Shown: positions 1 through 64,000 of the stretch, piece after piece
Layout of the letters: each line of letters starts with the position of its first letter
How positions within the stretch are numbered: position 1 is the stretch's first letter
Sequence record: MT446414.1
DNA from: Escherichia virus TH43
DNA length: 64,000 bases
Reading direction: 5' to 3' (one strand)
The notes under the pieces: model-generated
The model's input: only the letters and a program-made list of their open reading frames with translations
What the model was told of the DNA's origin: nothing
The model's database searches: none
Program-made: the position numbers and the translations under genes

Positions 1-207
1 GGCTAACAAAGCTCTTGGTGGTGATTGTATTCAATTATTCAACACAAGACAAGAGGCTCGTCTTGCTAAGAAAACTATAAAAGCTACAAAAGCTTTAGGA
101 ATCGCTGAAAAGGTGGAGATTCATCGTTGGATTGAAAATATCCAGAACAGTGCTGGATTCATATCCAGCAAGGTTTATTACTAGTTGGTAGTAGATATGA
201 TAACTCT

Positions 208-230
208 CAAATGTATATACAGTATAAGAA
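208..230 (+). promoter_or_regulatory. candidate phage-specific promoter motif (AAATGTATATACAGTATAAG)
   Basis: member of the recurrent TAATGTA(T)ATA motif family; lies upstream of the first ORF. Confidence 0.35.
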
Positions 231-236
231 TATTGT

Positions 237-584
237 ATGAAACAGGAGAGAGTTATGTTAGATTTGAGTAAAGTGGCCCCGCCATCTGAAGAGATTAGCA
301 AAGCTAAAGTTATGCAGCAGTTCTATCATCGTGATATGCTTGGTCGTTATATCAAGAATCGTGATGTTGTTGCATGGTCTATTGGAAATCAAGGTTATCT
401 TCTCAAAGTGTTGCAAGTTACTGGCTCAACAGCCAAGCGTGTTAAGGTGTATGACCCTGAAATGGGGCGTTCTAAGTCTGTAGACCCACAGAACTGCATT
501 GTTATTACCCAGCAGGTCATGGACAACATTGCTCGTAACGTAGCCAATTCAACCAACTTAGAAGGAGAGACTCCTAATGCATAA
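237..584 (+). CDS. hypothetical protein (more likely start ATG 255 after RBS AGGAGAG)
   Basis: ORF track; RBS at 243-249. Confidence 0.5.
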   Translation: MKQERVMLDLSKVAPPSEEISKAKVMQQFYHRDMLGRYIKNRDVVAWSIGNQGYLLKVLQVTGSTAKRVKVYDPEMGRSKSVDPQNCIVITQQVMDNIARNVANSTNLEGETPNA

Positions 585-1143
585 TAATGTCTTCGACTTA
601 CCTGAACTAACACGAGTGGGTTCTAGTAACCCATTCTCTACAACTGACTCCTCTATCTCTCGTCTTGAGGGAATGAATAAACTGATCAGCGGTAACAGTC
701 TAGAGCACATCCTATGCGGTGTGCAGGCTAACCTTGAGCTTCTACACATCAAAGCAAAGAATTACCACTGGAACGTCTCTGGAGCTGGTTTCCAAGGTGT
801 TCATGGTATGTTCGATGAATTAGAAGACTATGCTCGTGAAACAGGAGACCGAGTAGCTGAGCGAATGCGTTATCACTGTATCAAAGTGGATGCAACAGCT
901 AGTAGCTATCTTAGTTGTGCTTGGTTCAGAGAAGGTAGTGCTGATCTCGACATGGACGGTATGCTTTCCGACATGTGCATGACTCTGATGTGTATCATTG
1001 AAAAGATGGACGAGTTTGATTCAGACTTGTGCACCTATCCAGTAGACCAGAGTATGCTTCAAGAAATTAATGAAGGTCTTGGCAAGTTCTGTTACTTCGT
1101 CAAGAGCAACATGTCCCACTCTAGTGGTGACGTGTCTTACTAA
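577..1143 (+). CDS. hypothetical protein
   Basis: ORF track; RBS GGAGAG upstream; start overlaps previous stop. Confidence 0.55.
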   Translation: MHNNVFDLPELTRVGSSNPFSTTDSSISRLEGMNKLISGNSLEHILCGVQANLELLHIKAKNYHWNVSGAGFQGVHGMFDELEDYARETGDRVAERMRYHCIKVDATASSYLSCAWFREGSADLDMDGMLSDMCMTLMCIIEKMDEFDSDLCTYPVDQSMLQEINEGLGKFCYFVKSNMSHSSGDVSY

Positions 1144-1164
1144 TCAAACCTCCGCCCTGTCTCT

Positions 1165-1386
1165 TTGTTTAAGAGGTGGGGCGAACTTCTTTATAAGGAT
1201 GTGAATATGTTTTCAGCAATCGTATGGTCTGTGTGGGCAATTCTTGTTGGTGGTATCGTTTATCTGGCTCAGAAACAGATGCTTAAAGAAAATCCGAATG
1301 ATGCTAAACCCATTAAACATGGCAGCATTGCTCTGGTAATTTTCTCTGTTGTCATTCCTTTCCTTCTCCACCTGTTGACTGCATAA
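1165..1386 (+). CDS. small membrane protein (alternative start 1207); paralog of the next ORF
   Basis: hydrophobic helices; RBS AAGGA before ATG 1207. Confidence 0.45.
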   Translation: MFKRWGELLYKDVNMFSAIVWSVWAILVGGIVYLAQKQMLKENPNDAKPIKHGSIALVIFSVVIPFLLHLLTA

Positions 1387-1395
1387 GGGTTTGAT

Positions 1396-1581
1396 ATGAT
1401 TTCACTGATTGTGTGGGCCGTGTGGTCGTTAATAGTTGGTACTGTTATATATAAAGCTCGAAATTTAGCAATTAAAGAAAACCCAGCAGAAGAGGATGTT
1501 AAAGCTATCAAGCTAGGTAGTGTTGTTCTGGTACATTTTGCTATAACACTACCTCTTGTTATTATTCTTTGTATGCTGTAA
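1396..1581 (+). CDS. small membrane protein; paralog of 1165..1386
   Basis: shared VW-x-W..LVGG..Y.A....KENP...K.IK.GS pattern. Confidence 0.45.
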   Translation: MISLIVWAVWSLIVGTVIYKARNLAIKENPAEEDVKAIKLGSVVLVHFAITLPLVIILCML

Positions 1582-1593
1582 GGAACCTGAAGA

Positions 1594-1770
1594 ATGAAAC
1601 TAAAACTCCCTGAAGAGTTGCAAGCACACGCCATTATTGTTAGTGGCTGTGTGATGGGTCTTGGTCAGACAAAGAAGATTGCTCATGACTTAGCAAAAGG
1701 TCAGTATAAATCTTTTATTGTTGTTCCTGCTACCCAGCGTCATATCAACCTGTTTATTAACAAGGAATAG
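1594..1770 (+). CDS. small hypothetical protein (58 aa, below track cutoff)
   Basis: manual translation; RBS AAGGAA 9 nt upstream. Confidence 0.35.
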   Translation: MKLKLPEELQAHAIIVSGCVMGLGQTKKIAHDLAKGQYKSFIVVPATQRHINLFINKE

Positions 1771-1771
1771 A

Positions 1772-2047
1772 ATGAGTAAAGTAATTAAGTTTTACAGTAA
1801 TTCATGTGCTCCGTGTGCAGCTATGGCTCCTGTGTTTAAGAAGGTTGTGGCTGACTACAGTGTAGAAGTTGAAGAAGTAAATATCTCTGAAGGTGATGGT
1901 CGAGAGCGAGCCATTGAATACGGTGTTCGCAGTATCCCAGCCTTTGTCGTCCCTGATAAGAATAGTGGTGCTCATTATAGTTTATCAGGTATGCAAACTG
2001 AATCTAATCTCCGTGCATTTTTAGACACGGCTCTGAAAGGTATTTAA
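1772..2047 (+). CDS. thioredoxin-fold redox protein (CxxC)
   Basis: N-terminal KFYSNSCAPCAAMAPVF motif; RBS AAGGAA. Confidence 0.6.
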   Translation: MSKVIKFYSNSCAPCAAMAPVFKKVVADYSVEVEEVNISEGDGRERAIEYGVRSIPAFVVPDKNSGAHYSLSGMQTESNLRAFLDTALKGI

Positions 2048-2048
2048 T

Positions 2049-2264
2049 ATGGAAAAGAAACCTTGGATTACTTTTTGGGTAGTTAAGTGGTTTAATTTTG
2101 ATAGCACAATCCCTAGTTTCTCCTCATATACAACACGGAGAGAGGCTCGCCGCTTTAAGCGAGCTTTAAAAATTGCTAACACTGGCGCTTCTAAGATTAC
2201 AATTCAGAAAGGGATTGAAACAGAAAGTGGAAGCAACATGATTTATAAAAAGATTCATTATTAA
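2049..2264 (+). CDS. hypothetical protein
   Basis: ORF track. Confidence 0.4.
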   Translation: MEKKPWITFWVVKWFNFDSTIPSFSSYTTRREARRFKRALKIANTGASKITIQKGIETESGSNMIYKKIHY

Positions 2265-2278
2265 GGAAGAGTTCAAGG

Positions 2279-2929
2279 ATGAATGAACAATTACAAGCAA
2301 CACTAATCGAAGCAATGGGTTCTGATAAATCTGTTGTTAATGCAGCTCGAGTTTCCTTTGGGGTTACTCGTGAAGGAGAGTTAAATGAACGAGATGAACG
2401 CCTTATCAAATTCCTTGCCAGAGAAAAGCATGTCACACCATTCCGTCATCCGACAATTAGCTTCCGATGCAAAGCGCCAATCGCAATTGCGAGACAGTTG
2501 GGCAAGCATCAAGTTGGATTCTCGTGGAACGAAATGTCCCGGCGGTATAAAGATGGAGCAGTTGAACTCTTCATCCCTAAAGAGATTTTTGAAAGACCTT
2601 CGGACCTCCATGCAGGTGCAGGGAATCTCCTCACCACAGGAGCACAAAACTCTGCACTAGTTCTGATTAATCGAGCATATGAAACAGCTCTTGAGTCGTA
2701 CGATGAATTGATTAAGTTCATTGCTCCAGAACAAGCTCGATTCGTATTACCTCAGGGTATGATCACTGAGTGGGTATGGACTGGTTCTCTATATGGTTGG
2801 TCAGAGTTGTGTCGTCAGAGATTGTCAGACCATGCTCAGTACGAAGTACGAGTGTTCGCATCAACAATTGATGAAGAGCTTCGTAAAATATACCCAATCT
2901 CTTGGGATGCATTACGTGAAGCCCACTAA
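2279..2929 (+). CDS. thyX: flavin-dependent thymidylate synthase ThyX-like protein
   Basis: AARVSF...TPFRH...FRCKAPIAIARQ...SWNEMSRRY resembles the ThyX core; canonical RHR appears as KHQ. Confidence 0.6.
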   Translation: MNEQLQATLIEAMGSDKSVVNAARVSFGVTREGELNERDERLIKFLAREKHVTPFRHPTISFRCKAPIAIARQLGKHQVGFSWNEMSRRYKDGAVELFIPKEIFERPSDLHAGAGNLLTTGAQNSALVLINRAYETALESYDELIKFIAPEQARFVLPQGMITEWVWTGSLYGWSELCRQRLSDHAQYEVRVFASTIDEELRKIYPISWDALREAH

Positions 2930-3101
2930 AGCATGTAGCTTCTGTCGAAAGCAGAAGCTTCTTATCAATTTCAAACTGAATGAGGAAACAGGTTTGGGTC
3001 ATGCTTTTTGTCATGATTGCAGGCACTACCTCGAACAGAAGCAATACATAAACTGGTTGCATTACTACAACCCTAACATCTATAATCACAAGGTTATCTA
3101 A
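2906..3101 (+). CDS. small zinc-ribbon protein (CxxC...CxxC); overlaps thyX 3' end; start uncertain
   Basis: ORF track 2793..3101; Cys pairs CSFC and CHDC. Confidence 0.35.
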
Positions 3102-3581
3102 ATGAAAGCTATTTTTGAAGGAAGGGAGTATGATGTTCCTGATTGGGTTAAATACATAGCCCGTGACTATGATAATCTGGTTTGGGCATATGGAGACGTA
3201 AGACCTGTGTTTAATGAAAACACTGGTAGTTGGTCTAACATGTCAAAATTGCCAGGATTTATTCGGGCACTTGGCTCTTCTAGTCGTCCTGTAGGTTTCG
3301 CTGCTGACTCACTTGTTGAGGTTGGTGTTGAAAAGGAAATAGACAAGCCAGAAACGATTTGGGTTTTATCTTCGAGTACCCCAATCAAAGGGAGTCGTGG
3401 GATTTCCTTCTATGTTGAACCGGTCGCTTACTTCAAAAATAAGCCAACCATCAACGCTCTGATGTTAAAGAACATTCCTTATTCACAAGTTGCTACTCTG
3501 TTAGATAATGGTACAGTGCTTGTTGAGAATAATGGGACAAATCAAATCTTTTATGATTTAGAAGAAAGGGTTTTGGAATGA
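3102..3581 (+). CDS. hypothetical protein
   Basis: ORF track. Confidence 0.5.
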   Translation: MKAIFEGREYDVPDWVKYIARDYDNLVWAYGDVRPVFNENTGSWSNMSKLPGFIRALGSSSRPVGFAADSLVEVGVEKEIDKPETIWVLSSSTPIKGSRGISFYVEPVAYFKNKPTINALMLKNIPYSQVATLLDNGTVLVENNGTNQIFYDLEERVLE

Positions 3582-3787
3582 GAATCTACAAATTAAGTCT
3601 ATGCTTTAGTGAATGGACTCACGACACAGAAGTAAAAGCAACTTATTACAAAGACCGTCCTACTCGTGGTCAGCTGATGCTAGATGGTATGGGTAGTGAT
3701 GCTTGTGATGTTGTTCTTCAATACGGAGCTGTTCAGGACTCTTCTCCCGGATATGTTTGGAAACTTGGGATTATTGAGGTTAAGTAA
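3578..3787 (+). CDS. hypothetical protein
   Basis: ORF track; ATGA overlap with previous gene. Confidence 0.45.
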   Translation: MRIYKLSLCFSEWTHDTEVKATYYKDRPTRGQLMLDGMGSDACDVVLQYGAVQDSSPGYVWKLGIIEVK

Positions 3788-4000
3788 ATGAAAGGTTTAG
3801 TATTAGGAAAACATCGATTTACTTTCCGTATCTCAGACAGGAATCCATACCCCACCAAGATTGAACCTTATGAGATTATCTCTGAAGTGTTTATCTGGCC
3901 TTGGCAAAGCATCTATGATGTTGCCCTTAAATCCAAGAAGAAGCTGATACCTGTTGGTATTTGGGCTGATGTTGATTTAATTAAAATCGAAAAGGTTTAA
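3788..4000 (+). CDS. hypothetical protein
   Basis: ORF track. Confidence 0.45.
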   Translation: MKGLVLGKHRFTFRISDRNPYPTKIEPYEIISEVFIWPWQSIYDVALKSKKKLIPVGIWADVDLIKIEKV

Positions 4001-4001
4001 A

Positions 4002-4322
4002 ATGATTAATGATAATACATTTAGGACTGGTAACGGAAACGAGATTAGTCCTGCTGAAGTGATTAAACGACACAGAACGCAGATGCTTATCCACTCCTAT
4101 TTGTATTATTGGTTGGATGACCCAATCTGGTCTGATGATAAATGGCAACAAGTGGCTGATGACTTAACCACTTTGCAAGAGATGTATCCTGAGCCTATTG
4201 GATTCTTTGATTCAGAGTTCAATGGGTGGAATGGCTCTACTGGTATGCATCTCCCTCATGACGAGCGTATTGCTTGTATGGCTACTGAAGTATATCGTTT
4301 ACATAAGGACAAATCTATCTGA
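4002..4322 (+). CDS. hypothetical protein with NAD-ligase domain Ia-like motif
   Basis: HSYLYYWLDDPIWSDDKW...LQEMYPE resembles the LigA N-terminal Ia domain (recalled). Confidence 0.45.
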   Translation: MINDNTFRTGNGNEISPAEVIKRHRTQMLIHSYLYYWLDDPIWSDDKWQQVADDLTTLQEMYPEPIGFFDSEFNGWNGSTGMHLPHDERIACMATEVYRLHKDKSI

Positions 4323-4500
4323 AATGTTTTAAATGTGAATCCACTCTTCTCCATCTGGACTCGAAAGTAATACGAGAGCTTGCTAAAGGCTCTCCGACGA
4401 AAGGGAAGAATAAGAAATTTGTCGAAGTTAAGGTTATAGGTACTCATTGTTCAGAGTGTAAATCCTGTAGCTACACGTATGAAGAACTTGGAGGTAGAAA

Positions 4501-5238
4501 ATGAATCGCAGAGAAACTCGTAGAGAAGCACGGAAAGCAGCTCGTCGTGGTGAACAGGTGACTAATAAAGGTAAACGTGAGTATCAAGAAGTTGTTCTTG
4601 CTAAGCCTGTAGTCCCTCAGAATCAGTTTCAATCCGAACTGCTCAATGCTATCAAGACTAAACAAGTAGTCTTTACGGATGCTCCTGCTGGCTGTGGTAA
4701 GACCTATGTTATCACAACAACAGTTATTGATGCTCTGAAAAGTGGAAAGATTCAAAAGATTATCCTAAGCCGGCCTGCTGTTGGTATGGGTAACTCACTT
4801 GGATTACTTCCCGGTGGATTGCGTGAGAAGTTCGAACCTTACCTGATGCCTATCGTTGATGTTATCACTCAGCGTTACGGTAAAGGCTTCTACGAGTGTC
4901 AAATTGGTAATGGTAACATAGAGTTCGTACCTCTGGAATACCTCCGTGGTCGTTCGTTCAATGATGCTATTGTGATTGTTGACGAGTTTCAGAACACCAC
5001 CCCTGATGAAGCATATTCTATTATGACTCGTCTTGGTGAAACCTCTCAGATGTTCTGTATGGGTGACACTAACCAGCACGACATGCGTGGTGAGAGTGGT
5101 TTGGAATGGGCTACTGACTTCATTGACAAGCACAACCTGTTTGAGTTTGCTGCTTTGGTTGATGGTGAGTCAGATGATATTGTTCGTTCAGGTTTCTGTA
5201 AAGCTATTGTTAAAGCAATGGAATCTGAAAAATCCTAA
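4501..5238 (+). CDS. phoH: PhoH-like ATPase
   Basis: Walker A GCGKTY; Walker B VIVDEFQN; PhoH-like LEYLRGRS block. Confidence 0.75.
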   Translation: MNRRETRREARKAARRGEQVTNKGKREYQEVVLAKPVVPQNQFQSELLNAIKTKQVVFTDAPAGCGKTYVITTTVIDALKSGKIQKIILSRPAVGMGNSLGLLPGGLREKFEPYLMPIVDVITQRYGKGFYECQIGNGNIEFVPLEYLRGRSFNDAIVIVDEFQNTTPDEAYSIMTRLGETSQMFCMGDTNQHDMRGESGLEWATDFIDKHNLFEFAALVDGESDDIVRSGFCKAIVKAMESEKS

Positions 5239-5239
5239 A

Positions 5240-5256
5240 CATAATGTATACTCCTT
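5240..5256 (+). promoter_or_regulatory. candidate phage-specific promoter motif (ATAATGTATACTCC)
   Basis: TAATGTATA-like motif 27 nt upstream of the 5283 gene. Confidence 0.35.
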
Positions 5257-5282
5257 AGTGTACACTGATATATTAAGGAGTT

Positions 5283-5600
5283 ATGATGACTGATAAGGCA
5301 AAACGTGATTATGCACAAGAACGAAGAACTGCAATCGCAAGGGGTGAAACCGGCGTTGGTAGCAAGAGCGGAGATGCTCAGCGCCACCGTGCACGTCGCA
5401 TCGTTGAAAAGCGCGATGGAAAAGCTGCTGTCCGAGGTAAAGATGTTGGACATAAACGATCAATCAAGTCGGGAGGTTCTAATGCGTCAAGTAACTTACG
5501 TGTTGAATCAGTCTCTGGAAATCGCTCGAACGGCGGCAAAAGTGGAGATCGTGCTGGAAAATCAGCAGGCGGTCGCAAAGGAGCTTTAAGCTCAAGTTAA
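5283..5600 (+). CDS. basic Gly/Ser/Arg-rich protein
   Basis: RBS AGGAG before ATG 5283; terminator follows. Confidence 0.5.
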   Translation: MMTDKAKRDYAQERRTAIARGETGVGSKSGDAQRHRARRIVEKRDGKAAVRGKDVGHKRSIKSGGSNASSNLRVESVSGNRSNGGKSGDRAGKSAGGRKGALSSS

Positions 5601-5604
5601 TATA

Positions 5605-5636
5605 AGGCTACCCATTTCGGGTGGCCTTTTCTTTTA
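5605..5636 (+). terminator. rho-independent terminator
   Basis: AGGCTACCC-ATTTC-GGGTGGCCT hairpin followed by a T-tract. Confidence 0.6.
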
Positions 5637-5656
5637 TATAATCTAAGGTAGTAAAT

Positions 5657-5908
5657 ATGTCTAAAGTAACTTATATCACTGTAACTGATTTCCTCCCTTC
5701 TCAGAATGTAACTGAGAGCTACACTTTTCCTGTAGAAAATGTTACAAGCTCTGTTGAAATGATTCAGTTTAACCCAACAACAGCTCGCACTAATGTAGCC
5801 CTTCGTGGTGCTAATGGTAAGTTCATCTCCTTCCGTGATAAGAGTGTTCCTAAGCGTATTGCTAAGTCTATTGAAAACCTGAAACCTTTCCCTAACTTTG
5901 GTGCATAA
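5657..5908 (+). CDS. hypothetical protein; paralog of the next ORF
   Basis: shared TARTNV.LRG..GKF.S.RD...NLKPFP. Confidence 0.5.
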   Translation: MSKVTYITVTDFLPSQNVTESYTFPVENVTSSVEMIQFNPTTARTNVALRGANGKFISFRDKSVPKRIAKSIENLKPFPNFGA

Positions 5909-6167
5909 TATGAAGATCAGCTTAATCCAAATCCGTGATCATCTTTTTAATGGTGATGCTCAGACTCATGATTACAAGGTTAATCAAGGACAACACCCTA
6001 CCAACCACCTGATTGGAGGGATTTCTTTATTGCCTAATAAAACAGCACGAACTAATGTAATGATTCGTGGTAAGGATGGAAAATTCCTTTCTTATCGTGA
6101 TCTTGAAATCTGTGCTGATGTTCGTACAGCTATGAACAATCTGAAACCTTTCCCGACAGTGGAGTAA
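5898..6167 (+). CDS. hypothetical protein; paralog of 5657..5908 (possible start 5910)
   Basis: shared TARTNV.IRG.DGKF.SYRD...NLKPFP. Confidence 0.5.
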   Translation: MVHNMKISLIQIRDHLFNGDAQTHDYKVNQGQHPTNHLIGGISLLPNKTARTNVMIRGKDGKFLSYRDLEICADVRTAMNNLKPFPTVE

Positions 6168-6170
6168 GTT

Positions 6171-6524
6171 ATGCCAGTACCTCAACGCCTAGAACGTCAC
6201 TGCGTTCTCAAATGGGACAATATTCATGACAACCTCTCCATTCAAGAGTTTCGTCAGTTTATTGAATTAACAGCGAAGATTAACCGAAACCAACCAGCTC
6301 GAAACTTTGTAGTGGTTAGTGATAAGTATCCTGAGTTGTATGAGCAGGTGTGGGGTATGAAACTTGCACAGGTTCAGAGAAACAGCAATGAACGAAGAGA
6401 AACTCGTAGACAGCGAGCAGAAGATATTCCAGCAGTCTTTTATGTGGATGAATTAACGGAATCCTATGAACAGTTAGATATTGTCGAGGATAACCAAGCG
6501 TTCACTGATTTAATATACCAATAA
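6171..6524 (+). CDS. hypothetical protein
   Basis: ORF track. Confidence 0.5.
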   Translation: MPVPQRLERHCVLKWDNIHDNLSIQEFRQFIELTAKINRNQPARNFVVVSDKYPELYEQVWGMKLAQVQRNSNERRETRRQRAEDIPAVFYVDELTESYEQLDIVEDNQAFTDLIYQ

Positions 6525-6537
6525 TTATAAGGAGTGG

Positions 6538-8385
6538 GTGATGGATAACCCTGATAAGTTACCTTTCATAACGGAGATGACAGTCGCTGATATAATCTCA
6601 AAGCAGGCGAAGCATGGCGTCAACTTCCACAGAAGAAACGCTCGGTGGTTTGTTCACCTTCTCAAAGAGATTATTGTCAATATTGATAAAGAACTGATTC
6701 CTCTCCTCCCCAAAATGCGGGTGGATGGTTCAACTTATTCGAAACCTTTTAAGAAGTCAGGTGCTTTACAGAAGTGGCCTCAGCTCTATTGTGACAGAGT
6801 TGGTCTTAAAAGAGAAGATATCGGTGGGGCGTTTACTTGCGTTGAGTATGTAGACTTCGACCCATCGAAAGATGCACGTATCAAAGAAGCCTTGATGGAC
6901 GAAGGCTTTATTCCTCCAGAGTGGAACACATCCAAGAAACCTTGGAATACTTACGAAATCCGTAAAGCGATGAAGAAGTATGGCACATATGCTGCTTGGT
7001 ATTCTGCTTGGATGCGGGGAAACGCTAAAGAAAAACAGACAGCTGAGATGATTGACGCTGACATTCGTCGGTTCTTGGATAAACACTTCCGTTATCACAC
7101 TGTCAATTACATGAAAGCGTACGTTAGTGGTTTAGGTTTGAATCCGAACAGGAAGAAGCCTGTAACCTTTGATGAAATTAAGAAAGCTTTAGCCATGTCA
7201 AACAAGTGGCCTACAGCTCCTACAAACCTCGAGGAGACGCTTGAAGAAGGTCTTGGGGGTGAGCTAGGGGGTGTGGGAGGTTTGCTTAAGAGACGTGTTG
7301 TAGCGGCTCACAGGCTTGGCTTGATTAATGGTCTTATAGACAAGGAACGAGAAGATGGTAAGTTGTCCGCCGAAGCTAATAGCTGCGCTACTCCGACATT
7401 TCGTTTTAAACACCGTATTGTTGTTAATATTCCTTCTCGCGGTTTGTTTGGTCACGAGTGCCGCAGTCTATTTCAGTCTGACTGTACCTCAAGTGATAGT
7501 AATCACAATCCTATCATCATTACCAACCATATCCCTGATGGGTGTTACGTACGAAAAGGTACAAACACTATCTACGAAGTGGGAAAACCGGGCAAGAAAG
7601 ACAAACCGATAGGTGCTCTGAAATATTACATACCTTCTGGTCATGAAGTATTTCTTGGTTATGATGGTTCAGGGTTAGAACTGCGTATGCTGGCTCACTA
7701 CCTTATTAAAGAGTGTCGTGAGATGTTGGCAGAGGCAGAACAAGAGAATAACCCAGCTAAGAAACGAGAAGCTGAACGCGGTTTAGCATCTGCCGTATTG
7801 TACAGAGATATTCTCTTACAGGGTGATATTCACTCCCATAACCAGAAACTTGCTGGCTTGCCTACCCGTGATAATGCTAAGACGTTTATCTACGCATTCA
7901 ACTACGGAGCTGGTGATGCTAAGCTAGGTAGTATTGTTGGTGGTGGGGCTGATGAAGGTTCTATAATGAGAGCTAGATTCTTAGCAGAGAACCCTTGTAT
8001 TGCAATCCTTATTGAACGTATGACAGAGAAAGCACAAAGTGGATACATCTACGGTGTTGACGGTCGTCGTATTACAATGAGACGTGACGGTACAGGAAAG
8101 GTCATGACACACAAAGCCTTAAATACGCTCTTACAGAGCGCTGGGGCGATTGTTATGAAGTATGCAATGCTATTCCTCAATAAATGGATTGAGCGTGATG
8201 GTGTTCGTTGTGCGAAGGTTATCGACATGCATGATGAAGGCCAGTTCACTGTACATCGTGAAGATGTTAACAAACTTCGTACTCTCACTGAAGAGTGTGT
8301 TCGTAAAGCGGGTGAATACCTCAAGATGGAATGTCCTCTTGCATCAGATTGTAAGATTGGGCTTAACTGGAATCATACTCACTAA
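6538..8385 (+). CDS. DNA polymerase, family A (Pol I-like)
   Basis: motif A DGSGLELRMLAH, motif B RDNAKTFIYAFNYGAG, motif C MHDE; RBS AGGAG. Confidence 0.85.
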   Translation: MMDNPDKLPFITEMTVADIISKQAKHGVNFHRRNARWFVHLLKEIIVNIDKELIPLLPKMRVDGSTYSKPFKKSGALQKWPQLYCDRVGLKREDIGGAFTCVEYVDFDPSKDARIKEALMDEGFIPPEWNTSKKPWNTYEIRKAMKKYGTYAAWYSAWMRGNAKEKQTAEMIDADIRRFLDKHFRYHTVNYMKAYVSGLGLNPNRKKPVTFDEIKKALAMSNKWPTAPTNLEETLEEGLGGELGGVGGLLKRRVVAAHRLGLINGLIDKEREDGKLSAEANSCATPTFRFKHRIVVNIPSRGLFGHECRSLFQSDCTSSDSNHNPIIITNHIPDGCYVRKGTNTIYEVGKPGKKDKPIGALKYYIPSGHEVFLGYDGSGLELRMLAHYLIKECREMLAEAEQENNPAKKREAERGLASAVLYRDILLQGDIHSHNQKLAGLPTRDNAKTFIYAFNYGAGDAKLGSIVGGGADEGSIMRARFLAENPCIAILIERMTEKAQSGYIYGVDGRRITMRRDGTGKVMTHKALNTLLQSAGAIVMKYAMLFLNKWIERDGVRCAKVIDMHDEGQFTVHREDVNKLRTLTEECVRKAGEYLKMECPLASDCKIGLNWNHTH

Positions 8386-8696
8386 TGATTGATATCAAAA
8401 CTGAAGTTAAATATAATCCCAAGCTCAATTTTGATGCTTGGGCAAAACGGATTCTTGATATACCTCTCCAAGATGTGGGTTACACACAAGTAACCTGCAC
8501 AGCAGAAATTCCTACTCATGGGTTACGTCCGTGGAAAGGCGTATCAGTTGTAGATGTGATAAAAGAGATGGTTAAAAGATGTGCCACTCAGTACGGAGGT
8601 GCATTAGAAGGTCGTCATTTCTACTACACCCGTAAGCAGGAGTCAACACAATACGAAACTTTCATTGAAGTTAACCTCTTTGTGGTGGAGAAGTAG
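8385..8696 (+). CDS. hypothetical protein
   Basis: ORF track; ATGA overlap with polymerase stop. Confidence 0.5.
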   Translation: MIDIKTEVKYNPKLNFDAWAKRILDIPLQDVGYTQVTCTAEIPTHGLRPWKGVSVVDVIKEMVKRCATQYGGALEGRHFYYTRKQESTQYETFIEVNLFVVEK

Positions 8697-8777
8697 TGAT
8701 TAGTTCAGTGGAAGAGTTGAATGGTATTACGAAATGAACTAGTCTTATTGATTAGTTCTTTTTAAGGAGACAAGGAA

Positions 8778-8912
8778 GTGGAAGAAGTAAAAAGTTCTGA
8801 ATGGTGCTTGAAGCAACAAAAGCTCGCACAGGATGAAGGTCGTTTTGAAGACGCTAAAGCTTATGGTGAATTATTTCAAACATGGGTAGAACGAGAGGAG
8901 AAAGCTAAATGA
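8778..8912 (+). CDS. small hypothetical protein (GTG start, 44 aa)
   Basis: manual translation; RBS AGGAGA upstream. Confidence 0.3.
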   Translation: MEEVKSSEWCLKQQKLAQDEGRFEDAKAYGELFQTWVEREEKAK

Positions 8913-9076
8913 TGGACCTGATTCGTAAACCCGCCCCAAAGTGGAACATCTATTACCAAGATTCCACTGGTAAATTTCATAACCAACTGGTTTATACTGA
9001 TGAAGAGCGAGATGAAGTCGTTGCTCAGATTGAAGCAGATGGTGGTACAGTTCTCAAAATCTACGAAAGGAATTAA
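8912..9076 (+). CDS. small hypothetical protein (54 aa)
   Basis: manual translation; TGATG overlap. Confidence 0.3.
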   Translation: MDLIRKPAPKWNIYYQDSTGKFHNQLVYTDEERDEVVAQIEADGGTVLKIYERN

Positions 9077-9078
9077 TA

Positions 9079-9321
9079 GTGACTCTAACCTCTAAAGAAT
9101 TAAAAGAAACTCTGGAAACAACCGAAGGTAAACAACATCTCCTTGCACAGATTCACTCTATGGGTAAGGATACCTTACGTCAAGCTTTGTATGAACTGAC
9201 TACTGCTGTTATCCAGATTGAAGCTAACGCTGAAGAAAGTTTGATTAAGTTAGAAGCTGCTGATGCAGAGATCAATGGATTGAAGGTTCGTATTGCCGAG
9301 CTGGAAACACAAAATAAATAA
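9079..9321 (+). CDS. coiled-coil protein (GTG start)
   Basis: ORF track; terminator directly downstream. Confidence 0.45.
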   Translation: MTLTSKELKETLETTEGKQHLLAQIHSMGKDTLRQALYELTTAVIQIEANAEESLIKLEAADAEINGLKVRIAELETQNK

Positions 9322-9345
9322 GCTACCTTCGGGTGGCTTTTCTTG
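9321..9345 (+). terminator. rho-independent terminator
   Basis: AGCTACC-TTCG-GGTGGCT hairpin plus T-tract. Confidence 0.6.
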
Positions 9346-9359
9346 TATAAGGGGCTGGT

Positions 9360-9752
9360 ATGAAGATTGGCTTAGATTATGACGACACTTTTACAGCGGA
9401 CAAAGAGATGTGGACACATATCATAGGACTTATGAAGTCCCGTGGTCATGATGTTCGTATCGTGACTTACCGATTCGCTGAACCTAATGGGTATACAAAT
9501 GAAGAACTACTGGCAGATGCTGCTAGTCTAGATATCCCGGTTATCTTTTGCAATGGTGTTCAGAAGGATTCTGTTACCCAGAGCTTAGGTTTCTTTGTGG
9601 ATGTTTGGATTGATGACTTCCCTGTTGGTATTCCTAAAATGGACCACCTAGAAGGGATGCTGAAGGGCGTAAGACTTAACGACCTTAGAGCAGCACCTCC
9701 AGTAGAAATAGCTTCTCCTGTGTACTCTGAAGAGCCTCTGGTGATACGATGA
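9360..9752 (+). CDS. HAD-superfamily phosphatase-like protein
   Basis: HAD motif I LDYDDTF and motif IV WIDDF. Confidence 0.5.
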   Translation: MKIGLDYDDTFTADKEMWTHIIGLMKSRGHDVRIVTYRFAEPNGYTNEELLADAASLDIPVIFCNGVQKDSVTQSLGFFVDVWIDDFPVGIPKMDHLEGMLKGVRLNDLRAAPPVEIASPVYSEEPLVIR

Positions 9753-9928
9753 AAAAGTTCCTATGCTGGTCTATTGCCATTGCTCTATTTCTTTGGGTGA
9801 TGGATGCTCTTGGAGATTACAGTAAAGAAGATTGCGAGACTCGAATCTCAAAAGAGTTTAAATCAGAGACCAAGTGGGTTGACGGTCGCTGTTACATCAA
9901 GGATTGGGGGAGAGTCTTATCAAGATGA
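9749..9928 (+). CDS. small secreted/membrane protein (59 aa)
   Basis: manual translation MKKFLCWSIAIALFLWVMDA...; ATGA overlaps. Confidence 0.35.
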   Translation: MKKFLCWSIAIALFLWVMDALGDYSKEDCETRISKEFKSETKWVDGRCYIKDWGRVLSR

Positions 9929-10104
9929 AGAAATACAGCGTATGGTTTAATGAAGAAGAAGAGGGTTTTGATGAAGTTGGTGGTTGGGTTAATATCCTAA
10001 ACACAGACGACATAGAAGAGGCCGAGAAATGCGCCCTAAACTACAACTCTGGATATTATGAAAGAAATTGGGAGCACGATGAAATACTACAAAGTAGTTT
10101 ATAA
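9925..10104 (+). CDS. small acidic protein; paralog of 10672..10839
   Basis: shared VW..E..E...GGW..IL.TDD.EEAE....NY.YYE. Confidence 0.45.
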   Translation: MKKYSVWFNEEEEGFDEVGGWVNILNTDDIEEAEKCALNYNSGYYERNWEHDEILQSSL

Positions 10105-10264
10105 GTTAAATTTATACCTTCGTGGAACAGGAAGTCTTGAAGTGTCAGGGTGTAAAGTTGTAGAAGAAGAAAACCCTATTAAAGCTGTTGAGAAGGTTGA
10201 AGAGATTATCAAACTTGAAGAAATAGGAAGTTTTGAATTAGTCGATATTGAGGAAGTTAAATGA
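10079..10264 (+). CDS. small acidic protein
   Basis: ORF track 10058..10264; internal ATG 10079. Confidence 0.4.
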   Translation: MKYYKVVYKLNLYLRGTGSLEVSGCKVVEEENPIKAVEKVEEIIKLEEIGSFELVDIEEVK

Positions 10265-10485
10265 TCTACGTTCACACTTACACGATTGGAAAGAAGACAG
10301 TTGACCGAGTTCATACTGATGAATCCGAAGCTCAGGCTTCTCTAGCGGTTCTAGGTGGCAAGGTTAAAAATTATGTAGAGGCTAGTAAACCAGCTAGTAG
10401 CCCACCTGTTCTAGAGTATCTCGGAACAAATAATCCAGTCACAGCGATGACTATCATCAATAATAAACAGAGGGAGTTGTTGTAA
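10261..10485 (+). CDS. hypothetical protein
   Basis: ORF track. Confidence 0.45.
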   Translation: MIYVHTYTIGKKTVDRVHTDESEAQASLAVLGGKVKNYVEASKPASSPPVLEYLGTNNPVTAMTIINNKQRELL

Positions 10486-10688
10486 TGTCTAATATTTACG
10501 TCACACAAACTGTAGGACATATCAGTGATTACAAATACCAAGTGATTGCTGATCGGCATGAACTACTGACTTTTGTTGACCTTATGGCTCTGAAAGAAGA
10601 GGTTGATAAGCTGGTGTCAGATGAACAATCCCGACTCTTACAAGAGTCTCTCAGCGGAGATTATATCTGCGATGGCTGTACTATCTAA
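10485..10688 (+). CDS. hypothetical protein
   Basis: ORF track. Confidence 0.45.
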   Translation: MSNIYVTQTVGHISDYKYQVIADRHELLTFVDLMALKEEVDKLVSDEQSRLLQESLSGDYICDGCTI

Positions 10689-10839
10689 AAGGTTTAAAGT
10701 CTGGCTAGACGAAGGGGCTGAATATCCTGAAGGTTTTGGCTGGAGAGTGATTCTGGAAACAGACGATAGGGAGGAGGCTGAAACGAAAGCCGAATCCTTC
10801 AACTACTCATATTACGAGGACACGTACGAGAATGGCTGA
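10672..10839 (+). CDS. small acidic protein; paralog of 9925..10104
   Basis: ORF track 10603..10839; internal ATG 10672. Confidence 0.4.
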   Translation: MAVLSKRFKVWLDEGAEYPEGFGWRVILETDDREEAETKAESFNYSYYEDTYENG

Positions 10840-11452
10840 AGTTTACTTTGCAGGTGATGGTCACCTAGGCCATCGTAACATCTGTAATTTTAGAAAGAAG
10901 TTTAGCAGTATTGAAGAACATGACAAAGCTATCCTAGCAGCTTTTGACCATGTTACTAAACGTGATAAAACTTTCTTTACAGGTGATTGGGTGTTTGAGA
11001 AATACGCACTTGATATTATCGCTGAAGTGAAAGGAGAGAAACATCTTGTCCTAGGAAACCATGACAGATTAGAACTTCTCCCTGATATGATGAAAGTCTT
11101 TAGACACATCAGTGGTGATTATAAGTACAAAGAGTTTTGGGTAACTCATATTCCTATTCACTCTGATGAAATGAGAGGGAAGTATAATATCTATGCTCAT
11201 ACTCATAATTCTACTATTAAAGATTGGAGATACTTTTGTACTTCTATGGAACAAATTGATTATAGAGCTGTATCTCTGCAAGAGATTAGAAAAGAACTAG
11301 AAAGTAGGAAAGAGTGGGTAGCTTCTTTATTACAAAAAGATTATCCAATTACCAGCGAAGTACAAGAGATGTTAAGTAAACAAGCTGAATCTAACTCACC
11401 TTTTCAGAGAACAGTAGAACAAACTAGCTTTAAAGGTCTTTTAGAATGGTAG
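10832..11452 (+). CDS. calcineurin-like metallophosphoesterase
   Basis: GDGHLGH and LVLGNHD metal-binding motifs. Confidence 0.65.
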   Translation: MAEVYFAGDGHLGHRNICNFRKKFSSIEEHDKAILAAFDHVTKRDKTFFTGDWVFEKYALDIIAEVKGEKHLVLGNHDRLELLPDMMKVFRHISGDYKYKEFWVTHIPIHSDEMRGKYNIYAHTHNSTIKDWRYFCTSMEQIDYRAVSLQEIRKELESRKEWVASLLQKDYPITSEVQEMLSKQAESNSPFQRTVEQTSFKGLLEW

Positions 11453-11724
11453 AAGTTCTTGTTTTTAAGTTAAGTTAATTAGTTTTCTTTTGATTTTAAT
11501 AGAGAATCAAAGTCCTAGGAGTCCTCAACCTAAATCAAGGATTTCCTTAATTCTCTATTTTTATCTCGCAGGTGTCTCCTGCCCTTCGGTACTTGCAAGG
11601 GTTACGATGATTGCCCAATATACAAGCCTGCAATAGCTTTACTAGCTATACCATATATACATTACTACTTACTGTTATCTACTACCAAAAAGGTTATAGT
11701 ATAATAGAACCTTATCTGTATAGG

Positions 11725-11745
11725 TGTAATGTATATAGTATACCA
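11725..11745 (+). promoter_or_regulatory. candidate phage-specific promoter motif (GTGTAATGTATATAGTATACC)
   Basis: best copy of the TAATGTATATA motif, 50 nt upstream of the SSB-like gene. Confidence 0.4.
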
Positions 11746-11794
11746 ACCGCTCAAAGAGAGCAACAATCTTAAATTTATATAAGGAAATATTAAT

Positions 11795-12535
11795 ATGTCT
11801 ATGATCCCTGAACTGTCTGTATCCCGTAAATCCAACTACGATGTAATCCCTGATGGCGAGTACGAAGCACGCATTGTTCGTGTAGTAGGTTTAGGTGTTC
11901 ACAATCGTGACCCTTGGATTGACCCTAAGACCAAAGCAGTTACTCCTAAGAACCCAGCTTTCCGTATGGACTTGGCATTTGAACTGATTGGCGTTGACGC
12001 GACTGGTACAGATAATGATGGTAAGGCATTGGACCCACGTCCGGCTTGTCAGTTTAAATCCTTCGATGTAAACCCACGAGCTAAGAACTCTGGTATTCTG
12101 AACCTAATTAAAATGATCGACCCAAGTGTTCAAGCACTGAAAGGTGATTTGGGTTGGTTCAAAGATATGCTGCTTGGTCAGCCTGTCAACATTCTGGTTA
12201 ACTCTTACACCAACAAAGCTGGTGAGAAGAAAAACTCTATCAAGAGCATCACCCCCATCCCAACTAAGTATCGCGATGCTGTAGGTGCTCCTCGTAGTGA
12301 GTTGATCTTCTTCGAACCGTATGCTGAAACTGACGCTAACTTGGCTGCTTATCAAGCTATGTTCCCATTCCAACGTAACCTTCTGACCCAAGCTAACGAT
12401 GCTAAAAACATTCCTCTGGCTGGTCGTGAGGTTACTCGCGCTTCTGACACTGAACAGAAAGACGCGACTCCAAGTATCCCTACTATTAATGAAGAGCCGC
12501 AATCTACCTTTGAAGAAGATGACAGCCCTTTCTAA
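11795..12535 (+). CDS. candidate single-stranded DNA-binding protein with acidic C-terminal tail
   Basis: C-terminus FEEDDSPF; strong RBS; sits after a 340 bp noncoding region. Confidence 0.5.
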   Translation: MSMIPELSVSRKSNYDVIPDGEYEARIVRVVGLGVHNRDPWIDPKTKAVTPKNPAFRMDLAFELIGVDATGTDNDGKALDPRPACQFKSFDVNPRAKNSGILNLIKMIDPSVQALKGDLGWFKDMLLGQPVNILVNSYTNKAGEKKNSIKSITPIPTKYRDAVGAPRSELIFFEPYAETDANLAAYQAMFPFQRNLLTQANDAKNIPLAGREVTRASDTEQKDATPSIPTINEEPQSTFEEDDSPF

Positions 12536-12557
12536 TGAATCTCTCCTTGTAATAGCT

Positions 12558-12583
12558 TAGCCACCTTCGGGTGGCTTTTTTCG
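12558..12583 (+). terminator. rho-independent terminator
   Basis: AGCCACC-TTCG-GGTGGCT perfect hairpin plus TTTTTT. Confidence 0.65.
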
Positions 12584-12594
12584 TTGGAGTTAAA

Positions 12595-12942
12595 ATGGAA
12601 AAGCTTCAAAACAATATCGGCTTCTTAGTCTTTACAGCCCTTGTATTCTTTGGTGGGATGAAGTTTGAGCAATATCGAAATGATAGTAACACTCTTGACC
12701 AAGAGAAGAAACAACAAGAGATTGAGATTGAGAGAGCTAAGGCTGCTGATGAAGTAGCTCAGAAAGTTCTTACCAGTATAACCAACTGGAAGAAGAACAC
12801 AGAAACTGTTTATAAAGAGATGCATTATGAGAAGACTAAGCCAGTTTTTTACAATGTGTGCGCTAGCGATGAGTATGTCAGCTTGTTCAACGAGCGACAA
12901 CAGCAGGCAGCTAATGCCCTTACCAACAAACCTAAAAGCTGA
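12595..12942 (+). CDS. i-spanin-like protein (N-terminal TM helix, periplasmic coiled coil)
   Basis: TM IGFLVFTALVFFGG then a charged coiled-coil region. Confidence 0.45.
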   Translation: MEKLQNNIGFLVFTALVFFGGMKFEQYRNDSNTLDQEKKQQEIEIERAKAADEVAQKVLTSITNWKKNTETVYKEMHYEKTKPVFYNVCASDEYVSLFNERQQQAANALTNKPKS

Positions 12943-13087
12943 GTGTGATGTTGATCTCCCTTTGCTTCAGAGTGCACAGGGAGTGGCATTTGCAACGACA
13001 TTAGAGTGGTATCAGGATAATTATACAACCTGTGCTGCTAATCATAATGGTTTACTGAAAGCTCTCAAGGAGAGAGGAATACAATGA
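12854..13087 (+). CDS. o-spanin-like secreted lipoprotein candidate
   Basis: signal peptide MCALAMSMSAC; Pro-rich with Cys residues; starts inside 12595..12942 in a different frame. Confidence 0.4.
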   Translation: MCALAMSMSACSTSDNSRQLMPLPTNLKAECDVDLPLLQSAQGVAFATTLEWYQDNYTTCAANHNGLLKALKERGIQ

Positions 13088-13308
13088 TCAGAGCGGAACT
13101 TACAATACCAGAAGGTGTTACTCAATTTCATGCAGTATGGGAACATAATAATCAGATTTGGGGACGAACATTCAAATTCTTCATCAACGATGGTGAGTCT
13201 TATTGGGCTTATTATATAGCAGAAGATGATGAATGGGATAGAATTAGGCAACCTAGTGATCACATCCCTTGTCCTGACACAGCAATGTATTTGTTCTGTG
13301 TAGTTTAA
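13084..13308 (+). CDS. hypothetical protein
   Basis: ORF track. Confidence 0.45.
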   Translation: MIRAELTIPEGVTQFHAVWEHNNQIWGRTFKFFINDGESYWAYYIAEDDEWDRIRQPSDHIPCPDTAMYLFCVV

Positions 13309-13332
13309 TATAAAATAAGTTAAGGACGACTT

Positions 13333-13983
13333 ATGAAGAAGAAGACAACACCCACACGCTATCGTATTCATGGCATTCCTATTAAATATTATCCAACCTT
13401 CGATGAATTCTATCGAGAGAACTGGAAAGTTGTGCATCGCTATTTCATGTATGACATTAAAGATTATCACGAAGCAGAGGATGTTGCTCAGGAAGTGTTA
13501 CTGAACGCTTGGCGTTTTGTGTTCGCAAAGCAAGAAGAACTTCTGCTCACTGATGAAAAAGATATTGAACACATGACCTATCGTGTTAAGAATATCATCT
13601 GGTCTATTCGTTCTAATCGTCAGACAGTTGGAGATCGACGTATCTATTCTATTCCAGAGGCTGATATGTTTAGACCTCCTGAGATGAACTCATGGGAAAG
13701 TCCTTTAGAGATTGCGATGGATAAGCATGACTCTACTGGAGACCCATTCTTGGAATCTAGAATCTTTTTCTTCTTCCAAGACTTAAGTGATATTATGGAT
13801 ACCAAGAAAATGGCAAGCATGTTCTCTATGCTCTTCCTTGGAATACCTCATGATCATATTCAGCAGCAGTTAGGAATTTCACACGGAACCTTCTATCGCC
13901 GATATGCAGAGAATCGTGATCTGTATGAAGCTGTAGTAGAGAAGCACTTTGATAAAGAAGATCTTCAAGGGATGATTCAATAA
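13333..13983 (+). CDS. phage-encoded sigma factor (sigma-70 family, ECF-like)
   Basis: region 2-like RYFMYD...[14 protein letters not shown]; region 4 HTH-like [21 protein letters not shown]. Confidence 0.65.
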
Positions 13984-14579
13984 TGAGTAAACCATTAGTA
14001 GTAATTCTGAATGGACCTCCGGGTTGTGGTAAAGACACAATCGCTAATGCTTGGCTAGAATTCACTAAAGAGAACATCGAATTTAAGCCACATATAAAGG
14101 CTTTTAAGGAGCCTATGTACCGAGTTGCTGCTGCTGCATTAGGTATTCCTATTGACGAGTTCATGGAGCTGTATAGCGACCGTGAGTGGAAAGAACGAAG
14201 CCGTCCTGAATGGGGCGGTAAGTCAGTTCGAGATTTAATGATTGCAACTAGTGAGAGCTACTTGAAGCCAATGTTTGGTGACACCTGTATGGGTAAATTG
14301 GCTGTTAGTAGTATCAAACAACAACTGTTAGGACAGAAAGATGTTATCGTCTTCTCTGATGGTGGATTCAAAGCAGAGGTTTCAGAACTGGAAGAACAAT
14401 TCCATGTTCAAGTAGTTCAGATTCTTCGTGATGGTTGCACTTTTGAAGGAGACTCTCGTTCTTACATCGAAGGCAGTCAGAGAAACACATATTACCTAGT
14501 AAACGATTCTACTGTAGAAGATGCAATAGACTATTTAAATTGGATTGTTGTACGGACACGGAGAGATCTCTATGTCTGA
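13983..14579 (+). CDS. P-loop kinase, deoxynucleoside monophosphate kinase-like
   Basis: Walker A GPPGCGKDT. Confidence 0.55.
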   Translation: MSKPLVVILNGPPGCGKDTIANAWLEFTKENIEFKPHIKAFKEPMYRVAAAALGIPIDEFMELYSDREWKERSRPEWGGKSVRDLMIATSESYLKPMFGDTCMGKLAVSSIKQQLLGQKDVIVFSDGGFKAEVSELEEQFHVQVVQILRDGCTFEGDSRSYIEGSQRNTYYLVNDSTVEDAIDYLNWIVVRTRRDLYV

Positions 14580-15393
14580 TGTAATTTATCCTGAAGTAGC
14601 AATTGTGGATGCAGATGTTCTGCGATATGAAGTCGGTGCTCTTACACAAGAGCATCCTTTTCTAGACACAGGTCGTGTTCCAGTTGATTATGGATTCTTG
14701 ATTGAACGACTTCAACATAAAATAGATGTAATCATTGCAAGGTCTGGTTGCGAGAAAACAATCTTTTACTTCAGCGAAGGTGGTAATTTTCGGTTTGATA
14801 TTGCTAAGCAGCAAGGTTATAAAGCTAATCGACCACCGGGAGAAAGACCTCACCACTGGCAAAATGTTAGTGATTACATTAAAGAGAATTATGAATTCGT
14901 TGAAGTTTTTGGGAGAGAGGCAGATGACGCCTTAGCTGAAAGACAGAGACGTGATAAGAACACTATCATTTGCACCCGTGATAAAGATTTGTTAATCACC
15001 CCCGGATGGCATTACCGTTGGGCTTGCGGGGAGAGACAGAAAGAAGTACCTCCTCACTATGTACCAGAGGAAGTAGCATGGCAGAACTTCTTCTATCAGA
15101 TGTTGATTGGGGACAGTACAGATAACATCCCCGGATGTGGTGAGAAAGTTGAAATGATGTGGGGCGGTAACTTAGTTATGCGTCGTAAGGGTATTGGTAG
15201 CAAAGCTGCTATCAAGCTTATTGAGAAGGTATTCGATAAGTGGACTCTTTATCATATTATACGAATGGAATACTATAAGAGGTTCGAGGAAGAAGCAGAA
15301 GCTAAGATGTTAGAAAATGCTCGATTGCTCTTCGTTGGACAAGCTGAAGGCGACCTCTTTGATTGGTCGTGGTTAGATAAATCTTGGGAATAA
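14572..15393 (+). CDS. 5'-3' exonuclease / flap endonuclease
   Basis: FEN motifs GYKANR, READDAL, TRDKDLL, GDSTDNIPG; RBS GGAGAG. Confidence 0.75.
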   Translation: MSDVIYPEVAIVDADVLRYEVGALTQEHPFLDTGRVPVDYGFLIERLQHKIDVIIARSGCEKTIFYFSEGGNFRFDIAKQQGYKANRPPGERPHHWQNVSDYIKENYEFVEVFGREADDALAERQRRDKNTIICTRDKDLLITPGWHYRWACGERQKEVPPHYVPEEVAWQNFFYQMLIGDSTDNIPGCGEKVEMMWGGNLVMRRKGIGSKAAIKLIEKVFDKWTLYHIIRMEYYKRFEEEAEAKMLENARLLFVGQAEGDLFDWSWLDKSWE

Positions 15394-15403
15394 GGATATT
15401 ATA

Positions 15404-15595
15404 ATGGGTAAATTTGACTATCGTTCGTATGATGAAAATTCCTCTAATCGTGAGTCTCGTAAAGACCAGAAGATTAAACATCAAGCATTTGATCGTCGTA
15501 CTGGACGTATCCCTCGTGCTGAAAAAGAATCACATCGTATTAACAAACGTATTTGGGAAGATGCTGATATGGATGTAGGTTATGGCGAAAGCTGA
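15404..15595 (+). CDS. small basic protein
   Basis: ORF track. Confidence 0.4.
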   Translation: MGKFDYRSYDENSSNRESRKDQKIKHQAFDRRTGRIPRAEKESHRINKRIWEDADMDVGYGES

Positions 15596-15986
15596 GAAAA
15601 CTAGATGCTCCGGTCAGTGGACTGAAGCACGATATAACTCCTTCATCAAATCAGGGATTCGTTCTCTGACTAGAAAATGGAAGCCTATGTTTGACTCTCT
15701 TAAAGAGGCTCAGACAGAGCGTAAGATCAACCCTAAAACTGGCAAGCTGGCAATGCACTATAAGTGTGCCTTGTGTGGTAATGACTCTCCTCTGAAAGAG
15801 GTAGCTGTCGACCATATAGAACCTATTGTTCCAGTGGACCATGAAGCTACTTGGGATGAAATTATCGAGAGAGCTTTGGTTGAAGTAGATGGCTTTCAAG
15901 TCTTGTGTAAAGAACCTTGTCATAAGATTAAAACTAAGGAAGAGAATGATGCAAGACGAGAATTTAAAAAATCTAGAGACTCCTGA
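15582..15986 (+). CDS. HNH endonuclease
   Basis: CALCG...VDHIEPIVPV...CHKIKTKEEN. Confidence 0.65.
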   Translation: MAKAEKTRCSGQWTEARYNSFIKSGIRSLTRKWKPMFDSLKEAQTERKINPKTGKLAMHYKCALCGNDSPLKEVAVDHIEPIVPVDHEATWDEIIERALVEVDGFQVLCKEPCHKIKTKEENDARREFKKSRDS

Positions 15987-16248
15987 AGAAAGAGAAGTCT
16001 TTGAATCTATGAATAAGGAAAACACCTATGATCAAGTATCTACGAAACAAGTTCTTCGCTTTAGCTATCGTAATTGGAGAGGTGAAATTGCAGACCGCTC
16101 CGTTGTTCCTATACGAACCTCAGTTGCTTCTTCCCGTTATCATAATGGGGGCAAACCTTGTTGGATAATGACCGCTTGGGACAACGATAAGAATGACATT
16201 AGAGAGTTTAAGCTCTCTGATATTATTAAGTATTATGATTTAATCTAG
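15946..16248 (+). CDS. hypothetical protein
   Basis: ORF track 15889..16248; internal ATG after RBS AAGGAAGAGA. Confidence 0.45.
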   Translation: MMQDENLKNLETPEEREVFESMNKENTYDQVSTKQVLRFSYRNWRGEIADRSVVPIRTSVASSRYHNGGKPCWIMTAWDNDKNDIREFKLSDIIKYYDLI

Positions 16249-16256
16249 GAGAACAA

Positions 16257-16523
16257 ATGGATTTTAGTTCAGCACTTGTTAAAGTAAAAGAAGGGAAAAA
16301 GATCACCCGCTCTGGTTGGAATGGTGCAAACCAGTTCGTCTTTAAAGCAGGTGGTTATGAAGTAGAGGAAGCTCGACCGGGTTCTCTTTATGAAAAAGCT
16401 GATATTGTAGGTCAATTCTATATTGCCCCTCATTTAGTTTTAAAGAATGCTCAAGGTATTATACAGCCCGGATGGGTTCCATCTCAAGGCGACCTGTTTG
16501 CAAACGATTGGGAGATTTTATGA
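16257..16523 (+). CDS. DUF2829-like small protein (candidate Tad2-like anti-Thoeris sponge)
   Basis: MDFSSALVKVKEGKKITRSGWNG...GW.PSQGDLFANDWEIL pattern, recalled as DUF2829-like. Confidence 0.45.
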   Translation: MDFSSALVKVKEGKKITRSGWNGANQFVFKAGGYEVEEARPGSLYEKADIVGQFYIAPHLVLKNAQGIIQPGWVPSQGDLFANDWEIL

Positions 16524-16718
16524 TTGACTTCGAAGAAGAAAATTGGGATGTATGATGAATTCGATGGATTCTAGTAGCCTTGGGTTTTCTCTTTGTTCTA
16601 ATAACTTCTATTAAGAGCAAGGACACACCCCTACTGTACAGTAGATATGGCAAGAGAAGTGGAAAAGGTTTGATATTTAAGTGTCGAATCTTTTCTTATT
16701 TATATCTAGAAATAAAGA

Positions 16719-16752
16719 AGCCCCCTTCCTTTTCAGGTTGGGGGCTTTTCTC
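16719..16752. terminator. bidirectional rho-independent terminator at the convergent junction
   Basis: AGCCCCC...GGGGGCT hairpin with T-tracts on both strands. Confidence 0.6.
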
Positions 16753-16754
16753 GT

Positions 16755-19700
16755 TTACTCTTTAGCTCGAACTCTAACCCGGAGTTTAGCTTGACGCTTA
16801 CTTCTCTCCAACTTGTCAGACAGAGAACCACGTTTGACTTTCAACTCTCCCTCGTCATTATACTTCTCCAAGAACTGTAAATACTCTTGTCGAGTAGTTG
16901 TCTTGTAAGAAGGAATCTTAACATCAGGATTCTCTTCAATCACACGTCTAATCTTCGCTACATCATCCCGCCCTAAAAGTTTCCCTTTAGCTTGTTCAGC
17001 AGTAGAACCAAAGATTTTCTCCAGTGCTCTAGATTTGTTACCACCCGCTGAAGCAGCACCAAGTTTCGCAATAGCAGAGTAATCGTCAGCACTAAACCAA
17101 GCCACTGGATTATCTCCATATTGTTTCTTGTTCTCCGCAGCAGTTTGTAAAGCACGCACAAAGCGACGGTTATTACCAGCTTTGTCAGCACCATGAACCC
17201 TATCTAGAACTTCTGCTACACTAGCCAGCTCCTGCAAGTCTTTCCCTTCGATAAAAGCTTTCTCTGCTTTGTTAGCAAAGTCATCTTCCTGCTTCTTAAT
17301 ACTTTCCAGTATATCAGAGGAGGCTTGAGACCTTTCATCTTCCGGCAACGCCGAACGAACTTTCTCCATTTCCAACTCTTCATCCTGAAGTTTCTTCAAC
17401 TCAGAATCTACCTTCCTAGCATCTTCGATAGCTTTCGAAGTATCTGCATCCACCTCTACCTTCCCATCCATATCACCAGTTGCCTTAGCAATATCTTTCT
17501 CGATTGGTGTCATCTTCTCAAAATCCTTAGCAAACTTTGAAATATCCGATTCAATACGAGAACGAGCATTCTGGTGCTCAGTAGGAGTCATAGGTTTCTC
17601 CAGAAGAGAGTAACGGTTATCCATATAAGAACCTGCAAAGATTTCTGCATCTTCTTTAGGAATCCCTTTATCCTCCATAGAACGCATCAGGCGCTTATGA
17701 ATGTCATCACGTTGGCGTTGTATTGCCATGCGATCGTTCTCTGCTTCCTGAGCTTCTTTGAGCTTCTTGTCACGTTGTACACGGGAATCAATGTCGTATT
17801 TACGGTTCATCTCTTCCGCCTGTTCGTACATCTTATTCCACTTAGCTTCTCGAGCATCTTCTTCCGCTTCAGTGAGACGACGCTTACGGTCAATGTAATC
17901 ACTTTCTGCGTTGTGGATACGTTCGATAATACTACGGAAACGCTCCGGTGGCACAGGAGAGTTCTTATCGTGGTGAGCTGCTAACTGTTTCAGTGTACGA
18001 CCTTCCTGAGACTCACGTACCGACTCTGGTAAATCTTTCAACAGGTTCTCCATCTCCGATTTCTGAGCCGCTATAGCTTCGAGAGACTGTCTTTCTGTCT
18101 CTACTGCTGCCTTGGCATCACTACGAGCTTTAGCCCTGTTACGGAGCGTCTCAAGACGTTCTTGACGTGCTTGCAAATGTTTAGCTGCTGCTTCGTACTG
18201 AGAGTTCTTATTAGCTTTGTTGAACATGTTAACTTCACGGTTATATGTGTTAATGAAGCCATCCCATATATCCTTCATCTGTCCCACTTCCAAAGCATCT
18301 TCCCTTCCAGCCTTCTCTGAAGCTTTAAACTTCCCATCTACAAAGTCTTCCATCAACTTACGCATAGCATCTTTTTGAGCTGGACGTAATGGCTCTGCAT
18401 CAAGAAGTAAATTGATTTCGCTGTGTAACTCTTTCTTCTGGTCAACCAGCTTAGGAGCATCAGCTTTATCAAGCTTCTTATTCTCTGCAAGAGCTTCTTC
18501 ATACATCCTATTAAATTCATCATCACGTTGTTTCTGATACAGACGTTCAGACCTACGCTTCAGTGAGTCTAGACTAGTCACGTTCCCACCAATACCTTTC
18601 TCCTCAGCACGTAATGCCTTGGTAGCAATATCAGAAGGTAGACCACGTTCCTTAACCCAATCAGCAAACGAAGAACGAACACGTTGTGACTTAGCAGCAG
18701 CAATACCCTGTTGAGAAGCAAGTTGGTTACGAGCCATCTCAGCATGACGTTCAGCATTGTTGGCTTGGTCTTCCTGACGGATACGACGCATCAACTCTTT
18801 CGGGTCACCTTTATAAGAAAGGAAGTTCTCAGCTGTGGCTTTAGCCTTAGCACCTGCCGTATACAGAGAACGAGCAAAGCGATCTGCACGATCTTTAGTA
18901 GCTTGACGGGCAGCACTTGACATAGCAGCCAGACGCTCTATTCCAGTAGCTGGTTTAACAGGCTCAGGCTCAACCTCAGGAGCTTTAGGAGCACGGGTAG
19001 GTAATGGCTCGGCTTGAACGATAGGCTCCTCAGGAACGCTCTCAGCAGCCTTGCTAGCCTCTTCTGCTTCTTGACGTTTACGAGCTTCTGCAACAGCACG
19101 ACGCTGAGCAACTAAATCCCTTGCGGTAGTAACTGGTTCTTGTGGAACTGGCTCTGGAGTTGGTTCTTCCTGAACCCTGTTAGCTTCGGCTTCTTGACGT
19201 CTAGCTTCAGCTTCCTTCAAAGCACGTCTCTGTGCGACCAAATCACGAGCAGTTAAAGGAGAGGTTTCTGGAGAGGAAATTTCTTCCGTCACAGTAGTAG
19301 CAGAAGGCTCCCGAACCGGTTCGATTTCCGTGTCATTTTGAGTCTTAAATTTAATGTCATCAACTTCAGGTTCTTTCTCCATCGCAGCACGGGCTTCATC
19401 AGCCTGAGCACGAGCACGAGTTACTTCCATATCACTACGAGCAAGAGAACGAATAGCTTCACTGTTAGCAGCCTGCTGGCTTTCACGTTGAGAGCGAGCA
19501 CGGTCAGAACGGAAACGGTTAAGAACATGCTTAGCAGCACCAAGAGGATTCTTAATCAGAACTGGAGGAGCAGCTTCTTTAAAACCATCAGCAGTCAGAG
19601 AAGTCCAACCACGGTCTTGGTTACTCATTAACTTAGCTGTGTTATTCAGAGTGAAAGCATCTTGGATTGGGTTGAAACCTTCAGGCATTCCTTTAAGTTT

Positions 19701-21173
19701 CTTCAAACCACCAATAGCAGTTTTCATTTCTGGAGATACATTATCAGCCAGTTTCTGAAGCTCTGTAGCTTTCTCTATGAAGTTATTAAAGTCTTCACCA
19801 TCACGAGCTTTGAATCGATTAGCTTCGTTATAGAAAGTTTTATAAGCATCAATGAAATCACGATCTGCTTGGGTACGATTCTTAATGTCCATAGCACTAC
19901 CAGTAAAATCACCACTGGCACGAGCAGCTGTTAATTCACGATCAAGGTTATCCAGAACATCAGACAAAGATTTAGTGTTGTCTTTTGTATAATCAGCCAT
20001 TGCATCTTTCATTGCCACAGCTTGTTTCTGGTTATGTTCGTTGTCTGCGTTAGCTTTACCTTGCTTCTTATTAGGAGCAGCAAGAGGATTTAAACCCGGA
20101 ACATTAGAACGATCTTCCAGAATAGTAGCAGCCTTCTCGGCACGACTTTGATCAGTATTAAGGATACGCTGAGCAGCAGGAGAGTCCATAGCCACAGCAT
20201 CAGTAACACGGAAACCGTTCTCATCGAGGAGATTAAGAGCAGAAGCTGTGTTAGCGTTATCAGCTTTAGAGTAAGCCTCTCTTAGTTCGTCTGCATTTTT
20301 AGCTGAGCGAATAGCTTCATCTTCAGCGGCAATGTCAGTCTTAACGTGTTCTGGAGTACGGTCAAAGACTTGAGGACTAGGACGACTTATCAATCCATGA
20401 ACCCCACCAATAGCCCCACCGTAAGCAGCACCCATCGCACCTTCTTCTACAGCACCTTCAATGATATTAGCAAGAGTAGTGTCATCACCATATTTGTTCT
20501 GTGCTTCAGCAGCACCTACAAGAGCACCACCTTTAGCACCAGCCACTGCGTTAGATGCTACACTCTGACCAACACGACCTAGGGTAGTAGAAGCAGTGCC
20601 TGTCATCCCCGGAAGAATCTTCTGAGCTGCAAAGTTAGCACCACCAACTAAACCAGCATCAAGAACAGACTTCTCTTCACCCTCTTCTGGAGTTTGGTCT
20701 GCATAAGCTCTACCTGTTTCACGAGCTGCAATAACAGCAGCAGCTACAGCTGGGTTAGCAACCGTAAGACCAATATCAGCGGCAACGCCAGCATACTGAC
20801 CTACAGATTTACCTACACCATCTTCGATTTGAGAGAGACGTTCTTCTAGTAAGTTTTTAGAGTTGTCTTGAATACGCTTACCGTAACTTGTCTGTGTACC
20901 AGCTAGATTTTCTCCAATCTCAACTAATCCACCAATACCTCTAGCAGCACTGGCTGCAATGTTTGCACCACCTGATTGAATAGCGTTGGACACACCTTGG
21001 GCAAAATCACCAACCAACCCCGGTTGCTCTTCTTGTTTAGGAGCTGGAGCAGCCTCAGGAATCGTTCCACCCGCTGCTTTATACTGTTCTCGCATCTGAG
21101 ACTGTTGCTCAGGGGAGGCATTCAAATACGCAGGGCTTTTAGAAGCTTCTTCCCACGGTTTTAAGTTCGCCAT
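16755..21173 (-). CDS. large virion structural protein (internal/ejection protein candidate), 1472 aa
   Basis: long charged coiled-coil regions with internal tandem repeat; last gene of late block. Confidence 0.55.
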   Translation of the reverse strand: MANLKPWEEASKSPAYLNASPEQQSQMREQYKAAGGTIPEAAPAPKQEEQPGLVGDFAQGVSNAIQSGGANIAASAARGIGGLVEIGENLAGTQTSYGKRIQDNSKNLLEERLSQIEDGVGKSVGQYAGVAADIGLTVANPAVAAAVIAARETGRAYADQTPEEGEEKSVLDAGLVGGANFAAQKILPGMTGTASTTLGRVGQSVASNAVAGAKGGALVGAAEAQNKYGDDTTLANIIEGAVEEGAMGAAYGGAIGGVHGLISRPSPQVFDRTPEHVKTDIAAEDEAIRSAKNADELREAYSKADNANTASALNLLDENGFRVTDAVAMDSPAAQRILNTDQSRAEKAATILEDRSNVPGLNPLAAPNKKQGKANADNEHNQKQAVAMKDAMADYTKDNTKSLSDVLDNLDRELTAARASGDFTGSAMDIKNRTQADRDFIDAYKTFYNEANRFKARDGEDFNNFIEKATELQKLADNVSPEMKTAIGGLKKLKGMPEGFNPIQDAFTLNNTAKLMSNQDRGWTSLTADGFKEAAPPVLIKNPLGAAKHVLNRFRSDRARSQRESQQAANSEAIRSLARSDMEVTRARAQADEARAAMEKEPEVDDIKFKTQNDTEIEPVREPSATTVTEEISSPETSPLTARDLVAQRRALKEAEARRQEAEANRVQEEPTPEPVPQEPVTTARDLVAQRRAVAEARKRQEAEEASKAAESVPEEPIVQAEPLPTRAPKAPEVEPEPVKPATGIERLAAMSSAARQATKDRADRFARSLYTAGAKAKATAENFLSYKGDPKELMRRIRQEDQANNAERHAEMARNQLASQQGIAAAKSQRVRSSFADWVKERGLPSDIATKALRAEEKGIGGNVTSLDSLKRRSERLYQKQRDDEFNRMYEEALAENKKLDKADAPKLVDQKKELHSEINLLLDAEPLRPAQKDAMRKLMEDFVDGKFKASEKAGREDALEVGQMKDIWDGFINTYNREVNMFNKANKNSQYEAAAKHLQARQERLETLRNRAKARSDAKAAVETERQSLEAIAAQKSEMENLLKDLPESVRESQEGRTLKQLAAHHDKNSPVPPERFRSIIERIHNAESDYIDRKRRLTEAEEDAREAKWNKMYEQAEEMNRKYDIDSRVQRDKKLKEAQEAENDRMAIQRQRDDIHKRLMRSMEDKGIPKEDAEIFAGSYMDNRYSLLEKPMTPTEHQNARSRIESDISKFAKDFEKMTPIEKDIAKATGDMDGKVEVDADTSKAIEDARKVDSELKKLQDEELEMEKVRSALPEDERSQASSDILESIKKQEDDFANKAEKAFIEGKDLQELASVAEVLDRVHGADKAGNNRRFVRALQTAAENKKQYGDNPVAWFSADDYSAIAKLGAASAGGNKSRALEKIFGSTAEQAKGKLLGRDDVAKIRRVIEENPDVKIPSYKTTTRQEYLQFLEKYNDEGELKVKRGSLSDKLERSKRQAKLRVRVRAKE

Positions 21174-21204
21174 AATTTCTCCTTATAAATAAAAATGTCC
21201 TACC

Positions 21205-21222
21205 TCCTATATACATTATAAG
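21205..21222 (-). promoter_or_regulatory. candidate phage-specific promoter motif (minus strand TATAATGTATATAGGAGG)
   Basis: TAATGTATATA motif ~35 nt upstream of ATG 21173. Confidence 0.35.
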
Positions 21223-21238
21223 AGATAGGACTTAGGTC

Positions 21239-22870
21239 TTACTGAGTCATCCAATCAGTGTTAGAAGACAAAGCACCGTTAAGTTTAGGATTGGTTGCTG
21301 AACCACCAACAGCTGCTTCAGACTCTGCTTCGAATACACCGAGAGGGTCATAGAAACCAGCAGAAGGAATAGCTCGGTTAACAAGAGCAGTTGCACGTTT
21401 CTTGTCCATACCAGAACCAACATAAGCTTCAATAGTTGCTTTCTTAGAATCTTTAACACCTTTCTCAGCAGAAGTAGCACCGACCGTCGCTTGTTTACGA
21501 GCATAAGACAGAGCAGCATCAGATGGACGATAACCAGCTTTAAGAGACCAAGTGTTACCTACCTTAACAAGAATGGATGGGTCTTCTGCGAAGTGTGACA
21601 AGTCATCAGCTTGCAGAGAACGGTTAGCTCCAATCTCAGCTCTTGCGGAGTTCATAATAGCCTGCATGTAAGCAGAACGAGCAGTCTGATAATCACCATC
21701 CTTAACTGCTTTGTCTGCCAAATCCAAATCTTTATGAGACTGGTTAAACAGTCCTGCCTTCTCTGCCCACTGTTTAGCAACCGTACCTTCAGCAGTGTTC
21801 TGAGCAAGACGAACTTCTTTCGGGTTAAAGTTAAAACTTTGAGCAGCTTGTTCTGCACGGTCTGCCTTAACTTGATCACGATAACCAATCAACTCTTTCT
21901 GTTTCTCAAACTGAGCATCAGCACGTTGTTCAGCAGCACGACGAGTTTCAGCAGCACGTTCCCGCATCGAATTCTCTTGAATCTGTTGACGTCTGTCCCA
22001 CTCTTGATTAGCACGAGCTTCGTCTTGAGCGGCTAGAGCCATCTTCTCTTGAGGACTAATCTGACGCATCTTCAGAAGAGAAGGATCACCAGCAGCTACA
22101 GCAGCAGCTACAGAATCCTGAGAGTAACCTTGTTCGATCAGGTTATCACGGTTCAGTTCTAATTGTTGTTTAGCTTCATCCTGAGATGCCATACCAGAGC
22201 CAATCTGGAATGCTTCAATCGGAGATTTACCAGACATAATAGAAAGACCCACACCCATCAATCCTGTATAGAAACTAGAGTTTTGATAGAAAGGTTGTTT
22301 CTGCATAGTCTTCCAAGCTTCTGCTGGATTCTTGGACTGTGCAACTTTAAGAATATCCTGATTCACACGTTCCTGATCAGCAGCACGAGTAGCACCACCC
22401 ATACCTTCACCCTGAGGAACACCAGAAGCGATAGTATTCATGACACCTTGGGCCTGTTGTACTTGCTCAGGGGCAAACTCTTTATCTGACTCTTCAATTG
22501 GTTTAGCAGGAGCTGTAACCGGAAGAGGGTTAGAAGCAGGAGCTACGTCAGCAGGCATCATAGAGCCTTCATCACCCGGATTAATGCCAGCATCAATACC
22601 AGCCAAACTAGTAGGAGTAGAAATACCCTGCTGTTCATAAAGACGTTGCTTGAATCCCGGATTCATCATAGCTTCTTGGTCAGCCTGTGCTTGTTCGACT
22701 GTAGCTCCTAAGACAGCAGGAAGAGCTGGACGCTGATACATAGATAAGTCAGCTGCTGGACCAGCAGGTCTGGACATGTAAGGAGAGGCCGTAACCCCTC
22801 TCTGACGATCACCATAAATCTGATTTCGCGGGTCTTGACTACGAAGATACGCGTAAGATGTTTGTTGCAT
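21239..22870 (-). CDS. virion structural protein (internal virion protein candidate)
   Basis: position in structural block; low-complexity regions. Confidence 0.5.
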   Translation of the reverse strand: MQQTSYAYLRSQDPRNQIYGDRQRGVTASPYMSRPAGPAADLSMYQRPALPAVLGATVEQAQADQEAMMNPGFKQRLYEQQGISTPTSLAGIDAGINPGDEGSMMPADVAPASNPLPVTAPAKPIEESDKEFAPEQVQQAQGVMNTIASGVPQGEGMGGATRAADQERVNQDILKVAQSKNPAEAWKTMQKQPFYQNSSFYTGLMGVGLSIMSGKSPIEAFQIGSGMASQDEAKQQLELNRDNLIEQGYSQDSVAAAVAAGDPSLLKMRQISPQEKMALAAQDEARANQEWDRRQQIQENSMRERAAETRRAAEQRADAQFEKQKELIGYRDQVKADRAEQAAQSFNFNPKEVRLAQNTAEGTVAKQWAEKAGLFNQSHKDLDLADKAVKDGDYQTARSAYMQAIMNSARAEIGANRSLQADDLSHFAEDPSILVKVGNTWSLKAGYRPSDAALSYARKQATVGATSAEKGVKDSKKATIEAYVGSGMDKKRATALVNRAIPSAGFYDPLGVFEAESEAAVGGSATNPKLNGALSSNTDWMTQ

Positions 22871-22884
22871 AATTAATCTCCTAA

Positions 22885-23853
22885 TTAAGAACTAGCCAAC
22901 CCACCGATAACCCCACCTGCTAACGCACCCCAAGGTCCGAAGGAAGAGCCTGCTGCTGCGCCACTCATAGCACCACCTAAGAAACCACTCCCACCACCTG
23001 AAACCTTATTAGTAGTTGTAGTACCTAAAGCACCGTTGAGAACACCAGCTGCACCGAGTTGGTTGTTAATGTCTTGCCAGCCCCAATTGGCTGCATTCTG
23101 AGCATTTGTATAAGCATTATCCAGACCAGCTTGTTGCTGTTGCTGTTGCTGCAAACCTGCTGCCCACTGATTCTGCATCTGCTGCTGGGATAGTTGACCT
23201 GCTTGGGTTCCTAGATTAGATAAAGAACTACCAATTCCAGAGAGTCCACTTAGAGCAGAAGCTTGAGATTGTCTATTACCTGACAGAATGCTTTGAGCTT
23301 GATTAAGAGCTGAATCATAAGCACTGTTGGTAATATTGGTTGCTGTGTTCTGCATCTGATTAAGAGCATCACCTTGAGCAAAAGATTTAGCCATTCTAGC
23401 ACCTGAACCTTGCTGTCCAGCATATTGCTGAGCCAACTGAGGTAGAGCATTACGAGCCAAATCCTGTTGTGTCTGTTCATTGTTAGCTGTAATAGCAGCC
23501 TGAACAGCTTCATCGTCATAGAGCTGACCAGCCAAGGCACCAATCTGTTCACCAGTAATTTGACCAGAGTTAGATAGGTTGTTATATCCTGAATTGGCTT
23601 GGTCGAGATACCCCAGACCAGATTGAGCAGCATCCATATATTGAGAAGACAGAGCACCAAGTGCTCCTGATTGAGAAAGGTTATTCAGAGCCTCAGTTTG
23701 GTTCTGATTGAAACCTACATTATCTCTATAAACATAATCGCCTGAACTTGTGTTATTCACCTGATTAACCAGTTGGTCAATATAGGATTGAATATATTCA
23801 GGTCTTGTCATTTTGGAAGTAGAAGAGCTACTCCCTCCACCGAATAAAGCCAT
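22885..23853 (-). CDS. Q/N/G/S-rich low-complexity virion protein; paralog of 23863..24912
   Basis: M-x-LFG N-terminus, Q/N-rich body, Gly-rich hydrophobic C-terminus. Confidence 0.5.
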   Translation of the reverse strand: MALFGGGSSSSTSKMTRPEYIQSYIDQLVNQVNNTSSGDYVYRDNVGFNQNQTEALNNLSQSGALGALSSQYMDAAQSGLGYLDQANSGYNNLSNSGQITGEQIGALAGQLYDDEAVQAAITANNEQTQQDLARNALPQLAQQYAGQQGSGARMAKSFAQGDALNQMQNTATNITNSAYDSALNQAQSILSGNRQSQASALSGLSGIGSSLSNLGTQAGQLSQQQMQNQWAAGLQQQQQQQAGLDNAYTNAQNAANWGWQDINNQLGAAGVLNGALGTTTTNKVSGGGSGFLGGAMSGAAAGSSFGPWGALAGGVIGGLASS

Positions 23854-23862
23854 AAACCCTCC

Positions 23863-24912
23863 TTAGTTTGCCCCGAAGGCACCTAGAACACCACCCAAAA
23901 TATTACTCCCAGCTGTAGACAACCAGTTATTCTGATTACTCTGATTGGACAGGTTAGACCCACCGATCATAGGACCAGCCATACCAGATTGACCACCCGA
24001 AGCATTATAAGAGTTCCAAGCATTCTGAGTTTGTTGACTAGGAGTGAAAGCACCCAATCTACCAGCAATACCTAGACCAGTCACTCCAGCACCGAGAATT
24101 TGCTGGGATGTGTTAGGAGAGGCTCCTTTATTAGTAATTGTATAACCAGCCATAGGGCTTACTGAGTTTAATACATTTAATTGGTTGTTGAGTTGATTCC
24201 ATCCGTACTGTTGACTACCAATAGCATTCTGCCAATTAAGGTCAGCTTGAGTCTGATCTTGCTGCTGCTGTAAGTTACCAGCAGTAAGTTGATTCTGGAT
24301 AGCCTGTTGAGCTGCCTGAGTGCCTTGAGAGCCGAGGTTAAGGTTTTGTCCAGCCAACCCTGTTTGTGCGTTCAGAAGGCCTTGCTGGAAGGAACTGTTA
24401 GACCTTAAAGCGTCAACACCTAAGTTCTTACCAGAGATAGTACGAGACAGGTTGGTATTAGCAGAATTCAAAGCAGCACCCTGAGCAGCAGCCCTACGAA
24501 GAGACCCTGAATCAGAACCATTACCAAGAGATACGTTAGATGCAGCCTTTCCTGTTGCCTGAGCCAGTGCAGAACTGTTTAGACCAGAACTGAACTTGTT
24601 AACATCACTAGCACTGATTGAACTATTAGCCAAGTCTTGATATCTCTGAGCCAAAGTGTTCATCTGATCCAGACCTTGTTGTGTCCGAGGAGTATACATA
24701 TTACTCAGTTGATTCAAGGTGGAAGAGTTAGCTAAGTTAGATAGAGCAGCTTGTTGGTTAGGGTTAAGGCCAGCTAGTTGCTGAGAAATAAATCCAGCAT
24801 CATTGCTGTTCATATTCTGAGCATTAGCCACAATCTGTTTTAACAGAGCATCAACCTGAGAGGATGGAGCCACTGTAGTTTTAGTCTTAGAAGCAGACCC
24901 GAATAAAGACAT
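23863..24912 (-). CDS. Q/N/G/S-rich low-complexity virion protein; paralog of 22885..23853
   Basis: same architecture as its neighbour. Confidence 0.5.
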   Translation of the reverse strand: MSLFGSASKTKTTVAPSSQVDALLKQIVANAQNMNSNDAGFISQQLAGLNPNQQAALSNLANSSTLNQLSNMYTPRTQQGLDQMNTLAQRYQDLANSSISASDVNKFSSGLNSSALAQATGKAASNVSLGNGSDSGSLRRAAAQGAALNSANTNLSRTISGKNLGVDALRSNSSFQQGLLNAQTGLAGQNLNLGSQGTQAAQQAIQNQLTAGNLQQQQDQTQADLNWQNAIGSQQYGWNQLNNQLNVLNSVSPMAGYTITNKGASPNTSQQILGAGVTGLGIAGRLGAFTPSQQTQNAWNSYNASGGQSGMAGPMIGGSNLSNQSNQNNWLSTAGSNILGGVLGAFGAN

Positions 24913-24924
24913 ACGTCCTCCTTA

Positions 24925-25719
24925 TTATTTAATAACACCAACACTTGCCAAACGTCTAAGAACGGCTTGTGTCTGTGGGCTGTATTGAGAACCTGCTTGA
25001 GTTGGTGCATGTGCTCTCTGAACTGTTTGAGACTTAGGAGCCTTTCCTGCTAACATCGCAGCAGCAGCTAGTGCAGCATTACCGAAGTTCTGTTGTGGTT
25101 TCTGATCTTCCCCAGCCTCTTCTGCATCGTCAGAATAGAACTCAGCAGGAGAACCTCCTAGAGCGCCTGTCTTAGCAGCAGCAATCTCAGCTTGAGTAGG
25201 AGCATTAGCAGCACCTTCTTTAGTAACCAACTCAGGAGAGAATTGGTTCACTGGCTGTGCTGATTGTAAAGCCCCAACAGGATTAGCCACCTGACCAGCA
25301 GCATCATTAGCTGTATAGAAAGGAAGGAAGTTCTTATTGTTCATAGAATCCAAGGCTTGAGGTGTAAACCCCTTCTTACCAGCGAACATTTGTTTTGCTC
25401 CACCAGTCCCTTCAGAGTATCCCACCATAGCTTTCTTCACATCACCATTAAAAGCTTTCAAATTATCACGAATATATCTAGCACCCATGTCAATGTTTTT
25501 GGCTGGGTCTAAACGATCTTCTAGTTTGTATCCATAGTCTTTAGCCAACCCTTTACTAATTTGCATTAAACCTACTGGCCCTGTACCTGATGCAACAGAA
25601 GGTCTACCACTAGACTCCCTCTGAATGACCGCATGGATAAGAGCAGCAGGAATGCCATACTTCTTAGAAGCTTGCTGGACCATAGGGTCAAGCTCGGACA
25701 CTCCCATGCGTATTGTCAT
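24925..25719 (-). CDS. lytic transglycosylase (SLT domain) virion protein
   Basis: SLT motif IQRESSGRP...GLMQIS...Y. Confidence 0.7.
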   Translation of the reverse strand: MTIRMGVSELDPMVQQASKKYGIPAALIHAVIQRESSGRPSVASGTGPVGLMQISKGLAKDYGYKLEDRLDPAKNIDMGARYIRDNLKAFNGDVKKAMVGYSEGTGGAKQMFAGKKGFTPQALDSMNNKNFLPFYTANDAAGQVANPVGALQSAQPVNQFSPELVTKEGAANAPTQAEIAAAKTGALGGSPAEFYSDDAEEAGEDQKPQQNFGNAALAAAAMLAGKAPKSQTVQRAHAPTQAGSQYSPQTQAVLRRLASVGVIK

Positions 25720-25731
25720 AAATCCTCCTTA

Positions 25732-26763
25732 TTATAGACCCGCAAAAACTTTAGCCGCATTTATTACCGGAATTGATATATTAATGGCAGAGTTAGAACC
25801 TAGGTCATAATTGGTAGACCACTGGAACATATACCTACCATAGCCAGTACCTATAGAAGATCCTGTCATTACATGAGATCTCATTTGCTGATAGTACCAA
25901 CCACTACCACTACCCCGAATAGCACCTACACCAGAGGAGAGTGGTATCATTGGGTATGCCATACCAGTATCACCTCCAGCAGAACCTACAAAATTATCAA
26001 CAGTAAAAGGTGTTCTATTAGTAGAGAACACACACTGAGTTGTTCCGGGAGAATAAATATTTAATCCACCATTGTGCTCAGGAACTCCTGCTCCATTACA
26101 GAATACTGCGACCCTAGCAAATACAGAACCGCCTTCGTTAGAGTTTCCGTTATTATAAGATCTGTTCTGATATACACGGATCACTCTATCTCCAGATGTA
26201 TAAGAAAGGCCAACCCCTCCGTCAGACCAGTTAGCAAAGACTACAGCATTAGGCATATAAAACCCACCAATGTCAGGAATCTGTAAAGCGCCGTTTATAG
26301 TCCCTTGCCAAGCCCAAATACACTGACCAACAACACCAGCATCAGAGATAGAGAAGTAATCAGCTGTATTAGAGAAGGTAATACCATAATTTCTGTCAGC
26401 TCTTGGGTAGATTTGGTAAACGTTAAACCCACAATCAAACAGGGGGTTACTTCCGGGATTCTGGTTTAAGTTAACTCTGAAAGAGGAGTTATTCTCTACA
26501 TAAATGTTATTAACACAATAAACATCAGGAACCAAGTTAGGAGGAACTTCCCACTGCCAGCACAGAGACCCAGTAGGGACGATAATTATCTGACCGCTAC
26601 CATCCCAACCATTAATAGGGAAAGATCTCCCACCCCCGTTAAAGTTGAAACTCCCACTAATAGAGTTCTTAATCTGAGGGAATGTACTCCCACTATCAAT
26701 AAACAAAGGAGCCGGAGAGGCTGGCCCCGGTCCTACAGGTTGACACCATATTCCATATGCCAT
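25732..26763 (-). CDS. tail protein (Gly/Asn-rich, beta-rich)
   Basis: position; composition. Confidence 0.45.
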   Translation of the reverse strand: MAYGIWCQPVGPGPASPAPLFIDSGSTFPQIKNSISGSFNFNGGGRSFPINGWDGSGQIIIVPTGSLCWQWEVPPNLVPDVYCVNNIYVENNSSFRVNLNQNPGSNPLFDCGFNVYQIYPRADRNYGITFSNTADYFSISDAGVVGQCIWAWQGTINGALQIPDIGGFYMPNAVVFANWSDGGVGLSYTSGDRVIRVYQNRSYNNGNSNEGGSVFARVAVFCNGAGVPEHNGGLNIYSPGTTQCVFSTNRTPFTVDNFVGSAGGDTGMAYPMIPLSSGVGAIRGSGSGWYYQQMRSHVMTGSSIGTGYGRYMFQWSTNYDLGSNSAINISIPVINAAKVFAGL

Positions 26764-26764
26764 A

Positions 26765-27787
26765 TTACCAACTCCCTATTCTAATTCTCAAAGCACCACC
26801 ACCGTCATAGAAATCAATCCTGTTACCATTCATCCACAGCTGTGCCCCACCTGTACCACCCATAACAAAATCCCCACCAACTGTAAGTCTCCAGTTAGAA
26901 CCACTCATAGAGCCAGCAGTAATCTTGTTAGCAGTAAGGTTAGCAATCTGTCCATCTTGAATCCACACGTTATCAATCTGAGCAAACTGGATTCGAGCAT
27001 TAGCAATCTGAGCAGTTGTAATGTTGACATTCTTGATATCAGCGAATTCCATTCTAGCTCTACCACCTTCAAAAACAAAAGGAGTATTACCAGAGTTGCC
27101 ATCACCAACAATAAACTTATTAGCCGTTACTTGGAATTGGCTGTTCGTGCCGTTGTTAGTTAGTTTAACACCAGCGTACTGACCATTAACAGAAGAGTTG
27201 ACACCCCATGTAGCTTCGTAACTATCTAGTCTCATGTATTGAGAAAGAGAGTTCTGTACAGTAGTAACCTTACCATCCACTTCGGCAATCTGAGTACCTT
27301 GAGCAGTAAGTTCTGTCTGAACTAAAGCAATCTCTTGTCCTTGTTCATTCACAATACCTTGTACTGTCTGAATCTTTAAATCATTACCTTCAATAGAAGT
27401 TTTGAAACCTGCAACTGTACCATCTAGTTTAGTCGGAGGGTTAGTGCTTCTATCCCAAATATCTTCAGTAGAAAGATTACCCATCTGTGTTTGGATATCA
27501 GCAATAGCTGTTTCAATCTCTGTAGTAATTCGGTTCTCAAGTTCATCAAACTGTAGGTTCATTGCATTAAGAGCTTTAATACGAACATCTATCTCTTCAT
27601 GAATCTCGTCGATTGCTTGGAACATCTGGTTAGTTGCTGTACTGACTTTCTGTAATTCATCATAAACTGCAACGTTGTATTTATCCGTATCCTCTACATT
27701 GTTTAGAAACCCAACGTTGTAGGGAAGTGTGGTGTTGTTTCTTCCAGTATTCTTACGAAAACCTCCAGCACCCATAAGTACCTCCAA
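26765..27787 (-). CDS. tail fibre-like protein
   Basis: N-terminal coiled coil then repetitive beta-rich region. Confidence 0.5.
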   Translation of the reverse strand: MEVLMGAGGFRKNTGRNNTTLPYNVGFLNNVEDTDKYNVAVYDELQKVSTATNQMFQAIDEIHEEIDVRIKALNAMNLQFDELENRITTEIETAIADIQTQMGNLSTEDIWDRSTNPPTKLDGTVAGFKTSIEGNDLKIQTVQGIVNEQGQEIALVQTELTAQGTQIAEVDGKVTTVQNSLSQYMRLDSYEATWGVNSSVNGQYAGVKLTNNGTNSQFQVTANKFIVGDGNSGNTPFVFEGGRARMEFADIKNVNITTAQIANARIQFAQIDNVWIQDGQIANLTANKITAGSMSGSNWRLTVGGDFVMGGTGGAQLWMNGNRIDFYDGGGALRIRIGSW

Positions 27788-27824
27788 TTATAAACAATAA
27801 AAGGGAGCCGAAGCTCCCTAGTTG

Positions 27825-30800
27825 TTATCTTCGACCGCCAACAGCAAACTCTATGGTTAAACCATTCATAGACGCATTACTGTTAACATCATTATCTATA
27901 ACATTATAGAATAGGTATGGATGGTTCAGTCTGACTGCTACGTGACGATCTACACCAACCCTAAACTCTTTAGTAGAATGGTTGTGTCCATACTCGTTAG
28001 AGAATTGACTACCACCTGCTTCAAAAGTATAAGTCCCTGTTCCTGTTACTTGAGGTCTAAATCGGTTAATGTGTTTCTGATTCCATTCATTAGTGACGTT
28101 ATCAAAATCAATCCCCGTTCTCTCTAGTCTCATTTCCAGAGGCTTCTCTATAACCACATCATTTGTTCTGTCATAGATATAATCCAAAGCTCCTATATCA
28201 ACTTGGTAGAATCCTTTCAAGAAAGAACCTATGATTGTAACTCTCTGACGGAAGTTAGTTGCATCTTTTCTCCACACCAGTTTGTCAATCGAAGGGTCAT
28301 CCCAAGTGATCTCTTGGAAATCAGCCCAGATAGGACCACGTTCCAGAACCGGAGGATCAACCAGACCAATACAGTAAGAGTAAGGAATCGTACGGAAAGA
28401 CCAAGTATCGAACTCATAATTCCATACTGCTGCTTTAGTACAGGCAAAACTTTCCTTAGGCTCACCCGGACCTACATAAAGAACCCATACTTCTTTCTTA
28501 TCCTGATGAAGATGAACTCGTGTAGCAATTGGGTTCACCAGACAAATCTCATTAATGAGCATGTTCTTCACTCGGTTAGAAGCAATAGATTTCTTAGAAG
28601 CACCATTGTGCAGAATGACGTCGTTCTGAGTTACCACAAAGTGACCACCTTCAACTTCCACCACACACTCAGGAGCAAGTATCCCTGAATCATTAAACAG
28701 CTTTTTAAACATCAAAGGCTGATATGTGTTGTTAGTAGGAGAGCCGATATAAGTTTCAAACTCAGTGTAAACGAACAGATAATCTTTCAGAGGAAGAACA
28801 TCTAACAAACTACCATTAGAGTCAGCCAAATCAATATATCCTGCATAACCATTCTCAAGAGCTTCTGTCTGTCCTACGATGTTAGCTGCTAGGTCAGAAC
28901 TCACTGCTCGGTCATATGCATAATCATCCCAAAGCTGAGGGGCTTTGTTTTCCTCTGCAAAGTTAGACCAACGCAAACGAAGAGGGTAGTGAGTAGTAAC
29001 ACCAGAGGCATTAGACTCTCTCATATTCAGAGCAAACAGTCTATTGTTAAAAGCTCTCACTCGTTCACATTTCCAGTTATACTTCTTAACAGAAGGATTA
29101 CCATCTGCATCAACAACCGTCTGCTCACCCCATCCCGGAAGGTCAGTGAAGTATTCAGAATCGAATTCCTTAACCTGAGGAGTTTCGTAGTGAGTAGTTG
29201 CTACTGCACAGTTAGAGATGATCGCATGATACCAAGGATAATCTTCAAACGCATCATAGTCTTTCTGAACCATCTGGCTTACAGTACAAGTCACTTTAAC
29301 CTCACCCTTACGAATAGCAGTAAGTTTCAAAGTTGAGTTAGTTGTAGAAGTAGTAGAAACATAACCACTCTTATCAACTGTCCACTTGTAAGTATAGCTT
29401 CCAGTAGGAGATGCTGTAGCTGTGATAACAATCTCTTCACCTACATCAAGAGAGGCATCAATAACATCAAGAGTAACTCCAGTCAAAGGTGGATCATTAG
29501 CAAGCATTGCTGCTCTACCAAAACCTTCCAAGTCCATGACGTTAGAGTAGTCGTAGAAGTTGTTTCCTTCCGCCATCCCTGTTGTATCAATGCCAATTGT
29601 ATCAGCGTCAAAATAAGTAACTTCTTCTGACTCAACAATTGGTTCTTCTACAGGAGCTTCTGTAGTGATAGTCATTGCTGACATAGCCCTACTTGCCAGA
29701 CGAGAAGATAAATCAACACGTACAGTACAAACTGCTGAACGACCTCCTTCCGCTGTAACTGCTGTAATCTCTGTATACCCCGCAAGCAATCCAGTTATTG
29801 TAGCTTCTGTACCTGTACCACTTACTGTAGCAATGTTGGTGTTAGAAGAAGTCCAAGTGATCGTTTGGTTGGGTGCGTTAGCTGGACTAACTGTTGCAGT
29901 TAAGATGTACTGAGTACCACGACTCATTTGAATATCTGTCTGACTTAATGTGATGCTATCAATTTGAGGTATTGCTGTTACTGTACAAGATGCAGTCTTT
30001 GTTCCATTATCAGCAGTTATAGTTACCTGTCCTTCTCCAAGAGCTGTAAGAACAACTGTCTTTGTATTAGCATTAGGAGAAACAGAAACTAAGGATGGGT
30101 TAGAGGAAGACCAAGTTACAGACGGTTTGCCTGTAATTGCTGTAAGGGTTGATGTACCACCTTTACGCACAGTCAAAGTGTCTTGGCTCAAATAGATACC
30201 TGAATCACTATCAAGGATGTTAACTGCAATCTGAGCTGAGATAGATTCATCAGATGTGCTCACTGTCACAACTAAATTACCTTCAACAGACTTAGAAGTT
30301 AGGGTAGCCTTCTTGGAGTCAGTAGGGTCAACTTCAATACTACCATAAGAAGAGTTGCTTACTTCCCAAACTAGATTAGCATTTTGAGCATCTGTAGGGG
30401 TGACTTCAACTTCGAGAATCTTGGTCTGGTTAAAATTCATAGATACAGAAGTCTCTTTAGGAACAATATTTGAGACTACTGGATAAATCTTAATTGTCGC
30501 TGATGCTTTCTTTGTCGCTGTAGCAACCTTACGGCTGATATCAGTTAAACTCTCGTCGGTAAGTTTATACAGTTTCTTATCTGTACCTACCACAAGAAAG
30601 CTATTACCTGCGCTATAATAATCGAAAGGCATTGAAAGGAATGAGAGAGGAGTCAGATCTTTATCTTCGTCTACATAAGAAAGAGGGGCATTGCCCCCCG
30701 TCTTAAAGACTCTCTGCTCAACAAACCGAGCATTAATAGCGTTAGTGAAAGCATTTGGTGCTAAGTCAGTAGGTGCTTGGTCAGCGATAACCCCAACTGC

Positions 30801-30830
30801 GCCTAGTGATTTAATTGGATAGAGAGCCAT
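27825..30830 (-). CDS. large tail protein with Ig-like (BIG2-type) domains, 1001 aa
   Basis: repeated Ig-like segments (VTV..TD..A......SSN...A.V...G). Confidence 0.55.
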   Translation of the reverse strand: MALYPIKSLGAVGVIADQAPTDLAPNAFTNAINARFVEQRVFKTGGNAPLSYVDEDKDLTPLSFLSMPFDYYSAGNSFLVVGTDKKLYKLTDESLTDISRKVATATKKASATIKIYPVVSNIVPKETSVSMNFNQTKILEVEVTPTDAQNANLVWEVSNSSYGSIEVDPTDSKKATLTSKSVEGNLVVTVSTSDESISAQIAVNILDSDSGIYLSQDTLTVRKGGTSTLTAITGKPSVTWSSSNPSLVSVSPNANTKTVVLTALGEGQVTITADNGTKTASCTVTAIPQIDSITLSQTDIQMSRGTQYILTATVSPANAPNQTITWTSSNTNIATVSGTGTEATITGLLAGYTEITAVTAEGGRSAVCTVRVDLSSRLASRAMSAMTITTEAPVEEPIVESEEVTYFDADTIGIDTTGMAEGNNFYDYSNVMDLEGFGRAAMLANDPPLTGVTLDVIDASLDVGEEIVITATASPTGSYTYKWTVDKSGYVSTTSTTNSTLKLTAIRKGEVKVTCTVSQMVQKDYDAFEDYPWYHAIISNCAVATTHYETPQVKEFDSEYFTDLPGWGEQTVVDADGNPSVKKYNWKCERVRAFNNRLFALNMRESNASGVTTHYPLRLRWSNFAEENKAPQLWDDYAYDRAVSSDLAANIVGQTEALENGYAGYIDLADSNGSLLDVLPLKDYLFVYTEFETYIGSPTNNTYQPLMFKKLFNDSGILAPECVVEVEGGHFVVTQNDVILHNGASKKSIASNRVKNMLINEICLVNPIATRVHLHQDKKEVWVLYVGPGEPKESFACTKAAVWNYEFDTWSFRTIPYSYCIGLVDPPVLERGPIWADFQEITWDDPSIDKLVWRKDATNFRQRVTIIGSFLKGFYQVDIGALDYIYDRTNDVVIEKPLEMRLERTGIDFDNVTNEWNQKHINRFRPQVTGTGTYTFEAGGSQFSNEYGHNHSTKEFRVGVDRHVAVRLNHPYLFYNVIDNDVNSNASMNGLTIEFAVGGRR

Positions 30831-30839
30831 GCTACCTCC

Positions 30840-31643
30840 TTAGCTAATACGTCTCCAAATATGTGCTGCTCGGAATGGCGGTAATGTGTTGATAGGCTGA
30901 CGAGAAATGTCATCATAACCAAAACTAACAGAACCTGAGATTGAGTGTGAGTGAGTGTTTGTGTCAGTTACTTGAGTATAACCACCACCCGGACTATACC
31001 AGTTAGGGCTGCTGTTATGACCACTAGCATCCCCTCGGCCCATCGTAATGTTATGTGCGTGAGAGTAGGAGCTAACTTGGAAACTAGAACCATTGATTGT
31101 AGTTAGAGGCATATTCTCAGTACGAACTGTATTAAACACACGACCACCTGTACCGCCTGCTTGGAACTCAACACGCTGGGCGTTAGGAACAGACCCATCG
31201 GGGTTGACAACACCAGTACCCATAACAACACCAGTAACTTTAGCCCAAGAGCCAAAGCCGAGAGAGCTAGAATCACCGGGGTTGATATCTTCTTCAGTGA
31301 TGTAGTAAGCACCAATACGATACAGCTTGTTCTGCATCCAATTCAACATGAAAGCTTCCATCTGACCTTTGGTTACAGCGTCTTTATCACCAGTGCCCGG
31401 AGTCAGGTTTTTAATCATCAGATTACCAACATCCATAGCATCGCCAGTAAAAGTGATTTTCTCTGACAAAGCCTTAAAAGATTCAGAAGAAAGGTTCACT
31501 GGTTCAGTAATGTTAGGGAATGTGTTAATCAAGACTTGTTTGATAAGGCGGAGTTGAGCCGCCCCTTCATAAATATAATCCCTGTCACGAGGGTACAGGG
31601 GGTTTAAATCGGTAGTGACTACCGCTGTAGTTTCAATAGCCAA
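30840..31643 (-). CDS. tail fibre-like protein with His-rich tip motifs
   Basis: HAHNITMG and HSHSISGS HxH motifs. Confidence 0.45.
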   Translation of the reverse strand: MAIETTAVVTTDLNPLYPRDRDYIYEGAAQLRLIKQVLINTFPNITEPVNLSSESFKALSEKITFTGDAMDVGNLMIKNLTPGTGDKDAVTKGQMEAFMLNWMQNKLYRIGAYYITEEDINPGDSSSLGFGSWAKVTGVVMGTGVVNPDGSVPNAQRVEFQAGGTGGRVFNTVRTENMPLTTINGSSFQVSSYSHAHNITMGRGDASGHNSSPNWYSPGGGYTQVTDTNTHSHSISGSVSFGYDDISRQPINTLPPFRAAHIWRRIS

Positions 31644-31655
31644 AAGGCACCTCCA

Positions 31656-32147
31656 TTAGTATTTACCTGTGGTGTATAGGTCTGCTTCTGCAACCCTTCG
31701 GTTGTGAAGTCCCGGACTCTGTTGTTTTACACCTCTGACTGTTATTTTATCCCAACGGAGGAATTCAGAATAAACATCACCCTTCACATCTCCGTTAATA
31801 ACTTTCCTAAGTTTAGAAGTTGATAAAGCCCCACCACCAACGTTGAAATTGAAAGAGGTGAGAGCATCAAACTCGTGGGTTAACAAAGGAACCCTAATAT
31901 TTTTCTGAGTAGCACGAACAGAGTCTTGTGTGTCTCTATCTAGCAGAGCTAGACAATCCTCTATAGAATACGTTAATCCCTGTCTAACTGGATACCCATT
32001 CATATCGCGCGTAGCCCCAACACATATCGTCCAGATACCTGCGGAATCTCGGTAAGCACGAGTTCTCATACCTTCATGCTTCATGATGAATTCCATCCCT
32101 TCTGGGCTTAAGCTCAGTTGTATCGGTGGCAATGCGACATTATCCAT
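31656..32147 (-). CDS. lysozyme (GH24, T4/lambda-type endolysin)
   Basis: EGMRTRAYRDSAGIWTICVGAT catalytic region. Confidence 0.75.
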   Translation of the reverse strand: MDNVALPPIQLSLSPEGMEFIMKHEGMRTRAYRDSAGIWTICVGATRDMNGYPVRQGLTYSIEDCLALLDRDTQDSVRATQKNIRVPLLTHEFDALTSFNFNVGGGALSTSKLRKVINGDVKGDVYSEFLRWDKITVRGVKQQSPGLHNRRVAEADLYTTGKY

Positions 32148-32177
32148 TTTTCACCTCCCTTTCCAGTCAGCCCTAAA

Positions 32178-32396
32178 TTACTGAAGCATATTTCTCAGAG
32201 CACTAGAATCAGAGTCCGGACAAATAACCACAAGATTATTTTGAATTGTACGCTGCTTACATAATGCACTCAATTTCTCAATTGGTGCAGGTTGTGTTAC
32301 CAGAGGATGCACTGCGTTAACAGGAACAGCCACTGACACAGCAAAACCGGTAGCAACACAAGCTAGCCCATAACTGATTTGTTTCATCATTTTCAT
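32178..32396 (-). CDS. small secreted protein (signal peptide)
   Basis: N-terminal signal-like MKMMKQISYGLACVATGFAVSVAVPVNA. Confidence 0.45.
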   Translation of the reverse strand: MKMMKQISYGLACVATGFAVSVAVPVNAVHPLVTQPAPIEKLSALCKQRTIQNNLVVICPDSDSSALRNMLQ

Positions 32397-32491
32397 CTTT
32401 GTATCTCCTATGTGTATTCCTTTTGTGATATAGTAGTTTCATTACTTCTTGAACATACTCACTACTAAAGCCCCCCGAAGGGGCTATTAGA

Positions 32492-34699
32492 TTACTTCTC
32501 TGCTAACTTAGCTTCCAACAACTCAATACGCTTAAGCAAATCTTGAACAACCTGCATGGTATCTAAAAGCATCGGAGTTGCATCCAACTCTTTCTGTTCC
32601 TGCTCTACCCCATCGTTGCCATGGAAGTTACGAGTCTTAACATAAAGAGGTTCAACTTTCTCTGCCTGTTGTGCAATGATACCACGACGAGTTCTTCCTT
32701 GTTCATCGTTGTTGTACACAAACGATTTGAAATCCAAACCTTTTATCGCACGAATTGCTTCATCAGGTGAGATATCTTGGATGTTATGTTTCAACCTTTC
32801 ATCAGATACAGGATTCATAGCAAGAGTATAAGTTCCAGCGGAACCGGGCTGCCATGTGTAATAGAAAATCTCATTTCTGTTTGGTCGAAGGGTTAAACGA
32901 CAACCGTACTTGTTGTCTTCATTCCCCGAAATATGCCAGCAGGAGTCAGCAAAAGTTCCATTATCATTATGAATCATACCAATGTGAGTTGAGGTTTTAT
33001 ACCCACCACTAGATGATTGAGCTGCACTCAGTATAGAATTGAAAGAGTAGGTATTTCCTATTGCTTGATTGTCTATAGAGAAGGTGCCTTTTTTGAATCC
33101 AGTCTCATTCCAACCCATCGATGTCCCAAACCGAGCAACATATCTATCAGAGTTCAGGGTTCCAGAATCGTCAAAAGCTAATTGCTTAGTAACTCCTTTG
33201 GTTTTATTATAAACATTGATAATCCCATAATAAGCTCCGTCGATATAAGCATCAGTTTGGAGCGTAGTAGAAGCCTCTACTTCTGAACCAATTTTATATT
33301 CAGCAACAACAGAACCACTAGAAGCTCTGGTTCCACCAGCAGGGCGATTTGCATCACTGTTAATAACACTCCAAGAAGTGTTAGCAGCAGTAAAACCGCC
33401 ATTAGCACGGATAGTCCAAACACCTATAAAGTTACGAGGTATTACGTTTGATGTAATTCCATATCTACCATAGGTAGGATCAGATTGATTAGCATCAAAA
33501 CGAATGTTAGTATAAAGACCAGCCCCTCCACTAACAGGCCATACACCTTGAGTTGATGTGGTTGAAGTGAAAGCTCCATCAGTTGCCACCTGTCCTTGAG
33601 AGCTCGCCGCTGTTAGCAGGGTATGTGCGGTATAGCCCACGATATTAGGAAGAGCTGCATCATACATCATACCGTTATTAGAAGAATTACCACCGTCGCC
33701 ACGGGCAAACAATTCTTTAAGAGACCCTGCTTGTACGCCGTTTCTATCCGGAACCCTGAAAGTGGTTGTACCATCACCAGTAGAGTATTTACCCCTCTGC
33801 TGTGCATCCGCCAACCAAGCAGCGTCACTGATTGGAGTTAAGAGTTGAGCATAAGCCCATAAATCTGGGTAGTCAGCGCGATTCAAAAGCTGTCCATCAG
33901 AGACTACCTCAAAAGCGGGGATGAAAGCACGACTGTCACGTAGGTGAAAATCACCAATACCAAAGTTAGAAATACCACTCATGGTAGGACCACCAGAACC
34001 ACCACTATTACGAAGCTGTCTCAAAGTTACTGCATCATAATCACCTACAGCATCTGCAACAGTTACTGGTTGAGTGAAGGTTACTTTCTGAGTCATCTGA
34101 GTTATATCAGAGTTAATGCCAGTACGAGTTACACCAATAGTGCGACCCTTGGAATCCTTAACATATGAACCAATAGCTGCAAAAGGGAGTTCATCAATCT
34201 CAGGACGATAGCGTTTGGAGTAGATAGGATATTTAGTTTCTACACCACCGTCATTCAAATCTACAACCTGAAGACGACCAGCAGTGTGAACTTCTACTCC
34301 CTGAACAGAAGAAGCGTAGCTACCGATTTTGATAGTGTTCTCTGGTGTAACTTTAATCATATCGACAGACTCTACACCATTAGCCCCAGCAGCGCGGAAT
34401 GGTACATCGTTAGCTACAAAAGGGTCAGATTTAAACAGAGCACCTTCCATAATAGGAGCAATAGAGTCTGCAACATAAACCTTAGTAGCACCTTCAGTTT
34501 TTGTCATATAGGTGTTTTCAGCTGCAGTCTTCTGTAAATATTTATTAGTTAGGTCGATAGCGCCAGCAACACCATCAACAGTTGAGACACCCACCACCGC
34601 AGCATCTCGGTTAATAACAACATGAGGCATCATTATGCCAGATTTGGGCATTAATTCTCTAGACATTAAAATCTCCTTAAAGCTCCCCGAAGGGAGCAT
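32492..34699 (-). CDS. tail fibre/tailspike with C-terminal S74 intramolecular chaperone domain
   Basis: C-terminal SDERLKHNIQDI...GLDFKSFVYNN and terminal coiled coil. Confidence 0.7.
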   Translation of the reverse strand: MLPSGSFKEILMSRELMPKSGIMMPHVVINRDAAVVGVSTVDGVAGAIDLTNKYLQKTAAENTYMTKTEGATKVYVADSIAPIMEGALFKSDPFVANDVPFRAAGANGVESVDMIKVTPENTIKIGSYASSVQGVEVHTAGRLQVVDLNDGGVETKYPIYSKRYRPEIDELPFAAIGSYVKDSKGRTIGVTRTGINSDITQMTQKVTFTQPVTVADAVGDYDAVTLRQLRNSGGSGGPTMSGISNFGIGDFHLRDSRAFIPAFEVVSDGQLLNRADYPDLWAYAQLLTPISDAAWLADAQQRGKYSTGDGTTTFRVPDRNGVQAGSLKELFARGDGGNSSNNGMMYDAALPNIVGYTAHTLLTAASSQGQVATDGAFTSTTSTQGVWPVSGGAGLYTNIRFDANQSDPTYGRYGITSNVIPRNFIGVWTIRANGGFTAANTSWSVINSDANRPAGGTRASSGSVVAEYKIGSEVEASTTLQTDAYIDGAYYGIINVYNKTKGVTKQLAFDDSGTLNSDRYVARFGTSMGWNETGFKKGTFSIDNQAIGNTYSFNSILSAAQSSSGGYKTSTHIGMIHNDNGTFADSCWHISGNEDNKYGCRLTLRPNRNEIFYYTWQPGSAGTYTLAMNPVSDERLKHNIQDISPDEAIRAIKGLDFKSFVYNNDEQGRTRRGIIAQQAEKVEPLYVKTRNFHGNDGVEQEQKELDATPMLLDTMQVVQDLLKRIELLEAKLAEK

Positions 34700-34706
34700 A
34701 TATTAT

Positions 34707-37484
34707 TTACTCGGTTGGCATCTCTACACGAAGATCTACCCAACGGCCCTCTGGAATGTCAACAGGTTCTCCATCAACAACCCCTTCTTTTTCATTACTA
34801 GCAAAAGAAGGAACCTCACTGTGAACTCTGTGGTAAGTCTTAAGGGTTATATCACCAATCTCATCCACTTCATAATCCACCCACAGTAAAGGGAGTCCAT
34901 TAGAGTTTTGAGGAATAGAGAATCCACCCCCATTACCACCCCAAGAAGGGTCGGAGTTAAAACCTAAGACTCCAGAGATCTTATAAACACCAACATCTAA
35001 TCTTTCTGTGATTACGCCTTGTGCTTGATCATTAACTTCAGAGGAGCCATCTGGTTTAAGCTTGACAATAGGGGATGCTATTTTAACAAAACCGTTAACA
35101 TCCACAGTTGTGTTTAAGTCTCTGACCAAGAAGTCTCTCCAGTTAGTAATCAAAGCTGGGTCATTAGTTCTTTGACGATACCGAGGAGCTTGGTTGGTGA
35201 TGGTAGAGAAACCAATCTGAGACCAATTCCCACCACGACCTCCTTCAGAGATGGTCATAATCTCTGCATAGGAGTAGGGTGCTCCATTACCCCCGGGGAA
35301 CGGGGAAACATCTTGACTGTAGAATCCAATACCTGTTGGCAAATCTTCACTACCATAAAAAGTCGATTGACCATACTGATAGTGCATAGCTCCTAGTTTT
35401 TCAGAACCCTCGGCTGGAGTCTTCCCTCCTGTACCACCACTTATTACCGGCAAAGCTATTCGAGAAGAATCGGAGTTATTGAAATACCCCCAATCTGCAT
35501 CTGTAATAAAGAAGGTGTGTTCTCCAGAACCGTCCAGAAGTTTTGTGTCTGTTGAACTTTGAACAAGCTTATCCACCTTCAGATTGACACGAGCAGCAGC
35601 TTCAGAGGTCGCTCCTGTACCTCCTTGAGCAATATTCAAAGCTACGGTCCCTTTTGATGCACTGTAACACCCCCAAGATACGTCATTGATATAGATGTAC
35701 GATCCGTAGTCAGGAGAAATAACTTTGGTTTCCCCAACCTCTTCCCTAAATCTCCCCAAACCTAAAGAAATACGGGCATCATAAGCAGAGGTAGCTCCTG
35801 TTCCACCGGAATCTAAAGAAACAGGCACTGTAGAGCCATCAGAAACTTTGATTACTTGAGCAATGCCAGAGTTATTCATCTTCCACGCATATTGTGTATT
35901 CGGGGAATGGAAACTATTATAACTCTCTGGTCCCGTCTGATCGTTACACTCTACACCTTGGACCAAGGTGGCCCTACGGAGTGCACCAATATCAGTAACA
36001 CCTGTACCTCCCTGAGCAACAGAAAGAGGGGTAGTCAATCCACTAAGGGATGTGATATCAGAGTTAGCGCCTGAAGATGCTGCCCCAACATTAGCTGCTG
36101 TTAGAATCACATTCCCGTTAGCATCATCAGGAGCTTTACCGTTAACTGTAACAATATAAGGAACCTGAGACAAAACACGACCTTTGTAGTTAGCATCTTT
36201 ATCAGAGTCAGGGGAGCGAATAGCTTCGCCACCTGTCCAATCAGGAAGTCTTATGTTAATAAAATTAGAAGAATCAGCATCAGTAATACCATCAGCCAAT
36301 TTACCCCAAGAAAAATATTGACGAGCACCAGCTTGCCACTCTGTTTCAGAAACTACAGGCAATTGACCACTGACTAAAGAGGGTCCAAGGTCTGCTGCGG
36401 TTGCTTTCGGAACAAGACGACCGTCCGCAGGAAGAACTCCCGGATATGAAACAGTTTTAGCTGGGTCATAAGGGAACATCACCATCTCACCTAGATATAA
36501 AGATGGGTTTCCTGTTGGAATGGTAATGTCGATGTTACCTGTTGAATCAGGAGCACGAGAGTTAACAGTTAGGATACGGCCTTCTGTTTTAACTGGAGTG
36601 AGGGTCTTATCCGCTGCAACAGTATAGAATTCATACTTCGTTGAGTCCCACACCAAAACCTTTTCCCCTACCTGTCGGTATTGAGCATCTAAATCAGCTT
36701 CAGCTTTCGATTGGTATGTTTTAGTTGTTTTATCAAACTTATCGTTAATCTCTTGGCGACTATACTGAGCCACGTTCAAAACATTACCAAGACCTACAGT
36801 TTCTTTGTTGATCGTAAGAGATACTTCACCGTCAAGTGTAGGGCCTCCGTTAACAGAAATAGAACGAACAGATGGTATCAAGTTGGCAATATCTTCGAGA
36901 GTTGTTTTGTGAACAGTATTATCATCTTTGTCAACATAGAAACCAATGTCCCCCAATTCTGGTGTACCGGTAGGAGCAGTAGATAGGTCAGTAACAGAAC
37001 CATCTGCACCTTTCTCACCTTCAGGAATACCAAGTTTGATTTCACCAGTTTGGTTATTGAAAGAACCAGTAGCTTCAGAACCCGGAGGAAGGGTAGTCAC
37101 TGTAACTTTCATAGCCAACAGGATATCAAGTTGCTGATCGACTTCAATCAGTTTTTGGTTAATCAAAGCAATAGAGTTGTTAGCATTAGCAACAGCTGCG
37201 TTAGTCTGTGCAATCAGTTGCATCAGTCGAGCATCTTGATCTTTAAAGTCCTGTTTCAGATCTTCAATATCTTGCTGTAATAGAATACCTTGCTTATAAA
37301 GTTTCTCCACTTCAGCAATAAGATCATCAACTGTACCAAACTTAGACTCAGCTAAAAGTGCCCAATATTTAGAATCAGCAGCATACTCAGCTGCTTGTTT
37401 ATAGGCTCCGATAGAGCCTTCTGTTGCACCAAATTGGCCTACATTATTTACTGTAGTAGGTTCTTGGTTGTTATAAACGATCAT
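34707..37484 (-). CDS. tail fibre protein, 925 aa
   Basis: N-terminal tail-fibre-like region and coiled coil; long beta-rich body. Confidence 0.55.
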   Translation of the reverse strand: MIVYNNQEPTTVNNVGQFGATEGSIGAYKQAAEYAADSKYWALLAESKFGTVDDLIAEVEKLYKQGILLQQDIEDLKQDFKDQDARLMQLIAQTNAAVANANNSIALINQKLIEVDQQLDILLAMKVTVTTLPPGSEATGSFNNQTGEIKLGIPEGEKGADGSVTDLSTAPTGTPELGDIGFYVDKDDNTVHKTTLEDIANLIPSVRSISVNGGPTLDGEVSLTINKETVGLGNVLNVAQYSRQEINDKFDKTTKTYQSKAEADLDAQYRQVGEKVLVWDSTKYEFYTVAADKTLTPVKTEGRILTVNSRAPDSTGNIDITIPTGNPSLYLGEMVMFPYDPAKTVSYPGVLPADGRLVPKATAADLGPSLVSGQLPVVSETEWQAGARQYFSWGKLADGITDADSSNFINIRLPDWTGGEAIRSPDSDKDANYKGRVLSQVPYIVTVNGKAPDDANGNVILTAANVGAASSGANSDITSLSGLTTPLSVAQGGTGVTDIGALRRATLVQGVECNDQTGPESYNSFHSPNTQYAWKMNNSGIAQVIKVSDGSTVPVSLDSGGTGATSAYDARISLGLGRFREEVGETKVISPDYGSYIYINDVSWGCYSASKGTVALNIAQGGTGATSEAAARVNLKVDKLVQSSTDTKLLDGSGEHTFFITDADWGYFNNSDSSRIALPVISGGTGGKTPAEGSEKLGAMHYQYGQSTFYGSEDLPTGIGFYSQDVSPFPGGNGAPYSYAEIMTISEGGRGGNWSQIGFSTITNQAPRYRQRTNDPALITNWRDFLVRDLNTTVDVNGFVKIASPIVKLKPDGSSEVNDQAQGVITERLDVGVYKISGVLGFNSDPSWGGNGGGFSIPQNSNGLPLLWVDYEVDEIGDITLKTYHRVHSEVPSFASNEKEGVVDGEPVDIPEGRWVDLRVEMPTE

Positions 37485-37493
37485 ATGTTCTCC

Positions 37494-38240
37494 TTATCTG
37501 TATCTACGAATGCCGTACACTTCTCGTGAGCTATTAAGACGGCTAATAGTATTAGGGATTACTAGAGGGGAACCTGAGTATTCTGCTTTCTTACTCTGCT
37601 CCACAATCTCGTCAAGGATTGCTTTACCAAGTGCTGACCACTTTTGAACTCCATTATCATCTTGAACGAATAAAGAAGCATGACGCAGCGTAAAATATAG
37701 AAGCAGCTCAGGAGCAATAGTTAGAATAGCACTGGTATCTTCATCAGAGTGGAACTCCGGTGGGTCTGCATAATAACTTAAAACTACAGCATTCTCAGCA
37801 GGGATTTCAGGTGCTCCATCATCAGGATAAACAGGAGTATCTGCATCAATTAGAGGGTAGAACATAAACCGACTACCTAAACGAGCAAAAACAACTTCCC
37901 CTTGATTCCAATTGGATGGGTTGACTGAGTTATTTCTCTTCAACCAGTCAAGTTCTTCAGGAGAGGTTACTCTGAACATCATCCCATTTGAAGCTCTCAT
38001 AATCCATTGTGCTTCTAAAAAGTCAGGAGGGATAAAAGCAATACCATCCTTGATATCTAAATATACTTCTTTTTCCAGAGGAGGAATTCGTAAGTTACGA
38101 TAAATTTCCTTCTCTGCAAAGTTGATGAAATTTGGAATTTGATTAACAAATTCGTCGTCATCCCTATCGGCCCAGAGTGACACAGCCTTTTTAAGCCAGC
38201 CATAGGTGTTGATAGGATACTGAACTTCAGGCATTGCCAT
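37494..38240 (-). CDS. virion structural protein (head-tail adaptor candidate)
   Basis: position directly downstream of capsid; RBS AGGAGG. Confidence 0.45.
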   Translation of the reverse strand: MAMPEVQYPINTYGWLKKAVSLWADRDDDEFVNQIPNFINFAEKEIYRNLRIPPLEKEVYLDIKDGIAFIPPDFLEAQWIMRASNGMMFRVTSPEELDWLKRNNSVNPSNWNQGEVVFARLGSRFMFYPLIDADTPVYPDDGAPEIPAENAVVLSYYADPPEFHSDEDTSAILTIAPELLLYFTLRHASLFVQDDNGVQKWSALGKAILDEIVEQSKKAEYSGSPLVIPNTISRLNSSREVYGIRRYR

Positions 38241-38270
38241 AGTGTGTCCTCCTAATTATGTATAGACAAA

Positions 38271-38287
38271 GAGAGTACATTACATAT
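38271..38287 (-). promoter_or_regulatory. candidate phage-specific promoter motif (minus strand ATATGTAATGTACTCTC)
   Basis: TAATGTA motif between capsid terminator and next gene. Confidence 0.3.
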
Positions 38288-38304
38288 CTCCTTATAAGGG
38301 TCTT

Positions 38305-38337
38305 AAAATGAGAAAAGGCCACCCGAAGGCAGCCTTA
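38305..38337 (-). terminator. rho-independent terminator after the capsid/Ig ORF
   Basis: minus strand GGCTGCC-TTCG-GGTGGCC hairpin then TTTTCTCATTTT. Confidence 0.55.
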
Positions 38338-38340
38338 GTT

Positions 38341-39459
38341 TTAAGCACCAGATTTAACGGTGTAGGTTTTGAACACTGTAGAACCTGGGTCAGTTCTCAG
38401 GGTTACTTTAGTATCTTCACTAGTGATAGCACCAGAGAGCGTAATTGTTAAAGCATCACCAGAAATGGTAATACTCAATTTGTCTGCATCTGTGCCTTCT
38501 ACATCATATACGATAGTTCCTAGTGGAGCACCTTGAGGAACAGAAGCTATGTTAAAAACTCCTGGTTGGCTTGGGTCTGAGATTGTCAAAGTATCACCAG
38601 CTACTGACCCATCAGACACTGCTGAAACAACTAAACCAGTAAGTTTAGGTATTACGTCTTCTATGGTAGAAGTTGCAGTTACTGAAGTCTGGGTTTTATG
38701 AGTAGCCTTAACAGTTACATTGTCATTCGCTGTATCTGACAAGGTTAACAAGCCAGAGGTAGCATTAACAGAACCGGCAGCAGTAGGGGTTACTACAAAA
38801 TTATAGTCACTAGCAGCTGAGCGTTGAACAGTAAACATATCTGTAAAAGCGACACTGTCTCCACCAGATTTTCCAGTAATAGCAGCTTTAGCCGCGATAG
38901 TTGGAGGCTGAGGGTTGACAACAACGTTAATCACTTTAGTGACAGAAGGTTTAGTAGAAGATTTAACTGTAAGAGTAGTACTACCTGCTGCAACAGCAGT
39001 TACACGACCAGCAGTTGTTACCGTAGCCTTAGTCGGATCTGCAATTTCCCAAGTAACACCTTGAGGTGCACCAGCAGGAGATACAGAAGCAGTCAGATTG
39101 GTAGCATCTGGAACAGTTATGGTAAGAGTATCACCAGTTAGACCACCACCAGTTACAGCAATGGAAGCTGGGTCAGGGATTGGAGCTTTAATTTCCGAGA
39201 TAACGGCAGTACCTGATACATCTTTAAGAGTAGCAGTCACTGTAATATCAGCGGTTTGAGGCGAACCCGGAGCAGTGAACAGTCCAGAAACAGAAATGGC
39301 CCCACCACCGGCTACTGACCAATCGAAGCCTGTAGTAGATGTGGAGCCATCGCTTAGTTCTGCTTCAGCTGTAAACTGTTGGGTAGCCCCGGTCAGCAGA
39401 CTAGCCACTGACGCGGGACTAACAGTTACGCTGTCAACTGTTACGCCCCCGCCTTTCCC
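38341..39459 (-). CDS. Ig-like domain C-terminal extension of capsid, reached by -1 frameshift (minor capsid fusion)
   Basis: ORF in -1 frame overlapping the capsid 3' end; slippery GGGAAAG; BIG2-like repeats. Confidence 0.5.
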   Translation of the reverse strand, partial: GKGGGVTVDSVTVSPASVASLLTGATQQFTAEAELSDGSTSTTGFDWSVAGGGAISVSGLFTAPGSPQTADITVTATLKDVSGTAVISEIKAPIPDPASIAVTGGGLTGDTLTITVPDATNLTASVSPAGAPQGVTWEIADPTKATVTTAGRVTAVAAGSTTLTVKSSTKPSVTKVINVVVNPQPPTIAAKAAITGKSGGDSVAFTDMFTVQRSAASDYNFVVTPTAAGSVNATSGLLTLSDTANDNVTVKATHKTQTSVTATSTIEDVIPKLTGLVVSAVSDGSVAGDTLTISDPSQPGVFNIASVPQGAPLGTIVYDVEGTDADKLSITISGDALTITLSGAITSEDTKVTLRTDPGSTVFKTYTVKSGA

Positions 39460-40499
39460 GCAGCGGTGAACAGTACACCAGAAGCATACGGGTTGCGGTG
39501 ACGCAGACCAACTTCCATTTCGATCATCCACTTCTCGTAAGAACCATCTTTAGCCAGTTCAGTACGCTTCGGAGCACGAAGGACCATCTGAGTCCAGTCA
39601 GAGCTGCGGAAGAAGTAAACTGCATCAGTAGGCATCCAACGGTTAACGATGATTTTATAGCTCTGACCCAGCGGGTCGGTGATGCTGTTAACTTCGTAGA
39701 TGAATTGTTTAGTGTTCTCAAAGATACGCTGACGAGAACCAACAGAGTTTTCCTGCAGCTTAGCAAAAATGCTAGCGTGAGCAGGGTTAATCATGATGAT
39801 ATCAGCTTCAGAACCTGCGGTATACAGCTGAAGAGTCATATCAAAGATATCTGCTTCATCAAAGCCTACGTTAGTGGTAGGGTTAGATGCGTTCTGTGCA
39901 ACTTTAACAGTTACTGCACCGGTATCCGGGTCAGCAGGGCCGTTCTTAGTCTTATCAACAACGCTACCAGACAGACCACCATGAGCACACAGGAACTGGA
40001 AAGCACCAGTCTTACGAGCTGCATGAGTATCATTCAGACCAGCCAGAGCAGGATCAGCTGCTGAGTTAGTCAGATACTGGTCAGCCAGAACGTCGGTACG
40101 AGCCTGACCGGACAGCAAGATTTTCTCGAGATCACGTTTAATCTCTTTACCTTTCTTCTCCAGCTGATACATCAGTTCACGACCACGACCGTAGTTAGCG
40201 GTGGTGTTAGCAGTATCAGAAACACGAACTACTTTACGCAGGATCTGAGTTACGTTAGATTTGATAACAGTCGGTTGCATTTCACCGTCATCAGCGCGAG
40301 AGCCTTCAACGTGTGCGTTGTTAGCATCAACACTTGCCAGTGCATCGGTCTGCCAGCTGAAAATAGTCTGGTTGATAGACTCTTTACCAGTCATAGACAC
40401 AAACGGAGTATCTTGCGGAGAGAGGACAGAAATCCAGTTAGCAAAAGAAAGTTTTTTACCGTTCTGGTCGTAAGATACAAATAAAGTTGGATTTGCCAT
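39441..40499 (-). CDS. major capsid protein
   Basis: follows portal and acidic scaffold; strong RBS; frameshift into Ig extension; terminator downstream. Confidence 0.6.
   Translation of the reverse strand: MANPTLFVSYDQNGKKLSFANWISVLSPQDTPFVSMTGKESINQTIFSWQTDALASVDANNAHVEGSRADDGEMQPTVIKSNVTQILRKVVRVSDTANTTANYGRGRELMYQLEKKGKEIKRDLEKILLSGQARTDVLADQYLTNSAADPALAGLNDTHAARKTGAFQFLCAHGGLSGSVVDKTKNGPADPDTGAVTVKVAQNASNPTTNVGFDEADIFDMTLQLYTAGSEADIIMINPAHASIFAKLQENSVGSRQRIFENTKQFIYEVNSITDPLGQSYKIIVNRWMPTDAVYFFRSSDWTQMVLRAPKRTELAKDGSYEKWMIEMEVGLRHRNPYASGVLFTAAGKAGA
39453..39459 (-). other. slippery heptanucleotide G_GGA_AAG for -1 programmed frameshift
   Basis: X_XXY_YYZ pattern 4 codons before the capsid stop; stem-loop follows. 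Confidence 0.5.
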
Positions 40500-40539
40500 G
40501 TTATGTTAGCTCCTATACTATTTAAAAATAATTTGTCGA

Positions 40540-41619
40540 TTAATCTACGAGATACTTAAATGCATCTTCGTGACGAATGCGACCCTCTGAAAATGCCTTG
40601 GCAACCTTAGCGTTGTCTGGCGTATTGGAAGTACGAGACTTAGAAGAGTCGGACTTCACAACCTTACGTGGAGAACCCGGACGTTTAATCTTAGCCATTA
40701 CCTGTTGCTTACCTTTATCGAATTGGTATGCTTTGTGCAAAGCTAGGAAAATAGACGGACGATTCTCTTTCAAGACTTCTTCTTCTGTAGCACCGAGATC
40801 AATTGCATATTGCATCAGATTCTGATAAACACTGTCATCCCAATTAGGAATTTCACGTTTCAATACATTAACACATTCGGTACATTTAGCTTGGAAGGCT
40901 TGCTGTTCTTTTGCTGCTGCATCTTGCTTGATCTTAACTTGCGCTTGTTCAAGCTGCTGACGACGAGCAGTGTACTTCTCTAAAAAGCGTTTGTTTTCAA
41001 CATAGGCTTGTGGATCTTCAACTGCTAGCTTGTCCCAATCAAAACCGTTATAATCTTCAATTACTCGGTCTGCTTCTAAGGACGCTAATTCTAATACATC
41101 CGCTAAACCACCTACACGCTCTTCAAAAGCTTCAACATGACGCTGAAGAACAGCTTCCCGTTCAGTCATATCGGAGCCAGTAACATAGCCATTTGATAAC
41201 TCTTCAATAGTCATCTCACGACCATCAGGAAGGGTGATAACAGTTTCATAATCTACGTCGAAAGCATCACCTTCTTCGTATTCACTGTCAGTAGAATCAT
41301 CGTGATCTACATCACTTGGTTCTTCATCTTCAACAACTTCATCAGAGTCGTCGTCTGAATCACCTTCATCGTCTTCTCCTTCCTCTTCTGAATCATCCCA
41401 TCCTTCTTCATCTTCGAACGTGAGTTCATCACCCTTACCGAGAAGGTCGGAATCAAAGTCAAAGTTATCTCCAGTATCTTCTGGAAACTCACTGTCAATG
41501 TCCACTTCTGGTTCTTGTTCAGATTCTAATCGACTTAGGTCTTCTTTAAAAGATCCTTTCAAGTCATCAAGTTGGAGGAATGATTTAAAATCGTTTGGGT
41601 CTAAAAATTCATTTGCCAT
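40540..41619 (-). CDS. scaffolding protein (highly acidic N-terminus, coiled coil)
   Basis: D/E-rich N-terminal region; position between portal and capsid. Confidence 0.55.
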   Translation of the reverse strand: MANEFLDPNDFKSFLQLDDLKGSFKEDLSRLESEQEPEVDIDSEFPEDTGDNFDFDSDLLGKGDELTFEDEEGWDDSEEEGEDDEGDSDDDSDEVVEDEEPSDVDHDDSTDSEYEEGDAFDVDYETVITLPDGREMTIEELSNGYVTGSDMTEREAVLQRHVEAFEERVGGLADVLELASLEADRVIEDYNGFDWDKLAVEDPQAYVENKRFLEKYTARRQQLEQAQVKIKQDAAAKEQQAFQAKCTECVNVLKREIPNWDDSVYQNLMQYAIDLGATEEEVLKENRPSIFLALHKAYQFDKGKQQVMAKIKRPGSPRKVVKSDSSKSRTSNTPDNAKVAKAFSEGRIRHEDAFKYLVD

Positions 41620-41855
41620 TAGGAATTATCTCCTGCACTATTGATAGCAGCTTTTATGACCTCTTTTAAGCTACCAACCATTTTATACTTTTGATAACAC
41701 TCTTCGCGTTTCTTTGACTCATGCACATCAGTTAAAACTATGTCTTTCATGAGGGTTTCTTTTAATGCCTCTAATGCTGCGTCAAGAATGCCGTTATGAT
41801 TGAGAGCCGCCAAAGCGGCGGCATGCTCTTTATTGAATTGTTGTCTAGTATTCAT
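41619..41855 (-). CDS. small hypothetical protein
   Basis: ORF track. Confidence 0.4.
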   Translation of the reverse strand: MNTRQQFNKEHAAALAALNHNGILDAALEALKETLMKDIVLTDVHESKKREECYQKYKMVGSLKEVIKAAINSAGDNS

Positions 41856-41864
41856 TTAGTGTCC

Positions 41865-44108
41865 TTATTTTCTACTACCAAGCTTTCTATTAGGAATCCT
41901 AGAATCTTTGAGAGAACTCTGTTGTTCTTTCTTAGTTTCATTTGCTTCTTTCTTTTGGAGTTCCAAAGTCTTATCTTGAATTTTAGCTTGCTGGTCTACC
42001 TTCTCAAGATCAACCTGATGATTCATGGTCATCTGAAGTTCTTTCAGTATAGATTCATATTGACGAACCTGTTGCTGAAGGAGAGAAAGCTTATGCTTAG
42101 CTTGTTCAAGAGTAGCTGAGTTATCTTCCTTACGATTTTCAAGAGTCATCTGATCAGCAGCATTCTCTTGCTTGAATTGCAATTCTTCTTGACGTAAGCT
42201 GAACTCGTCCGCAGCTTTCTGCTGTTCAAACGTAGTACGTTCACGCTGGTCGAATGCATCAGCAATCATCTTCTGAGAAGAAGCCTGTACGTTCTCAACC
42301 TGAGCTTTAGTCATCTCGAGCTGGAGGATTTCCATCGGAGAAGGCTGAGGAGGTTGATACTGTTCAAGAGGCATAAGATATTTATGAGTGTCTTTAATAC
42401 CCATCAACTCAAAGATCTGTGCAGTCATATAACGATCTTGCTCCAGAGTAAAGAGAGGTGCAAGCTGAGCATCAGCAGCAATCAATTGCTTCAGGCTAAT
42501 CAGTTTCTGTGCACGTTCTGATTTCTCAGTAGGAGAGATAGCTACAACAACTTGTAAATTATGACGAGCTGGTAATTGTTTAGGATTTACTTCAACCATA
42601 CCACGAGGGGTTTGAACCTGTAAAGGAACTTCACCATTTTCTCTGATAAGGTTGTAAATACCACGCATTAATTCAACCATACCATTATGAGCAATGTTAC
42701 GACAGACCATACGGAGACGGTTCTGTGCAGCATTCATCATTAGACCTACGGTTGCATATGCGTTATCATTCTTAAATACATCAGGGTTAATACCCATACC
42801 AAGTTTAGTAACACCTGTACGAGTTTCTTTCAACTCTTCAGACATTCCTAACAGACCATCAATACCTTGAGGTAGATTGTGGTAAGGGAAGAGATCAATC
42901 GCATCCTGACGCTCCATTTCAACTACACCACCCGGACGGTTGTCTAGTAAAGAACGACGGTCATAGGCTCCTACAATGGCTTTATATCGACCATAGTTTG
43001 CGTTGTTAACGTTATCAATGTAACCACGGACAAGTGCTGTACGTAGGTCTTGAATATCTTTAGTAATGTCATACACGGATTGACCATAGAAGGAACCCGG
43101 AATAGGATAAGGACAGAAAGTAACAAACGGAATGCTAGTTACTTCTTCACAAGAGAGAATATGCTCACCTGCTTGGATTACTTGATAGAGTTTAGATTCT
43201 TTGTTATTATCCAATACACCTGTACGGATGTAATGCTCATAAACCCAAACCATGCAAGCCACATCTTCAGTGTCCACACCAATGTCTGCATCAATGTCCT
43301 GTCTCCAGTCAGTACGTGACCAAGCAACTGTAGACTGAGTGGTGTCCATTGTATCAGTCCAGTCGTTAAACGCTTCGATCTCGTCTTTAGGGAAGCCCAT
43401 TGCTAATAAATCATCTTTAGATTTACGTGTGCGATGACAGAAATACTGAGCATCTGCAAAAGAGGTAGCATGTTCATCAACAAAGATTTGCTCTGAAGGA
43501 ACATATTCTACTTTAACACGTTTTACTGTTTGTTTGTAAGTTACTTTAACATCCACTGTTCCATCATCGTTTTCAGTGGTAAAAATTTCTAAATCTTGAA
43601 GTCCGCCTGCTTCCATACCTTGTACGTATGCAGCCAAAGCTTCTGGAGGTACGCCCTCAGCCTCTTCTGTTTGAGTGGAGGTTTGTTCATCCCAATAGTA
43701 TTTGATAAAAGAGTTACGTGTAACCAAACATTCCTGAGCCGCTGAGGAAATGATGTTATATCCCGGATTATCACGAAGCAAAATTTGGTTTACCAGCTTA
43801 GTTGCTACATCAGCTGCATCAGAATCTGCTTGGTTGTCCGCAACAAACGTCACCGCTTCATCGCCTGAACAGAATACGTTAATGATATCTTGGAGAGTTC
43901 CGTTAACAGACTCCCATACTGTACGGTCTACCCAACTAGAGCTTCCAGCAGTTACTGGAGCTGGTAAGTTTCCGTAGAAATATTCCCATGCTTCACGAGA
44001 ATAGCCTTTTACAGCGAGGTCTACATAACCTTGTGCATAATTGAATCGACGTTGAAGGTCAACGCGTAATTCATCCAAAATATCTTCACTAAATTTCTTC
44101 TTAGCCAT
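41865..44108 (-). CDS. portal protein
   Basis: 747 aa ORF directly downstream of terminase large subunit; C-terminal coiled coil. Confidence 0.65.
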   Translation of the reverse strand: MAKKKFSEDILDELRVDLQRRFNYAQGYVDLAVKGYSREAWEYFYGNLPAPVTAGSSSWVDRTVWESVNGTLQDIINVFCSGDEAVTFVADNQADSDAADVATKLVNQILLRDNPGYNIISSAAQECLVTRNSFIKYYWDEQTSTQTEEAEGVPPEALAAYVQGMEAGGLQDLEIFTTENDDGTVDVKVTYKQTVKRVKVEYVPSEQIFVDEHATSFADAQYFCHRTRKSKDDLLAMGFPKDEIEAFNDWTDTMDTTQSTVAWSRTDWRQDIDADIGVDTEDVACMVWVYEHYIRTGVLDNNKESKLYQVIQAGEHILSCEEVTSIPFVTFCPYPIPGSFYGQSVYDITKDIQDLRTALVRGYIDNVNNANYGRYKAIVGAYDRRSLLDNRPGGVVEMERQDAIDLFPYHNLPQGIDGLLGMSEELKETRTGVTKLGMGINPDVFKNDNAYATVGLMMNAAQNRLRMVCRNIAHNGMVELMRGIYNLIRENGEVPLQVQTPRGMVEVNPKQLPARHNLQVVVAISPTEKSERAQKLISLKQLIAADAQLAPLFTLEQDRYMTAQIFELMGIKDTHKYLMPLEQYQPPQPSPMEILQLEMTKAQVENVQASSQKMIADAFDQRERTTFEQQKAADEFSLRQEELQFKQENAADQMTLENRKEDNSATLEQAKHKLSLLQQQVRQYESILKELQMTMNHQVDLEKVDQQAKIQDKTLELQKKEANETKKEQQSSLKDSRIPNRKLGSRK

Positions 44109-44175
44109 CTAATCTCTCCCTCGGTTGATAGCTTGGAGTAAACTACTAAAGGGAGGACTAGCCTCCCCACTATAT

Positions 44176-45717
44176 TTAGTAGCTTTGATTCCATCTGTTA
44201 ATATTTTCTTGATAAAGCGACGAGCTACCATAGCTAGCGTCATGCTTAGACCGACCTCTGTGTGTAACAGAACAAGCTGAATATCGCATTGCGTCCATAA
44301 GGTCATCATGTTCTTTAATAATCTTACCAACTTTTCGATGGTAACGTGCTTTCTCTTCAAAGAGCTTAGCACATGCGGTAGTATTAAAGACTTTGAATCG
44401 ACCTGACATCATACGCTCACGAATATCAGTAATTCCTGGCTCCACAAAGAAGTTCTTCTTACCATCCATTCCGATCTTGTTATGGAAGGTATCATTTTGT
44501 ACGTTTACTCCTGCATTTTTATAGAATTGTGCTACAGAAGCACCACTTCCCTTCTCAATGTTATCAGCATCGTGAGGAAGAATGACTGGAATCCACTGAC
44601 CACGACCATTAATAGCTGGTGCATGATACACTGGAGTAAAGCCACTTTCTTTATAGCAGTCATAAATGTAGATTGTATCGGTGTTAGCATCATAAGCTGA
44701 CCATACAGCTGCCGTCGGGTGATCAATACCAATATCAATGGCACAAACACGTTTCCACGTATCAGGAATTTCAAACGGGTCACACTTAATTGAATCATCA
44801 GATACATCATAAATCAAACCTGAACCCAACAGAGGCATACCTTTAGAGCGCATCTCTAGCTGCCATGCCGGAATACCTTCTGTCATATCCTTTATGTCTT
44901 GGTCAGAGATGTGACCACCTAGGTCCACATGAGCATCCCACCAAGAAGCATTTTGGAAATATAGAGAACCTGTGTTCTCGTCCCCTTCACCTTTCATAAA
45001 CTTGTCCACCAGCTCTGTTAATCCGTTCTCTGGTGTAGCTGTAATCGTAACTAAACCTTTAGTAGTAAGTGTACGTGTTACGCACTGAGAGAAGATTGCC
45101 ATACTTTCATAAGGATCTTCTTCGTCCAGCCAAATGTAATCCACTGTAGCACCCATTAATGTGTGTTCACCCTGTTGGGTAGAACGAAACTCTAACGTAC
45201 TCAGCCCATCAAATTCGCCTCTAGCATTTTGGTGCTTGATTTGTACGATCTGTAATTTGTTTCCATCTCGTTCTATCGTGTCAATGACGATAGCGTCACG
45301 AGGAATAACACCCGTCCCTAATAAGTTTGTATCCTTTCCGATAGGTGTTCCAAATAATTCCTTTTGCAATACCTTTCTTGTAGAGTCCCCTGTAATCCCT
45401 ACTGCCCAAGCCAATATGGGTCGATTAAATCTATATCCTGTCCACCAAGTTGGGTAGCGACCTGTGACATGACAAGCAAACTCGTATGCCTCGCTGTAAG
45501 ATTTACCAACACGGTTAGCTGCACACAGGAATCTAAAGCGATGCTTCAGTCCCGCTGCATAAAAGTCTTTCTGAAACTGGTATGCTTTAAAAGAAAGAAT
45601 CCTATTATACTTTCTCCATTGATCTCTATCCTTCAGCATTTCAAGCAGAGCCTTCTTCTCCTCTACCGATAGCTTGTCTCCAGTTAGTGCTTCATATATT
45701 TCTTTATCTAATGACAT
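44176..45717 (-). CDS. terminase large subunit
   Basis: Walker A CAANRVGKS, Walker B IWLDEE, C-terminal nuclease-like region. Confidence 0.8.
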   Translation of the reverse strand: MSLDKEIYEALTGDKLSVEEKKALLEMLKDRDQWRKYNRILSFKAYQFQKDFYAAGLKHRFRFLCAANRVGKSYSEAYEFACHVTGRYPTWWTGYRFNRPILAWAVGITGDSTRKVLQKELFGTPIGKDTNLLGTGVIPRDAIVIDTIERDGNKLQIVQIKHQNARGEFDGLSTLEFRSTQQGEHTLMGATVDYIWLDEEDPYESMAIFSQCVTRTLTTKGLVTITATPENGLTELVDKFMKGEGDENTGSLYFQNASWWDAHVDLGGHISDQDIKDMTEGIPAWQLEMRSKGMPLLGSGLIYDVSDDSIKCDPFEIPDTWKRVCAIDIGIDHPTAAVWSAYDANTDTIYIYDCYKESGFTPVYHAPAINGRGQWIPVILPHDADNIEKGSGASVAQFYKNAGVNVQNDTFHNKIGMDGKKNFFVEPGITDIRERMMSGRFKVFNTTACAKLFEEKARYHRKVGKIIKEHDDLMDAMRYSACSVTHRGRSKHDASYGSSSLYQENINRWNQSY

Positions 45718-45783
45718 GTTTCCTCCAATTAAAACAGAAAAGGGAGAGATCCCTCGCGAAAAGAACCCTCCCCTTTATTCCTA

Positions 45784-46251
45784 TTAACTCTCGTCCGCTT
45801 CCTCCTCCTTTTCAGCGTCCTCAGAGTCCTCTGGAGGTAGCACATCTGCACCTAATGCTCCAGCCAAGAAGTCCTTGATTTGTGCGTTCAATGAATCTTC
45901 ATTAATTACATTCTCTTCCTCAATCTTAATCTCAACAGAAGCTGCCTTCGGATATACCAGATCTGCAACTTTACTTGCAGCCTTGAATCTAAGATCAGGT
46001 GGAATATTTGGATCTTCATAAATTTGAATCAACACTTCATCAGGGGACAGATGACTTGAAGCAACTCGGTCCAACATGAGCTGTGTCAACTTACCTCTAC
46101 TACCTTTGGGTCGTCCGAACTTATTTCCCTTTTGGAACTTCCCTGTGCTTGGCTCCATACCACGGTTTTCCAATTCATCAGTTACACCGGGCAATCTTCC
46201 TGTAACCTCAGCTACCTGTGCAGGCGTGAGTTCTCCTTTTTCTCCAAACAT
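45784..46251 (-). CDS. terminase small subunit candidate
   Basis: small basic/acidic protein directly upstream of TerL with HTH-like GNKFGRPKGSRGKLT. Confidence 0.5.
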   Translation of the reverse strand: MFGEKGELTPAQVAEVTGRLPGVTDELENRGMEPSTGKFQKGNKFGRPKGSRGKLTQLMLDRVASSHLSPDEVLIQIYEDPNIPPDLRFKAASKVADLVYPKAASVEIKIEEENVINEDSLNAQIKDFLAGALGADVLPPEDSEDAEKEEEADES

Positions 46252-46260
46252 CTTATACTC

Positions 46261-46275
46261 CTTCTACATTATCGT
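46261..46275 (-). promoter_or_regulatory. candidate phage-specific promoter motif (minus strand ATAATGTAGAAGGAGTATAAG)
   Basis: TAATGTA motif immediately upstream of the terminase small subunit. Confidence 0.3.
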
Positions 46276-46279
46276 TATA

Positions 46280-46306
46280 ACAAAAAGCCTCCCACTAGAG
46301 GAGGCA
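46280..46306 (-). terminator. rho-independent terminator
   Basis: minus strand GCCTCC-TCTAGT-GGGAGGC hairpin then TTTTTG. Confidence 0.55.
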
Positions 46307-46316
46307 ACACTTTTTA

Positions 46317-47003
46317 TTAATCTACATTACCTACGTGCAGGTTGAACAAAGTCTGGAGAGCTACGGTTTCACCTTCCCAAGTCACTGGAACAGATTTGTC
46401 ATTCTCTACATCAAAAGAAGAGGACGCCAAAAATTTTTTGTATTCTTCAAGCTCGGGGTCCAGAGCTTGTTCACTAGCATGTACCCACGTAACTACTTCA
46501 TTACCTTCTTCATCAATTACTACATTACGTGACCATTGATCTTTTGAATTTAAATAATTATTCAGAGCCTCATACTCGGCTTCTTCAATCATCTCAATCA
46601 TCTCACGGGCATAATCCGGTAGGTGTGCATGTTTGTCAGCTACATACGGAACAACTTCTAAATTGGATGGACACTTACGTTTAACTTCTTTTGCTACAGT
46701 GAAATAGTCTTTCACATCTTTAGCTTCTGTACGAGGAATCAAACCTTCCCATAGTTCACGGGTTGAAGGAGCGTGACCATACACAGAACCATGAGCCAAT
46801 TGTTTTACCATCTCAACTCGGGATTTACCTCCAGTGGTTTCATGAACACGATTCAGATAGAGAGTGTCCTCTGATAAAGGACGGAGATTACCATTGTAAA
46901 CAACCTCACCTTTACATCCCATGTTCTCGTAGATTGCGTTCAGTGTACTAGTTCCTGTCATATTGTTATTCATCATTCTCTCCTTCAGTGTCAGTGTTAT
47001 CAC
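46317..47003 (-). CDS. hypothetical protein
   Basis: ORF track. Confidence 0.5.
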   Translation of the reverse strand: MITLTLKERMMNNNMTGTSTLNAIYENMGCKGEVVYNGNLRPLSEDTLYLNRVHETTGGKSRVEMVKQLAHGSVYGHAPSTRELWEGLIPRTEAKDVKDYFTVAKEVKRKCPSNLEVVPYVADKHAHLPDYAREMIEMIEEAEYEALNNYLNSKDQWSRNVVIDEEGNEVVTWVHASEQALDPELEEYKKFLASSSFDVENDKSVPVTWEGETVALQTLFNLHVGNVD

Positions 47004-47232
47004 TATAACGATAGTCTTTATAAGTCTCAGCTTTGTAGGTTACAAAGCATCTCATGTACAACCAGCCCAATGAACTCAGGTCTATTGTAACATCAAAATC
47101 TTCATCATCGTCTAGGTCTACTAATCTACCCAAACAAGTTATTACTTCAGTGTCCCCAACTTCTTCAACTTTAAATGCACATTTTTCAGTGCGGAAGTAA
47201 GGAATCAACTCTGATAAAAAGTCTAGAATCAT
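46966..47232 (-). CDS. hypothetical protein
   Basis: ORF track. Confidence 0.4.
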   Translation of the reverse strand: MILDFLSELIPYFRTEKCAFKVEEVGDTEVITCLGRLVDLDDDEDFDVTIDLSSLGWLYMRCFVTYKAETYKDYRYSDNTDTEGENDE

Positions 47233-47264
47233 TTTTATATCTCCTCTGATAAACGAGAGTGGCT

Positions 47265-47361
47265 AACCCATAAAGGCGTATTCATCTAAAGGCCCACCCA
47301 TGTATGAACCCATGTACGCTGATGTAAAGGGGACTCTATAAAGGCATACCCATAAAGGCCA
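47265..47361. repeat. cluster of ACCCAT(AAAGGC / GTA) direct repeats
   Basis: ACCCATAAAGGC twice, ACCCATGTA twice, ACCCATGAG once. Confidence 0.5.
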
Positions 47362-47454
47362 TGTCACATTAAGGCCACCTCATACCCATGAGCATGTCTC
47401 CACTCTACTTCATAATCCTCTTCGGTGAAGCTACCGTAGTCTTCTTCAGTCATG

Positions 47455-47646
47455 TTAAGGCCTATCCACCCATTTACTATTCCTCACCTTACCACAGTCT
47501 GCACATCTCCATGTACTCTTGTAATAAGCGTGTAATCGTTCATCACCTCTTGATATCCGGATTGGATAGTACTCGTGATTACATTTGAATTGCTTAACTA
47601 GTAACTTAATCTTCCACATAAAGTTGTTCCTCACTCTTAAATCCAC
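47455..47646 (-). CDS. small zinc-finger protein
   Basis: CNHEY...CADCGK Cys/His pattern. Confidence 0.4.
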   Translation of the reverse strand: MDLRVRNNFMWKIKLLVKQFKCNHEYYPIRISRGDERLHAYYKSTWRCADCGKVRNSKWVDRP

Positions 47647-47819
47647 AACTAACGTTGGGGCATATAGTTATATATAAGGGTTTTAAATTCTGATTTGACC
47701 GAGTGGACCTAGCCCCTCCGAGCGCGTTTCCTAAAAAGGGGGAGTCCTCATTTAAAAAAGGGTTATTACCAATGCAATTGCCTTTAGGAAATCAATCAGC
47801 CTTTAAGCTCTAAGCCTTG

Positions 47820-48395
47820 CCCTACCTGCTATCAGTGGCATGCCTACCCATAAATACCCTACCCATTAATATAAGCCATCTATTTAATACCCATGTATAT
47901 CTAACCAGTGATTTCCTACCCGTATTTCTCTTACTCATATTGAGAAGGGATGAAAGGCTAGACTCTGATGCACTGTTAAGGGGTTATAATAAGAGGGCTA
48001 ATAGTAAGGGCTATTATAGTAAGGTTAGTGATGGTAACACCATGCAATTATATCAATCCTCACACTACCCCACGTTTAATAGTAATAACCTATGTTAATG
48101 TTTCATGAGTGGATTATTGATGTATGTATCATTAGACTGGAAGTAATAACTTTCTTTTATTATTCTCTTTTAATCTTTTCTTTTTCAGCGTGCTGTTGGT
48201 CTTTTTCTTTTGTTGTTTGAGTAAATTATTTGACTGGTAATTAACTCCCGCATGGTCTGGTCTGTCATCTGTAACTAACTTACATTATACCCTACCCGTT
48301 TCCCCTTCCTCGTTAGGCTTCTTACCCATTGGCTAACCTATGCGGCACGTTCTACCCATCTGTCGTTGCCGTTGGTCTGCTACCCGTTCTATAAG
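47820..48395. repeat. dispersed YTACCC(A/G)T repeats plus TAAG(A/G)GGCTA direct repeats in ORF-free region
   Basis: about 8 CTACCC(A/G)T copies; AATAAGAGGGCTAATAGTAAGGGCTATTATAGTAAGG at 47981-48020. Confidence 0.5.
48100..48240. other. AT-rich segment (candidate DNA-unwinding element)
   Basis: long AT-rich stretch between repeat clusters. Confidence 0.3.
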
Positions 48396-48504
48396 TGTTA
48401 TAAAGTAACATTCTGTTAGTAAGCTGTACCTCTGAGTAAGAAAGTTTAGTAAATTAAATTCCTTTTAGATTCAATGAGTTATGAAATAGTTTGAAAATAA
48501 GTGG

Positions 48505-48532
48505 TTGACATGTTTTTCCTTTAATATATAGT
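48505..48532 (+). promoter_or_regulatory. sigma70-type promoter (TTGACA-16-TATAGT)
   Basis: consensus -35 and near-consensus -10; ~40 nt upstream of gene at 48571. Confidence 0.6.
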
Positions 48533-48570
48533 TGCGACTGTAGTTCACATCAACCGAAAGGATTAATGAA

Positions 48571-49434
48571 ATGTCAAAGTTAGCAATTAAATACTTGAAT
48601 CAGGCAAATGATGTACTTTCTCTGTTAGGTCTTTCCGTTGGTGTGCCTTCTCAATGGATGGATAACCAGCAAGCTCGTACCAGCTTTAAAAACTCTGTCA
48701 TTCTGGCTTGTCTTATCATAGATTCCGCTGCGAACGCCTTACAGTGTGAAGATGAGCAGTCAATGAAAGAGAATGGTTTTACAGATATGCAAGATGCTAT
48801 CAACTGTTACATTCAGGCTAATTTAGATAGTTGGACTCAGAATGATTGGCCTGAATCTTGCCGCGATGTTAACGCAGTATTATCCCGCTTGTCTGCTATG
48901 GTTGAAGCTGTTCAGAACAAGAAGAAGAAAGATAGCAAGCCTTCTATTGCAAGTAAGATTATGAAGTCTGTCAACCTTGCAAGTTATGCACTGGTTGCAG
49001 CTATCGGTGTCAGTGCTATCGCTCCCAATGTGCAGGCAAAAGACTCTCTTTCTACTGGTCTGCAATCCTTTGTTAGCACGTTTAAGAATGCTCCTGATAT
49101 GGCTTGCCGTGACGTTGGCAGTGATGGTAATGATTCATTCTGGAAGGTGCATTTTAACTCTGTAACCGTAAAAGATGTGCGTGTCACTCTTACCCCGTTA
49201 GGTGAGAAATCAGGCATTCAGTCGGTTATTAATTTAAAGCGTGCTGACAGTGATCATGATATGGTTACTTATTCTCTATATCAGAAGATTGAGAAAGAGA
49301 AATTACAGTTTGTAACTAATCTCGTTAGTTATGGTGATGTGAGTGAAACTGTACTCGCTACCACTGCTTACAATGACGGTGTAGCAGTTTATACAACCTT
49401 TATTAACTTTGCTAATTGCGAGGCTATCCAGTGA
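48571..49434 (+). CDS. hypothetical membrane protein (one TM helix)
   Basis: RBS AAAGGA; TM segment LASYALVAAIGVSAIAP. Confidence 0.5.
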   Translation: MSKLAIKYLNQANDVLSLLGLSVGVPSQWMDNQQARTSFKNSVILACLIIDSAANALQCEDEQSMKENGFTDMQDAINCYIQANLDSWTQNDWPESCRDVNAVLSRLSAMVEAVQNKKKKDSKPSIASKIMKSVNLASYALVAAIGVSAIAPNVQAKDSLSTGLQSFVSTFKNAPDMACRDVGSDGNDSFWKVHFNSVTVKDVRVTLTPLGEKSGIQSVINLKRADSDHDMVTYSLYQKIEKEKLQFVTNLVSYGDVSETVLATTAYNDGVAVYTTFINFANCEAIQ

Positions 49435-49679
49435 ACGAATCATTTGCAACCGTAATAAACTCTCATATGTGCATTCAGCATGGTGATTTGGTTATCAGCG
49501 GTAAATATGGGCTTGTACTGATCCCTATCCGTGCGCTAGTGTCTTTATCTTCATTGCGTGCACGCATGACCATCGCTCAGTTGTCCGGCCTTGATCCGAT
49601 GGATGCTAACGAATATCGTGATTTGCTGGTTAAATCTGGTCTATCGCTGGAAGAATTACTAACCATTGAGGATAATTAA
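49431..49679 (+). CDS. hypothetical protein (GTG start; track ORF begins 49416)
   Basis: ORF track. Confidence 0.4.
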   Translation: MNESFATVINSHMCIQHGDLVISGKYGLVLIPIRALVSLSSLRARMTIAQLSGLDPMDANEYRDLLVKSGLSLEELLTIEDN

Positions 49680-49681
49680 CG

Positions 49682-49954
49682 ATGGAAACTATTGCCATTA
49701 TTGAAACACATAATTACGGCGTAGGCATTACACTGAATTATGATGCTATGGCTGACGTTGGTAATTTGTTATTGATCACCCCTAGCGATATGAAAATTAT
49801 TGCCTTCACTGGTATTATGCTTATTGGTGCGGATTATCTTGAGCTAGCCCAATTCTTTGCCCGTAATGGCCTACTATTGGACGTTGACGAGGTGCAAGCC
49901 ATTTGTGAAACCTTTGATAACTATCTAGATAAGGTAGTAAGTGGTGAGCAATGA
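49682..49954 (+). CDS. small acidic protein
   Basis: ORF track. Confidence 0.45.
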   Translation: METIAIIETHNYGVGITLNYDAMADVGNLLLITPSDMKIIAFTGIMLIGADYLELAQFFARNGLLLDVDEVQAICETFDNYLDKVVSGEQ

Positions 49955-50053
49955 TTCATAAATATTTCTTGCATTGCCTGATTGCTTTCTGTATCATGTT
50001 ATTTACCTATGACATGATTTCTTATGTTGCACGTTCCTTGTAAGGGTTGGATT

Positions 50054-50380
50054 ATGAAAATTAAATTAGCTGTATGTGCTGCCTTGTTCGCTGTTTCTTC
50101 CGTGTCACATGCTGCCGTATTCAATGAGGCTAGCCTTGATGGTCTGCAATGCACCTATCTAATGGAAAATTACGACACTGGCAAAAAGTCTAGCAAGGTA
50201 GTATTGATTGACCTGAATGATTATGATCATCGTGTCGTTGATGGCAAGCATGCAATGCTAGTCAATGAAACTACAGGCAAGCAAATTACTATTGATCACA
50301 TGATGCGGTCTAGCATGACGTTGTTCGATGAGTCGATGAACGAAATAGCATCAGGTAACGGCACTTGCACCAATCCGTAA
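50054..50380 (+). CDS. secreted protein (signal peptide)
   Basis: MKIKLAVCAALFAVSSVSHA signal peptide; RBS AAGGG. Confidence 0.5.
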   Translation: MKIKLAVCAALFAVSSVSHAAVFNEASLDGLQCTYLMENYDTGKKSSKVVLIDLNDYDHRVVDGKHAMLVNETTGKQITIDHMMRSSMTLFDESMNEIASGNGTCTNP

Positions 50381-50400
50381 CCAACCCGTAAGACTCTCTA

Positions 50401-50426
50401 AGCGCCCTTTTGAGGCGCTTTTTTCA
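50401..50426 (+). terminator. rho-independent terminator
   Basis: AGCGCC...GGCGCT hairpin plus TTTTTT. Confidence 0.55.
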
Positions 50427-50586
50427 TTTCTAAGGTGATTGCACATCTTGCCCCTGTTTATCTCGTTAGAACGCCTCCTACATGCCTAGCTTTTGATTAT
50501 AATGCTTGTTTTCTTCCTCCCTTGATGTTATTCGTGCGCGTGCTCATCTATACCTAAAAGAAAGTGAAATTATTTTAGAAAAAGGT

Positions 50587-50615
50587 ATTGCTTTCTTTGC
50601 TTGATAGATTTATAT
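50587..50615 (+). promoter_or_regulatory. sigma70-like promoter (TTGCTT-17-TATATT), weaker
   Basis: sequence match only. Confidence 0.3.
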
Positions 50616-50675
50616 TTGAATCTCAGGTTTAGTTATGCAGTCGGTAGCAAGCCTGATAGGCTAGACTTTTAGCCT

Positions 50676-50688
50676 TGCTCTTTAAAAA
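50676..50688 (+). promoter_or_regulatory. boxA-like antitermination element (TGCTCTTTAAAAA)
   Basis: matches rrn/lambda boxA consensus; preceded by short hairpin. Confidence 0.5.
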
Positions 50689-50742
50689 CTCGATTAGTGT
50701 ATCTTGATAAACTCCCAACCATGCCATAATGAGGATTTATCA

Positions 50743-50943
50743 ATGAACATCTATACCTTCTCAAGCAAAGACACACAAATCACTTGCACTAGCATTAACG
50801 TTACTAACATGATTATGAGAATAGTCGGTAGTACATTACAGCAAGCGAAAGAAATGGTAGCCGATGCCGATAAAGGTAAAGCTATCGCGGTCTTATCGCT
50901 GGTAAGTACAGATAAAGATTTAACCTTTAAACGTATGAACTAG
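50743..50943 (+). CDS. small hypothetical protein
   Basis: ORF track 50704..50943; ATG 50743 after RBS TGAGGA. Confidence 0.45.
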   Translation: MNIYTFSSKDTQITCTSINVTNMIMRIVGSTLQQAKEMVADADKGKAIAVLSLVSTDKDLTFKRMN

Positions 50944-51010
50944 GGTAAGGTAAGGTTAGCGGCCTTAATGGTCGCTAGTTTATCAAGATGCATTAATCGA
51001 AAAATAGTTG

Positions 51011-51038
51011 TTGACACGTCGAATCGTTATGATAAGAT
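51011..51038 (+). promoter_or_regulatory. sigma70 promoter (TTGACA-16-TAAGAT)
   Basis: consensus -35; -10 TAAGAT. Confidence 0.55.
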
Positions 51039-51084
51039 GTGCACATGGTCAGCGATGACATAAAACATCCGGCACTAAGTGCCC

Positions 51085-51097
51085 CGCTCTTTAATAA
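51085..51097 (+). promoter_or_regulatory. boxA-like antitermination element (CGCTCTTTAATAA)
   Basis: preceded by hairpin GGCACTAAGTGCC; followed by TTTATC as in rrn leaders. Confidence 0.55.
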
Positions 51098-51172
51098 TTT
51101 ATCGTCTTGCCCTTTCGCAAAGATTCACGCGAGATAAGGGAAGAGAACAAAAAGAAGACGATAAAAAAAGAG

Positions 51173-51200
51173 TTGACAAGGTGAAACGTTCTGATAGAAT
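51173..51200 (+). promoter_or_regulatory. sigma70 promoter (TTGACA-16-TAGAAT) with A-rich UP-like element
   Basis: consensus -35, strong -10, A-tract upstream. Confidence 0.65.
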
Positions 51201-51223
51201 GTTCACTAAGCAGTAAGAAACAC

Positions 51224-51236
51224 CGCTCTTTAAAAA
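51224..51236 (+). promoter_or_regulatory. boxA-like antitermination element (CGCTCTTTAAAAA)
   Basis: ~25 nt downstream of promoter at 51173. Confidence 0.5.
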
Positions 51237-51340
51237 TATGAATCAGAAAGTTAAGCGCAACCGCTTACAATCTTGTTAATCCAATACGTGATTAACTGGT
51301 CATTCGAAAGAATAGACGAGAAAAAGATTTAAAAAAGTGG

Positions 51341-51369
51341 TTGACACGCTAAACAGGATGATTCATAAT
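51341..51369 (+). promoter_or_regulatory. sigma70 promoter (TTGACA-17-CATAAT) with A-rich UP-like element
   Basis: consensus -35, good -10, A-tract upstream. Confidence 0.65.
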
Positions 51370-51458
51370 GAGCACTCACTAAGCAAATCACCGCGAAGTG
51401 AACAGCGTAACAACGGCTAACAGTTGCATAGTGTGAGAAAGCACACTGATAGATTTAC

Positions 51459-51472
51459 CGCTCTTTAACAAT
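51459..51472 (+). promoter_or_regulatory. boxA-like antitermination element (CGCTCTTTAACAATTTA)
   Basis: near-identical to E. coli rrn leader boxA; preceded by hairpin GTGTGAGAAAGCACAC. Confidence 0.6.
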
Positions 51473-52285
51473 TTAAACATTCTCCTATATCGGTTGAATA
51501 TGCTAGATGATAATAACCATCGGATAGCATACCAGATAAAACGGTGTAAGATTCTCTAAGTTATCAGAGTAAACAATCTCACAATCCCTTACTGGAAACG
51601 TCACCACTGATAAGCAGATTCATCGAGTGCACGCAAAGACTTAAGCTAATCGCCCACGGTTAAGGGTAGCGGCGGTCATCGCTAACAAGGCGCTACGGTG
51701 AAAGAAGTTAATCAGGGTAGACAAGCCCGACTAATTAACGCTCAATTGAGAGCGGCGGGGAGTGGTTAAAAAGTGGCAAATTGCTATTTAACAATAAGGT
51801 TTAGTGTGAACGTTTACGAAGTGAATGATTTGAGGCCACTATTGATGGCGTACATAATCAGTTTATGTAGTAAACCTGCTGAAAGATATAAAACGTCAAT
51901 GTATCAGGCGGCTAATGACTCTTTCGCAATAACCTCCCGTAGTGGGCGATGGTTAGCGATTGAGAGTTGGTATAAAAGGATAGGCGGGAGCGAAAGCAAA
52001 GTAAACGATATTACCGACGGTTACAATAAAGTAACTAATTAGAGTCGGGCACACTGCCTTATTGTGATGATTGATCATCGCTATCAGGTCGGCTTCGTTT
52101 ATAGCGACTAATTAAAGATACCAGATGAAACATCACGGATAATGGGGCGGCTAGGTTAACTCCTGATAAGACCGCCCCACTTACCTATAACTACTTAATA
52201 ACGAGCGGTTATAGTTAAGTCATTGTGACTTGAATAGCTCATAGAGAGCGGCGCATAGAGCGTTTCAATTAAAAGGTAAATTATC

Positions 52286-53188
52286 ATGGCTAAATCTTTC
52301 AATCTGGTTAACGAATCTGGCTTTAACGCACTGGCTAACAACATTCGTAGCAACAACGCAGCGATTAAGCAAGATGTTTCTAACTTCCTGTTAGGTCACT
52401 TACAGCACTTCCGTGCTAACGGTAAGAAGTTAGATGTATTGCAGGCGGCAGTAGACTTCCTGTTAACCGAGCGTTACCGTGATTTAGATGTGATTGCGGT
52501 TGCAATCTCTTTCCTCACTCCTATCAAGTACAACAGCGACGGGGCGAACGGTAAAAAGAAATGGATTAATCTGGAAGGTGAAGCGAAAGCGAAAGAAGAC
52601 GCTAAGCCGGAACAAGTTAAGGCCAAAATGGAACAAAACCGTGCCCGCTGGTCTAACTCCTTTGAACGCTTTGCGAAAGGTGAAGACGTGCAGGTTGATA
52701 ATCCAGCTTTCTATAAAGGTTGCAATGACAACGTGCCAGTTGCCAACCAAATCAACCAGAAAGTTGGCGAAAACTTCAGCCAGGATATTTACGCCTTAAC
52801 TGATCGTTTGGCTGCAATCCGTATTGAAGCGGCCTTACTGGCTGATGAGCGCAACGGTGCATCTTCTGATAACACTATCGCATTGAGTGAAGAGGTAGGC
52901 AAAGTTAAGAAAACTTTTGATTCACTCCTTAAGAAAGTAACCGCATCAACTGTATCTATCAGCGATGACTATCTGATCAATGCCTCAGCCAAAGAGCTTG
53001 AATCTCTGGATTCATACGCTGATGAAATGGAGAAAGCGATCAACGAAATGACTGAAAAATTGTCTAACCTTCGCGGTCGTATCTCAAATGCTTCAACTGT
53101 CAAAGCGAACGAGAAGGCGGCGGCAGATGAGGAAGAAGTATTGCGCAAAGCTGCCGCAATCATGGCAGCACGCCAACAAGCTGCATAA
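52286..53188 (+). CDS. hypothetical protein (300 aa), first gene downstream of the tandem early promoters
   Basis: ORF track; terminator downstream. Confidence 0.55.
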   Translation: MAKSFNLVNESGFNALANNIRSNNAAIKQDVSNFLLGHLQHFRANGKKLDVLQAAVDFLLTERYRDLDVIAVAISFLTPIKYNSDGANGKKKWINLEGEAKAKEDAKPEQVKAKMEQNRARWSNSFERFAKGEDVQVDNPAFYKGCNDNVPVANQINQKVGENFSQDIYALTDRLAAIRIEAALLADERNGASSDNTIALSEEVGKVKKTFDSLLKKVTASTVSISDDYLINASAKELESLDSYADEMEKAINEMTEKLSNLRGRISNASTVKANEKAAADEEEVLRKAAAIMAARQQAA

Positions 53189-53208
53189 CTTACAATAAAG
53201 AACATATA

Positions 53209-53242
53209 AGGCGCTATTCGAAAGGGTAGCGCCTTTTCTTTT
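53209..53242 (+). terminator. rho-independent terminator
   Basis: GGCGCTA-TTCGAAAGGG-TAGCGCC hairpin plus T-tract. Confidence 0.6.
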
Positions 53243-53296
53243 ACTAGTGCATTGATTCAGTGTACTAATCAAAGAAGCTAAAAAGAGATAAACACC

Positions 53297-53521
53297 ATGC
53301 CAAAATTGAAAACAGAAGTTAAGATGTATCGTAATATCTTAAACAACATGACCTATCGTAAAACCGATAAGTATGGAATCGAGTGTAAATGCATCCTTAC
53401 CGGTGAATGGTATCCGTCACCGATTCAAGAACAAGCATTGATTGAAAACTCTGTTACTTACACCATCACGCAGGAAACTAAGCTAGGCCGATTCCTTCGT
53501 AAGTTAGGGCTACGCAAATGA
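53297..53521 (+). CDS. hypothetical protein
   Basis: ORF track. Confidence 0.45.
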   Translation: MPKLKTEVKMYRNILNNMTYRKTDKYGIECKCILTGEWYPSPIQEQALIENSVTYTITQETKLGRFLRKLGLRK

Positions 53522-53739
53522 TCTTAACTCAATCCCACCTTTGCCCTATCTGTAAGAAAGCGCGTGCTAATAACAACCATCGCAAGTGTAGTAGAATCTT
53601 ACAACGACGTCGTAATGATGCCGAGATGGATAAGCTGCACAAAAATCAGCATGAGCACGAAAGAAAACAAGCGGCGATTAGTGCATCTTCTGTAATGTAT
53701 CGTCGTGTAAGATCACTCCAATATAGGGAGGTTATTTAA
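53518..53739 (+). CDS. small basic protein with CxxC
   Basis: ORF track. Confidence 0.45.
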   Translation: MILTQSHLCPICKKARANNNHRKCSRILQRRRNDAEMDKLHKNQHEHERKQAAISASSVMYRRVRSLQYREVI

Positions 53740-53948
53740 TGACCAGCTTAAGCACGTTAGAGAAGAAAGCTACTCGTTTGTTAGGGCGTCGTGTCCGCTA
53801 TCACTACCTGAATAAAGGCAAGGCATTAACCGGACGTATTACCACGGTATCCAGTTGTCGCGGTAAACTGATCTCTGTAAGTGTTCTCTTTGATGGCGAA
53901 CGGGTAGCAATTACGCGTAGCTGGAAGTCGTTTAGTTTGATTGATTAA
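53739..53948 (+). CDS. hypothetical protein
   Basis: ORF track. Confidence 0.45.
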   Translation: MTSLSTLEKKATRLLGRRVRYHYLNKGKALTGRITTVSSCRGKLISVSVLFDGERVAITRSWKSFSLID

Positions 53949-54018
53949 GTTATTTGGTTAAGCCTTGCTATGTGGTAAGGCTTGCACGATATAATTTATC
54001 AGCGAAAGGAATAAAGCA

Positions 54019-54462
54019 ATGGCTAAATCTAAAATCAGCATGAAAGGCGGGCGTGTGTTCTCGATGAGTGAACTGGAAAAAGATAAGCCAGTCGCCACTA
54101 ACCACGTTAGCAAACGTAGCCTTAAACGTAGAGCTATCAAACAAGCCGCTCAAGAACATAAACCGTCTACCGTAGCAAAGGTGTTAGGGCGTCGTGTTCA
54201 CCGTGCTGATGCGCTTCTTCTTGCTGATCATAAGCGTTCCTTGTTAACCAACGGTGCAGCGAAAACAGAAGAAGAGAAACGTTTAGAAATCTTCTGTAAT
54301 GGTCGCACTAAGGGTAAGCAAAAGAATAAAGGTAGCACTAAGCCACCGAAAGCTTTCCCTACTACCAGCCAATGTGCACCTGATGTTTTCTACGCTGACA
54401 GTCAGCATAAATGGGGAGTCGAAAAATACATCGACCCCATCAAGGAAGCGAGAGTGAAGTAA
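54019..54462 (+). CDS. basic hypothetical protein
   Basis: ORF track; RBS AAAGGA. Confidence 0.5.
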   Translation: MAKSKISMKGGRVFSMSELEKDKPVATNHVSKRSLKRRAIKQAAQEHKPSTVAKVLGRRVHRADALLLADHKRSLLTNGAAKTEEEKRLEIFCNGRTKGKQKNKGSTKPPKAFPTTSQCAPDVFYADSQHKWGVEKYIDPIKEARVK

Positions 54463-54494
54463 GCCTCTTCTCTGTACCAGTAGTCAACTACTAT

Positions 54495-54547
54495 GACGCT
54501 CTTCTTGAGCGTCTTTGTGTCTGCCGCCTTTGTGCGGCTTTTTGCGT
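54495..54547 (+). terminator. two tandem rho-independent terminator hairpins
   Basis: GACGCTC...GAGCGTC then GCCGC...GCGGC, each followed by T-tract. Confidence 0.5.
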
Positions 54548-54703
54548 AGCTAGTGATGCCTAAAGGGAAAGCCCTTTGTGAATCATTGGCATGGTTCAAT
54601 CCCTATTGGATGGTCATTTGACCGGGCCTTTAACGAGGCCGCTTTTTTAAGAGTCTTTACGAGGATTCTTAAATGAGTGAGGTCATGTTCACTCTTTCAG
54701 GTC

Positions 54704-54730
54704 GCCCCGTCTTCGGATGGGGCTTTTTTA
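54704..54730 (+). terminator. rho-independent terminator
   Basis: GCCCCGTC-TTCG-GATGGGGC hairpin plus TTTTTT. Confidence 0.6.
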
Positions 54731-54781
54731 TGCCCGTAAAACAGGAGGTAGTAAGTTCTGATAACGACAGCCCAGCTACTT

Positions 54782-55168
54782 TTGACATTGACTATTTATT
54801 ATGAGGCAGGGAATCAGCCAACCGCTTGCAAAGCATTAGTAGCGGATACCGTAATAAACAGAATGTCACAACGAAAACTGACTGCCGAGCAGGTTATAAA
54901 CCAACGAAACCAGTTCGAGTGGATACCCGTCTTATTAAAGAAGGAGAAACCTTTCAAACGTTATGTAAAGCTAATTCGTGATGATAACCCTCTGACGAAG
55001 AAGTCAATCAGGGAGAGCGAGCAGCTTGCAAGACGTGCACTGAAGAAAAGTTATGTGCCTTTGTATAGCGGTACATACTTTCAGAGTAAGAGCGAAGGGG
55101 TGCCAAAGTGGTATACCAATCCAATGTATTGTGGTGATTTAGTGTTCAATAATAGTGCCCGTGACTGA
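54782..55168 (+). CDS. cell wall hydrolase SleB/CwlJ-like (Hydrolase_2-like) protein; start codon uncertain (no ATG)
   Basis: IYYEAGNQP...VADTVINRMSQRK...VINQRNQFEW resembles the SleB-type domain; AGGAGG at 54744. Confidence 0.45.
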   Translation: MTLTIYYEAGNQPTACKALVADTVINRMSQRKLTAEQVINQRNQFEWIPVLLKKEKPFKRYVKLIRDDNPLTKKSIRESEQLARRALKKSYVPLYSGTYFQSKSEGVPKWYTNPMYCGDLVFNNSARD

Positions 55169-55369
55169 TTCATAGGTGCCAAGATTGACAAACTAAATTC
55201 CCTTATAAATCACCTACTTATGATTTTCTCTGCAAAAAGTGGTAGTGATTCGGAACCAGAGGTAATGACTGTATATAGACCTCTGAAAATTATTGATAGA
55301 AATTAAGTTTAGAAATAATAAATTCTAAATAATATTTCTTATAATATCTTACTTTAAGAGGATAAAGAT

Positions 55370-55675
55370 ATGACTTTAGAGGTTTATAAGCTCCTTCTCG
55401 TACTCACTGTAACGATTTCTACTCTAGGATTTATTGCTTTAAGTAATAAGTCAGCAAGCTGGAAGCGTCGTTATGAGTTCCTTCTTAAGCAAGAGGAAGT
55501 CTTTAATGCTGATATTCGTTCCAAGTTGGTCAAGATGCAGGAGCAAATTGAAGCACGTAATGATCGTTTGGCTTCTTTGGGTTGGGAGATTAAGCGTATT
55601 CAAGATCTCAATAAGCAACTCACTGAAGAAATTAAACGCCAGAATGAGGAAACAGAGGATGCGCTCAAGGGTTAA
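55370..55675 (+). CDS. membrane-anchored coiled-coil protein
   Basis: N-terminal TM helix; coiled-coil C-terminus. Confidence 0.5.
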   Translation: MTLEVYKLLLVLTVTISTLGFIALSNKSASWKRRYEFLLKQEEVFNADIRSKLVKMQEQIEARNDRLASLGWEIKRIQDLNKQLTEEIKRQNEETEDALKG

Positions 55676-55835
55676 GTTCACCACTGGTCACACTGTTCGC
55701 CTTGTTGGCGGTACTCAAACAGGTGTTATTCGTCGGAGAACAACGATTGATGGTGTTCTCTGTTATCTTGTTCAGTGGAATGGTGAATCCTCTCCTTCCT
55801 TCGAACGTCGTACTGATTTGGTGTTAATCAAATGA
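55644..55835 (+). CDS. small basic beta-rich protein
   Basis: ORF track 55473..55835; internal ATG. Confidence 0.4.
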   Translation: MRKQRMRSRVKFTTGHTVRLVGGTQTGVIRRRTTIDGVLCYLVQWNGESSPSFERRTDLVLIK

Positions 55836-56062
55836 AAATTAATCTCCCATCTTTAGTTGTTACTAAAAAGCTCAGCGATCTACGTCCGGGTGATGTATTC
55901 CGTCTACCAACTAACTCTGAACACCTCTATCTAAAGACAGACACCTGCCTGAATGATATGCATCGTGTGGTTGGTCTTCGTCAGGGAACACTATTCCAGT
56001 TACAGGAACATCATGAAGTTATCCCTGTATTTGATGTTCAAGTGACTAATATTGGTGGTTAA
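55832..56062 (+). CDS. small protein, PGDxF paralog family
   Basis: LSDLRPGDVFRL motif. Confidence 0.5.
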   Translation: MKINLPSLVVTKKLSDLRPGDVFRLPTNSEHLYLKTDTCLNDMHRVVGLRQGTLFQLQEHHEVIPVFDVQVTNIGG

Positions 56063-56287
56063 ATGAAGATTGACATTGATAGTACGCCAGAGGTTGTAAC
56101 TCTCGGAGACCTAAATCCGGGTGAAGTCTTCCAGTTTAACTACAATGAAACTCAATACTACATGCGTACTGCGTGTTATGGTGAAAACAAAAGTTATTTT
56201 GTTAACCTTTATACAGGTAAGCGTGATTCTGAGTGTAAATCGACTGTAGTCAGACCTGTACCTAACGCACAACTAACCAACAAGTAA
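56063..56287 (+). CDS. small protein, PGDxF paralog family
   Basis: LGDLNPGEVFQF motif. Confidence 0.5.
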   Translation: MKIDIDSTPEVVTLGDLNPGEVFQFNYNETQYYMRTACYGENKSYFVNLYTGKRDSECKSTVVRPVPNAQLTNK

Positions 56288-56296
56288 CATCGACTT

Positions 56297-56324
56297 ATAG
56301 CCCTTGTGCTTATCAGAGGGCTAT
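56297..56324 (+). repeat. conserved hairpin ATAGCCCT-N12-AGGGCTAT (copy 1 of 2)
   Basis: near-identical copy at 62206..62233. Confidence 0.6.
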
Positions 56325-56589
56325 GTGAGGATGTTCCTCAATTAACTATAATCTCAATGCCATATGGCTCACCGCTAGGGCGAGACTTGTCTCAAACATC
56401 CGGTGATAGACTAAAACCTGTTAATTTTCGAATGGCATTCCGATATGTAGGGGTATGTATCGGTTTGGGATAGAGAACAATCTAGGGGTAGAAAGTTCTC
56501 GACAGTTTGTACAAGCGGAAGCCTTAACGTGTAGGGCTTCCCTTTATATTAACTGGCAATCCTGCCTCCATTAACAAAGAGAGAACGTT

Positions 56590-56730
56590 ATGAAAAAGAC
56601 AACCAAACGTATGAACCGTCCTGAACGTATGGATGCAGTAGCAAATGGTGCTCTGAAGATTGAGTCTGCCATGCTCCGTCTGACAACTAACATCCGTAAA
56701 CGTCAGGGTGATTGGTTCTATGGCGGCTGA
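56590..56730 (+). CDS. small basic protein (46 aa)
   Basis: manual translation; RBS AAAGAGAGAA. Confidence 0.3.
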   Translation: MKKTTKRMNRPERMDAVANGALKIESAMLRLTTNIRKRQGDWFYGG

Positions 56731-56923
56731 GCATGACATTGGTATTCGTGAGATTATTCGTCTTGCGATAATTGACCATCCTAATAGTCGTGATGGTTTG
56801 TTGTTACAGATCTCTAAATGTCTCAATTGCGATCGGGATGTAGCAAAAGAGTTGTTCTATGCATTCCTGTATAATGCAGAAGATCGCTTCTTGAATAACA
56901 AACTGCGTAGTGCTTGCACTTAA
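56720..56923 (+). CDS. hypothetical protein
   Basis: ORF track 56708..56923; internal ATG. Confidence 0.45.
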   Translation: MAAEHDIGIREIIRLAIIDHPNSRDGLLLQISKCLNCDRDVAKELFYAFLYNAEDRFLNNKLRSACT

Positions 56924-56928
56924 ATAAG

Positions 56929-56960
56929 AGGCTGCCCTTCGGGGTGGCCTTTGTTGTTTT
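56929..56960 (+). terminator. rho-independent terminator
   Basis: GGCTGCCC-TTCG-GGGTGGCC hairpin plus T-rich tail. Confidence 0.55.
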
Positions 56961-57003
56961 AATTAAGGGGCAACTCTTACTTAAACTAACAAGAGAGGTT
57001 GGT

Positions 57004-57213
57004 ATGAACATTCGTTTAGTTCGTAAACAAGATGGCAGACAGGTTGTGCTAGGTGAGATTGTTTGTGCTGCACACAACCTACTCCCTGAAAAAGATGAAA
57101 CTATCTGGTTTGATGGAGAACAGCGCCGAGTATTATCGGTTGTTAAATCCTTTGAGCCAAAACGCAACAATGAAAAAGCTCTTACCTGTTGGTTTGAGGT
57201 TGACATTACATAA
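57004..57213 (+). CDS. small hypothetical protein
   Basis: same frame as track ORF 56914..57213; RBS AGAGAGG. Confidence 0.45.
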   Translation: MNIRLVRKQDGRQVVLGEIVCAAHNLLPEKDETIWFDGEQRRVLSVVKSFEPKRNNEKALTCWFEVDIT

Positions 57214-57222
57214 GGGGTTGAT

Positions 57223-57474
57223 GTGTTCAATCGTTTATTTGACCGTAAAGGTCGCACTGACATACTGATACCTTCTATCGGTGTGCCAGCTAAGTTCGGT
57301 GAGATACGTGCTGGTGACTTCTTCATGGAATCAGGTCGTCTTCATCTGAAGATCAACCTCGATCACGCTGTTGAAATCCTCAGTGATGATAAGCCAATCA
57401 TCGGCACTTCGGTGTACAGTGCAAACCATACTGTATTTGTTGTCAATGTTCAGATTGAGATTAAATCACCATGA
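57223..57474 (+). CDS. small protein, PGDxF paralog family (GTG start)
   Basis: FGEIRAGDFFM motif. Confidence 0.45.
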   Translation: MFNRLFDRKGRTDILIPSIGVPAKFGEIRAGDFFMESGRLHLKINLDHAVEILSDDKPIIGTSVYSANHTVFVVNVQIEIKSP

Positions 57475-57728
57475 AGACAAACTTCCGAGCAGCAGTTATT
57501 ACGAAAGTAATAGCAGTTGGCGATGTAATGATGCAGGTTCCTCTGAACACTCGTTACATTGCCATTGACCGAATGGGTTATGTGTGGGCTTGGAAGTGGA
57601 AGCCTACTTATAACGAACTGTTCGACGAATACCAGTGCGCTGGACCTTACATGCCAACCTTAATCGGTGTGTATGAAGATGGTCCTTGTCGTACTCCTCA
57701 GTTAATCGAACTACCGGCGTGTGCTTAA
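57471..57728 (+). CDS. hypothetical protein
   Basis: ORF track. Confidence 0.45.
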   Translation: MKTNFRAAVITKVIAVGDVMMQVPLNTRYIAIDRMGYVWAWKWKPTYNELFDEYQCAGPYMPTLIGVYEDGPCRTPQLIELPACA

Positions 57729-57729
57729 T

Positions 57730-57891
57730 ATGATTAAGTGGCTAAAGCGTGTCTTCCATTGTCATGATTGGAAGATTATTAACACCCGTCCTCTGGTCTA
57801 TACAGATTCAGATGGGAACAATGACAAGGGCACACGTTACGTTATTCAGTGTAAGGTGTGTGGTGATGTTAGTCATCGTGATGTAATCTAA
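57730..57891 (+). CDS. small zinc-ribbon protein, tandem paralog A (53 aa)
   Basis: manual translation MIKWLKRVFHCHDW...CKVCG. Confidence 0.4.
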   Translation: MIKWLKRVFHCHDWKIINTRPLVYTDSDGNNDKGTRYVIQCKVCGDVSHRDVI

Positions 57892-57900
57892 GGAATCATT

Positions 57901-58065
57901 ATGATTAAATGGTTCAAACGTCTATTTCATTTCCATGAGTGGGAAGATCTTTCTACTTATGAACTGACGATCACAAATAAACTTACTGACAGAGAGCGAC
58001 AAGGGTTGCGTATCTACTCTCGCTGTAAAGTGTGTGGTCTGCACAAGAAAACAGACCTGATTTAA
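57901..58065 (+). CDS. small zinc-ribbon protein, tandem paralog B (54 aa)
   Basis: manual translation MIKWFKRLFHFHEW...CKVCG. Confidence 0.4.
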   Translation: MIKWFKRLFHFHEWEDLSTYELTITNKLTDRERQGLRIYSRCKVCGLHKKTDLI

Positions 58066-58073
58066 GGGGTGTT

Positions 58074-58283
58074 ATGTTCTTTCGTAAGAAAAAGCCCGAA
58101 GATTCTGGATGTAAACACGAGTGGGTGATCACTGAAAACCTTCAAATCACTCACGCTAAAGACACTCCAGTCGAGAGAAAAGAGTCTCGTGTATCTCGTA
58201 TCTGTAAACGCTGTTTGAAAATAGAACAGCATAAAGTTCCCGGTCATATCGGTCACGATGTGGCCTTGCGTATCTTCAGTTAA
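58074..58283 (+). CDS. small zinc-ribbon protein, tandem paralog C
   Basis: CKHEW...CKRC; same frame as track ORF 58032..58283. Confidence 0.4.
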   Translation: MFFRKKKPEDSGCKHEWVITENLQITHAKDTPVERKESRVSRICKRCLKIEQHKVPGHIGHDVALRIFS

Positions 58284-58317
58284 ACAAACTCAGCATCCTT
58301 AGCTCAATGGAGGGGTT

Positions 58318-58740
58318 TTGAAGATAGAGTTAGAATACCCCTTCGTTAATGACTGGCGATTGGGCTACTTAAGAACAAGCAGAGACGGTAGGAAGCGTGT
58401 TGATTTGTATAATACCGACACGGAGAGGACAACCATTTCTTACGCAAGATATTTAATGTCTTGTCACATAGGCAGGTACCTAACTGAAGACGAGGAGGTT
58501 GATCATATTGACAGAAATAAAACTAATGATGACATATCTAATCTTCAGATACTTTCCATAGAAAATCACAGAAAGAAGTCAACATTAGAAGCAACTACTG
58601 GAAGAACAATGATTTCAGTTGTTTGCTCTTATTGTGGAAGATCTTTTGAAAAAGAAAAGCGAAATGTTAAATATGCAAATTCTTTTTGTAACAGATCATG
58701 TGCAGGTAAGTATAACGGTTTCAAATCTATCGGGGCGTAG
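58318..58740 (+). CDS. HNH homing-endonuclease-like protein
   Basis: EEVDHIDRNKTNDDISNLQILSIENHRKK HNH motif. Confidence 0.55.
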   Translation: MKIELEYPFVNDWRLGYLRTSRDGRKRVDLYNTDTERTTISYARYLMSCHIGRYLTEDEEVDHIDRNKTNDDISNLQILSIENHRKKSTLEATTGRTMISVVCSYCGRSFEKEKRNVKYANSFCNRSCAGKYNGFKSIGA

Positions 58741-58806
58741 TCTAGTGGAACAGGCAGCGAGCTTCTAACTCGCCTTACGAGGGTTCGAATCCTTCCGTCC
58801 CGACCA
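58731..58806 (+). tRNA. tRNA-Arg (anticodon TCT)
   Basis: hand-folded 76 nt cloverleaf: 7 bp acceptor, D-loop with GG, anticodon loop CTTCTAA, T-loop TTCGAAT, encoded CCA. Confidence 0.8.
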
Positions 58807-58951
58807 ATTTTAAACAAGGGCTAGTATGGGTACGGCACCAGAGTTAGTGTATCCCTGTTGAGGCAAGTGCTTTTATAACAGTGGGAATTGCTTTCTTAGT
58901 GAGCTTCTGGTTCGATTCCAGATAGTCCACCAAATCAAATAGGAGGTGCTT

Positions 58952-59278
58952 ATGAGTTGGGGTGGTGTAATTACCTTAACCTGTATCTTTATCGCCTGTG
59001 TAGCTCTTACAGGCTGCGTACAGCATCGTCCTGATGGATGGTGTGCATTATCGGTAGAAGGTGTCTGTGTTTCCCGTTGGCATAGCGGGGAGAAGATTCC
59101 TAGTGGTGAAATTGATATGCGTTATGCTGGTGCTTCTTGTTCCAATGGCGGTGCTGTTGACGAGAAGGCTTATGCAAAGCGTGATATGGCTACCCAAGGT
59201 GATTGGTCACGTTATGACTTCATCTCCCGTGGTGAGCTGTGTGGTGGCTCTGTGACAACAACAGGTAAGGAGTGGTGA
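58952..59278 (+). CDS. lipoprotein (lipobox LTGC), Cys-rich
   Basis: signal peptide with lipobox ALTGC; RBS AGGAGG 5 nt upstream. Confidence 0.5.
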   Translation: MSWGGVITLTCIFIACVALTGCVQHRPDGWCALSVEGVCVSRWHSGEKIPSGEIDMRYAGASCSNGGAVDEKAYAKRDMATQGDWSRYDFISRGELCGGSVTTTGKEW

Positions 59279-59279
59279 T

Positions 59280-59534
59280 ATGTCCGGTCATTATTCTGAT
59301 ACGAAAGCTCTACTTGAAACAGCGGCTCAAACTTCATGCCAACAGCAAGTAAAAATGCTGTTGGTTGATATCCGTAATCTTCGTTGGCTTATTAAAGAAG
59401 GTCATCTCGGTAACGCTGCCTATTACAACGTTAAAGATATCCTTCGCCGCCAGCACTTTCTTATCCACGGAAACGTGGTAACTCGCAACTATCAATGGAA
59501 CGGTGAATGGTTACAGCAGCGTATGTCCTCCTGA
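59280..59534 (+). CDS. hypothetical protein
   Basis: ORF track. Confidence 0.45.
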   Translation: MSGHYSDTKALLETAAQTSCQQQVKMLLVDIRNLRWLIKEGHLGNAAYYNVKDILRRQHFLIHGNVVTRNYQWNGEWLQQRMSS

Positions 59535-59761
59535 TTTATGTTATTGGTTGGTGGTTGGCAGCCATTGTAGTTAAATGGTGCTTCAAAACCAATACACTCT
59601 ACAACTTCTTCCATTCCTCATGGAGTGGTAAGCCTGATGAATACTCTATTTGGACGGTGATATTCTTCTGGCCTTTTATGCTGATCTTTATCCTCTTCTT
59701 ACCTTTACTTATGTTGATAGGCTGGGTAATGGATAAGGTGACAGTCTTTATTACTAAGTAA
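59507..59761 (+). CDS. small membrane protein (2-3 TM helices)
   Basis: hydrophobic segments. Confidence 0.45.
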   Translation: MVTAAYVLLIYVIGWWLAAIVVKWCFKTNTLYNFFHSSWSGKPDEYSIWTVIFFWPFMLIFILFLPLLMLIGWVMDKVTVFITK

Positions 59762-59780
59762 TATCATCCTTGGAGTTTTT

Positions 59781-60029
59781 ATGTCTTCTAAAAAGAAAGA
59801 ACTGTTCAACAAACGCCTTTCTGATGCCCTTCAGTGGCGTCGTGATGTTGCTAATGGCTGCGTAAAAGCAAGCTATGAAACATTCAGTGGGTTTGATGAA
59901 ACCTATGCAGGGTTCAAAGGAAGCATCTCCTGTGATGATCTCGATAAGATTTGTGAAAAGTCTTATGAGATGGAAGATAATCTTTGTATTGGCTGGAGCA
60001 TGGGGGAGCTTCGTCCCAACACTAAGTAA
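59781..60029 (+). CDS. hypothetical protein
   Basis: ORF track. Confidence 0.45.
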   Translation: MSSKKKELFNKRLSDALQWRRDVANGCVKASYETFSGFDETYAGFKGSISCDDLDKICEKSYEMEDNLCIGWSMGELRPNTK

Positions 60030-60305
60030 TATCGTGAAGGATTCTTACGAGAGTCCTTTGAGATAGGACTTCAGATCTCCTATCAACTAACCGCTCAATG
60101 TTGAGCATTTTAATCACATAAGCCCCTCATGGGCTGGGTTTAATGCCGGTAAGCGTTTTATGCTATCCACTACAGCATCGGATTGTTAGGTCTTACATGC
60201 AACATTAATTAATAGGATATGGGAGGATTCGTCCCCTCCCCCTATTTATGAAAGCATTCTTCCGAGAGTTCTCTCATAAATTGGTCCATAACTAAAGGTG
60301 GTAAA

Positions 60306-60560
60306 ATGAAAGTTAACATGCCAGCAGGTAAAAATTCAATACCCCTCAGTGCTTTGCGACTTGGGGATTGCTTCATGTACCCTAACAGTGAAGATGGTGA
60401 TTTGTACATCTTACTGTCTACCGAGTTCTCAACTCGCTTGTGCATTAAGGGTGCGGACGAGCACAGACTTGTAGCCTGTCTTAACACAGGCCGAGCGACA
60501 GCGCCTCGTAAAGATGTTGCTGTTATTCCTATTAAAGCTGAAGCAATTATTAAGGAATAA
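60306..60560 (+). CDS. small protein, PGDxF paralog family
   Basis: LSALRLGDCFMY motif. Confidence 0.5.
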   Translation: MKVNMPAGKNSIPLSALRLGDCFMYPNSEDGDLYILLSTEFSTRLCIKGADEHRLVACLNTGRATAPRKDVAVIPIKAEAIIKE

Positions 60561-60563
60561 GCA

Positions 60564-60830
60564 ATGACAGTTCTTACTATCAATAAGACTCGTGTTGCAG
60601 ATATCCCTCTGACTGTTCAGGGGATTCTTCCCGGCTCTTTCTTTACCCTTAAAGAAGATAAAGAACAAACCCTTTACATGAAGGTAAACAAAAGCTCTAA
60701 CGGTTCTGAATACTCTCGAGCCGTGTCTATGCAGAGTGGGTACGTTCGTAATATGGCACCTAATATGCCAGTTGGTGTTGTATTTGAATCAGCAACTCTG
60801 GATTTAGTGGAGAAGGTTAGTGAAACGTAA
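60564..60830 (+). CDS. small protein, PGDxF paralog family (divergent)
   Basis: GILPGSFFTL motif. Confidence 0.45.
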   Translation: MTVLTINKTRVADIPLTVQGILPGSFFTLKEDKEQTLYMKVNKSSNGSEYSRAVSMQSGYVRNMAPNMPVGVVFESATLDLVEKVSET

Positions 60831-61092
60831 AGATCATCCAAAATATGTGTCACTATTGGATGCAGCCCTTCTCTGCACATATTGGCTCCTCATTGTTGTT
60901 GGTGTCGTGCTAATAATATGTGGTGTCGTACAGTTCTTTATGTATCTGCAAAGCGTGTTAGATATCACATTAGCTAACACTATAATCCTTGCAATTCTCG
61001 GTATTATTGCTTTCTGTGTGATTGTCTTCTTCGTTTGGTTATCTATGAACGACGACTCTACACACCTTCTATTGACAGGAGAAAATCAGTGA
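60820..61092 (+). CDS. small membrane protein (2 TM helices)
   Basis: hydrophobic segments. Confidence 0.45.
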   Translation: MKRKDHPKYVSLLDAALLCTYWLLIVVGVVLIICGVVQFFMYLQSVLDITLANTIILAILGIIAFCVIVFFVWLSMNDDSTHLLLTGENQ

Positions 61093-61273
61093 GAAAACGT
61101 GCCTACTCTGAAGAAGAAATGGTTAACCTGAAAGGCTTTGGTCAGCGACAGCCTGATGGCTCAGTTATCTGGTACATTAACGGACAGAAAAAGGCAAGTA
61201 AATAAGCCCTCTTCTCTCCTCCCTTTAGCTACTATGACGCCTCTCTTTTCGGCGCTGTTTTGGAGCTTCAAAA

Positions 61274-61687
61274 ATGGCTGGGAAACTCCCCAACGTAAGC
61301 AAGAAATTGGCCTACCTCACGTATAAAGAAAACATTGATCTTCTGGTCAAGCTTTATCCGGCTTCATTCAACAAGCAATTCCCTCTTCCTTTGGAGCTTA
61401 ACATCCATAAGGAAATAGCCCGTAAGACCGGTTGGTCAGCGGAGAAAACAAGCATGGTGCTCAACATCTGGACTACTCGTATGGAGTATGTGATGATGGC
61501 CTGTAGCACTGGTAAACGCTTCAAGCTGCACTCTGTAGCTATGAAGATTCGTAGTCCTATTGACCCTGAGCCAATGGCTGGGTTCAGCAGCCGTCTGAAA
61601 TCTTTCCGTGATCGTGGTCGTGTAGTGAAGTTTAAGCACGACTTCTCTTATAAGTTTGGATACGAAGCGTTCCAATTCGTTGTTTAA
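61274..61687 (+). CDS. ProQ/FinO-domain RNA-binding protein candidate
   Basis: LVKLYPASF...PLPLELNIHKEIARKTGWSAEKTSMVLNIWTTRMEY...GKRFKLH resembles the ProQ N-terminal domain (recalled). Confidence 0.5.
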   Translation: MAGKLPNVSKKLAYLTYKENIDLLVKLYPASFNKQFPLPLELNIHKEIARKTGWSAEKTSMVLNIWTTRMEYVMMACSTGKRFKLHSVAMKIRSPIDPEPMAGFSSRLKSFRDRGRVVKFKHDFSYKFGYEAFQFVV

Positions 61688-61715
61688 TCTCTCTTTAATA
61701 TAAGGTAATAGAAAC

Positions 61716-61949
61716 ATGTCTAAAGTTAGCGCAATTGATGCCATCCGCCAGCCGTTCCAGTTCCAGTCCAAATCAACCCAAACCTTCAGCGAACCTCGCC
61801 AGATTCGTCTGGGCGGCACAGAGAAATCTGTGTTTGATATTGCGAAAAATAAAAGCGTGACCATCGTCGAAGGTGGTGAGCTGGTTAATGTTTCCCATCG
61901 TATCCGCACTGGTAAAACTGCCAAAGATCGTGCTAAGAAAGGTCTGTAA
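61716..61949 (+). CDS. hypothetical protein
   Basis: ORF track. Confidence 0.45.
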   Translation: MSKVSAIDAIRQPFQFQSKSTQTFSEPRQIRLGGTEKSVFDIAKNKSVTIVEGGELVNVSHRIRTGKTAKDRAKKGL

Positions 61950-62200
61950 TGCAAATTGCTAATAAAACCCCTCCTGAATCAATTATCCAAGTAAAGGATA
62001 TGTCACCGGGAGATGTATTTCGTGCAACGGAATATCCGGGGGATTTCTTTATTCGAATCCCCTCAGCATCTGTTGGTGGTATCGCTAAACCGGTAACAGC
62101 AGTTCAGCTAAGTACGGGTCATCTCTTCCGTTTAGAGATTGATATGATTGTGATTCCTGTTCCAACAGCAATCCTCCGCTTCGACGGAGCCACAGAGTAA
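61949..62200 (+). CDS. small protein, PGDxF paralog family
   Basis: KDMSPGDVFRA motif. Confidence 0.5.
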   Translation: MQIANKTPPESIIQVKDMSPGDVFRATEYPGDFFIRIPSASVGGIAKPVTAVQLSTGHLFRLEIDMIVIPVPTAILRFDGATE

Positions 62201-62205
62201 CATCT

Positions 62206-62233
62206 ATAGCCCTTGTGAGTATCAGAGGGCTAT
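62206..62233 (+). repeat. conserved hairpin ATAGCCCT-N12-AGGGCTAT (copy 2 of 2)
   Basis: near-identical to 56297..56324. Confidence 0.6.
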
Positions 62234-62441
62234 GTGAGCTATTCTGGCTCAACTAACCTAAACTTAATTTAATCTTACCCGTATGGGGCCGATGCTAGGG
62301 AGAGGAACAGTCCTCGAACATCCGTCGGATAGAATATTTTAAGAGCAGGTTATCCACAGATATTGGGTGATATCTATTTAATTGGCCTTAAAGCTTGGCT
62401 CTCTTAGGAGAGTCCTTTTTTAAGTTCAAAGAAGAGGTTGT

Positions 62442-62609
62442 ATGGATAATAAGTTGAAAGTTAAGTTCTTATTGGCAGCAATCTTTATTTGCTTAGCCAC
62501 CGTGGGGTTTGCCCGTGTGACTTCCTTTGTATCTTGTGAATTAAGCAAGAACAACAGAGGGTCTTATAACTGGCTTACCAATCAATGTGATAAACAGGAG
62601 AAGTTATGA
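62442..62609 (+). CDS. small secreted protein (55 aa)
   Basis: manual translation MDNKLKVKFLLAAIFICLATVGFA...; RBS GAAGAGG. Confidence 0.4.
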   Translation: MDNKLKVKFLLAAIFICLATVGFARVTSFVSCELSKNNRGSYNWLTNQCDKQEKL

Positions 62610-62968
62610 ACCTACGCCCCATCAAAGGCCATGTGAACCTGTCTACGCTGCATAAAGTAGCAAATGATTTGGGTGGCATGGACGAGAATGATTTGGAGCA
62701 GCAATTGCTCTGGATTGCTCATGGCATCAAGGCGGCAAAGGCCAAAATGGCTCGTGCACAAAGCAAGTTAAAGGCGAATAAATATCTTATTCGTCGTCGT
62801 AATACCTTACCTCAGGATGTGGTGAGTTTGGCTGTGGCAGGATACAATGCAGCAGAGGTAGAACTTCAGGAAGCAGAATTCGAAAAAATGCGCTTCCAAG
62901 AAAACTACCGAAACTTCCGTAGCATTGCCTACATTCGCAAATCTCTGGGCCTTCTGGTAGCAGAGTAA
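62606..62968 (+). CDS. hypothetical protein
   Basis: ORF track. Confidence 0.5.
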   Translation: MNLRPIKGHVNLSTLHKVANDLGGMDENDLEQQLLWIAHGIKAAKAKMARAQSKLKANKYLIRRRNTLPQDVVSLAVAGYNAAEVELQEAEFEKMRFQENYRNFRSIAYIRKSLGLLVAE

Positions 62969-62979
62969 AGAGGTAAAAG

Positions 62980-64000
62980 ATGTTCCCTGTAACACTTCAA
63001 AGCTGGAAAGAATCAGAAGATGTTGTAACCGTCTGGCCTCCTTGTTATGGTTTCCTTAAAGCAGGTTACTATCAGGGTGGTGATTATGATGAAGATGATG
63101 AAGACGGTGATCCTGACTACTACAACACGTATGACAGCAACTACGGCTGGAATATCCGCATCAAGGTGTGGAGTACAAATATGATGGTTCGTCAAGGCAC
63201 TGCTGAAGAGAATGTTCTTGAGAATATGTTGCCTATGTCTGAAATCAAGTATATCTGGAACTCCGGAACACATCTTCCAGCTCACGGTGTAAGACGTTAT
63301 GGTGATACTGAATATATCGCTACTCAGTATTTCCGTGAAGGGTTAGAAAATGAAGACCCTCGTCCTCCTTCTCATGTAGAAACATGGGCAGAAGAAAACA
63401 ACCGTCCTGACATCACTGATCGTGTTGTTATGGAAACCTTTGCAGCATTTATGGACAAAGACTCTGACTCATGTCTGGTGTGGCATGAAGTGGGGTTCAT
63501 GGGTGTTTGCACTGATGGCTGTCCCGCTGATCGTGCTCTGTTCTATCTGATGTTGAATCGCACATTCTATACAGATGATGAAAAATCTGCTGTGTATGAA
63601 ATGTTGAACAAGATGTATAAGAAGGGCTGGTCTCCTTTAGCCTCTCTTGCATTCAGCCGACTGATCAACTCTTCAGTGGATGTGTTCGGTAACGAACGTG
63701 TTGCTTTAACAGGGAATGATTACGATTCCTGTATCTTCCAAGCATCTCTGTATACAGTGGGTGTTGGTAGTACAATGGTTGAGCCTCGCCAGACCAAATG
63801 GCGACAGTGTGAATACACTGAAGGTGAAGGTCATCTTCGTGATGAAGACTTCTCCAGTCTGATCTATCGCAGTGAAGGTGTTCGTGATTGTCGAGTGAAC
63901 AACTCGATGTTCTTGCCAATCCTTTTGCCTCAATATTGCCATCTGTCGGAAGATACCCGCCCAATCATCACAGAAAAGTCACTCTTGGTTGAATTTATCC
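62980..64000 (+). CDS. hypothetical Cys-rich protein, 5' partial (open to window end)
   Basis: manual translation from ATG 62980 after RBS AAGAGG; no stop before 64000. Confidence 0.5.
   Translation, partial: MFPVTLQSWKESEDVVTVWPPCYGFLKAGYYQGGDYDEDDEDGDPDYYNTYDSNYGWNIRIKVWSTNMMVRQGTAEENVLENMLPMSEIKYIWNSGTHLPAHGVRRYGDTEYIATQYFREGLENEDPRPPSHVETWAEENNRPDITDRVVMETFAAFMDKDSDSCLVWHEVGFMGVCTDGCPADRALFYLMLNRTFYTDDEKSAVYEMLNKMYKKGWSPLASLAFSRLINSSVDVFGNERVALTGNDYDSCIFQASLYTVGVGSTMVEPRQTKWRQCEYTEGEGHLRDEDFSSLIYRSEGVRDCRVNNSMFLPILLPQYCHLSEDTRPIITEKSLLVEFI

Follow-up and report, generated by a model that had tools for sequence, protein, structure and literature searches.

The BoxA elements of E. coli have been described in several settings, and the gamma-proteobacterial consensus GYTCTTTAANA was derived from the functional ones (PMC5725501). 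Those of rrn type (rrnG/rrnB) bind NusB:NusE at 5-8 nM, and the lambda nut BoxA does so at 80-90 nM (PMC2800207). The same consensus has non-rRNA uses at single-copy cellular loci: upstream of CRISPR arrays (Salmonella and others) BoxA shields the transcript, which is long and untranslated, from Rho (PMC7665894), and in the 5' UTR of suhB it lies near the 5' end of the transcript (PMC5725501), where it represses translation and so promotes Rho termination, which makes the outcome of a BoxA dependent on its context. Among phages, lambda carries in nutL and nutR a boxA (CGCTCTTA) with a boxB on its 3' side (GCCCTGAAAAAGGGC in nutR, GCCCTGAAGAAGGGC in nutL) to which the N protein binds, and these sites use host Nus factors. 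In T7, a lytic E. coli podophage, an rrn-type boxA (ACGCTCTTTAACAATCTGG) lies after the tandem strong sigma70 early promoters A1-A3, in an untranslated leader ahead of the first early gene and with no N protein involved, and its mutations give a genetic phenotype (Savalia 2010, as related in PMC3709561). As to the phiEco32-like phages, the searchable literature, a scope outside which the primary phiEco32 papers lie, contained no report of boxA; no full-text paper paired "boxA" with phiEco32 or Kuravirus, and the word did not occur in the papers on this phage group that were examined. Three sigma70 promoters have been described in SU10, in the spacer corresponding to the region studied here, as in phiEco32 (PMC4281155), and for Salmonella phage 7-11, a distant relative, the authors postulated an undefined antitermination mechanism.

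We analyzed a 64-kb window, that is, the whole stretch of DNA, from a Gordonclarkvirinae (phiEco32-like) podophage. An exact search of both strands located YGCTCTTTAAHAA at 50676, 51085, 51224 and 51459, always on the + strand, which confirmed the four positions given by the sequence-only reading. Shuffled sequences yielded 0.03 copies on average, with none of 100 shuffles reaching four, and the 9-mer GCTCTTTAA occurred nowhere else in the window. The consensus GYTCTTTAANA fitted all four copies, and four of its six matches in the window (0.66 expected) were in this leader. The features of the promoter and boxA zone were as follows (fractions after promoters are sigma70 matches):

50400..50420, + strand: intrinsic terminator, a 7-bp GC-rich stem and then TTTTTCATTTC; the SU7 annotation has a terminator at the same place
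50588..50616, + strand: promoter P0, TTGCTT-17-TATATT, 8/12, A/T-rich tract upstream; the weakest of the four
~50623-50656 and 50658-50675, + strand: two 5' hairpins of the P0 transcript, adjoining boxA1; MFE -20.9 kcal/mol
50676..50688, + strand: boxA1, TGCTCTTTAAAAA, spacer-type; shares 14 contiguous bases with the boxA of the rrnB 16S-23S spacer
50743..50943, + strand: small ORF of 66 aa, homologue of SU7_114, starting 55 nt downstream of boxA1
51011..51038, + strand: promoter P1, TTGACA-16-TAAGAT, 10/12, extended -10 TG
51048-51059 and 51071-51083, + strand: P1 leader hairpins GTCA-GCGA-TGAC (GNRA loop) and GGCAC-TAA-GTGCC
51085..51097, + strand: boxA2, CGCTCTTTAATAA, leader-type; GCTCTTTAAnAATTTATC agrees with the rrnB leader at 17/18 bases
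51173..51200, + strand: promoter P2, TTGACA-16-TAGAAT, 11/12, extended -10 TG, A-tract upstream
51224..51236, + strand: boxA3, CGCTCTTTAAAAA, spacer-type; agrees with the rrnB spacer boxA region at 19/24 bases; ~18 nt 3' of the predicted P2 start
51252..51267, + strand: hairpin TAAGCG-CAAC-CGCTTA, 16 nt 3' of boxA3; in relatives the stem is conserved and the loop variable
51341..51369, + strand: promoter P3, TTGACA-17-CATAAT, 11/12, A-rich UP-like tract; kept in 20/20 phages
51376..51447, + strand: three P3-leader hairpins, the last being AGTGTG-AGAAAG-CACACT (51430-51447), 12 nt 5' of boxA4 in a boxB-like position
51459..51471, + strand: boxA4, CGCTCTTTAACAA(TTTA); shares 16 contiguous bases with the rrnB leader boxA

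The terminator at 50400..50420 closes the early operon that lies upstream (genes 48571-50380), so that the boxA unit forms a separate transcription unit. Within the promoter and boxA zone, the 66-aa ORF was the only one annotated in relatives, and its protein matched no PHROG or Pfam family.

Each of the four copies was nearly identical to one of two host elements, the boxA of the E. coli rrnB leader or that of the 16S-23S spacer, and the match extended well beyond the 8-12-nt core. The resemblance of the copy at 51459 to the host element had been pointed out before and is borne out by the 16 contiguous bases shared between CGCTCTTTAACAATTTA and the rrnB leader TGCTCTTTAACAATTTATCA; the first base of boxA1 is T and not C. 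On the other hand, the claim that every copy matches the lambda nut boxA core CGCTCTTA had to be corrected, since the agreement is only 7/8 and lambda has two T where the phage copies have three, as in the rrn type. Lambda shares with this phage a boxA-like core starting CGCTCTT on an early transcript, and the host Nus factors that lambda uses are predicted to act here as well. An N-like factor, as in lambda, is not known for this phage. The hairpins lie 5' of boxA in this phage and 3' in lambda; only boxA3 has a hairpin on its 3' side, with a loop unlike boxB. On these features, the four copies do not read as lambda-type nut sites.

The promoters proposed ahead of each copy were found, and the boxA copies in the window lie ~18-85 nt downstream of the predicted sigma70 starts, on the sense strand. 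An equally strong promoter at 48505, which serves as an internal control, is followed directly by a translated gene and lacks a boxA. The proposed hairpin before boxA was present for copies 1, 2 and 4, and for copy 3 we found nothing convincing upstream (-1.7 kcal/mol). The boxB-then-boxA order of rrn operons, as opposed to that of lambda, likewise stood, with hairpins 5' of boxA and covariation in the one that precedes copy 4. In that hairpin (51430-51447), 99.5% of the cells were paired, as compared to 18-34% when the pairing was slid, and there were 20 double-change cells against 5.4 in shuffles (0/500 reached 20). The stem around the GCGA loop of the P1 leader also covaried among relatives (GGTCA/TGACC, ATTCA/TGAAT, AGTCA/TGACT, CTTCA/TGAAG). 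In SU7, PAS59 and UKE3, the P0 orthologues read TTGCAA-16-TATATT (9/12), and the 5' fold of the P0 transcript was retained despite a different first-stem sequence. Thermodynamic prediction, the only basis of these values, gave the boxA copies an unpaired probability of 0.65-0.8 in co-transcriptional contexts, against a background of 0.44-0.76. A GU-rich boxC (UGUGUGGG) was not found within 30 nt 3' of any of the four copies.

As to conservation in related phages, the lack of which the sequence-only reading had named as grounds for refutation, the motif was invariant in 19 relatives and in four distant metagenomic ones, and the flanks had diverged. Each of these genomes carried two to five exact copies. 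In a set of 20 phages the 84 copies were all on the + strand, the motif held 2 bits of information per position against 0.1-0.9 bits in the flanks, and the sole variable position (A, C or T, never G) was the N of the consensus. BoxA4 was invariant in 20/20 phages except at this position (C or T), and essentially no decayed copies were seen. Most copies in relatives lie 8-90 nt past near-consensus sigma70 promoters. The four metagenomic relatives, in which the first gene is 47-68% identical, have two or three exact copies each (11 in total, + strand) that follow sigma70-like promoters ~900 nt ahead of the first gene. A search for related loci with the first gene as query had yielded only known close relatives. 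The pattern of conservation indicates that boxA is under purifying selection as a unit. No boxA was found in the right-end early region of Salmonella phage 7-11, nor did its genome give an nhmmer match to the leader described below. A scan of IMG/VR with the 16-mer GCTCTTTAACAATTTA returned at least 120 stretches, almost all of them in unrelated contigs among the matches listed, and was uninformative because many chance matches are expected in so large a collection.

Downstream of boxA4, the unit continues into a long RNA and its first gene:

51472..52285, + strand: untranslated leader RNA of ~815 nt, conserved, ORF-free, highly structured and heavily covarying
51783..51794, + strand: pseudo-boxA, GCTATTTAACAA, with C4->A (boxA16 type); invariant, inside the leader and predicted to be base-paired
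52286..53188, + strand: first gene of the unit, 300 aa, homologue of phi32_gp124, PHROG 13018
53208..53235, + strand: strong intrinsic terminator directly 3' of the first gene, a 12-bp stem and then a T-run; annotated in SU7

The ~815-nt structured sense RNA that separates the last boxA from the first gene is a new finding of this analysis. The distance from boxA4 to the gene start was 825-865 nt in the 20 phages, with a mean column identity of 87%, and neither a conserved ORF on the + strand nor a 3-base periodicity was found in the same set. A 41-aa ORF on the minus strand was discarded as a conserved gene, as it is absent from five phages. The first long-range helix begins immediately 3' of boxA4. 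In all, the covariation analysis supported 43 helices with 255 pairs (98.8% paired), and 75 pairs had compensatory changes, as compared to 31+-3 in shuffled and 7-13 in slid alignments; the predicted fold was also more stable on the + strand (-231 kcal/mol) than on the - strand (-155). A permissive Rfam scan of 50300-52400 returned only two matches, with E ~1, so the leader belongs to no known RNA family. With nhmmer it was detected in four distant relatives, and when 50560-52285 was compared by blastn with all complete E. coli genomes there was no match, which indicates that it is not host-derived. The leader (23% G, 18% C) has few C-rich windows and, being G-rich and heavily paired, would by itself probably be a poor substrate for Rho; for the same reason, the argument that a rut-rich leader needs protection is weak. 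A role as a CsrA sponge was rejected (6 GGA against 14 expected), and so was a pairing of the boxA4 region with the ribosome-binding site of the first gene suggested by RNAalifold, which showed no covariation and is broken in the window and in Bas88. PHROG and Pfam searches of the neighbouring proteins assigned no function to any of them. With regard to the pseudo-boxA and its C4->A change, the substitution C38A is known to lower the affinity for NusB:NusE to the micromolar range (PMC2800207).

When compared with the E. coli rrn operons, the phage unit shares the boxA sequence in both its leader and spacer types, the hairpin 5' of boxA, strong tandem promoters that have A-rich tracts upstream, and a long structured untranslated RNA with a long-range helix starting just 3' of boxA. 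It differs from them in that it ends in a protein-coding gene, has no boxC-like GU-rich element and provides each promoter with a boxA of its own, up to five within ~800 nt; moreover, its hairpins are short, their sequences bear no relation to the rrn boxB and, outside boxA, the sequence does not resemble that of the host. With T7 it shares the lytic podophage lifestyle in E. coli and the placement of an rrn-type boxA behind early promoters without N protein, and in both T7 and phiEco32 the host RNA polymerase is later shut off (by Gp2 and gp79, respectively). The two phage families are unrelated, and T7 has a single boxA after all its promoters and a ~100-nt leader, whereas here a boxA follows each promoter and the leader is ~815 nt long and structured. 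T7 is thus a known and, as far as the account in PMC3709561 goes, genetically validated precedent for a single boxA, and relative to it the multi-copy arrangement is new.

Taken together, those sequence-level predictions of rrn-type boxA elements on early transcripts that this analysis could check were borne out, which supports this assignment, and to regard the four motifs as rrn-type BoxA RNA elements appears to be part of the best explanation. We consider it probable that the phage recruits NusB-NusE to the host RNA polymerase on an untranslated early leader, in the N-independent manner of rrn operons and T7. According to this model, host sigma70 RNA polymerase would start at the four tandem early promoters, three of them near-consensus with A-rich upstream tracts, and the nascent RNA would soon expose an unpaired GCUCUUUAAnAA, preceded in three of four cases by a small hairpin. 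This sequence is a predicted high-affinity site for the host NusB-NusE(S10) dimer, a prediction drawn only from its identity with the rrnG/rrnB BoxA. Together with NusA, NusG and SuhB, the dimer would link the RNA to the polymerase, which would thereby become a fast, Rho-resistant elongation complex of the rrn type, and no phage N protein would be needed for this. The modified polymerase could then cross the untranslated inter-promoter RNA and the structured leader to reach the first early gene at 52286. At rrn operons and CRISPR arrays, BoxA antitermination serves transcripts of the same kind as this untranslated structured leader (PMC7665894).

Several points argue against this model. rRNA, the model case, has been reported to be intrinsically Rho-resistant, with the Nus factors serving folding instead (PMC5725501), and the leader, as noted above, should by itself offer Rho little. 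For antitermination, one boxA placed after the last promoter would be enough, as T7 shows, so the model does not account for the several copies. The predicted accessibility of the boxA copies is above average and not exceptional, no copy is followed by a boxC-like element, and Salmonella phage 7-11 lacks boxA in its right-end early region. Lastly, rrn-type complexes work chiefly at Rho-dependent terminators, and the terminator behind the first gene is a strong intrinsic one, which bears on how far any antitermination would extend.

If the model is confirmed, the phiEco32-like phages would be a second lytic lineage, independent of T7, that copies the host rRNA antitermination signal without a phage N or Q, and in a more elaborate form than T7, with one boxA per promoter and both leader and spacer flavours. 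It would also provide a mutable handle on the dependence of early transcription on NusB, S10 and SuhB in coliphages widely used as therapeutic candidates, and such dependence, if true, could be a determinant of host range or resistance. The results draw attention as well to a conserved, unannotated structured RNA of ~815 nt in ~100 sequenced phages.

It is possible, and we propose it only tentatively, that the main purpose of the putative BoxA-Nus recruitment is co-transcriptional RNA folding, with Rho blocking being secondary. In this view, the 5' end of the RNA would be kept at the polymerase by the Nus complex, which would also chaperone the leader, as proposed for 16S rRNA. The strong covariation of the 43 helices, long-range ones included, the position of the first of them right after boxA4, the poor quality of the G-rich leader as Rho bait and the co-occurrence of leader and boxA copies across a wide clade are all consistent with this, but the boxA copies of P0-P2, far upstream of the structured domain, are left unexplained, and the leader RNA has no known function. 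Folding is in any case compatible with the antitermination model and does not exclude it, and the locus could be a compact natural system for separating two proposed roles of the Nus factors, Rho blocking and the chaperoning of long structured RNA. A further reading, which we regard as rather doubtful, is that the whole unit (50.59-52.29 kb) is a phage-built mimic of an rRNA operon. Here the antitermination complex of the host rrn operons would act as chaperone while the leader is transcribed and folds, and the leader would be a functional long non-coding RNA and more than a 5' UTR. Its tandem strong promoters, its hairpin-boxA modules of both host flavours and its structured RNA may be seen in this light, and host take-over, anti-defence or a platform for processing or regulation would be possible roles for such an RNA.

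Several boxA copies per transcript, near-consensus promoters and mimicry of both host flavours down to the flanking bases would also suit a putative decoy, in which abundant early transcripts with three to five BoxA sites titrate NusB, S10 and SuhB, starve the rrn operons and shut off ribosome synthesis; sites of rrn type do bind at nanomolar affinity (PMC2800207). We think this unlikely: during infection a lytic phage depends on ribosomes, the sites of a decoy need not be placed right after promoters, on the sense strand and ahead of the phage's own genes, and T7 has one copy only.

Distinctly unlikely, too, is that BoxA-Nus acts as a translational repressor of the ORF at 50743 and/or the gene at 52286, by analogy with suhB and with lambda N autoregulation. 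BoxA1 ends 55 nt before the start of that ORF, BoxA represses suhB across at least 100 nt of intervening RNA, and lambda nutL works over a structured leader of ~200 nt (PMC5725501). However, three of the four copies are hundreds of nt from any start codon, the small ORF is absent from most relatives that have the boxA copies, and the first gene is 826 nt away, far above any tested case.

We find it very improbable that the motif acts as DNA, either as the site of a phage or host DNA-binding protein or as a -10-like element (TAAAAT, AATAAT) for sigma70-dependent promoter-proximal pausing. Such hexamers do exist inside the motif, and some copies are ~10-20 nt from the predicted transcription start, but a -10-like element leaves the invariant GCTC half unexplained and the distance from the predicted start varies from ~8 to 90 nt; besides, the bias to one strand (84 to 0), a match to the host RNA element over up to 16-19 bases and the covariation of adjacent hairpins, which argues for an RNA-level function, are all against it. 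Finally, that the copies are functionless relics of a tandem duplication of promoter modules is scarcely credible since, even if relatives have three to five modules and clear module duplications exist (for instance, in 172-1, NJ01 and Bas88), the inter-module flanks are essentially unrelated while the 13-mer is invariant, decayed copies were not found, relatives with proteins only ~50% identical keep exact copies, and a conserved 11-mer taken at random would coincide with the host boxA with a probability of ~4^-11.

The sequence-only reading had placed four boxA motifs in the early region, and a search of both strands recovered exactly these: YGCTCTTTAAHAA has four matches in the 64 kb (50676, 51085, 51224 and 51459), each on the + strand, where shuffled sequences give an expectation of 0.03. 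The core GCTCTTTAA has no further occurrence elsewhere in the window. All four copies (boxA1 to boxA4) fit GYTCTTTAANA, the BoxA consensus of functional E. coli elements (PMC5725501). Two more matches to this consensus (GTT variant) fall outside the early leader, at 44310-44320 (+), within a long minus-strand ORF (44176-45717), and at 3463-3473 (-), antisense to a + strand ORF (3102-3581); they are probably due to chance, 0.66 being expected per window. The late genes occupy the - strand to about 47 kb and the early genes the + strand from about 48.5 kb, and the elements considered here are the following.

48505-48571, +, near-consensus sigma70 promoter of the first early operon (TTGACA-16-TATAGT, 11/12)
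50400, upstream terminator of the boxA unit
50588, +, weaker predicted promoter (TTGCTT-17-TATATT)
50676, +, boxA1, spacer type, 14 contiguous bases identical to rrnB; the single 66-aa ORF of the four promoter/boxA modules lies behind this first one
51011, +, predicted promoter (TTGACA-16-TAAGAT)
51085, +, boxA2, leader type, 17/18 bases identical to rrnB
51173, +, predicted promoter (TTGACA-16-TAGAAT)
51224, +, boxA3, spacer type, 19/24 bases identical to rrnB
51341, +, predicted promoter (TTGACA-17-CATAAT)
51459, +, boxA4, leader type, 16 contiguous bases identical to rrnB
51472-52285, +, untranslated leader, structured, about 815 nt
51783-51794, +, pseudo-boxA GCTATTTAACAA, invariant in 20 phages
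52286 (start), one 300-aa gene of unknown function, phi32_gp124 homologue
53208-53235, +, very strong intrinsic terminator with a 12-bp stem and a T-run, directly 3' of the unit's first gene

The copies were aligned with the host rrnB leader, which carries boxB, boxA and boxC in that order (GCCGCTgagaaaaagcgaAGCGGC-cac-TGCTCTTTAACAATTTATCA-...TGTGTGGG), with the rrnB 16S-23S spacer, where a hairpin precedes TGCTCTTTAAAAATCTGGATCA, and with lambda nutR and nutL. The 16 bases shared by boxA4 and rrnB bear out its claimed near-identity to the host leader element. In contrast, the lambda sites (CGCTCTTA) have two T and a boxB 3' of boxA, so that the proposed match of all copies to the lambda core holds only approximately; by sequence, the phage copies are of the rrn type. 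As had also been proposed, a promoter is predicted ahead of each copy, with start-to-boxA distances of about 54, 41, 18 and 84 nt for copies 1-4, and a small hairpin precedes boxA1, boxA2 and boxA4 but not boxA3, in the boxB-then-boxA order of rrnB rather than that of lambda. The hairpin 12 nt 5' of the last boxA covaries among relatives (AGTGTG/CACACT, AGCGTG/CACGCT, AACGTG/CACGTT, GAAGTG/CACTTC, GAGGTG/CACCTC), with 99.5% of cells paired versus 18-34% in slid controls, and 20 double-change cells versus 5.4 in shuffles (0/500 reaching 20). Compensatory stem changes were also seen in a GCGA-loop hairpin after the 51011 promoter (GGTCA/TGACC, ATTCA/TGAAT, AGTCA/TGACT, CTTCA/TGAAG). A further hairpin, TTAAGC-n6-GCTTAA (51252-51267, +), lies 16 nt 3' of boxA3; its stem is conserved, with one C-G for U-A swap in Bas93, and its loop is variable. 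This order is lambda-like, but the loop is unlike lambda boxB.

About 97 podophages of Escherichia and Shigella, belonging to the subfamily Gordonclarkvirinae (phiEco32-like), match the region; Bas88 (95%) and SU7 (92%) are the nearest. The boxA stretch is without annotation in relatives, and in phiEco32 about 1.9 kb separates genes 125 and 124. Conservation in related phages had been set beforehand as a refuting test; in the homologous region of 19 annotated relatives (Kuravirus, Suseptimavirus, Nieuwekanaalvirus and unclassified Bas phages) there were 3-5 copies of GCTCTTTAA in 19/19, and the 20 phages including TH43 totalled 84 copies on the + strand and 0 on the -. With sites anchored on the seed, flank information was 0.1-0.9 bits and climbed outside the seed at -1 (C), +10 and +11 (AA) and +12 (T), while position +9, which corresponds exactly to N in the published consensus, was A, C or T and never G. 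Allowing up to 2 mismatches, decayed copies were essentially absent, the exceptions being an AACAG variant in KBNP1711 and the invariant leader element GCTATTTAACAA. Most copies in relatives stand 8-90 nt behind a near-consensus sigma70 promoter with an A-rich upstream tract, and a few are without an obvious one. Phages differ in how many promoter/boxA modules they have (3 to 5; Bas88, 172-1, NJ01, LAMP, Bas93), as a result of duplication and recombination between modules. In Bas88 (positions 1118-2149 of its locus) the extra copy has a module-4-like spacer, GATAGACTTAAC.

When the protein of the first downstream gene was used as a query, uncultured relatives came up at 47-68% identity. Four of their contigs (L150, L152, L154 and L155) each have 2-3 exact boxA copies on the + strand only, about 900 nt 5' of the gp124 homologue and behind TTGACA-type promoters and unrelated small hairpins. 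The boxA-bearing stretch (positions about 1790-3500) belongs to a gene-free stretch of up to about 3 kb in L150, L152 and L155, and L154 has two small called ORFs; no other boxA was found on either strand of these 7.9-kb loci. Salmonella phage 7-11 is of a different family, and its antitermination strategy "remains to be defined" according to its authors (PMC8948821); boxA is absent from its early right end. Its gp151 is similar at the N-terminus to the gp124 homologue and is preceded by about 1 kb without genes (3365-4417 of its locus, minus strand); this stretch contains no boxA and gave no nhmmer match to the leader.

In 20/20 phages the first gene lies 825-865 nt 3' of the last boxA. The leader has a mean column identity of 87%, equal to that of the following coding region, and the 20-phage alignment contained neither third-position periodicity nor a conserved + strand ORF. 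RNAalifold predicted 255 pairs in 43 helices with 98.8% of cells paired, the first long-range helix beginning immediately 3' of boxA4. Compensatory double changes occurred in 75 pairs, versus 31±3 in column shuffles (0/500) and 7-13 in slid controls; the + strand folded at -231 kcal/mol (covariation term 21.7) and the - strand at -155 kcal/mol (9.8), and many G-U/A-U alternations fit the sense RNA only. The leader matched no Rfam family and nothing in E. coli genomes. An nhmmer profile matched, wholly or partially, in 4/4 distant relatives and not in 7-11. A previously unannotated structured leader RNA is strongly supported as a by-product of the boxA analysis, and it may be a more interesting object than the array itself. 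The pseudo-boxA at 51783, embedded in about 45 nt invariant or nearly so (20/20 phages), is predicted to be base-paired and has C4 changed to A, the substitution by which BoxA loses its function in lambda (boxA16) and suhB (C4A); we read it as a component of the leader structure and not as a Nus site.

The best-supported reading is an N-independent BoxA function of the rrn/T7 type. Nascent GCUCUUUAAnAA would recruit NusB-NusE, which with NusA, NusG and SuhB would render host RNA polymerase termination-resistant, and the resulting complex would cross the untranslated RNA. NusB-NusE binds rrn BoxA at 5-8 nM and lambda boxA at 80-90 nM (PMC2800207), and BoxA has been shown to act in the same role at CRISPR arrays, where polymerase traverses untranslated RNA (PMC7665894). 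The promoter at 48505, with no boxA and a translated gene directly downstream, is an internal control against the promoters feeding untranslated RNA. T7 differs in having a single boxA, downstream of A1-A3, for which the same role is implied by genetic evidence (Savalia 2010, as cited in PMC3709561). We rate the T7 element as the known functional precedent and the multi-copy form as what is new. Three sigma70 promoters in this spacer were already described in SU10, "like phage phiEco32" (PMC4281155). The word boxA is absent from the phiEco32-group papers examined (including PMC8948821 and PMC4281155), and no paper in the literature searched, which excluded the primary phiEco32 papers, joined boxA with phiEco32 or Kuravirus; the array is therefore judged to be a new, multi-copy form of a known element.

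A serious variant, compatible with the termination-resistance reading, is that the Nus complex serves as a folding chaperone for the leader. Two points temper a simple anti-Rho account: the leader, being rich in G and highly paired, is probably poor Rho bait, and the main role of Nus factors at rrn operons is now considered to be aiding RNA folding (PMC5725501). Readings that rank lower are titration of Nus factors, translational repression as at suhB, a site acting at the DNA level, and a relic of duplication. The early region also carries a tRNA-Arg(TCT) gene at 58731-58806 (+).

Follow-up and report, generated by a model that had tools for sequence, protein, structure and literature searches.

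A highly structured non-coding RNA as the probable leader of the early gp124 unit in phiEco32-like phages

In phiEco32-like phages, the unannotated DNA in front of the gp124 gene probably specifies the body of a highly structured non-coding RNA, which would form the leader of an early gp124 unit served by three tandem, strong promoters of the sigma-70 type. The window (the whole 64-kb stretch of DNA that was analyzed) belongs to a phiEco32-like podophage of the Gordonclarkvirinae. The interval in question, 51473-52285 (813 nt), lies within a spacer annotated as gene-free between gp125 and gp124; it is bounded by the last boxA sequence, at 51460-51470, and by the next ATG on its 3' side, at 52286. 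About 1.3 kb of DNA is mostly unannotated here, and spurious small ORFs have been called in this region in 101114UKE3 and CHD5UKE1.

Conservation and coding potential of the leader

All 97 related phage genomes in GenBank carry the interval in its entirety, with 77-95% identity, and the leader is as conserved as the adjacent gene gp124. Three queries, namely, the leader of the window, the leader that diverges most, and the gp124 protein, retrieved the identical set of 97 phage records. The range of the leader family is narrow: it is confined to Gordonclarkvirinae of E. coli and Shigella, among which blocks of the leader recombine as alleles. A search of IMG/VR yielded five relatives and a metagenome scan eight, all of them close, and in Salmonella phage 7-11 the right end lacks boxA. 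As judged from the alignment of relatives, purifying selection acts on the leader, on paired and unpaired positions alike: variable columns make up 44% of the leader versus 81% of the third codon positions of gp124, and invariant columns account for 56% of the paired and 56% of the unpaired columns. The most variable part of the leader is the segment beside the gp124 ribosome-binding site.

The pattern of variation also establishes that the interval is non-coding. None of the criteria for a protein gene or for micro-ORFs (three-base periodicity, frame-preserving indels, and a conserved ORF) is met in the leader. Variable sites number 113, 118, and 127 in the three phases of the leader, compared with 83, 57, and 243 in gp124; codon periodicity is absent from every 90-nt window of the leader, and many indels of 1 nt are scattered among the relatives. 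The original prediction had ascribed little coding potential to the interval and had called its sole sizeable ORF doubtful, and rightly so, as this ORF (GTG start, 51773-52042, 89 aa), which lies inside Domain II of the fold described below, is not conserved among relatives. Unannotated micro-ORFs, which had been offered as another option, find no support in view of the missing periodicity and the frequent 1-nt indels. The only ORFs that persist, in at least 18 of the 24 aligned relatives, are a few of 14-23 codons, mostly with non-ATG starts (GTG or TTG), and such persistence is expected of any conserved sequence. Conserved proteins encoded here by related phages would have refuted the structured-RNA reading; none is conserved, and the reading survives.

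A covarying consensus fold

Twenty-four distinct relatives were aligned with MAFFT from sequence alone, and the alignment was folded with RNAalifold. The resulting consensus fold comprises 225 base pairs in 37 helices, with 99.3% of alignment cells paired. Compensatory double changes occur at 72 of the 225 pairs, compared with 5-12 when the partners were slid in shifted controls, and none of 500 shuffles matched the observed level of compensatory change. Within the cells of the fold, 638 G.U combinations stand against 18 A.C combinations. The plus strand has a consensus energy of -228 kcal/mol, compared with -143 kcal/mol for the minus strand, and single-sequence folding gives a z-score of -6.6. 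Moreover, the divergent phage LAMP, which was held out, retains 216 of the 225 pairs with 10 double changes, and its insertions in Domain II sit in one junction and one loop.

The leader thus meets the criterion for a structured non-coding RNA, namely, strand-specific compensatory changes. A structured RNA was what the original prediction had proposed for the interval, with covariation across related phages as the check, and this check has now been passed; in the absence of structure-probing data, the reading can be regarded as strongly supported. The counts of covarying cells overstate the number of independent events, owing to the narrow phylogeny and to the recombination of blocks as alleles. 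Helices H1, H16, H29, H31, H33, H35, and H36 contain no double changes. Pseudoknot or tertiary pairs were sought among the unpaired columns, and none had covariation support.

Architecture of the predicted RNA

The RNA is laid out as a pair of multi-helix domains, with a long-range helix closing each of them, and a following series of eight 3' hairpins (Table 1). Its body measures approximately 0.83 kb, or approximately 0.9 kb when counted from the nearest promoter. Covarying pairs are found in Domain I (three in H2, four in H4, five in H7, and eight in H9/10), in Domain II (nine in H21, all six in H22, and nine in H24-26), and in the 3' series (two in H30, three in H32, five in H34, and one in H37). 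The boxA-like sequence TGCTATTTAACAA, with which H16 overlaps, deviates from the boxA consensus at position C4 and, with its 3' half, supplies the 5' strand of H17. C4 is one of the two positions altered in a double mutant that inactivates boxA (PMC5725501). H1, a helix of three pairs between boxA #3 and the start of gp124, is probably spurious.

Table 1. Predicted features of the gp124 unit and of its leader RNA, in window coordinates
Feature	Position	Strand	Details
Upstream hairpin and boxA	50658-50687	+	hairpin AGGCTAGACTTTTAGCCT, then consensus boxA GCTCTTTAAAA (50677-50687)
Promoter P1	51011-51038	+	sigma-70 type, TTGACA-16-TAAGAT, TG before -10; 10/12 matches
boxB-like hairpin and boxA #1	51071-51096	+	hairpin GGCACTAAGTGCC (51071-51083), then boxA GCTCTTTAATA (51086-51096)
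Promoter P2	51173-51200	+	TTGACA-16-TAGAAT, TG before -10; 11/12 matches
boxA #2	51225-51235	+	GCTCTTTAAAA; boxA at same position in 24/24 relatives
Promoter P3	51341-51369	+	TTGACA-17-CATAAT; 11/12 matches; predicted transcript start ~51377
boxB-like hairpin	51430-51447	+	AGTGTG-AGAAAG-CACACT, 12 nt 5' of boxA #3; 3 pairs covary
boxA #3	51460-51470	+	GCTCTTTAACA, perfect GYTCTTTAANA match; invariant in all relatives
Domain I	51472-51770	+	closed by long-range H2 (51472-84 with 51758-70) and H3
Domain I, H4/5	51499-51531	+	hairpin
Domain I, H6-8	51532-51595	+	hairpin
Domain I, H9-14	51600-51722	+	long arm
Domain I, H15	51740-51753	+
H16	51771-51793	+	hairpin overlapping invariant boxA-like TGCTATTTAACAA (51781-51793)
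Domain II	51791-52065	+	closed by H17-19 (51791-817 with 52001-65; 22 pairs, internal loops)
Domain II, H21	51826-51860	+	interior
Domain II, H22-26	51875-51988	+	interior
Domain II, H27/28	52014-52048	+	interior
3' series, H29-H37	52066-52264	+	eight hairpins
H29	52066-52079	+	DNA palindrome with GATC inside
H30	52087-52109	+
H31	52121-52138	+
H32/33	52144-52178	+
H34	52185-52214	+
H35	52216-52232	+
H36	52237-52249	+
H37	52250-52264	+
gp124 homologue	52286-53188	+	300 aa, PHROG 13018; only gene of unit
Intrinsic terminator	53208-53235	+	strong; 12-pair stem, then T-run; closes promoters-RNA-gp124 unit

The hairpin GGGGCGG...CCGCCCC, which had been singled out in the original prediction, is real and corresponds to H32/33: its strands (52144-52150 and 52172-52178) enclose a loop of 21 nt, and compensatory changes are found at three of the seven pairs of its stem. 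The loop contains a near-invariant core of 18 nt that holds the palindrome GUUAAC. The recurring motifs GGTAGCGGCGG (51665), GAGAGCGGCG (51748 and 52244), and GGTTAGCG (51951) turn out to be strands of covarying helices. A GCUC-loop-GAGC element followed by GGCG is present in two copies, at 51740-51760 and 52237-52254, and three of the five copies of the AGCGGCG core in the 64-kb window fall inside the 813-nt interval. The motifs, the hairpin, and the gap between boxA and gene had all been placed correctly or to within a few bases; the description of the leader as carrying motifs and hairpins holds as far as it goes, but the element is far larger and more elaborate.

Promoters, boxA modules, and terminator

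Transcription of the leader is inferred from the match of P1, P2, and P3 to the promoter consensus and from a statement on SU10, in whose spacer three sigma-70 promoters have been mentioned (PMC4281155); expression or RNA-end-mapping data are not available. An A-tract is located upstream of P1. The gamma-proteobacterial boxA consensus, GYTCTTTAANA, and its Nus targets have been described previously (PMC5725501). Six matches to it are found in the window, compared with 0.66 expected, and none of 100 shuffles gave six or more; four plus-strand matches (starting at 50677, 51086, 51225, and 51460) cluster between 50677 and 51470. The boxA copies lie approximately 25-90 nt 3' of the -10 hexamer of a plus-strand promoter of the sigma-70 type. 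At boxA #1 and #3, the order is that of rrn operons, with the boxB hairpin 5' of boxA, and no clear hairpin was seen ahead of boxA #2. Apart from H1, boxA #3 takes part in no pairing in the consensus fold. The sequence-level criteria for an rrn-type boxA, i.e., a consensus match near a promoter on the sense RNA, single-stranded (boxA #3) and with boxB on its 5' side, are met, and no boxC was identified. Among relatives, the number of upstream boxA modules ranges from two to four. The module at 50658-50687, an extra boxA ahead of a 79-aa ORF, belongs to the context of the unit and lies outside the main finding. An extended boxA 16-mer had at least 120 matches in viral contigs, roughly the chance level. 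The function of boxA, the binding of Nus factors, and resistance to Rho are inferred from the consensus match only.

No terminator-like site was found between 51470 and 52286, and the first strong one follows gp124; a terminator is annotated after gp124 in SU7 as well. As there is neither a terminator nor a defined 3' end before gp124, the RNA is formally a 5' leader.

Comparison with known systems

The closest parallels are found in rrn operons, where signals are arranged in the order boxB-boxA-boxC and leader-trailer helices are formed (PMC10250234). Like the rrn leader of E. coli (rrnTAC), the phage region has tandem strong sigma-70 promoters and a hairpin followed by a perfect boxA, and it continues into a long untranslated, structured RNA in which the strand after boxA belongs to a long-range helix closing a domain of approximately 300 nt. 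Moreover, a second boxA-like sequence precedes the second closed domain, which may be compared with the second rrn set before the 23S gene. In contrast to rrn operons, the RNA is not an rRNA, a protein gene follows, the internal boxA-like sequence is off at C4, and boxC was not identified. The long untranslated CRISPR arrays that boxA protects from Rho (Stringer et al. 2020, PMC7665894) and the suhB leader (PMC5725501) resemble the phage unit in that boxA starts an unusually long untranslated transcript; the phage unit differs from both in that it comprises a single large folded RNA, belongs to a virulent phage, and has one boxA per tandem promoter.

Phage lambda nut and HK022 put are likewise RNA signals that act in cis near early promoters and render polymerase resistant to termination, and boxA is shared with nut. 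However, nut consists of boxA followed by boxB and depends on the phage N protein, whereas the hairpin of the leader precedes boxA, and put, an element of approximately 70 nt with two hairpins, is far smaller than the leader RNA. A lambda-type nut site was rejected, given that the hairpins are 5' of boxA and that boxA #3 is followed directly by a strand of a long-range helix and not by a hairpin. In the early region of T7, promoters A1, A2, and A3 are followed by a leader, an RNase III site, and gene 0.3. The phage unit resembles it in having three tandem promoters for host polymerase near the leading end, an untranslated leader, and a first early gene; unlike the phage leader, that of T7 is only a few hundred nucleotides long and has one RNase III hairpin, and there is no sequence relationship. 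Finally, the large structured non-coding RNAs found in association with phages and prophages (GOLLD and ROOL; also OLE, HEARO, and raiA) share with the leader RNA the size class of more than 500 nt, many covarying helices, conserved unpaired nucleotides, an association with phages, and an unknown biochemical function. The leader RNA differs in being the mRNA leader of a virulent coliphage, placed behind boxA cassettes and with a very narrow host range.

In a search of Rfam 15, positions 49000-54000 gave no match at E<=1, and at E<=10 positions 50950-52320 gave only seven hits, of 11-20 bits versus gathering scores of 34-167. The gathering threshold of every Rfam 15 family (including GOLLD, ROOL, OLE, HEARO, raiA, group I/II introns, 6S, tmRNA, and RNase P) therefore remained unreached. 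ARAGORN detected no tRNA or tmRNA in the leader, and blastn of the leader against E. coli genomes, which short complementarities would escape, returned nothing at E<=10; there is thus no sequence-level sign of host mimicry. Complementarity to the leader, or repeats of it, elsewhere in the window did not fall below E=2.8. The 18-mer of the invariant loop had 12 matches scattered over bacterial genomes, a number close to chance, with no known RNA at these places. The folded RNA has apparently not been described so far: the searchable literature contained only the remark on three promoters, and the original publications on phiEco32 (Savalia 2008, Pavlova 2012), which it did not cover, may comment on it.

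Proposed mechanism

It is proposed that the RNA is transcribed rightward right from the onset of infection, preceded by signals like those of rrn operons, and that host Nus factors would shield the long untranslated RNA from Rho in the same manner. As happens in rRNA operons and CRISPR arrays, RNA polymerase would then be Rho-resistant over an untranslated stretch of approximately 0.8-1.3 kb. Because the 5' strand of the helix that closes Domain I begins right after boxA, a Nus complex may hold this strand, which would meet its partner when the latter emerges approximately 290 nt later, as has been proposed for the leader-trailer helices of rRNA. With low confidence, and without data on function, the folded RNA is suggested to be functional in its own right: it would be made in bulk during the first minutes of infection, would serve as a protein-binding scaffold or as an RNA that binds host factors, and might be freed by processing at the long helices. 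The evidence gathered points to no specific molecular function. A role as nothing more than a spacer, or as a plain switch that turns gp124 on or off, is not favored.

Relation to gp124 and alternative functions

Another possibility, less probable though not to be neglected, is that the leader acts purely in cis as a 5' UTR that stabilizes early mRNA against RNases and tunes the translation or processing of gp124, for example, via RNase III sites like those in the early mRNA of T7. The RNA is contiguous with gp124 across a terminator-free junction, the two co-occur in every case, and two long, imperfect helices, H17-19 with 22 pairs and H9/10 with 26, are similar to RNase III substrates. However, known stabilizers or translational operators need far less than approximately 830 nt, 37 helices, and two closed multi-branch domains, the unpaired positions match the paired ones in conservation, and the segment adjacent to the ribosome-binding site varies most. 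A search for a riboswitch platform found neither an intrinsic terminator nor a conserved, covarying alternative pairing, although alternative folds were not covered exhaustively; the consensus fold leaves the Shine-Dalgarno sequence and AUG of gp124 free. The gp124 protein has no Pfam domain and no PDB relative, its PHROG is without a known function, and a single-sequence AlphaFold model (pLDDT 45) was unusable. RNA and gp124 differ in their mosaic histories, which speaks against a specific RNA-gp124 complex whose parts co-evolve tightly.

It can be suggested only tentatively that this two-domain RNA of approximately 0.8 kb, encoded by a virulent coliphage, is the first of a new class of large functional RNAs and acts in trans early in infection. 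With tandem rrn-like promoters, boxB/boxA, and closing helices reminiscent of leader-trailer helices, it would hijack the host machinery for transcribing and folding rRNA; it might be, for example, catalytic, a self-assembling RNA or RNP, or a specific sink for a host defense or gene-expression factor. For such an RNA, the invariant palindromic loop sequence GUUAAC could mediate kissing dimers.

It seems rather improbable that the leader is a decoy or sponge whose boxA copies and conserved loops titrate NusB/NusE away from rrn operons, or another RNA-binding protein or a defense sensor, in the course of host takeover. Four consensus boxA copies within 800 nt, together with the boxA-like copy inside the RNA, the strong early promoters, and the invariant single-stranded segments, would suit such a role; a simpler view is that each transcript needs its own boxA, one per promoter. 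Moreover, the copy number of the upstream module varies from two to four among relatives, the internal copy is off consensus at C4, and no array of repeated motifs of the CsrB type is evident.

Even less can be said for a replication primer or R-loop origin RNA that would hybridize to the template and prime phage DNA synthesis, comparable to RNA II of ColE1 or to the T7 and T4 origins that are activated by transcription. In its favor, to our knowledge, the replication origin of phiEco32-like phages has not been mapped, and the inferred product of host polymerase is a long, folded early RNA that is not translated and that contains runs rich in G (GGCGGGG, GGGGCGG). A specific signal is absent: the interval contains no AT-rich unwinding element or iteron array, and transcription runs into a translated gene. 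GC skew was uninformative as an origin signal; it turns at approximately 48 kb, at the switch in coding strand, and thus outside the interval.

That the conservation stems instead from sites in the DNA (operators, or signals for packaging or ejection) or from concealed coding by micro-ORFs or frameshifted genes is scarcely credible, since the H29 palindrome with GATC and the few persisting short ORFs, mostly with GTG or TTG starts, are outweighed by compensatory changes on one strand with G.U intermediates, which DNA sites leave unexplained, and by the lack of any periodic 90-nt window and the frequency of frameshifting indels.

Significance

Only a small number of bacterial and phage RNAs exceed 500 nt and contain dozens of covarying helices (examples are the rRNAs, RNase P, introns, OLE, GOLLD, ROOL, and HEARO), and each such RNA has opened new biology when studied. 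The leader RNA described here is expected to rank with the earliest and most abundant infection products, and the region of approximately 1.3 kb merits annotation as an RNA gene or leader. Its phages form an easily grown E. coli family, which makes deletion, Nus and Rho genetics, probing, and cryo-EM feasible; Bas86-94 of this family plate on an engineered K-12 strain (PMC11990801). If the proposed reading is true, a virulent phage would use an rrn-type, N-independent boxA for the synthesis of a long non-coding RNA, and antitermination by Nus factors would reach beyond rRNA, suhB, and CRISPR arrays.

Evidence for a folded RNA

The 813-nt interval between the last boxA and the ATG of gp124, the downstream gene, had been read in the original prediction as a possible structured RNA, and this reading is borne out by a covarying fold of the + strand. 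When 24 leaders were aligned with MAFFT from sequence alone, RNAalifold gave a consensus of 225 pairs in 37 helices (H1-H37). Of the 5386 cells counted on this alignment, 99.3% hold standard pairs, and 72 pairs (338 cells) are changed on both sides, with a covariation score of 0.250. Moving the 3' partners by 1-3 columns lowers pairing to 34-48% and leaves 5-12 doubly changed pairs. For four of five measures, none of 500 column shuffles attains the observed value; for the fifth (further pair types), 2 of 500 do. Cells with A.C number 18 versus 638 with G.U. The consensus energy is -228 kcal/mol for the + strand and -143 for the reverse-complement alignment, so that the structure is that of the sense RNA and not of the DNA or an antisense transcript. 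Folded singly, the window leader gives z = -6.6 against dinucleotide shuffles.

The fold was also applied to sequences held out from its derivation. Phage LAMP, only 86% identical to the nearest training sequence, retains 216 of the 225 pairs; 10 of its changes are double, 21 are single and preserve pairing, and its two insertions, of 21 nt and 11 nt, sit in one junction and one loop of Domain II. Four metagenomic sequences keep 221-224 pairs. Cell counts overstate independent events, since these sequences share ancestry and certain blocks occur as two segregating alleles; the robust measures are the number of doubly changed pairs and the slide control. No covariation-backed pseudoknot was found.

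Architecture of the RNA

Positions of the features on the window
Feature	Position	Strand	Description
Hairpin and consensus boxA module TGCTCTTTAAAA	50658-50687		Fourth such module; boxA at 50677
P1, P2, P3	51011; 51173; 51341	+	Sigma-70-type promoters
boxA #1, #2, #3	51086; 51225; 51460-51470	+	#3 is the last boxA
Domain I	51472-51770	+	Closed by H2 and H3
H2	51472-51484 with 51758-51770	+	3 covarying pairs
Domain I interior			H4/5, H6-8, arm H9/10 (26 pairs) tipped by H12-14, H15
H16			Short hairpin 3' of Domain I
Invariant boxA-like TGCTATTTAACAA	51781-51793		Between Domains I and II
Domain II	51791-52065	+	Closed by H17-19
H17-19			22 pairs, internal loops; 5 covarying pairs
Domain II interior			H21 (9 covarying pairs), H22 (6/6 pairs covary), H23-26, H27/28
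H29-H37	52066-52264	+	Eight hairpins in succession
H32/33	GGGGCGG 52144-52150 with CCGCCCC 52172-52178		GC hairpin; stem with 3 covarying pairs
gp124	52286-53188	+	Downstream gene, ATG at 52286
Intrinsic terminator	53208-53235		Strong, directly 3' of gp124; 12-pair stem, then T-run

The recurring motifs reported earlier are indeed present (GGTAGCGGCGG at 51665, GAGAGCGGCG at 51748 and 52244, and GGTTAGCG at 51951) and constitute strands of helices in the consensus fold; three of the five copies of AGCGGCG in the 64-kb window lie inside the interval. GAGAGCGGCG recurs because a module, GCUC-loop-GAGC then GGCG, is repeated internally, at 51740-51760 and 52237-52254. CCAGAURAAAC occurs at 51532 and 52121 and nowhere else in the window. 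The predicted GC hairpin was likewise recovered, as H32/33. Its 21-nt loop (52151-52171) contains a near-invariant 18-nt core, AGGUUAACUYCUGAUAAG (52153-52170), with one Y position and, within it, the self-complementary hexamer GUUAAC, through which the RNA could, judging from sequence alone, dimerise by a kissing loop. GGUUAA is also found in two further conserved unpaired segments, at 51658 and 51764. Invariant columns make up 56% of unpaired and 56% of paired positions; such equality is usual in RNAs that adopt a tertiary structure or bind partners, and unlike what a string of stabilising hairpins would show.

A non-coding interval under selection

The leaders of 23 distinct relatives (identity 71-95%, mean 86%) were collected, and the region comprising promoters, leader, and gp124 was aligned with MAFFT. 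Column conservation in the leader is ~0.9, equal to that of the gp124 coding sequence; indels are abundant in the promoter region upstream of ~51220. Variable sites are distributed over codon positions 1/2/3 as 83/57/243 in gp124 and over the three phases as 113/118/127 in the leader, where single-base indels are numerous and no 90-nt window has three-base periodicity. Varying columns amount to 44% of the leader versus 81% of gp124 third positions. No leader ORF of at least 24 codons is common to the relatives; the few that persist have 14-23 codons and start mostly with GTG or TTG. Thus, the suggestion of micro-ORFs found no support, the doubtful GTG ORF (51773-52042, 89 aa) exists but is not conserved in the relatives, and conserved proteins encoded here by related phages, which would have refuted the original prediction, are not seen. 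The interval is non-coding, yet selected.

Promoters, boxA elements, and the predicted transcription unit

The best three sigma-70 matches within 50300-53400 are P1-P3 (10-11 of 12 positions). Two of them have a TG extension, and upstream of each lies an A-tract, which we take to resemble an UP element. Every promoter is followed on its 3' side by a perfect match to GYTCTTTAANA, the boxA consensus derived for gamma-proteobacteria (PMC5725501), which is matched six times in the window (0.66 expected), four times in a + strand cluster at 50677-51470. Hairpins lie directly 5' of boxA #1 and #3, the latter with three covarying pairs. The same hairpin-before-boxA order is seen in rrn operons, in which boxB precedes boxA (PMC10250234). 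All criteria of an rrn-type boxA signal that could be tested are satisfied by the upstream elements, whose layout is not that of lambda nut.

The existence of the fourth module shows that boxA cassettes reach beyond the three originally predicted; it sits 3' of a terminator (50400-50420) and upstream of a 79-aa ORF (50704-50943). While boxA #2 and #3 are present in 24/24 relatives, the upstream module count ranges from 2 to 4. The number of promoter and boxA modules varies upstream of the conserved block, in indel-rich 50950-51220 and the homologous parts of the aligned sequences, and the relatives are collinear throughout from ~51222 onward. CACTAAGCA follows the -10 hexamer in both P2 and P3. 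On sequence grounds, the modules look like duplicated cassettes.

Between the domains, TGCTATTTAACAA differs from an rrn-type boxA by one mismatch, C4 to A; C4 is one of two positions altered in an inactivating boxA double mutant (PMC5725501). Because of this departure, and because its 3' half doubles as the 5' strand of H17 in the helix that closes Domain II, we do not regard TGCTATTTAACAA as a functional boxA; either a degenerate boxA or a chance resemblance of the helix sequence could account for it.

No terminator was found between the RNA and gp124. The strong terminator directly 3' of gp124, where the SU7 annotation also places a terminator together with a new promoter, makes the promoters, RNA, and gp124 a discrete unit, ordered as promoters with boxA, RNA, gp124, and terminator.

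Distribution and relation to known RNAs

The phage belongs to the subfamily Gordonclarkvirinae and is a prolate podophage of the phiEco32 type. In megablast, 50900-52400 matched the genomes of 97 phages of Escherichia and Shigella, SU7 (93.8%) and Bas88 (95%) being the nearest. The identical 97 GenBank records carry the RNA and gp124, as do 5 IMG/VR and 8 metagenome contigs, all close relatives; in the more distant phage 7-11 (C3 morphotype), boxA is absent from the early end. The mosaic histories of RNA and gp124 differ: TH42 is 98% identical to the window in gp124 and only 78% in the leader. In TH42, TH34, and NC-B, Domains I and II are 77-78% identical to the window, and the 3' end and gp124 ~98%; in E20-1, the domains are of the window type and H30-H34 belong to the other allele. 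From this mosaic, located at ~52080-52290 of the window, it seems that RNA modules are shuffled blockwise by recombination.

The leader lies in a long spacer without genes, flanked in phiEco32 by gene 125 and gene 124; the phiEco32 reference record leaves ~1.9 kb there unannotated. Certain automated annotations place ORFs of 30-50 codons there on either strand; the 4-7 'hypothetical protein' CDSs of this size, on both strands, in the RNA region of 101114UKE3 and CHD5UKE1 are almost certainly spurious. The SU10 and phiEco32 spacer has been noted to contain three promoters that the sigma-70 holoenzyme would be expected to recognise (PMC4281155). Beyond that remark, no published comment on the spacer was found in a search that did not cover the primary phiEco32 papers, and the phiEco32/Kuravirus literature searched contains no description of the RNA, whether as a non-coding RNA or leader or in connection with boxA or Nus.

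The RNA matched no Rfam 15 family, even at E<=10; no tRNA or tmRNA was found in the leader region, nor any leader similarity to E. coli genomes. Its likeness to GOLLD and ROOL goes no further than large size, a structured fold, carriage by phages, and an unknown function, and that to the T7 early leader no further than three tandem host promoters.

Elsewhere in the window, the early region carries a tRNA-Arg (anticodon TCT, 58731-58806), reported likewise for SU7 and SU10. A second stretch of ~1.3 kb (~47230-48570) lacks ORFs of at least 70 codons. It lies at the switch from leftward late to rightward early genes, which is also the minimum of cumulative GC skew, and probably holds the genome ends or a terminal repeat.

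Possible mechanism and alternatives

The + strand carries a multi-domain, selected, non-coding fold with consensus promoters and correctly placed boxA elements. It is inferred from established Nus biology that an untranslated RNA of 0.8-1.3 kb would be a natural Rho target. The boxA on the nascent RNA would recruit NusB/NusE, for which there are no binding data, and these proteins, with NusA, NusG, and SuhB, would render the polymerase Rho-resistant, as occurs ahead of long CRISPR arrays (PMC7665894) and in rrn operons (PMC10250234). The helix that closes Domain I has a 5' strand starting one nucleotide past boxA. The rrn leader strand has the same geometry and has been proposed to stay bound to the complex until its trailer partner is transcribed; from this likeness, it may be inferred, more speculatively, that the Nus machinery chaperones long-range helices here too.

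Because it lacks its own 3' end, the RNA does not qualify as a stand-alone RNA gene. The chief alternative reading is a leader for gp124 that acts purely in cis, in stabilisation and processing. Less likely is a decoy for Nus or another host factor. An RNA II-like replication primer, also less likely, has no supporting signal, and the GC-skew turning point lies near 48 kb, at the strand switch. DNA-level or hidden coding functions are contradicted by the covariation and periodicity data.

No analysis revealed the function of the RNA. Our committed guess is that it is a functional RNA (scaffold, sink, or catalyst) and not a spacer, given its size, closed domains, conserved single-stranded nucleotides, and very strong early expression, the last being inferred. 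We class the element with large structured leaders or non-coding RNAs that are linked to boxA antitermination, its Nus dependence being inferred, and there is a real chance that the RNA represents something more novel than a boxA-linked structured leader.

Follow-up and report, generated by a model that had tools for sequence, protein, structure and literature searches.

What is to be made of an open reading frame in a coliphage genome that looks like a SleB/CwlJ-type cell wall hydrolase gene, lies among early genes instead of lysis genes, and has no ATG with which to begin? The frame occurs in a 64,000-nt stretch of Escherichia virus TH43 DNA (MT446414.1), referred to here as the window, where it had been noticed from the letters of the sequence and described as open from position 54755 and devoid of an ATG start; our own examination agrees. 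We believe that the gene is functional, that it starts with CTG, and that it supplies, at a low level, a cytoplasmic lytic transglycosylase that acts as an accessory to the phage's principal lysis enzyme. We put the probability of this reading, taken whole, at roughly 0.6. The domain, the gene, and even the CTG-start coding sequence can already be found in public records, and so this is an annotation fix rather than a discovery. What we add is a case, made by comparison of relatives, for the start codon, together with a list of the three muralytic domains that the genome encodes.

The gene and its orthologues

The window is a phiEco32-like E. coli podophage of the Gordonclarkvirinae, with elongated heads of the C3 morphotype. 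In the 1-kb stretch around the hydrolase gene it is 95–98% identical to Bas88, TH34, TH42, ECBP2, EK010 and SU7—98% in the case of the E. coli podophages Bas88 and TH34—and 82% identical, over the same stretch, to kuraviruses such as Paul and phiEco32. It belongs to a Suseptimavirus-like subgroup, without the ATG that kuraviruses possess at codon 8 of the hydrolase gene. The gene is kept in all 98 close phage records in INPHARED (the sequence of the locus was read in 18 of the 98), and homologues occur in the Grimontviridae as well.

On the plus strand, tandem in-frame stop codons, TAG TAA (54749..54754), close the frame upstream; relatives vary here, with TAGCAA or TATCAA. The frame opens with GTT at 54755, continues with CTG at 54758 and ATA, and ends with TGA at 55166-55168. 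From the proposed CTG start the coding sequence (54758..55168) specifies 136 aa plus the stop, and the records of Bas88 and Bas89 annotate an identical 136-aa CDS. The protein comprises a single catalytic domain and nothing else. It is the orthologue of phiEco32 gp117, SU10 CDS116 and Paul gp123 (CPT_Paul_123), the proteins of PHROG 12974. These are 84–98% identical to it in aa sequence, occupy the same position in the early block, and are preceded by the same AGGAGG, 9 nt and CTG; there is no biological difference among them, and only the annotated start varies.

Vary it does. The orthologue has been deposited at six lengths: 101 aa (EP335), 102 aa (SU7), 110 aa (O18-011), 128 aa, 129 aa, and 136 aa (Bas88 and Bas89). 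The versions of 101–110 aa omit the catalytic Glu, and two of them, those of SU7 and EP335, use the ATG of Met36 as the start. For the 101-aa form of EP335, the BFVD model gives a poor superposition on that of the full protein (TM 0.27). The nature of the product has been recognized more consistently than its length: several GenBank records already carry the label ‘cell wall hydrolase’, the curators of Paul cite PF07486, and in UniProt the protein of SU10 is entered as ‘Cell wall hydrolase SleB domain-containing protein’.

A SleB/CwlJ-type catalytic domain

The original prediction saw in this frame a likeness to the spore-cortex-lytic hydrolase domain, and in this it was right: a profile search above the Pfam threshold, a match in fold to 4FET and 4F55, and the alignment of the catalytic residue all agree. 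The 137-residue translation of the frame matches Pfam PF07486 (Hydrolase_2) with a score of 31.6 bits, where the gathering score is 27 (E 2.6e-7; profile positions 2–85 of 100), 15 of 17 database homologues have precomputed matches to the same family, and the protein matches phrog_12974 at E 2.5e-84. A single-sequence search of PDB sequences returned no relevant match, and a search of NCBIfam gave sub-threshold noise only. A profile built from eleven homologues aligned to the SleB catalytic domain of 4F55 at E 0.065, a match that is weak in sequence yet in register: Glu16 is paired with the Glu of ‘VYGE’, Arg35 with the Arg of ‘NR’, and Phe53 with a Phe that the family conserves, and the C-terminal P/F/W/G/F residues likewise meet their SleB counterparts.

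Because the sequence profile found SleB at no better than E 0.065, it was comparison of folds that settled the matter. The AlphaFold2 model, built on 13 sequences, has a pLDDT of 91.2 and a pTM of 0.88, and its first helix (residues 4–17) bears Glu16. When this model was compared with the PDB by Foldseek, the top three matches were the SleB chains 4FET_A, 4FET_B and 4F55 (probability 1.00; TM 0.59–0.65), and beyond these chains the next match had E > 3. The viral models in BFVD that match it are phage ‘SleB’ proteins, among them the endolysin of Erwinia phage vB_EamM-Y2 (TM 0.80). In sequence, in fold and in catalytic residue, then, the protein is a member of Hydrolase_2. We predict that it is a lytic transglycosylase of the SleB/CwlJ type, with Glu16 (GAG, 54803..54805, plus strand) as the putative catalytic residue, on account of its alignment to the Glu of 4F55 and its invariance in all aligned homologues, down to 31% identity. 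The equivalent residue on the first helix of SleB we take to be Glu157 of the B. cereus enzyme, position 26 of chain 4F55_A.

With SleB and CwlJ of Bacillus the protein shares the fold of the catalytic domain, the Glu of helix 1, and the NR, QF and C-terminal aromatic motifs, at 17–18% identity to SleB (4F55, 4FET). Like CwlJ, it has neither an N-terminal peptidoglycan-binding domain nor a signal peptide. It differs from SleB by an insertion of ~35 residues (helices 65–94) between the QFxW motif and the C-terminal sheet, and its substrate is not the muramic-delta-lactam cortex, since E. coli has none. The glutamate is essential for catalysis in SleB (PMC12331253, PMC11148199), and a toxin with the SleB fold is lethal to E. 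coli when in the periplasm, provided that its Glu is intact (PMC11148199); the fold can therefore act on Gram-negative murein.

Choice of start codon

No in-frame ATG lies 5' of the domain; the first is that of Met36, at 54863, downstream of the catalytic Glu. Two candidate starts had been proposed, CTG at 54758 and TTG at 54782..54784, the latter giving a protein of 128 aa. Both exist, and the comparative evidence prefers the CTG over the TTG: translation probably begins at 54758. The CTG stands 8–9 nt behind a Shine-Dalgarno sequence, AGGAGGT (54743..54749, plus strand), that can be read directly from the DNA. The distance was first given as 8 nt from AGGAGG; it is 9 nt from that hexamer (54743-54748), and 8 nt when the motif is read as AGGAGGT. 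Such a motif is not diagnostic by itself, for of the 30 AGGAGG sites in the window, six precede a canonical start.

More telling is its conservation. The arrangement of AGGAGG or GGGGG, 9 nt, and CTG is present in 19 of the 19 E. coli-phage copies examined, which include those of the window, SU7, Bas88, ECBP2, Bas89, EP335, 4E8, KBNP1711, Paul, phiEco32, NJ01, XT18, O18-011, Bas91, EcoN5, Bas94 and two metagenomic contigs. These copies sit in three unrelated upstream contexts: behind a terminator in the window and Paul, behind a different sequence with an overlapping small ORF in phiEco32, and behind the stop codon of a 65-aa gene in EcoN5 and Bas94. In genomes of the phiEco32 and EcoN5/Bas94 types, homology to the window resumes at the Shine-Dalgarno sequence, or 5 nt before it. 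The Shine-Dalgarno sequence travels with the hydrolase gene, that is, from one upstream context to another.

More distant relatives begin at the same place. In six metagenomic homologues (47–70% identity, 133–136 aa)—P0010, P0011, P0012 and P0014, of 136 aa and 65–71% identity, together with P0015 and P0017—the N-terminal Met aligns exactly with the codon of CTG 54758. In the DNA of the metagenomic homologues, AGGAGG is followed after 4–7 nt by TTG (L094, L096, L102, L103) or by ATG (L098, L100). The Grimontviridae proteins 7-11 gp111, A24 gp025 and Privateer gp098 (141 and 140 aa) have their start, ATG or TTG, one codon before the equivalent of 54758. The near-cognate CUG thus lies at a functional distance from its Shine-Dalgarno sequence and occupies the position at which the six metagenomic homologues have TTG or ATG.

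Between the CTG and the TTG, the sites that vary among relatives are ACG/ACA, ACA/ACG and GCC/GCA, plus one change of Leu/Met. Compared with phiEco32, codons 2–8 have 3.5 synonymous changes in 5.8 sites and 1.5 non-synonymous changes in 15.2 sites, proportions that match the rest of the gene. This suggests that codons 2–8 evolve like coding sequence, although the substitutions are few and the comparison is statistically not strong. The two codons upstream of GTT, in contrast, vary freely among relatives, stops included. The stretch at 54749-54754 behaves like non-coding spacer, so that coding extends 5' no further than GTT-CTG-ATA.

The same enzyme might instead be started downstream, at TTG 54782 in the window and, in kuraviruses, at the ATG one codon earlier (129 aa), leaving AGGAGG-CTG as a relic. 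We regard this as unlikely, while taking it seriously. The 128- or 129-aa forms are those given in most public records, the kuraviruses have evolved an ATG at codon 8, and the BFVD model of the 129-aa SU10 protein resembles our 136-aa model (TM 0.90–0.95). TTG also initiates far more strongly than CTG: in E. coli reporters, GUG and UUG reach 10–100% of AUG, and CUG ~1–2% (0.02–3% across constructs) (bioRxiv 10.1101/063800). Neither the TTG nor the kuravirus ATG, however, has a Shine-Dalgarno sequence within 30 nt, and the Paul record, which gives ribosome-binding sites for neighbouring genes, lists none for its ATG-start 129-aa hydrolase CDS. A relic should decay, yet motif, spacing and CTG are kept in all 19 copies and across all three upstream contexts, and the changes in codons 2–8 are mostly synonymous. 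Two of the metagenomic homologues, L098 and L100, begin with ATG at the upstream position, and where the window has TTG 54782 they show either CTG or a codon that is no start at all; and residues 1–10 are modelled at pLDDT 94, with helix 1 beginning at residue 4.

Entry of ribosomes from a small upstream ORF (ATG 54673 or 54730, TGA 54802-54804), by translational coupling or frameshifting, we reject as not conserved, and we allow it only the slimmest of chances. The ORF does overlap the 5' end of the hydrolase gene, and in Bas88 a variant of it ends in CTGA, overlapping the CTG itself. But it crosses the terminator hairpin, loses ATG 54730 in Bas89, EP335 and 4E8, is shifted in frame by a 1-nt indel in Bas88 and ECBP2, and is missing from the phiEco32-type and EcoN5-type contexts, and changes silent in the hydrolase frame alter amino acids in its own. 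Nor is it plausible that the frame is a decaying remnant, deprived of its start codon and no longer translated. It is true that none of the canonical start codons stands at the right distance from a Shine-Dalgarno sequence, and that mass spectrometry of a crude SU10 phage preparation, in which 34 proteins were identified, did not show CDS116 (a single proteome, and weak evidence). Yet the whole-gene dN/dS is 0.05–0.17 (Nei-Gojobori, window versus 14 relatives) although synonymous divergence reaches 0.5–0.6 between genera, all 19 E. coli-phage copies retain the full 136-codon frame, and no variation is seen at the catalytic and structural residues. Given that dN/dS, the gene is not a pseudogene; selection disfavours the idea strongly, and we reject it as very improbable. 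A hairpin that would sequester the Shine-Dalgarno sequence (54744-54752 with 54775-54783 in the minimum-free-energy fold) was also considered and dropped: its z-score is -1.18, and the kuravirus change of CTT to ATG breaks the pairing.

The start position is homologous across these phages; the use of the CTG itself we infer. Initiation at 54758 would yield a protein beginning (M)ITTAQLLLTLTIYYEAGNQPTACK. In this lineage the start appears to have become weaker by steps, ATG giving way to TTG and TTG to CTG, at which it was then held. We stop at ‘probably’ for the CTG because the substitutions in codons 2–8 are few and because the SU10 orthologue escaped detection by proteomics. Standard gene callers cannot choose such a start; comparative evidence can, and the locus is a plain case, found in nature, of a near-cognate start that coliphages have conserved.

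Position in the early block

The gene was said to lie in the early region, outside the lysis and virion modules, and so it does: it belongs to an early block driven by sigma70-like promoters, and the other muralytic genes are found elsewhere. Three strong promoters of this kind (51011..51369, plus strand), with TTGACA -35 elements and 10–11 of 12 matches, head the early unit that contains the gene. They are situated at 51011, 51173 and 51341, within 360 nt, two have an extended TG, and together they match the triple early promoter of SU10, between CDS120 and CDS121, and that of phiEco32. The cluster falls in the early class that was established for phiEco32, according to a later summary (PMC8948821). 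Promoters of the gp36 type, served by the phage sigma factor (TAATGTATA), are absent from the plus strand within 1 kb of the hydrolase gene, save for a one-mismatch match at 53693, a frequency expected by chance.

Between the preceding gene, of 147 aa, and the hydrolase gene lies a spacer of 295 nt (54463-54757) in which no promoter fits. It contains four terminator-like hairpins, against 1.4 expected from shuffled sequences. A hairpin scan places three of them at 54495-54513, 54523-54538 and 54625-54640 (plus strand); the last (54704-54723, or 54704..54729 with its run of T6), which has a stem of 8 bp, 6 of them GC, ends with that run 13 nt before the Shine-Dalgarno sequence. The annotation of Paul marks a terminator at this position, and that of 7-11 marks one upstream of its homologue; the hairpin at 54704 is missing in the phiEco32-type and EcoN5-type contexts. 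An Rfam search of the spacer found no RNA family. A 57-aa ORF takes up part of the spacer in Paul, while phiEco32 and EcoN5 have other sequence in its place.

Lysis and muralytic genes elsewhere in the genome

What else does this phage have with which to attack the cell wall? Searches with Paul proteins (tblastn) locate, on the minus strand, a holin (32184-32396), an endolysin of the T4-lysozyme type (31659-32147; Pfam Phage_lysozyme, 108 bits), and an internal virion protein with an SLT lytic-transglycosylase domain (24934..25719; Pfam SLT, 84.8 bits), the SU10 homologue of which, gp20, has been found in virions by mass spectrometry. A search of the window for lysis genes locates the spanins (12604-13084, plus strand). 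The hydrolase is the third murein-cleaving domain of the genome, after the T4-type lysozyme and the SLT virion protein. It had been put forward as a second muralytic activity outside the lysis and virion modules, and an unexpected one. The extra domain, outside the modules, is there; ‘second’ undercounts it by one, and ‘unexpected’ is overstated, because the gene is present in all 98 records, has homologues in the Grimontviridae, and was already labelled ‘cell wall hydrolase’.

As a soluble single catalytic domain without a secretion signal, the protein has the makings of a holin-dependent endolysin. Endolysin genes of this kind accompany the holin and spanins or are expressed late, and around 54758, a position within the sigma70 early block, there is no late promoter of the gp36 type; for this reason we file the hydrolase as a possible accessory, and not as the endolysin of the phage. 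Its early-block position is not that of a virion-associated hydrolase, either, and its SU10 orthologue is missing from the 34-protein list, which is again weak evidence.

Location, expression and role

The N-terminus of the hydrolase has no signal peptide, SAR domain or lipobox, and the protein should therefore remain in the cytoplasm. The highest 19-residue Kyte-Doolittle mean is 0.81, far under the transmembrane range, and the uncharged stretch of 15 residues near the N-terminus, ITTAQLLLTLTIYY, is helix 1 of the catalytic domain (pLDDT ~94). A terminus so short, so weakly hydrophobic, and modelled within the fold is not that of a SAR endolysin.

Expression is probably low. The gene comes late in the early unit, behind the hairpins, and starts with CTG, so little protein should result from transcription and translation alike: initiation would proceed at the ~1–2% of AUG mentioned earlier, and the terminator-like hairpins upstream would add attenuation. 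To judge from the chemistry of this class of enzymes, a lytic transglycosylase in the cytoplasm would be without substrate until the membrane is breached. Permeabilization by the holin would give it access to the murein, where it would cut glycan strands beside the T4-type lysozyme. With no substrate to be had before that breach, an accessory muralytic enzyme released by the holin is the most economical reading. The accessory role is moderately likely; it is the weakest step in our account, and it leaves the early placement of the gene unexplained.

Might that placement be the better clue? The hydrolase could be made early for a task other than lysis—local murein remodelling or superinfection exclusion by way of some unconventional export, or a second, regulatory occupation in the manner of T7 gp3.5. 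The early, non-lysis placement is conserved in both the Gordonclarkvirinae and the Grimontviridae, phages that have other endolysins; expression appears deliberately attenuated, by the CTG start and the terminators upstream; and a membrane-anchored coiled-coil protein is encoded just downstream in the closer relatives. That the Grimontviridae keep the gene apart from their lysis genes, and have an endolysin of their own, hints at a dedicated further function. Against this, an export signal is missing, the invariance of the catalytic Glu and of the murein-binding motifs points to selection for catalysis and not for binding alone, and the membrane-protein gene is ~200 nt away, across a gap in which SU7 has an annotated promoter, and is not conserved in the Grimontviridae. 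All told, we find the proposal doubtful. The converse notion, that the hydrolase was the ancestral and sole endolysin of C3 podophages, is weakened by Proteus phage Privateer, which has a separate endopeptidase endolysin (PMC7881722).

There is a more speculative way to connect these features. Weakening of the start from ATG to TTG to CTG, its retention in three genera, and the hairpins could together be an evolved device that governs dosage or timing. A murein enzyme on an early mRNA might be held at ~1% translation, and rise as discrimination by IF3 collapses late in infection, or it might perform an early task at the wall for which a low dose suffices. Both the device and its workings are long shots; if true, they would represent a new regulatory logic for phage muralytic enzymes. 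Our preference remains for the functional gene with a CTG start whose product is an accessory released by the holin. For those who mine phages for lysins, the practical point is that phiEco32-like therapeutic phage candidates carry a third putative murein-cleaving enzyme, probably of low abundance.

Comparison with other phage enzymes

Hydrolase_2 endolysins and cell wall hydrolases occur in other phages of Gram-negative bacteria, for example the endolysin of vB_EamM-Y2 (phiEcoM-GJ1-type) and the ‘SleB’ proteins of Goslar, PhiW-14 and pf16. These have the same fold (TM up to 0.80) and, like the hydrolase, are soluble. The hydrolase is ~20% identical to them, and differs in being shorter, in consisting of the domain only, in its non-canonical start, and in lying neither beside a holin or spanin gene nor in a late operon. 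The lysozyme of T7, gp3.5, cleaves murein, has its gene apart from the late lysis genes, and is produced before the cell lyses; it also binds T7 RNA polymerase. The resemblance is one of analogy only, for gp3.5 has an unrelated Amidase_2 fold and different chemistry, and its regulatory function has no known counterpart here.

Closer in kind are the proteins of the Grimontviridae: gp111 of Salmonella phage 7-11 (‘endolysin’), gp025 of Cronobacter phage A24, and gp098 of Proteus phage Privateer (‘hydrolase’). They are 31–34% identical to the hydrolase over their full length, agree with it at the N-terminus to within one residue, and are likewise encoded among early or non-structural genes; they differ in having ATG or TTG starts with normal spacing, and other neighbours.

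Neighbouring genes

The gene that follows the hydrolase (55370-55675, plus strand) encodes a protein of 101 aa in which a transmembrane segment at the N-terminus (hydropathy 1.96) gives way to KRR and then a coiled coil. The same gene lies downstream of the hydrolase in Paul and in the metagenomic sequences L094, L096 and L098. PHROG 12154 and several GenBank records call its product ‘DNA helicase’, which looks like a mis-annotation. Beyond it come two small tandem paralogues (55832-56062 and 56063-56287, plus strand; 32% identity), with a weaker match at 57223-57474; members of this family (55832-56287 in the window) are also neighbours of the hydrolase gene in Paul (gp121) and perhaps in 7-11 (gp110, gp112). 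A tRNA gene (58731-58803, plus strand; Rfam RF00005, 52.9 bits) is also found inside the early block. At 57721-58065 (plus strand) there are two more adjacent paralogues, of 54–56 aa and 41% identity, each of which ends in CKVCG and has the look of a zinc ribbon.
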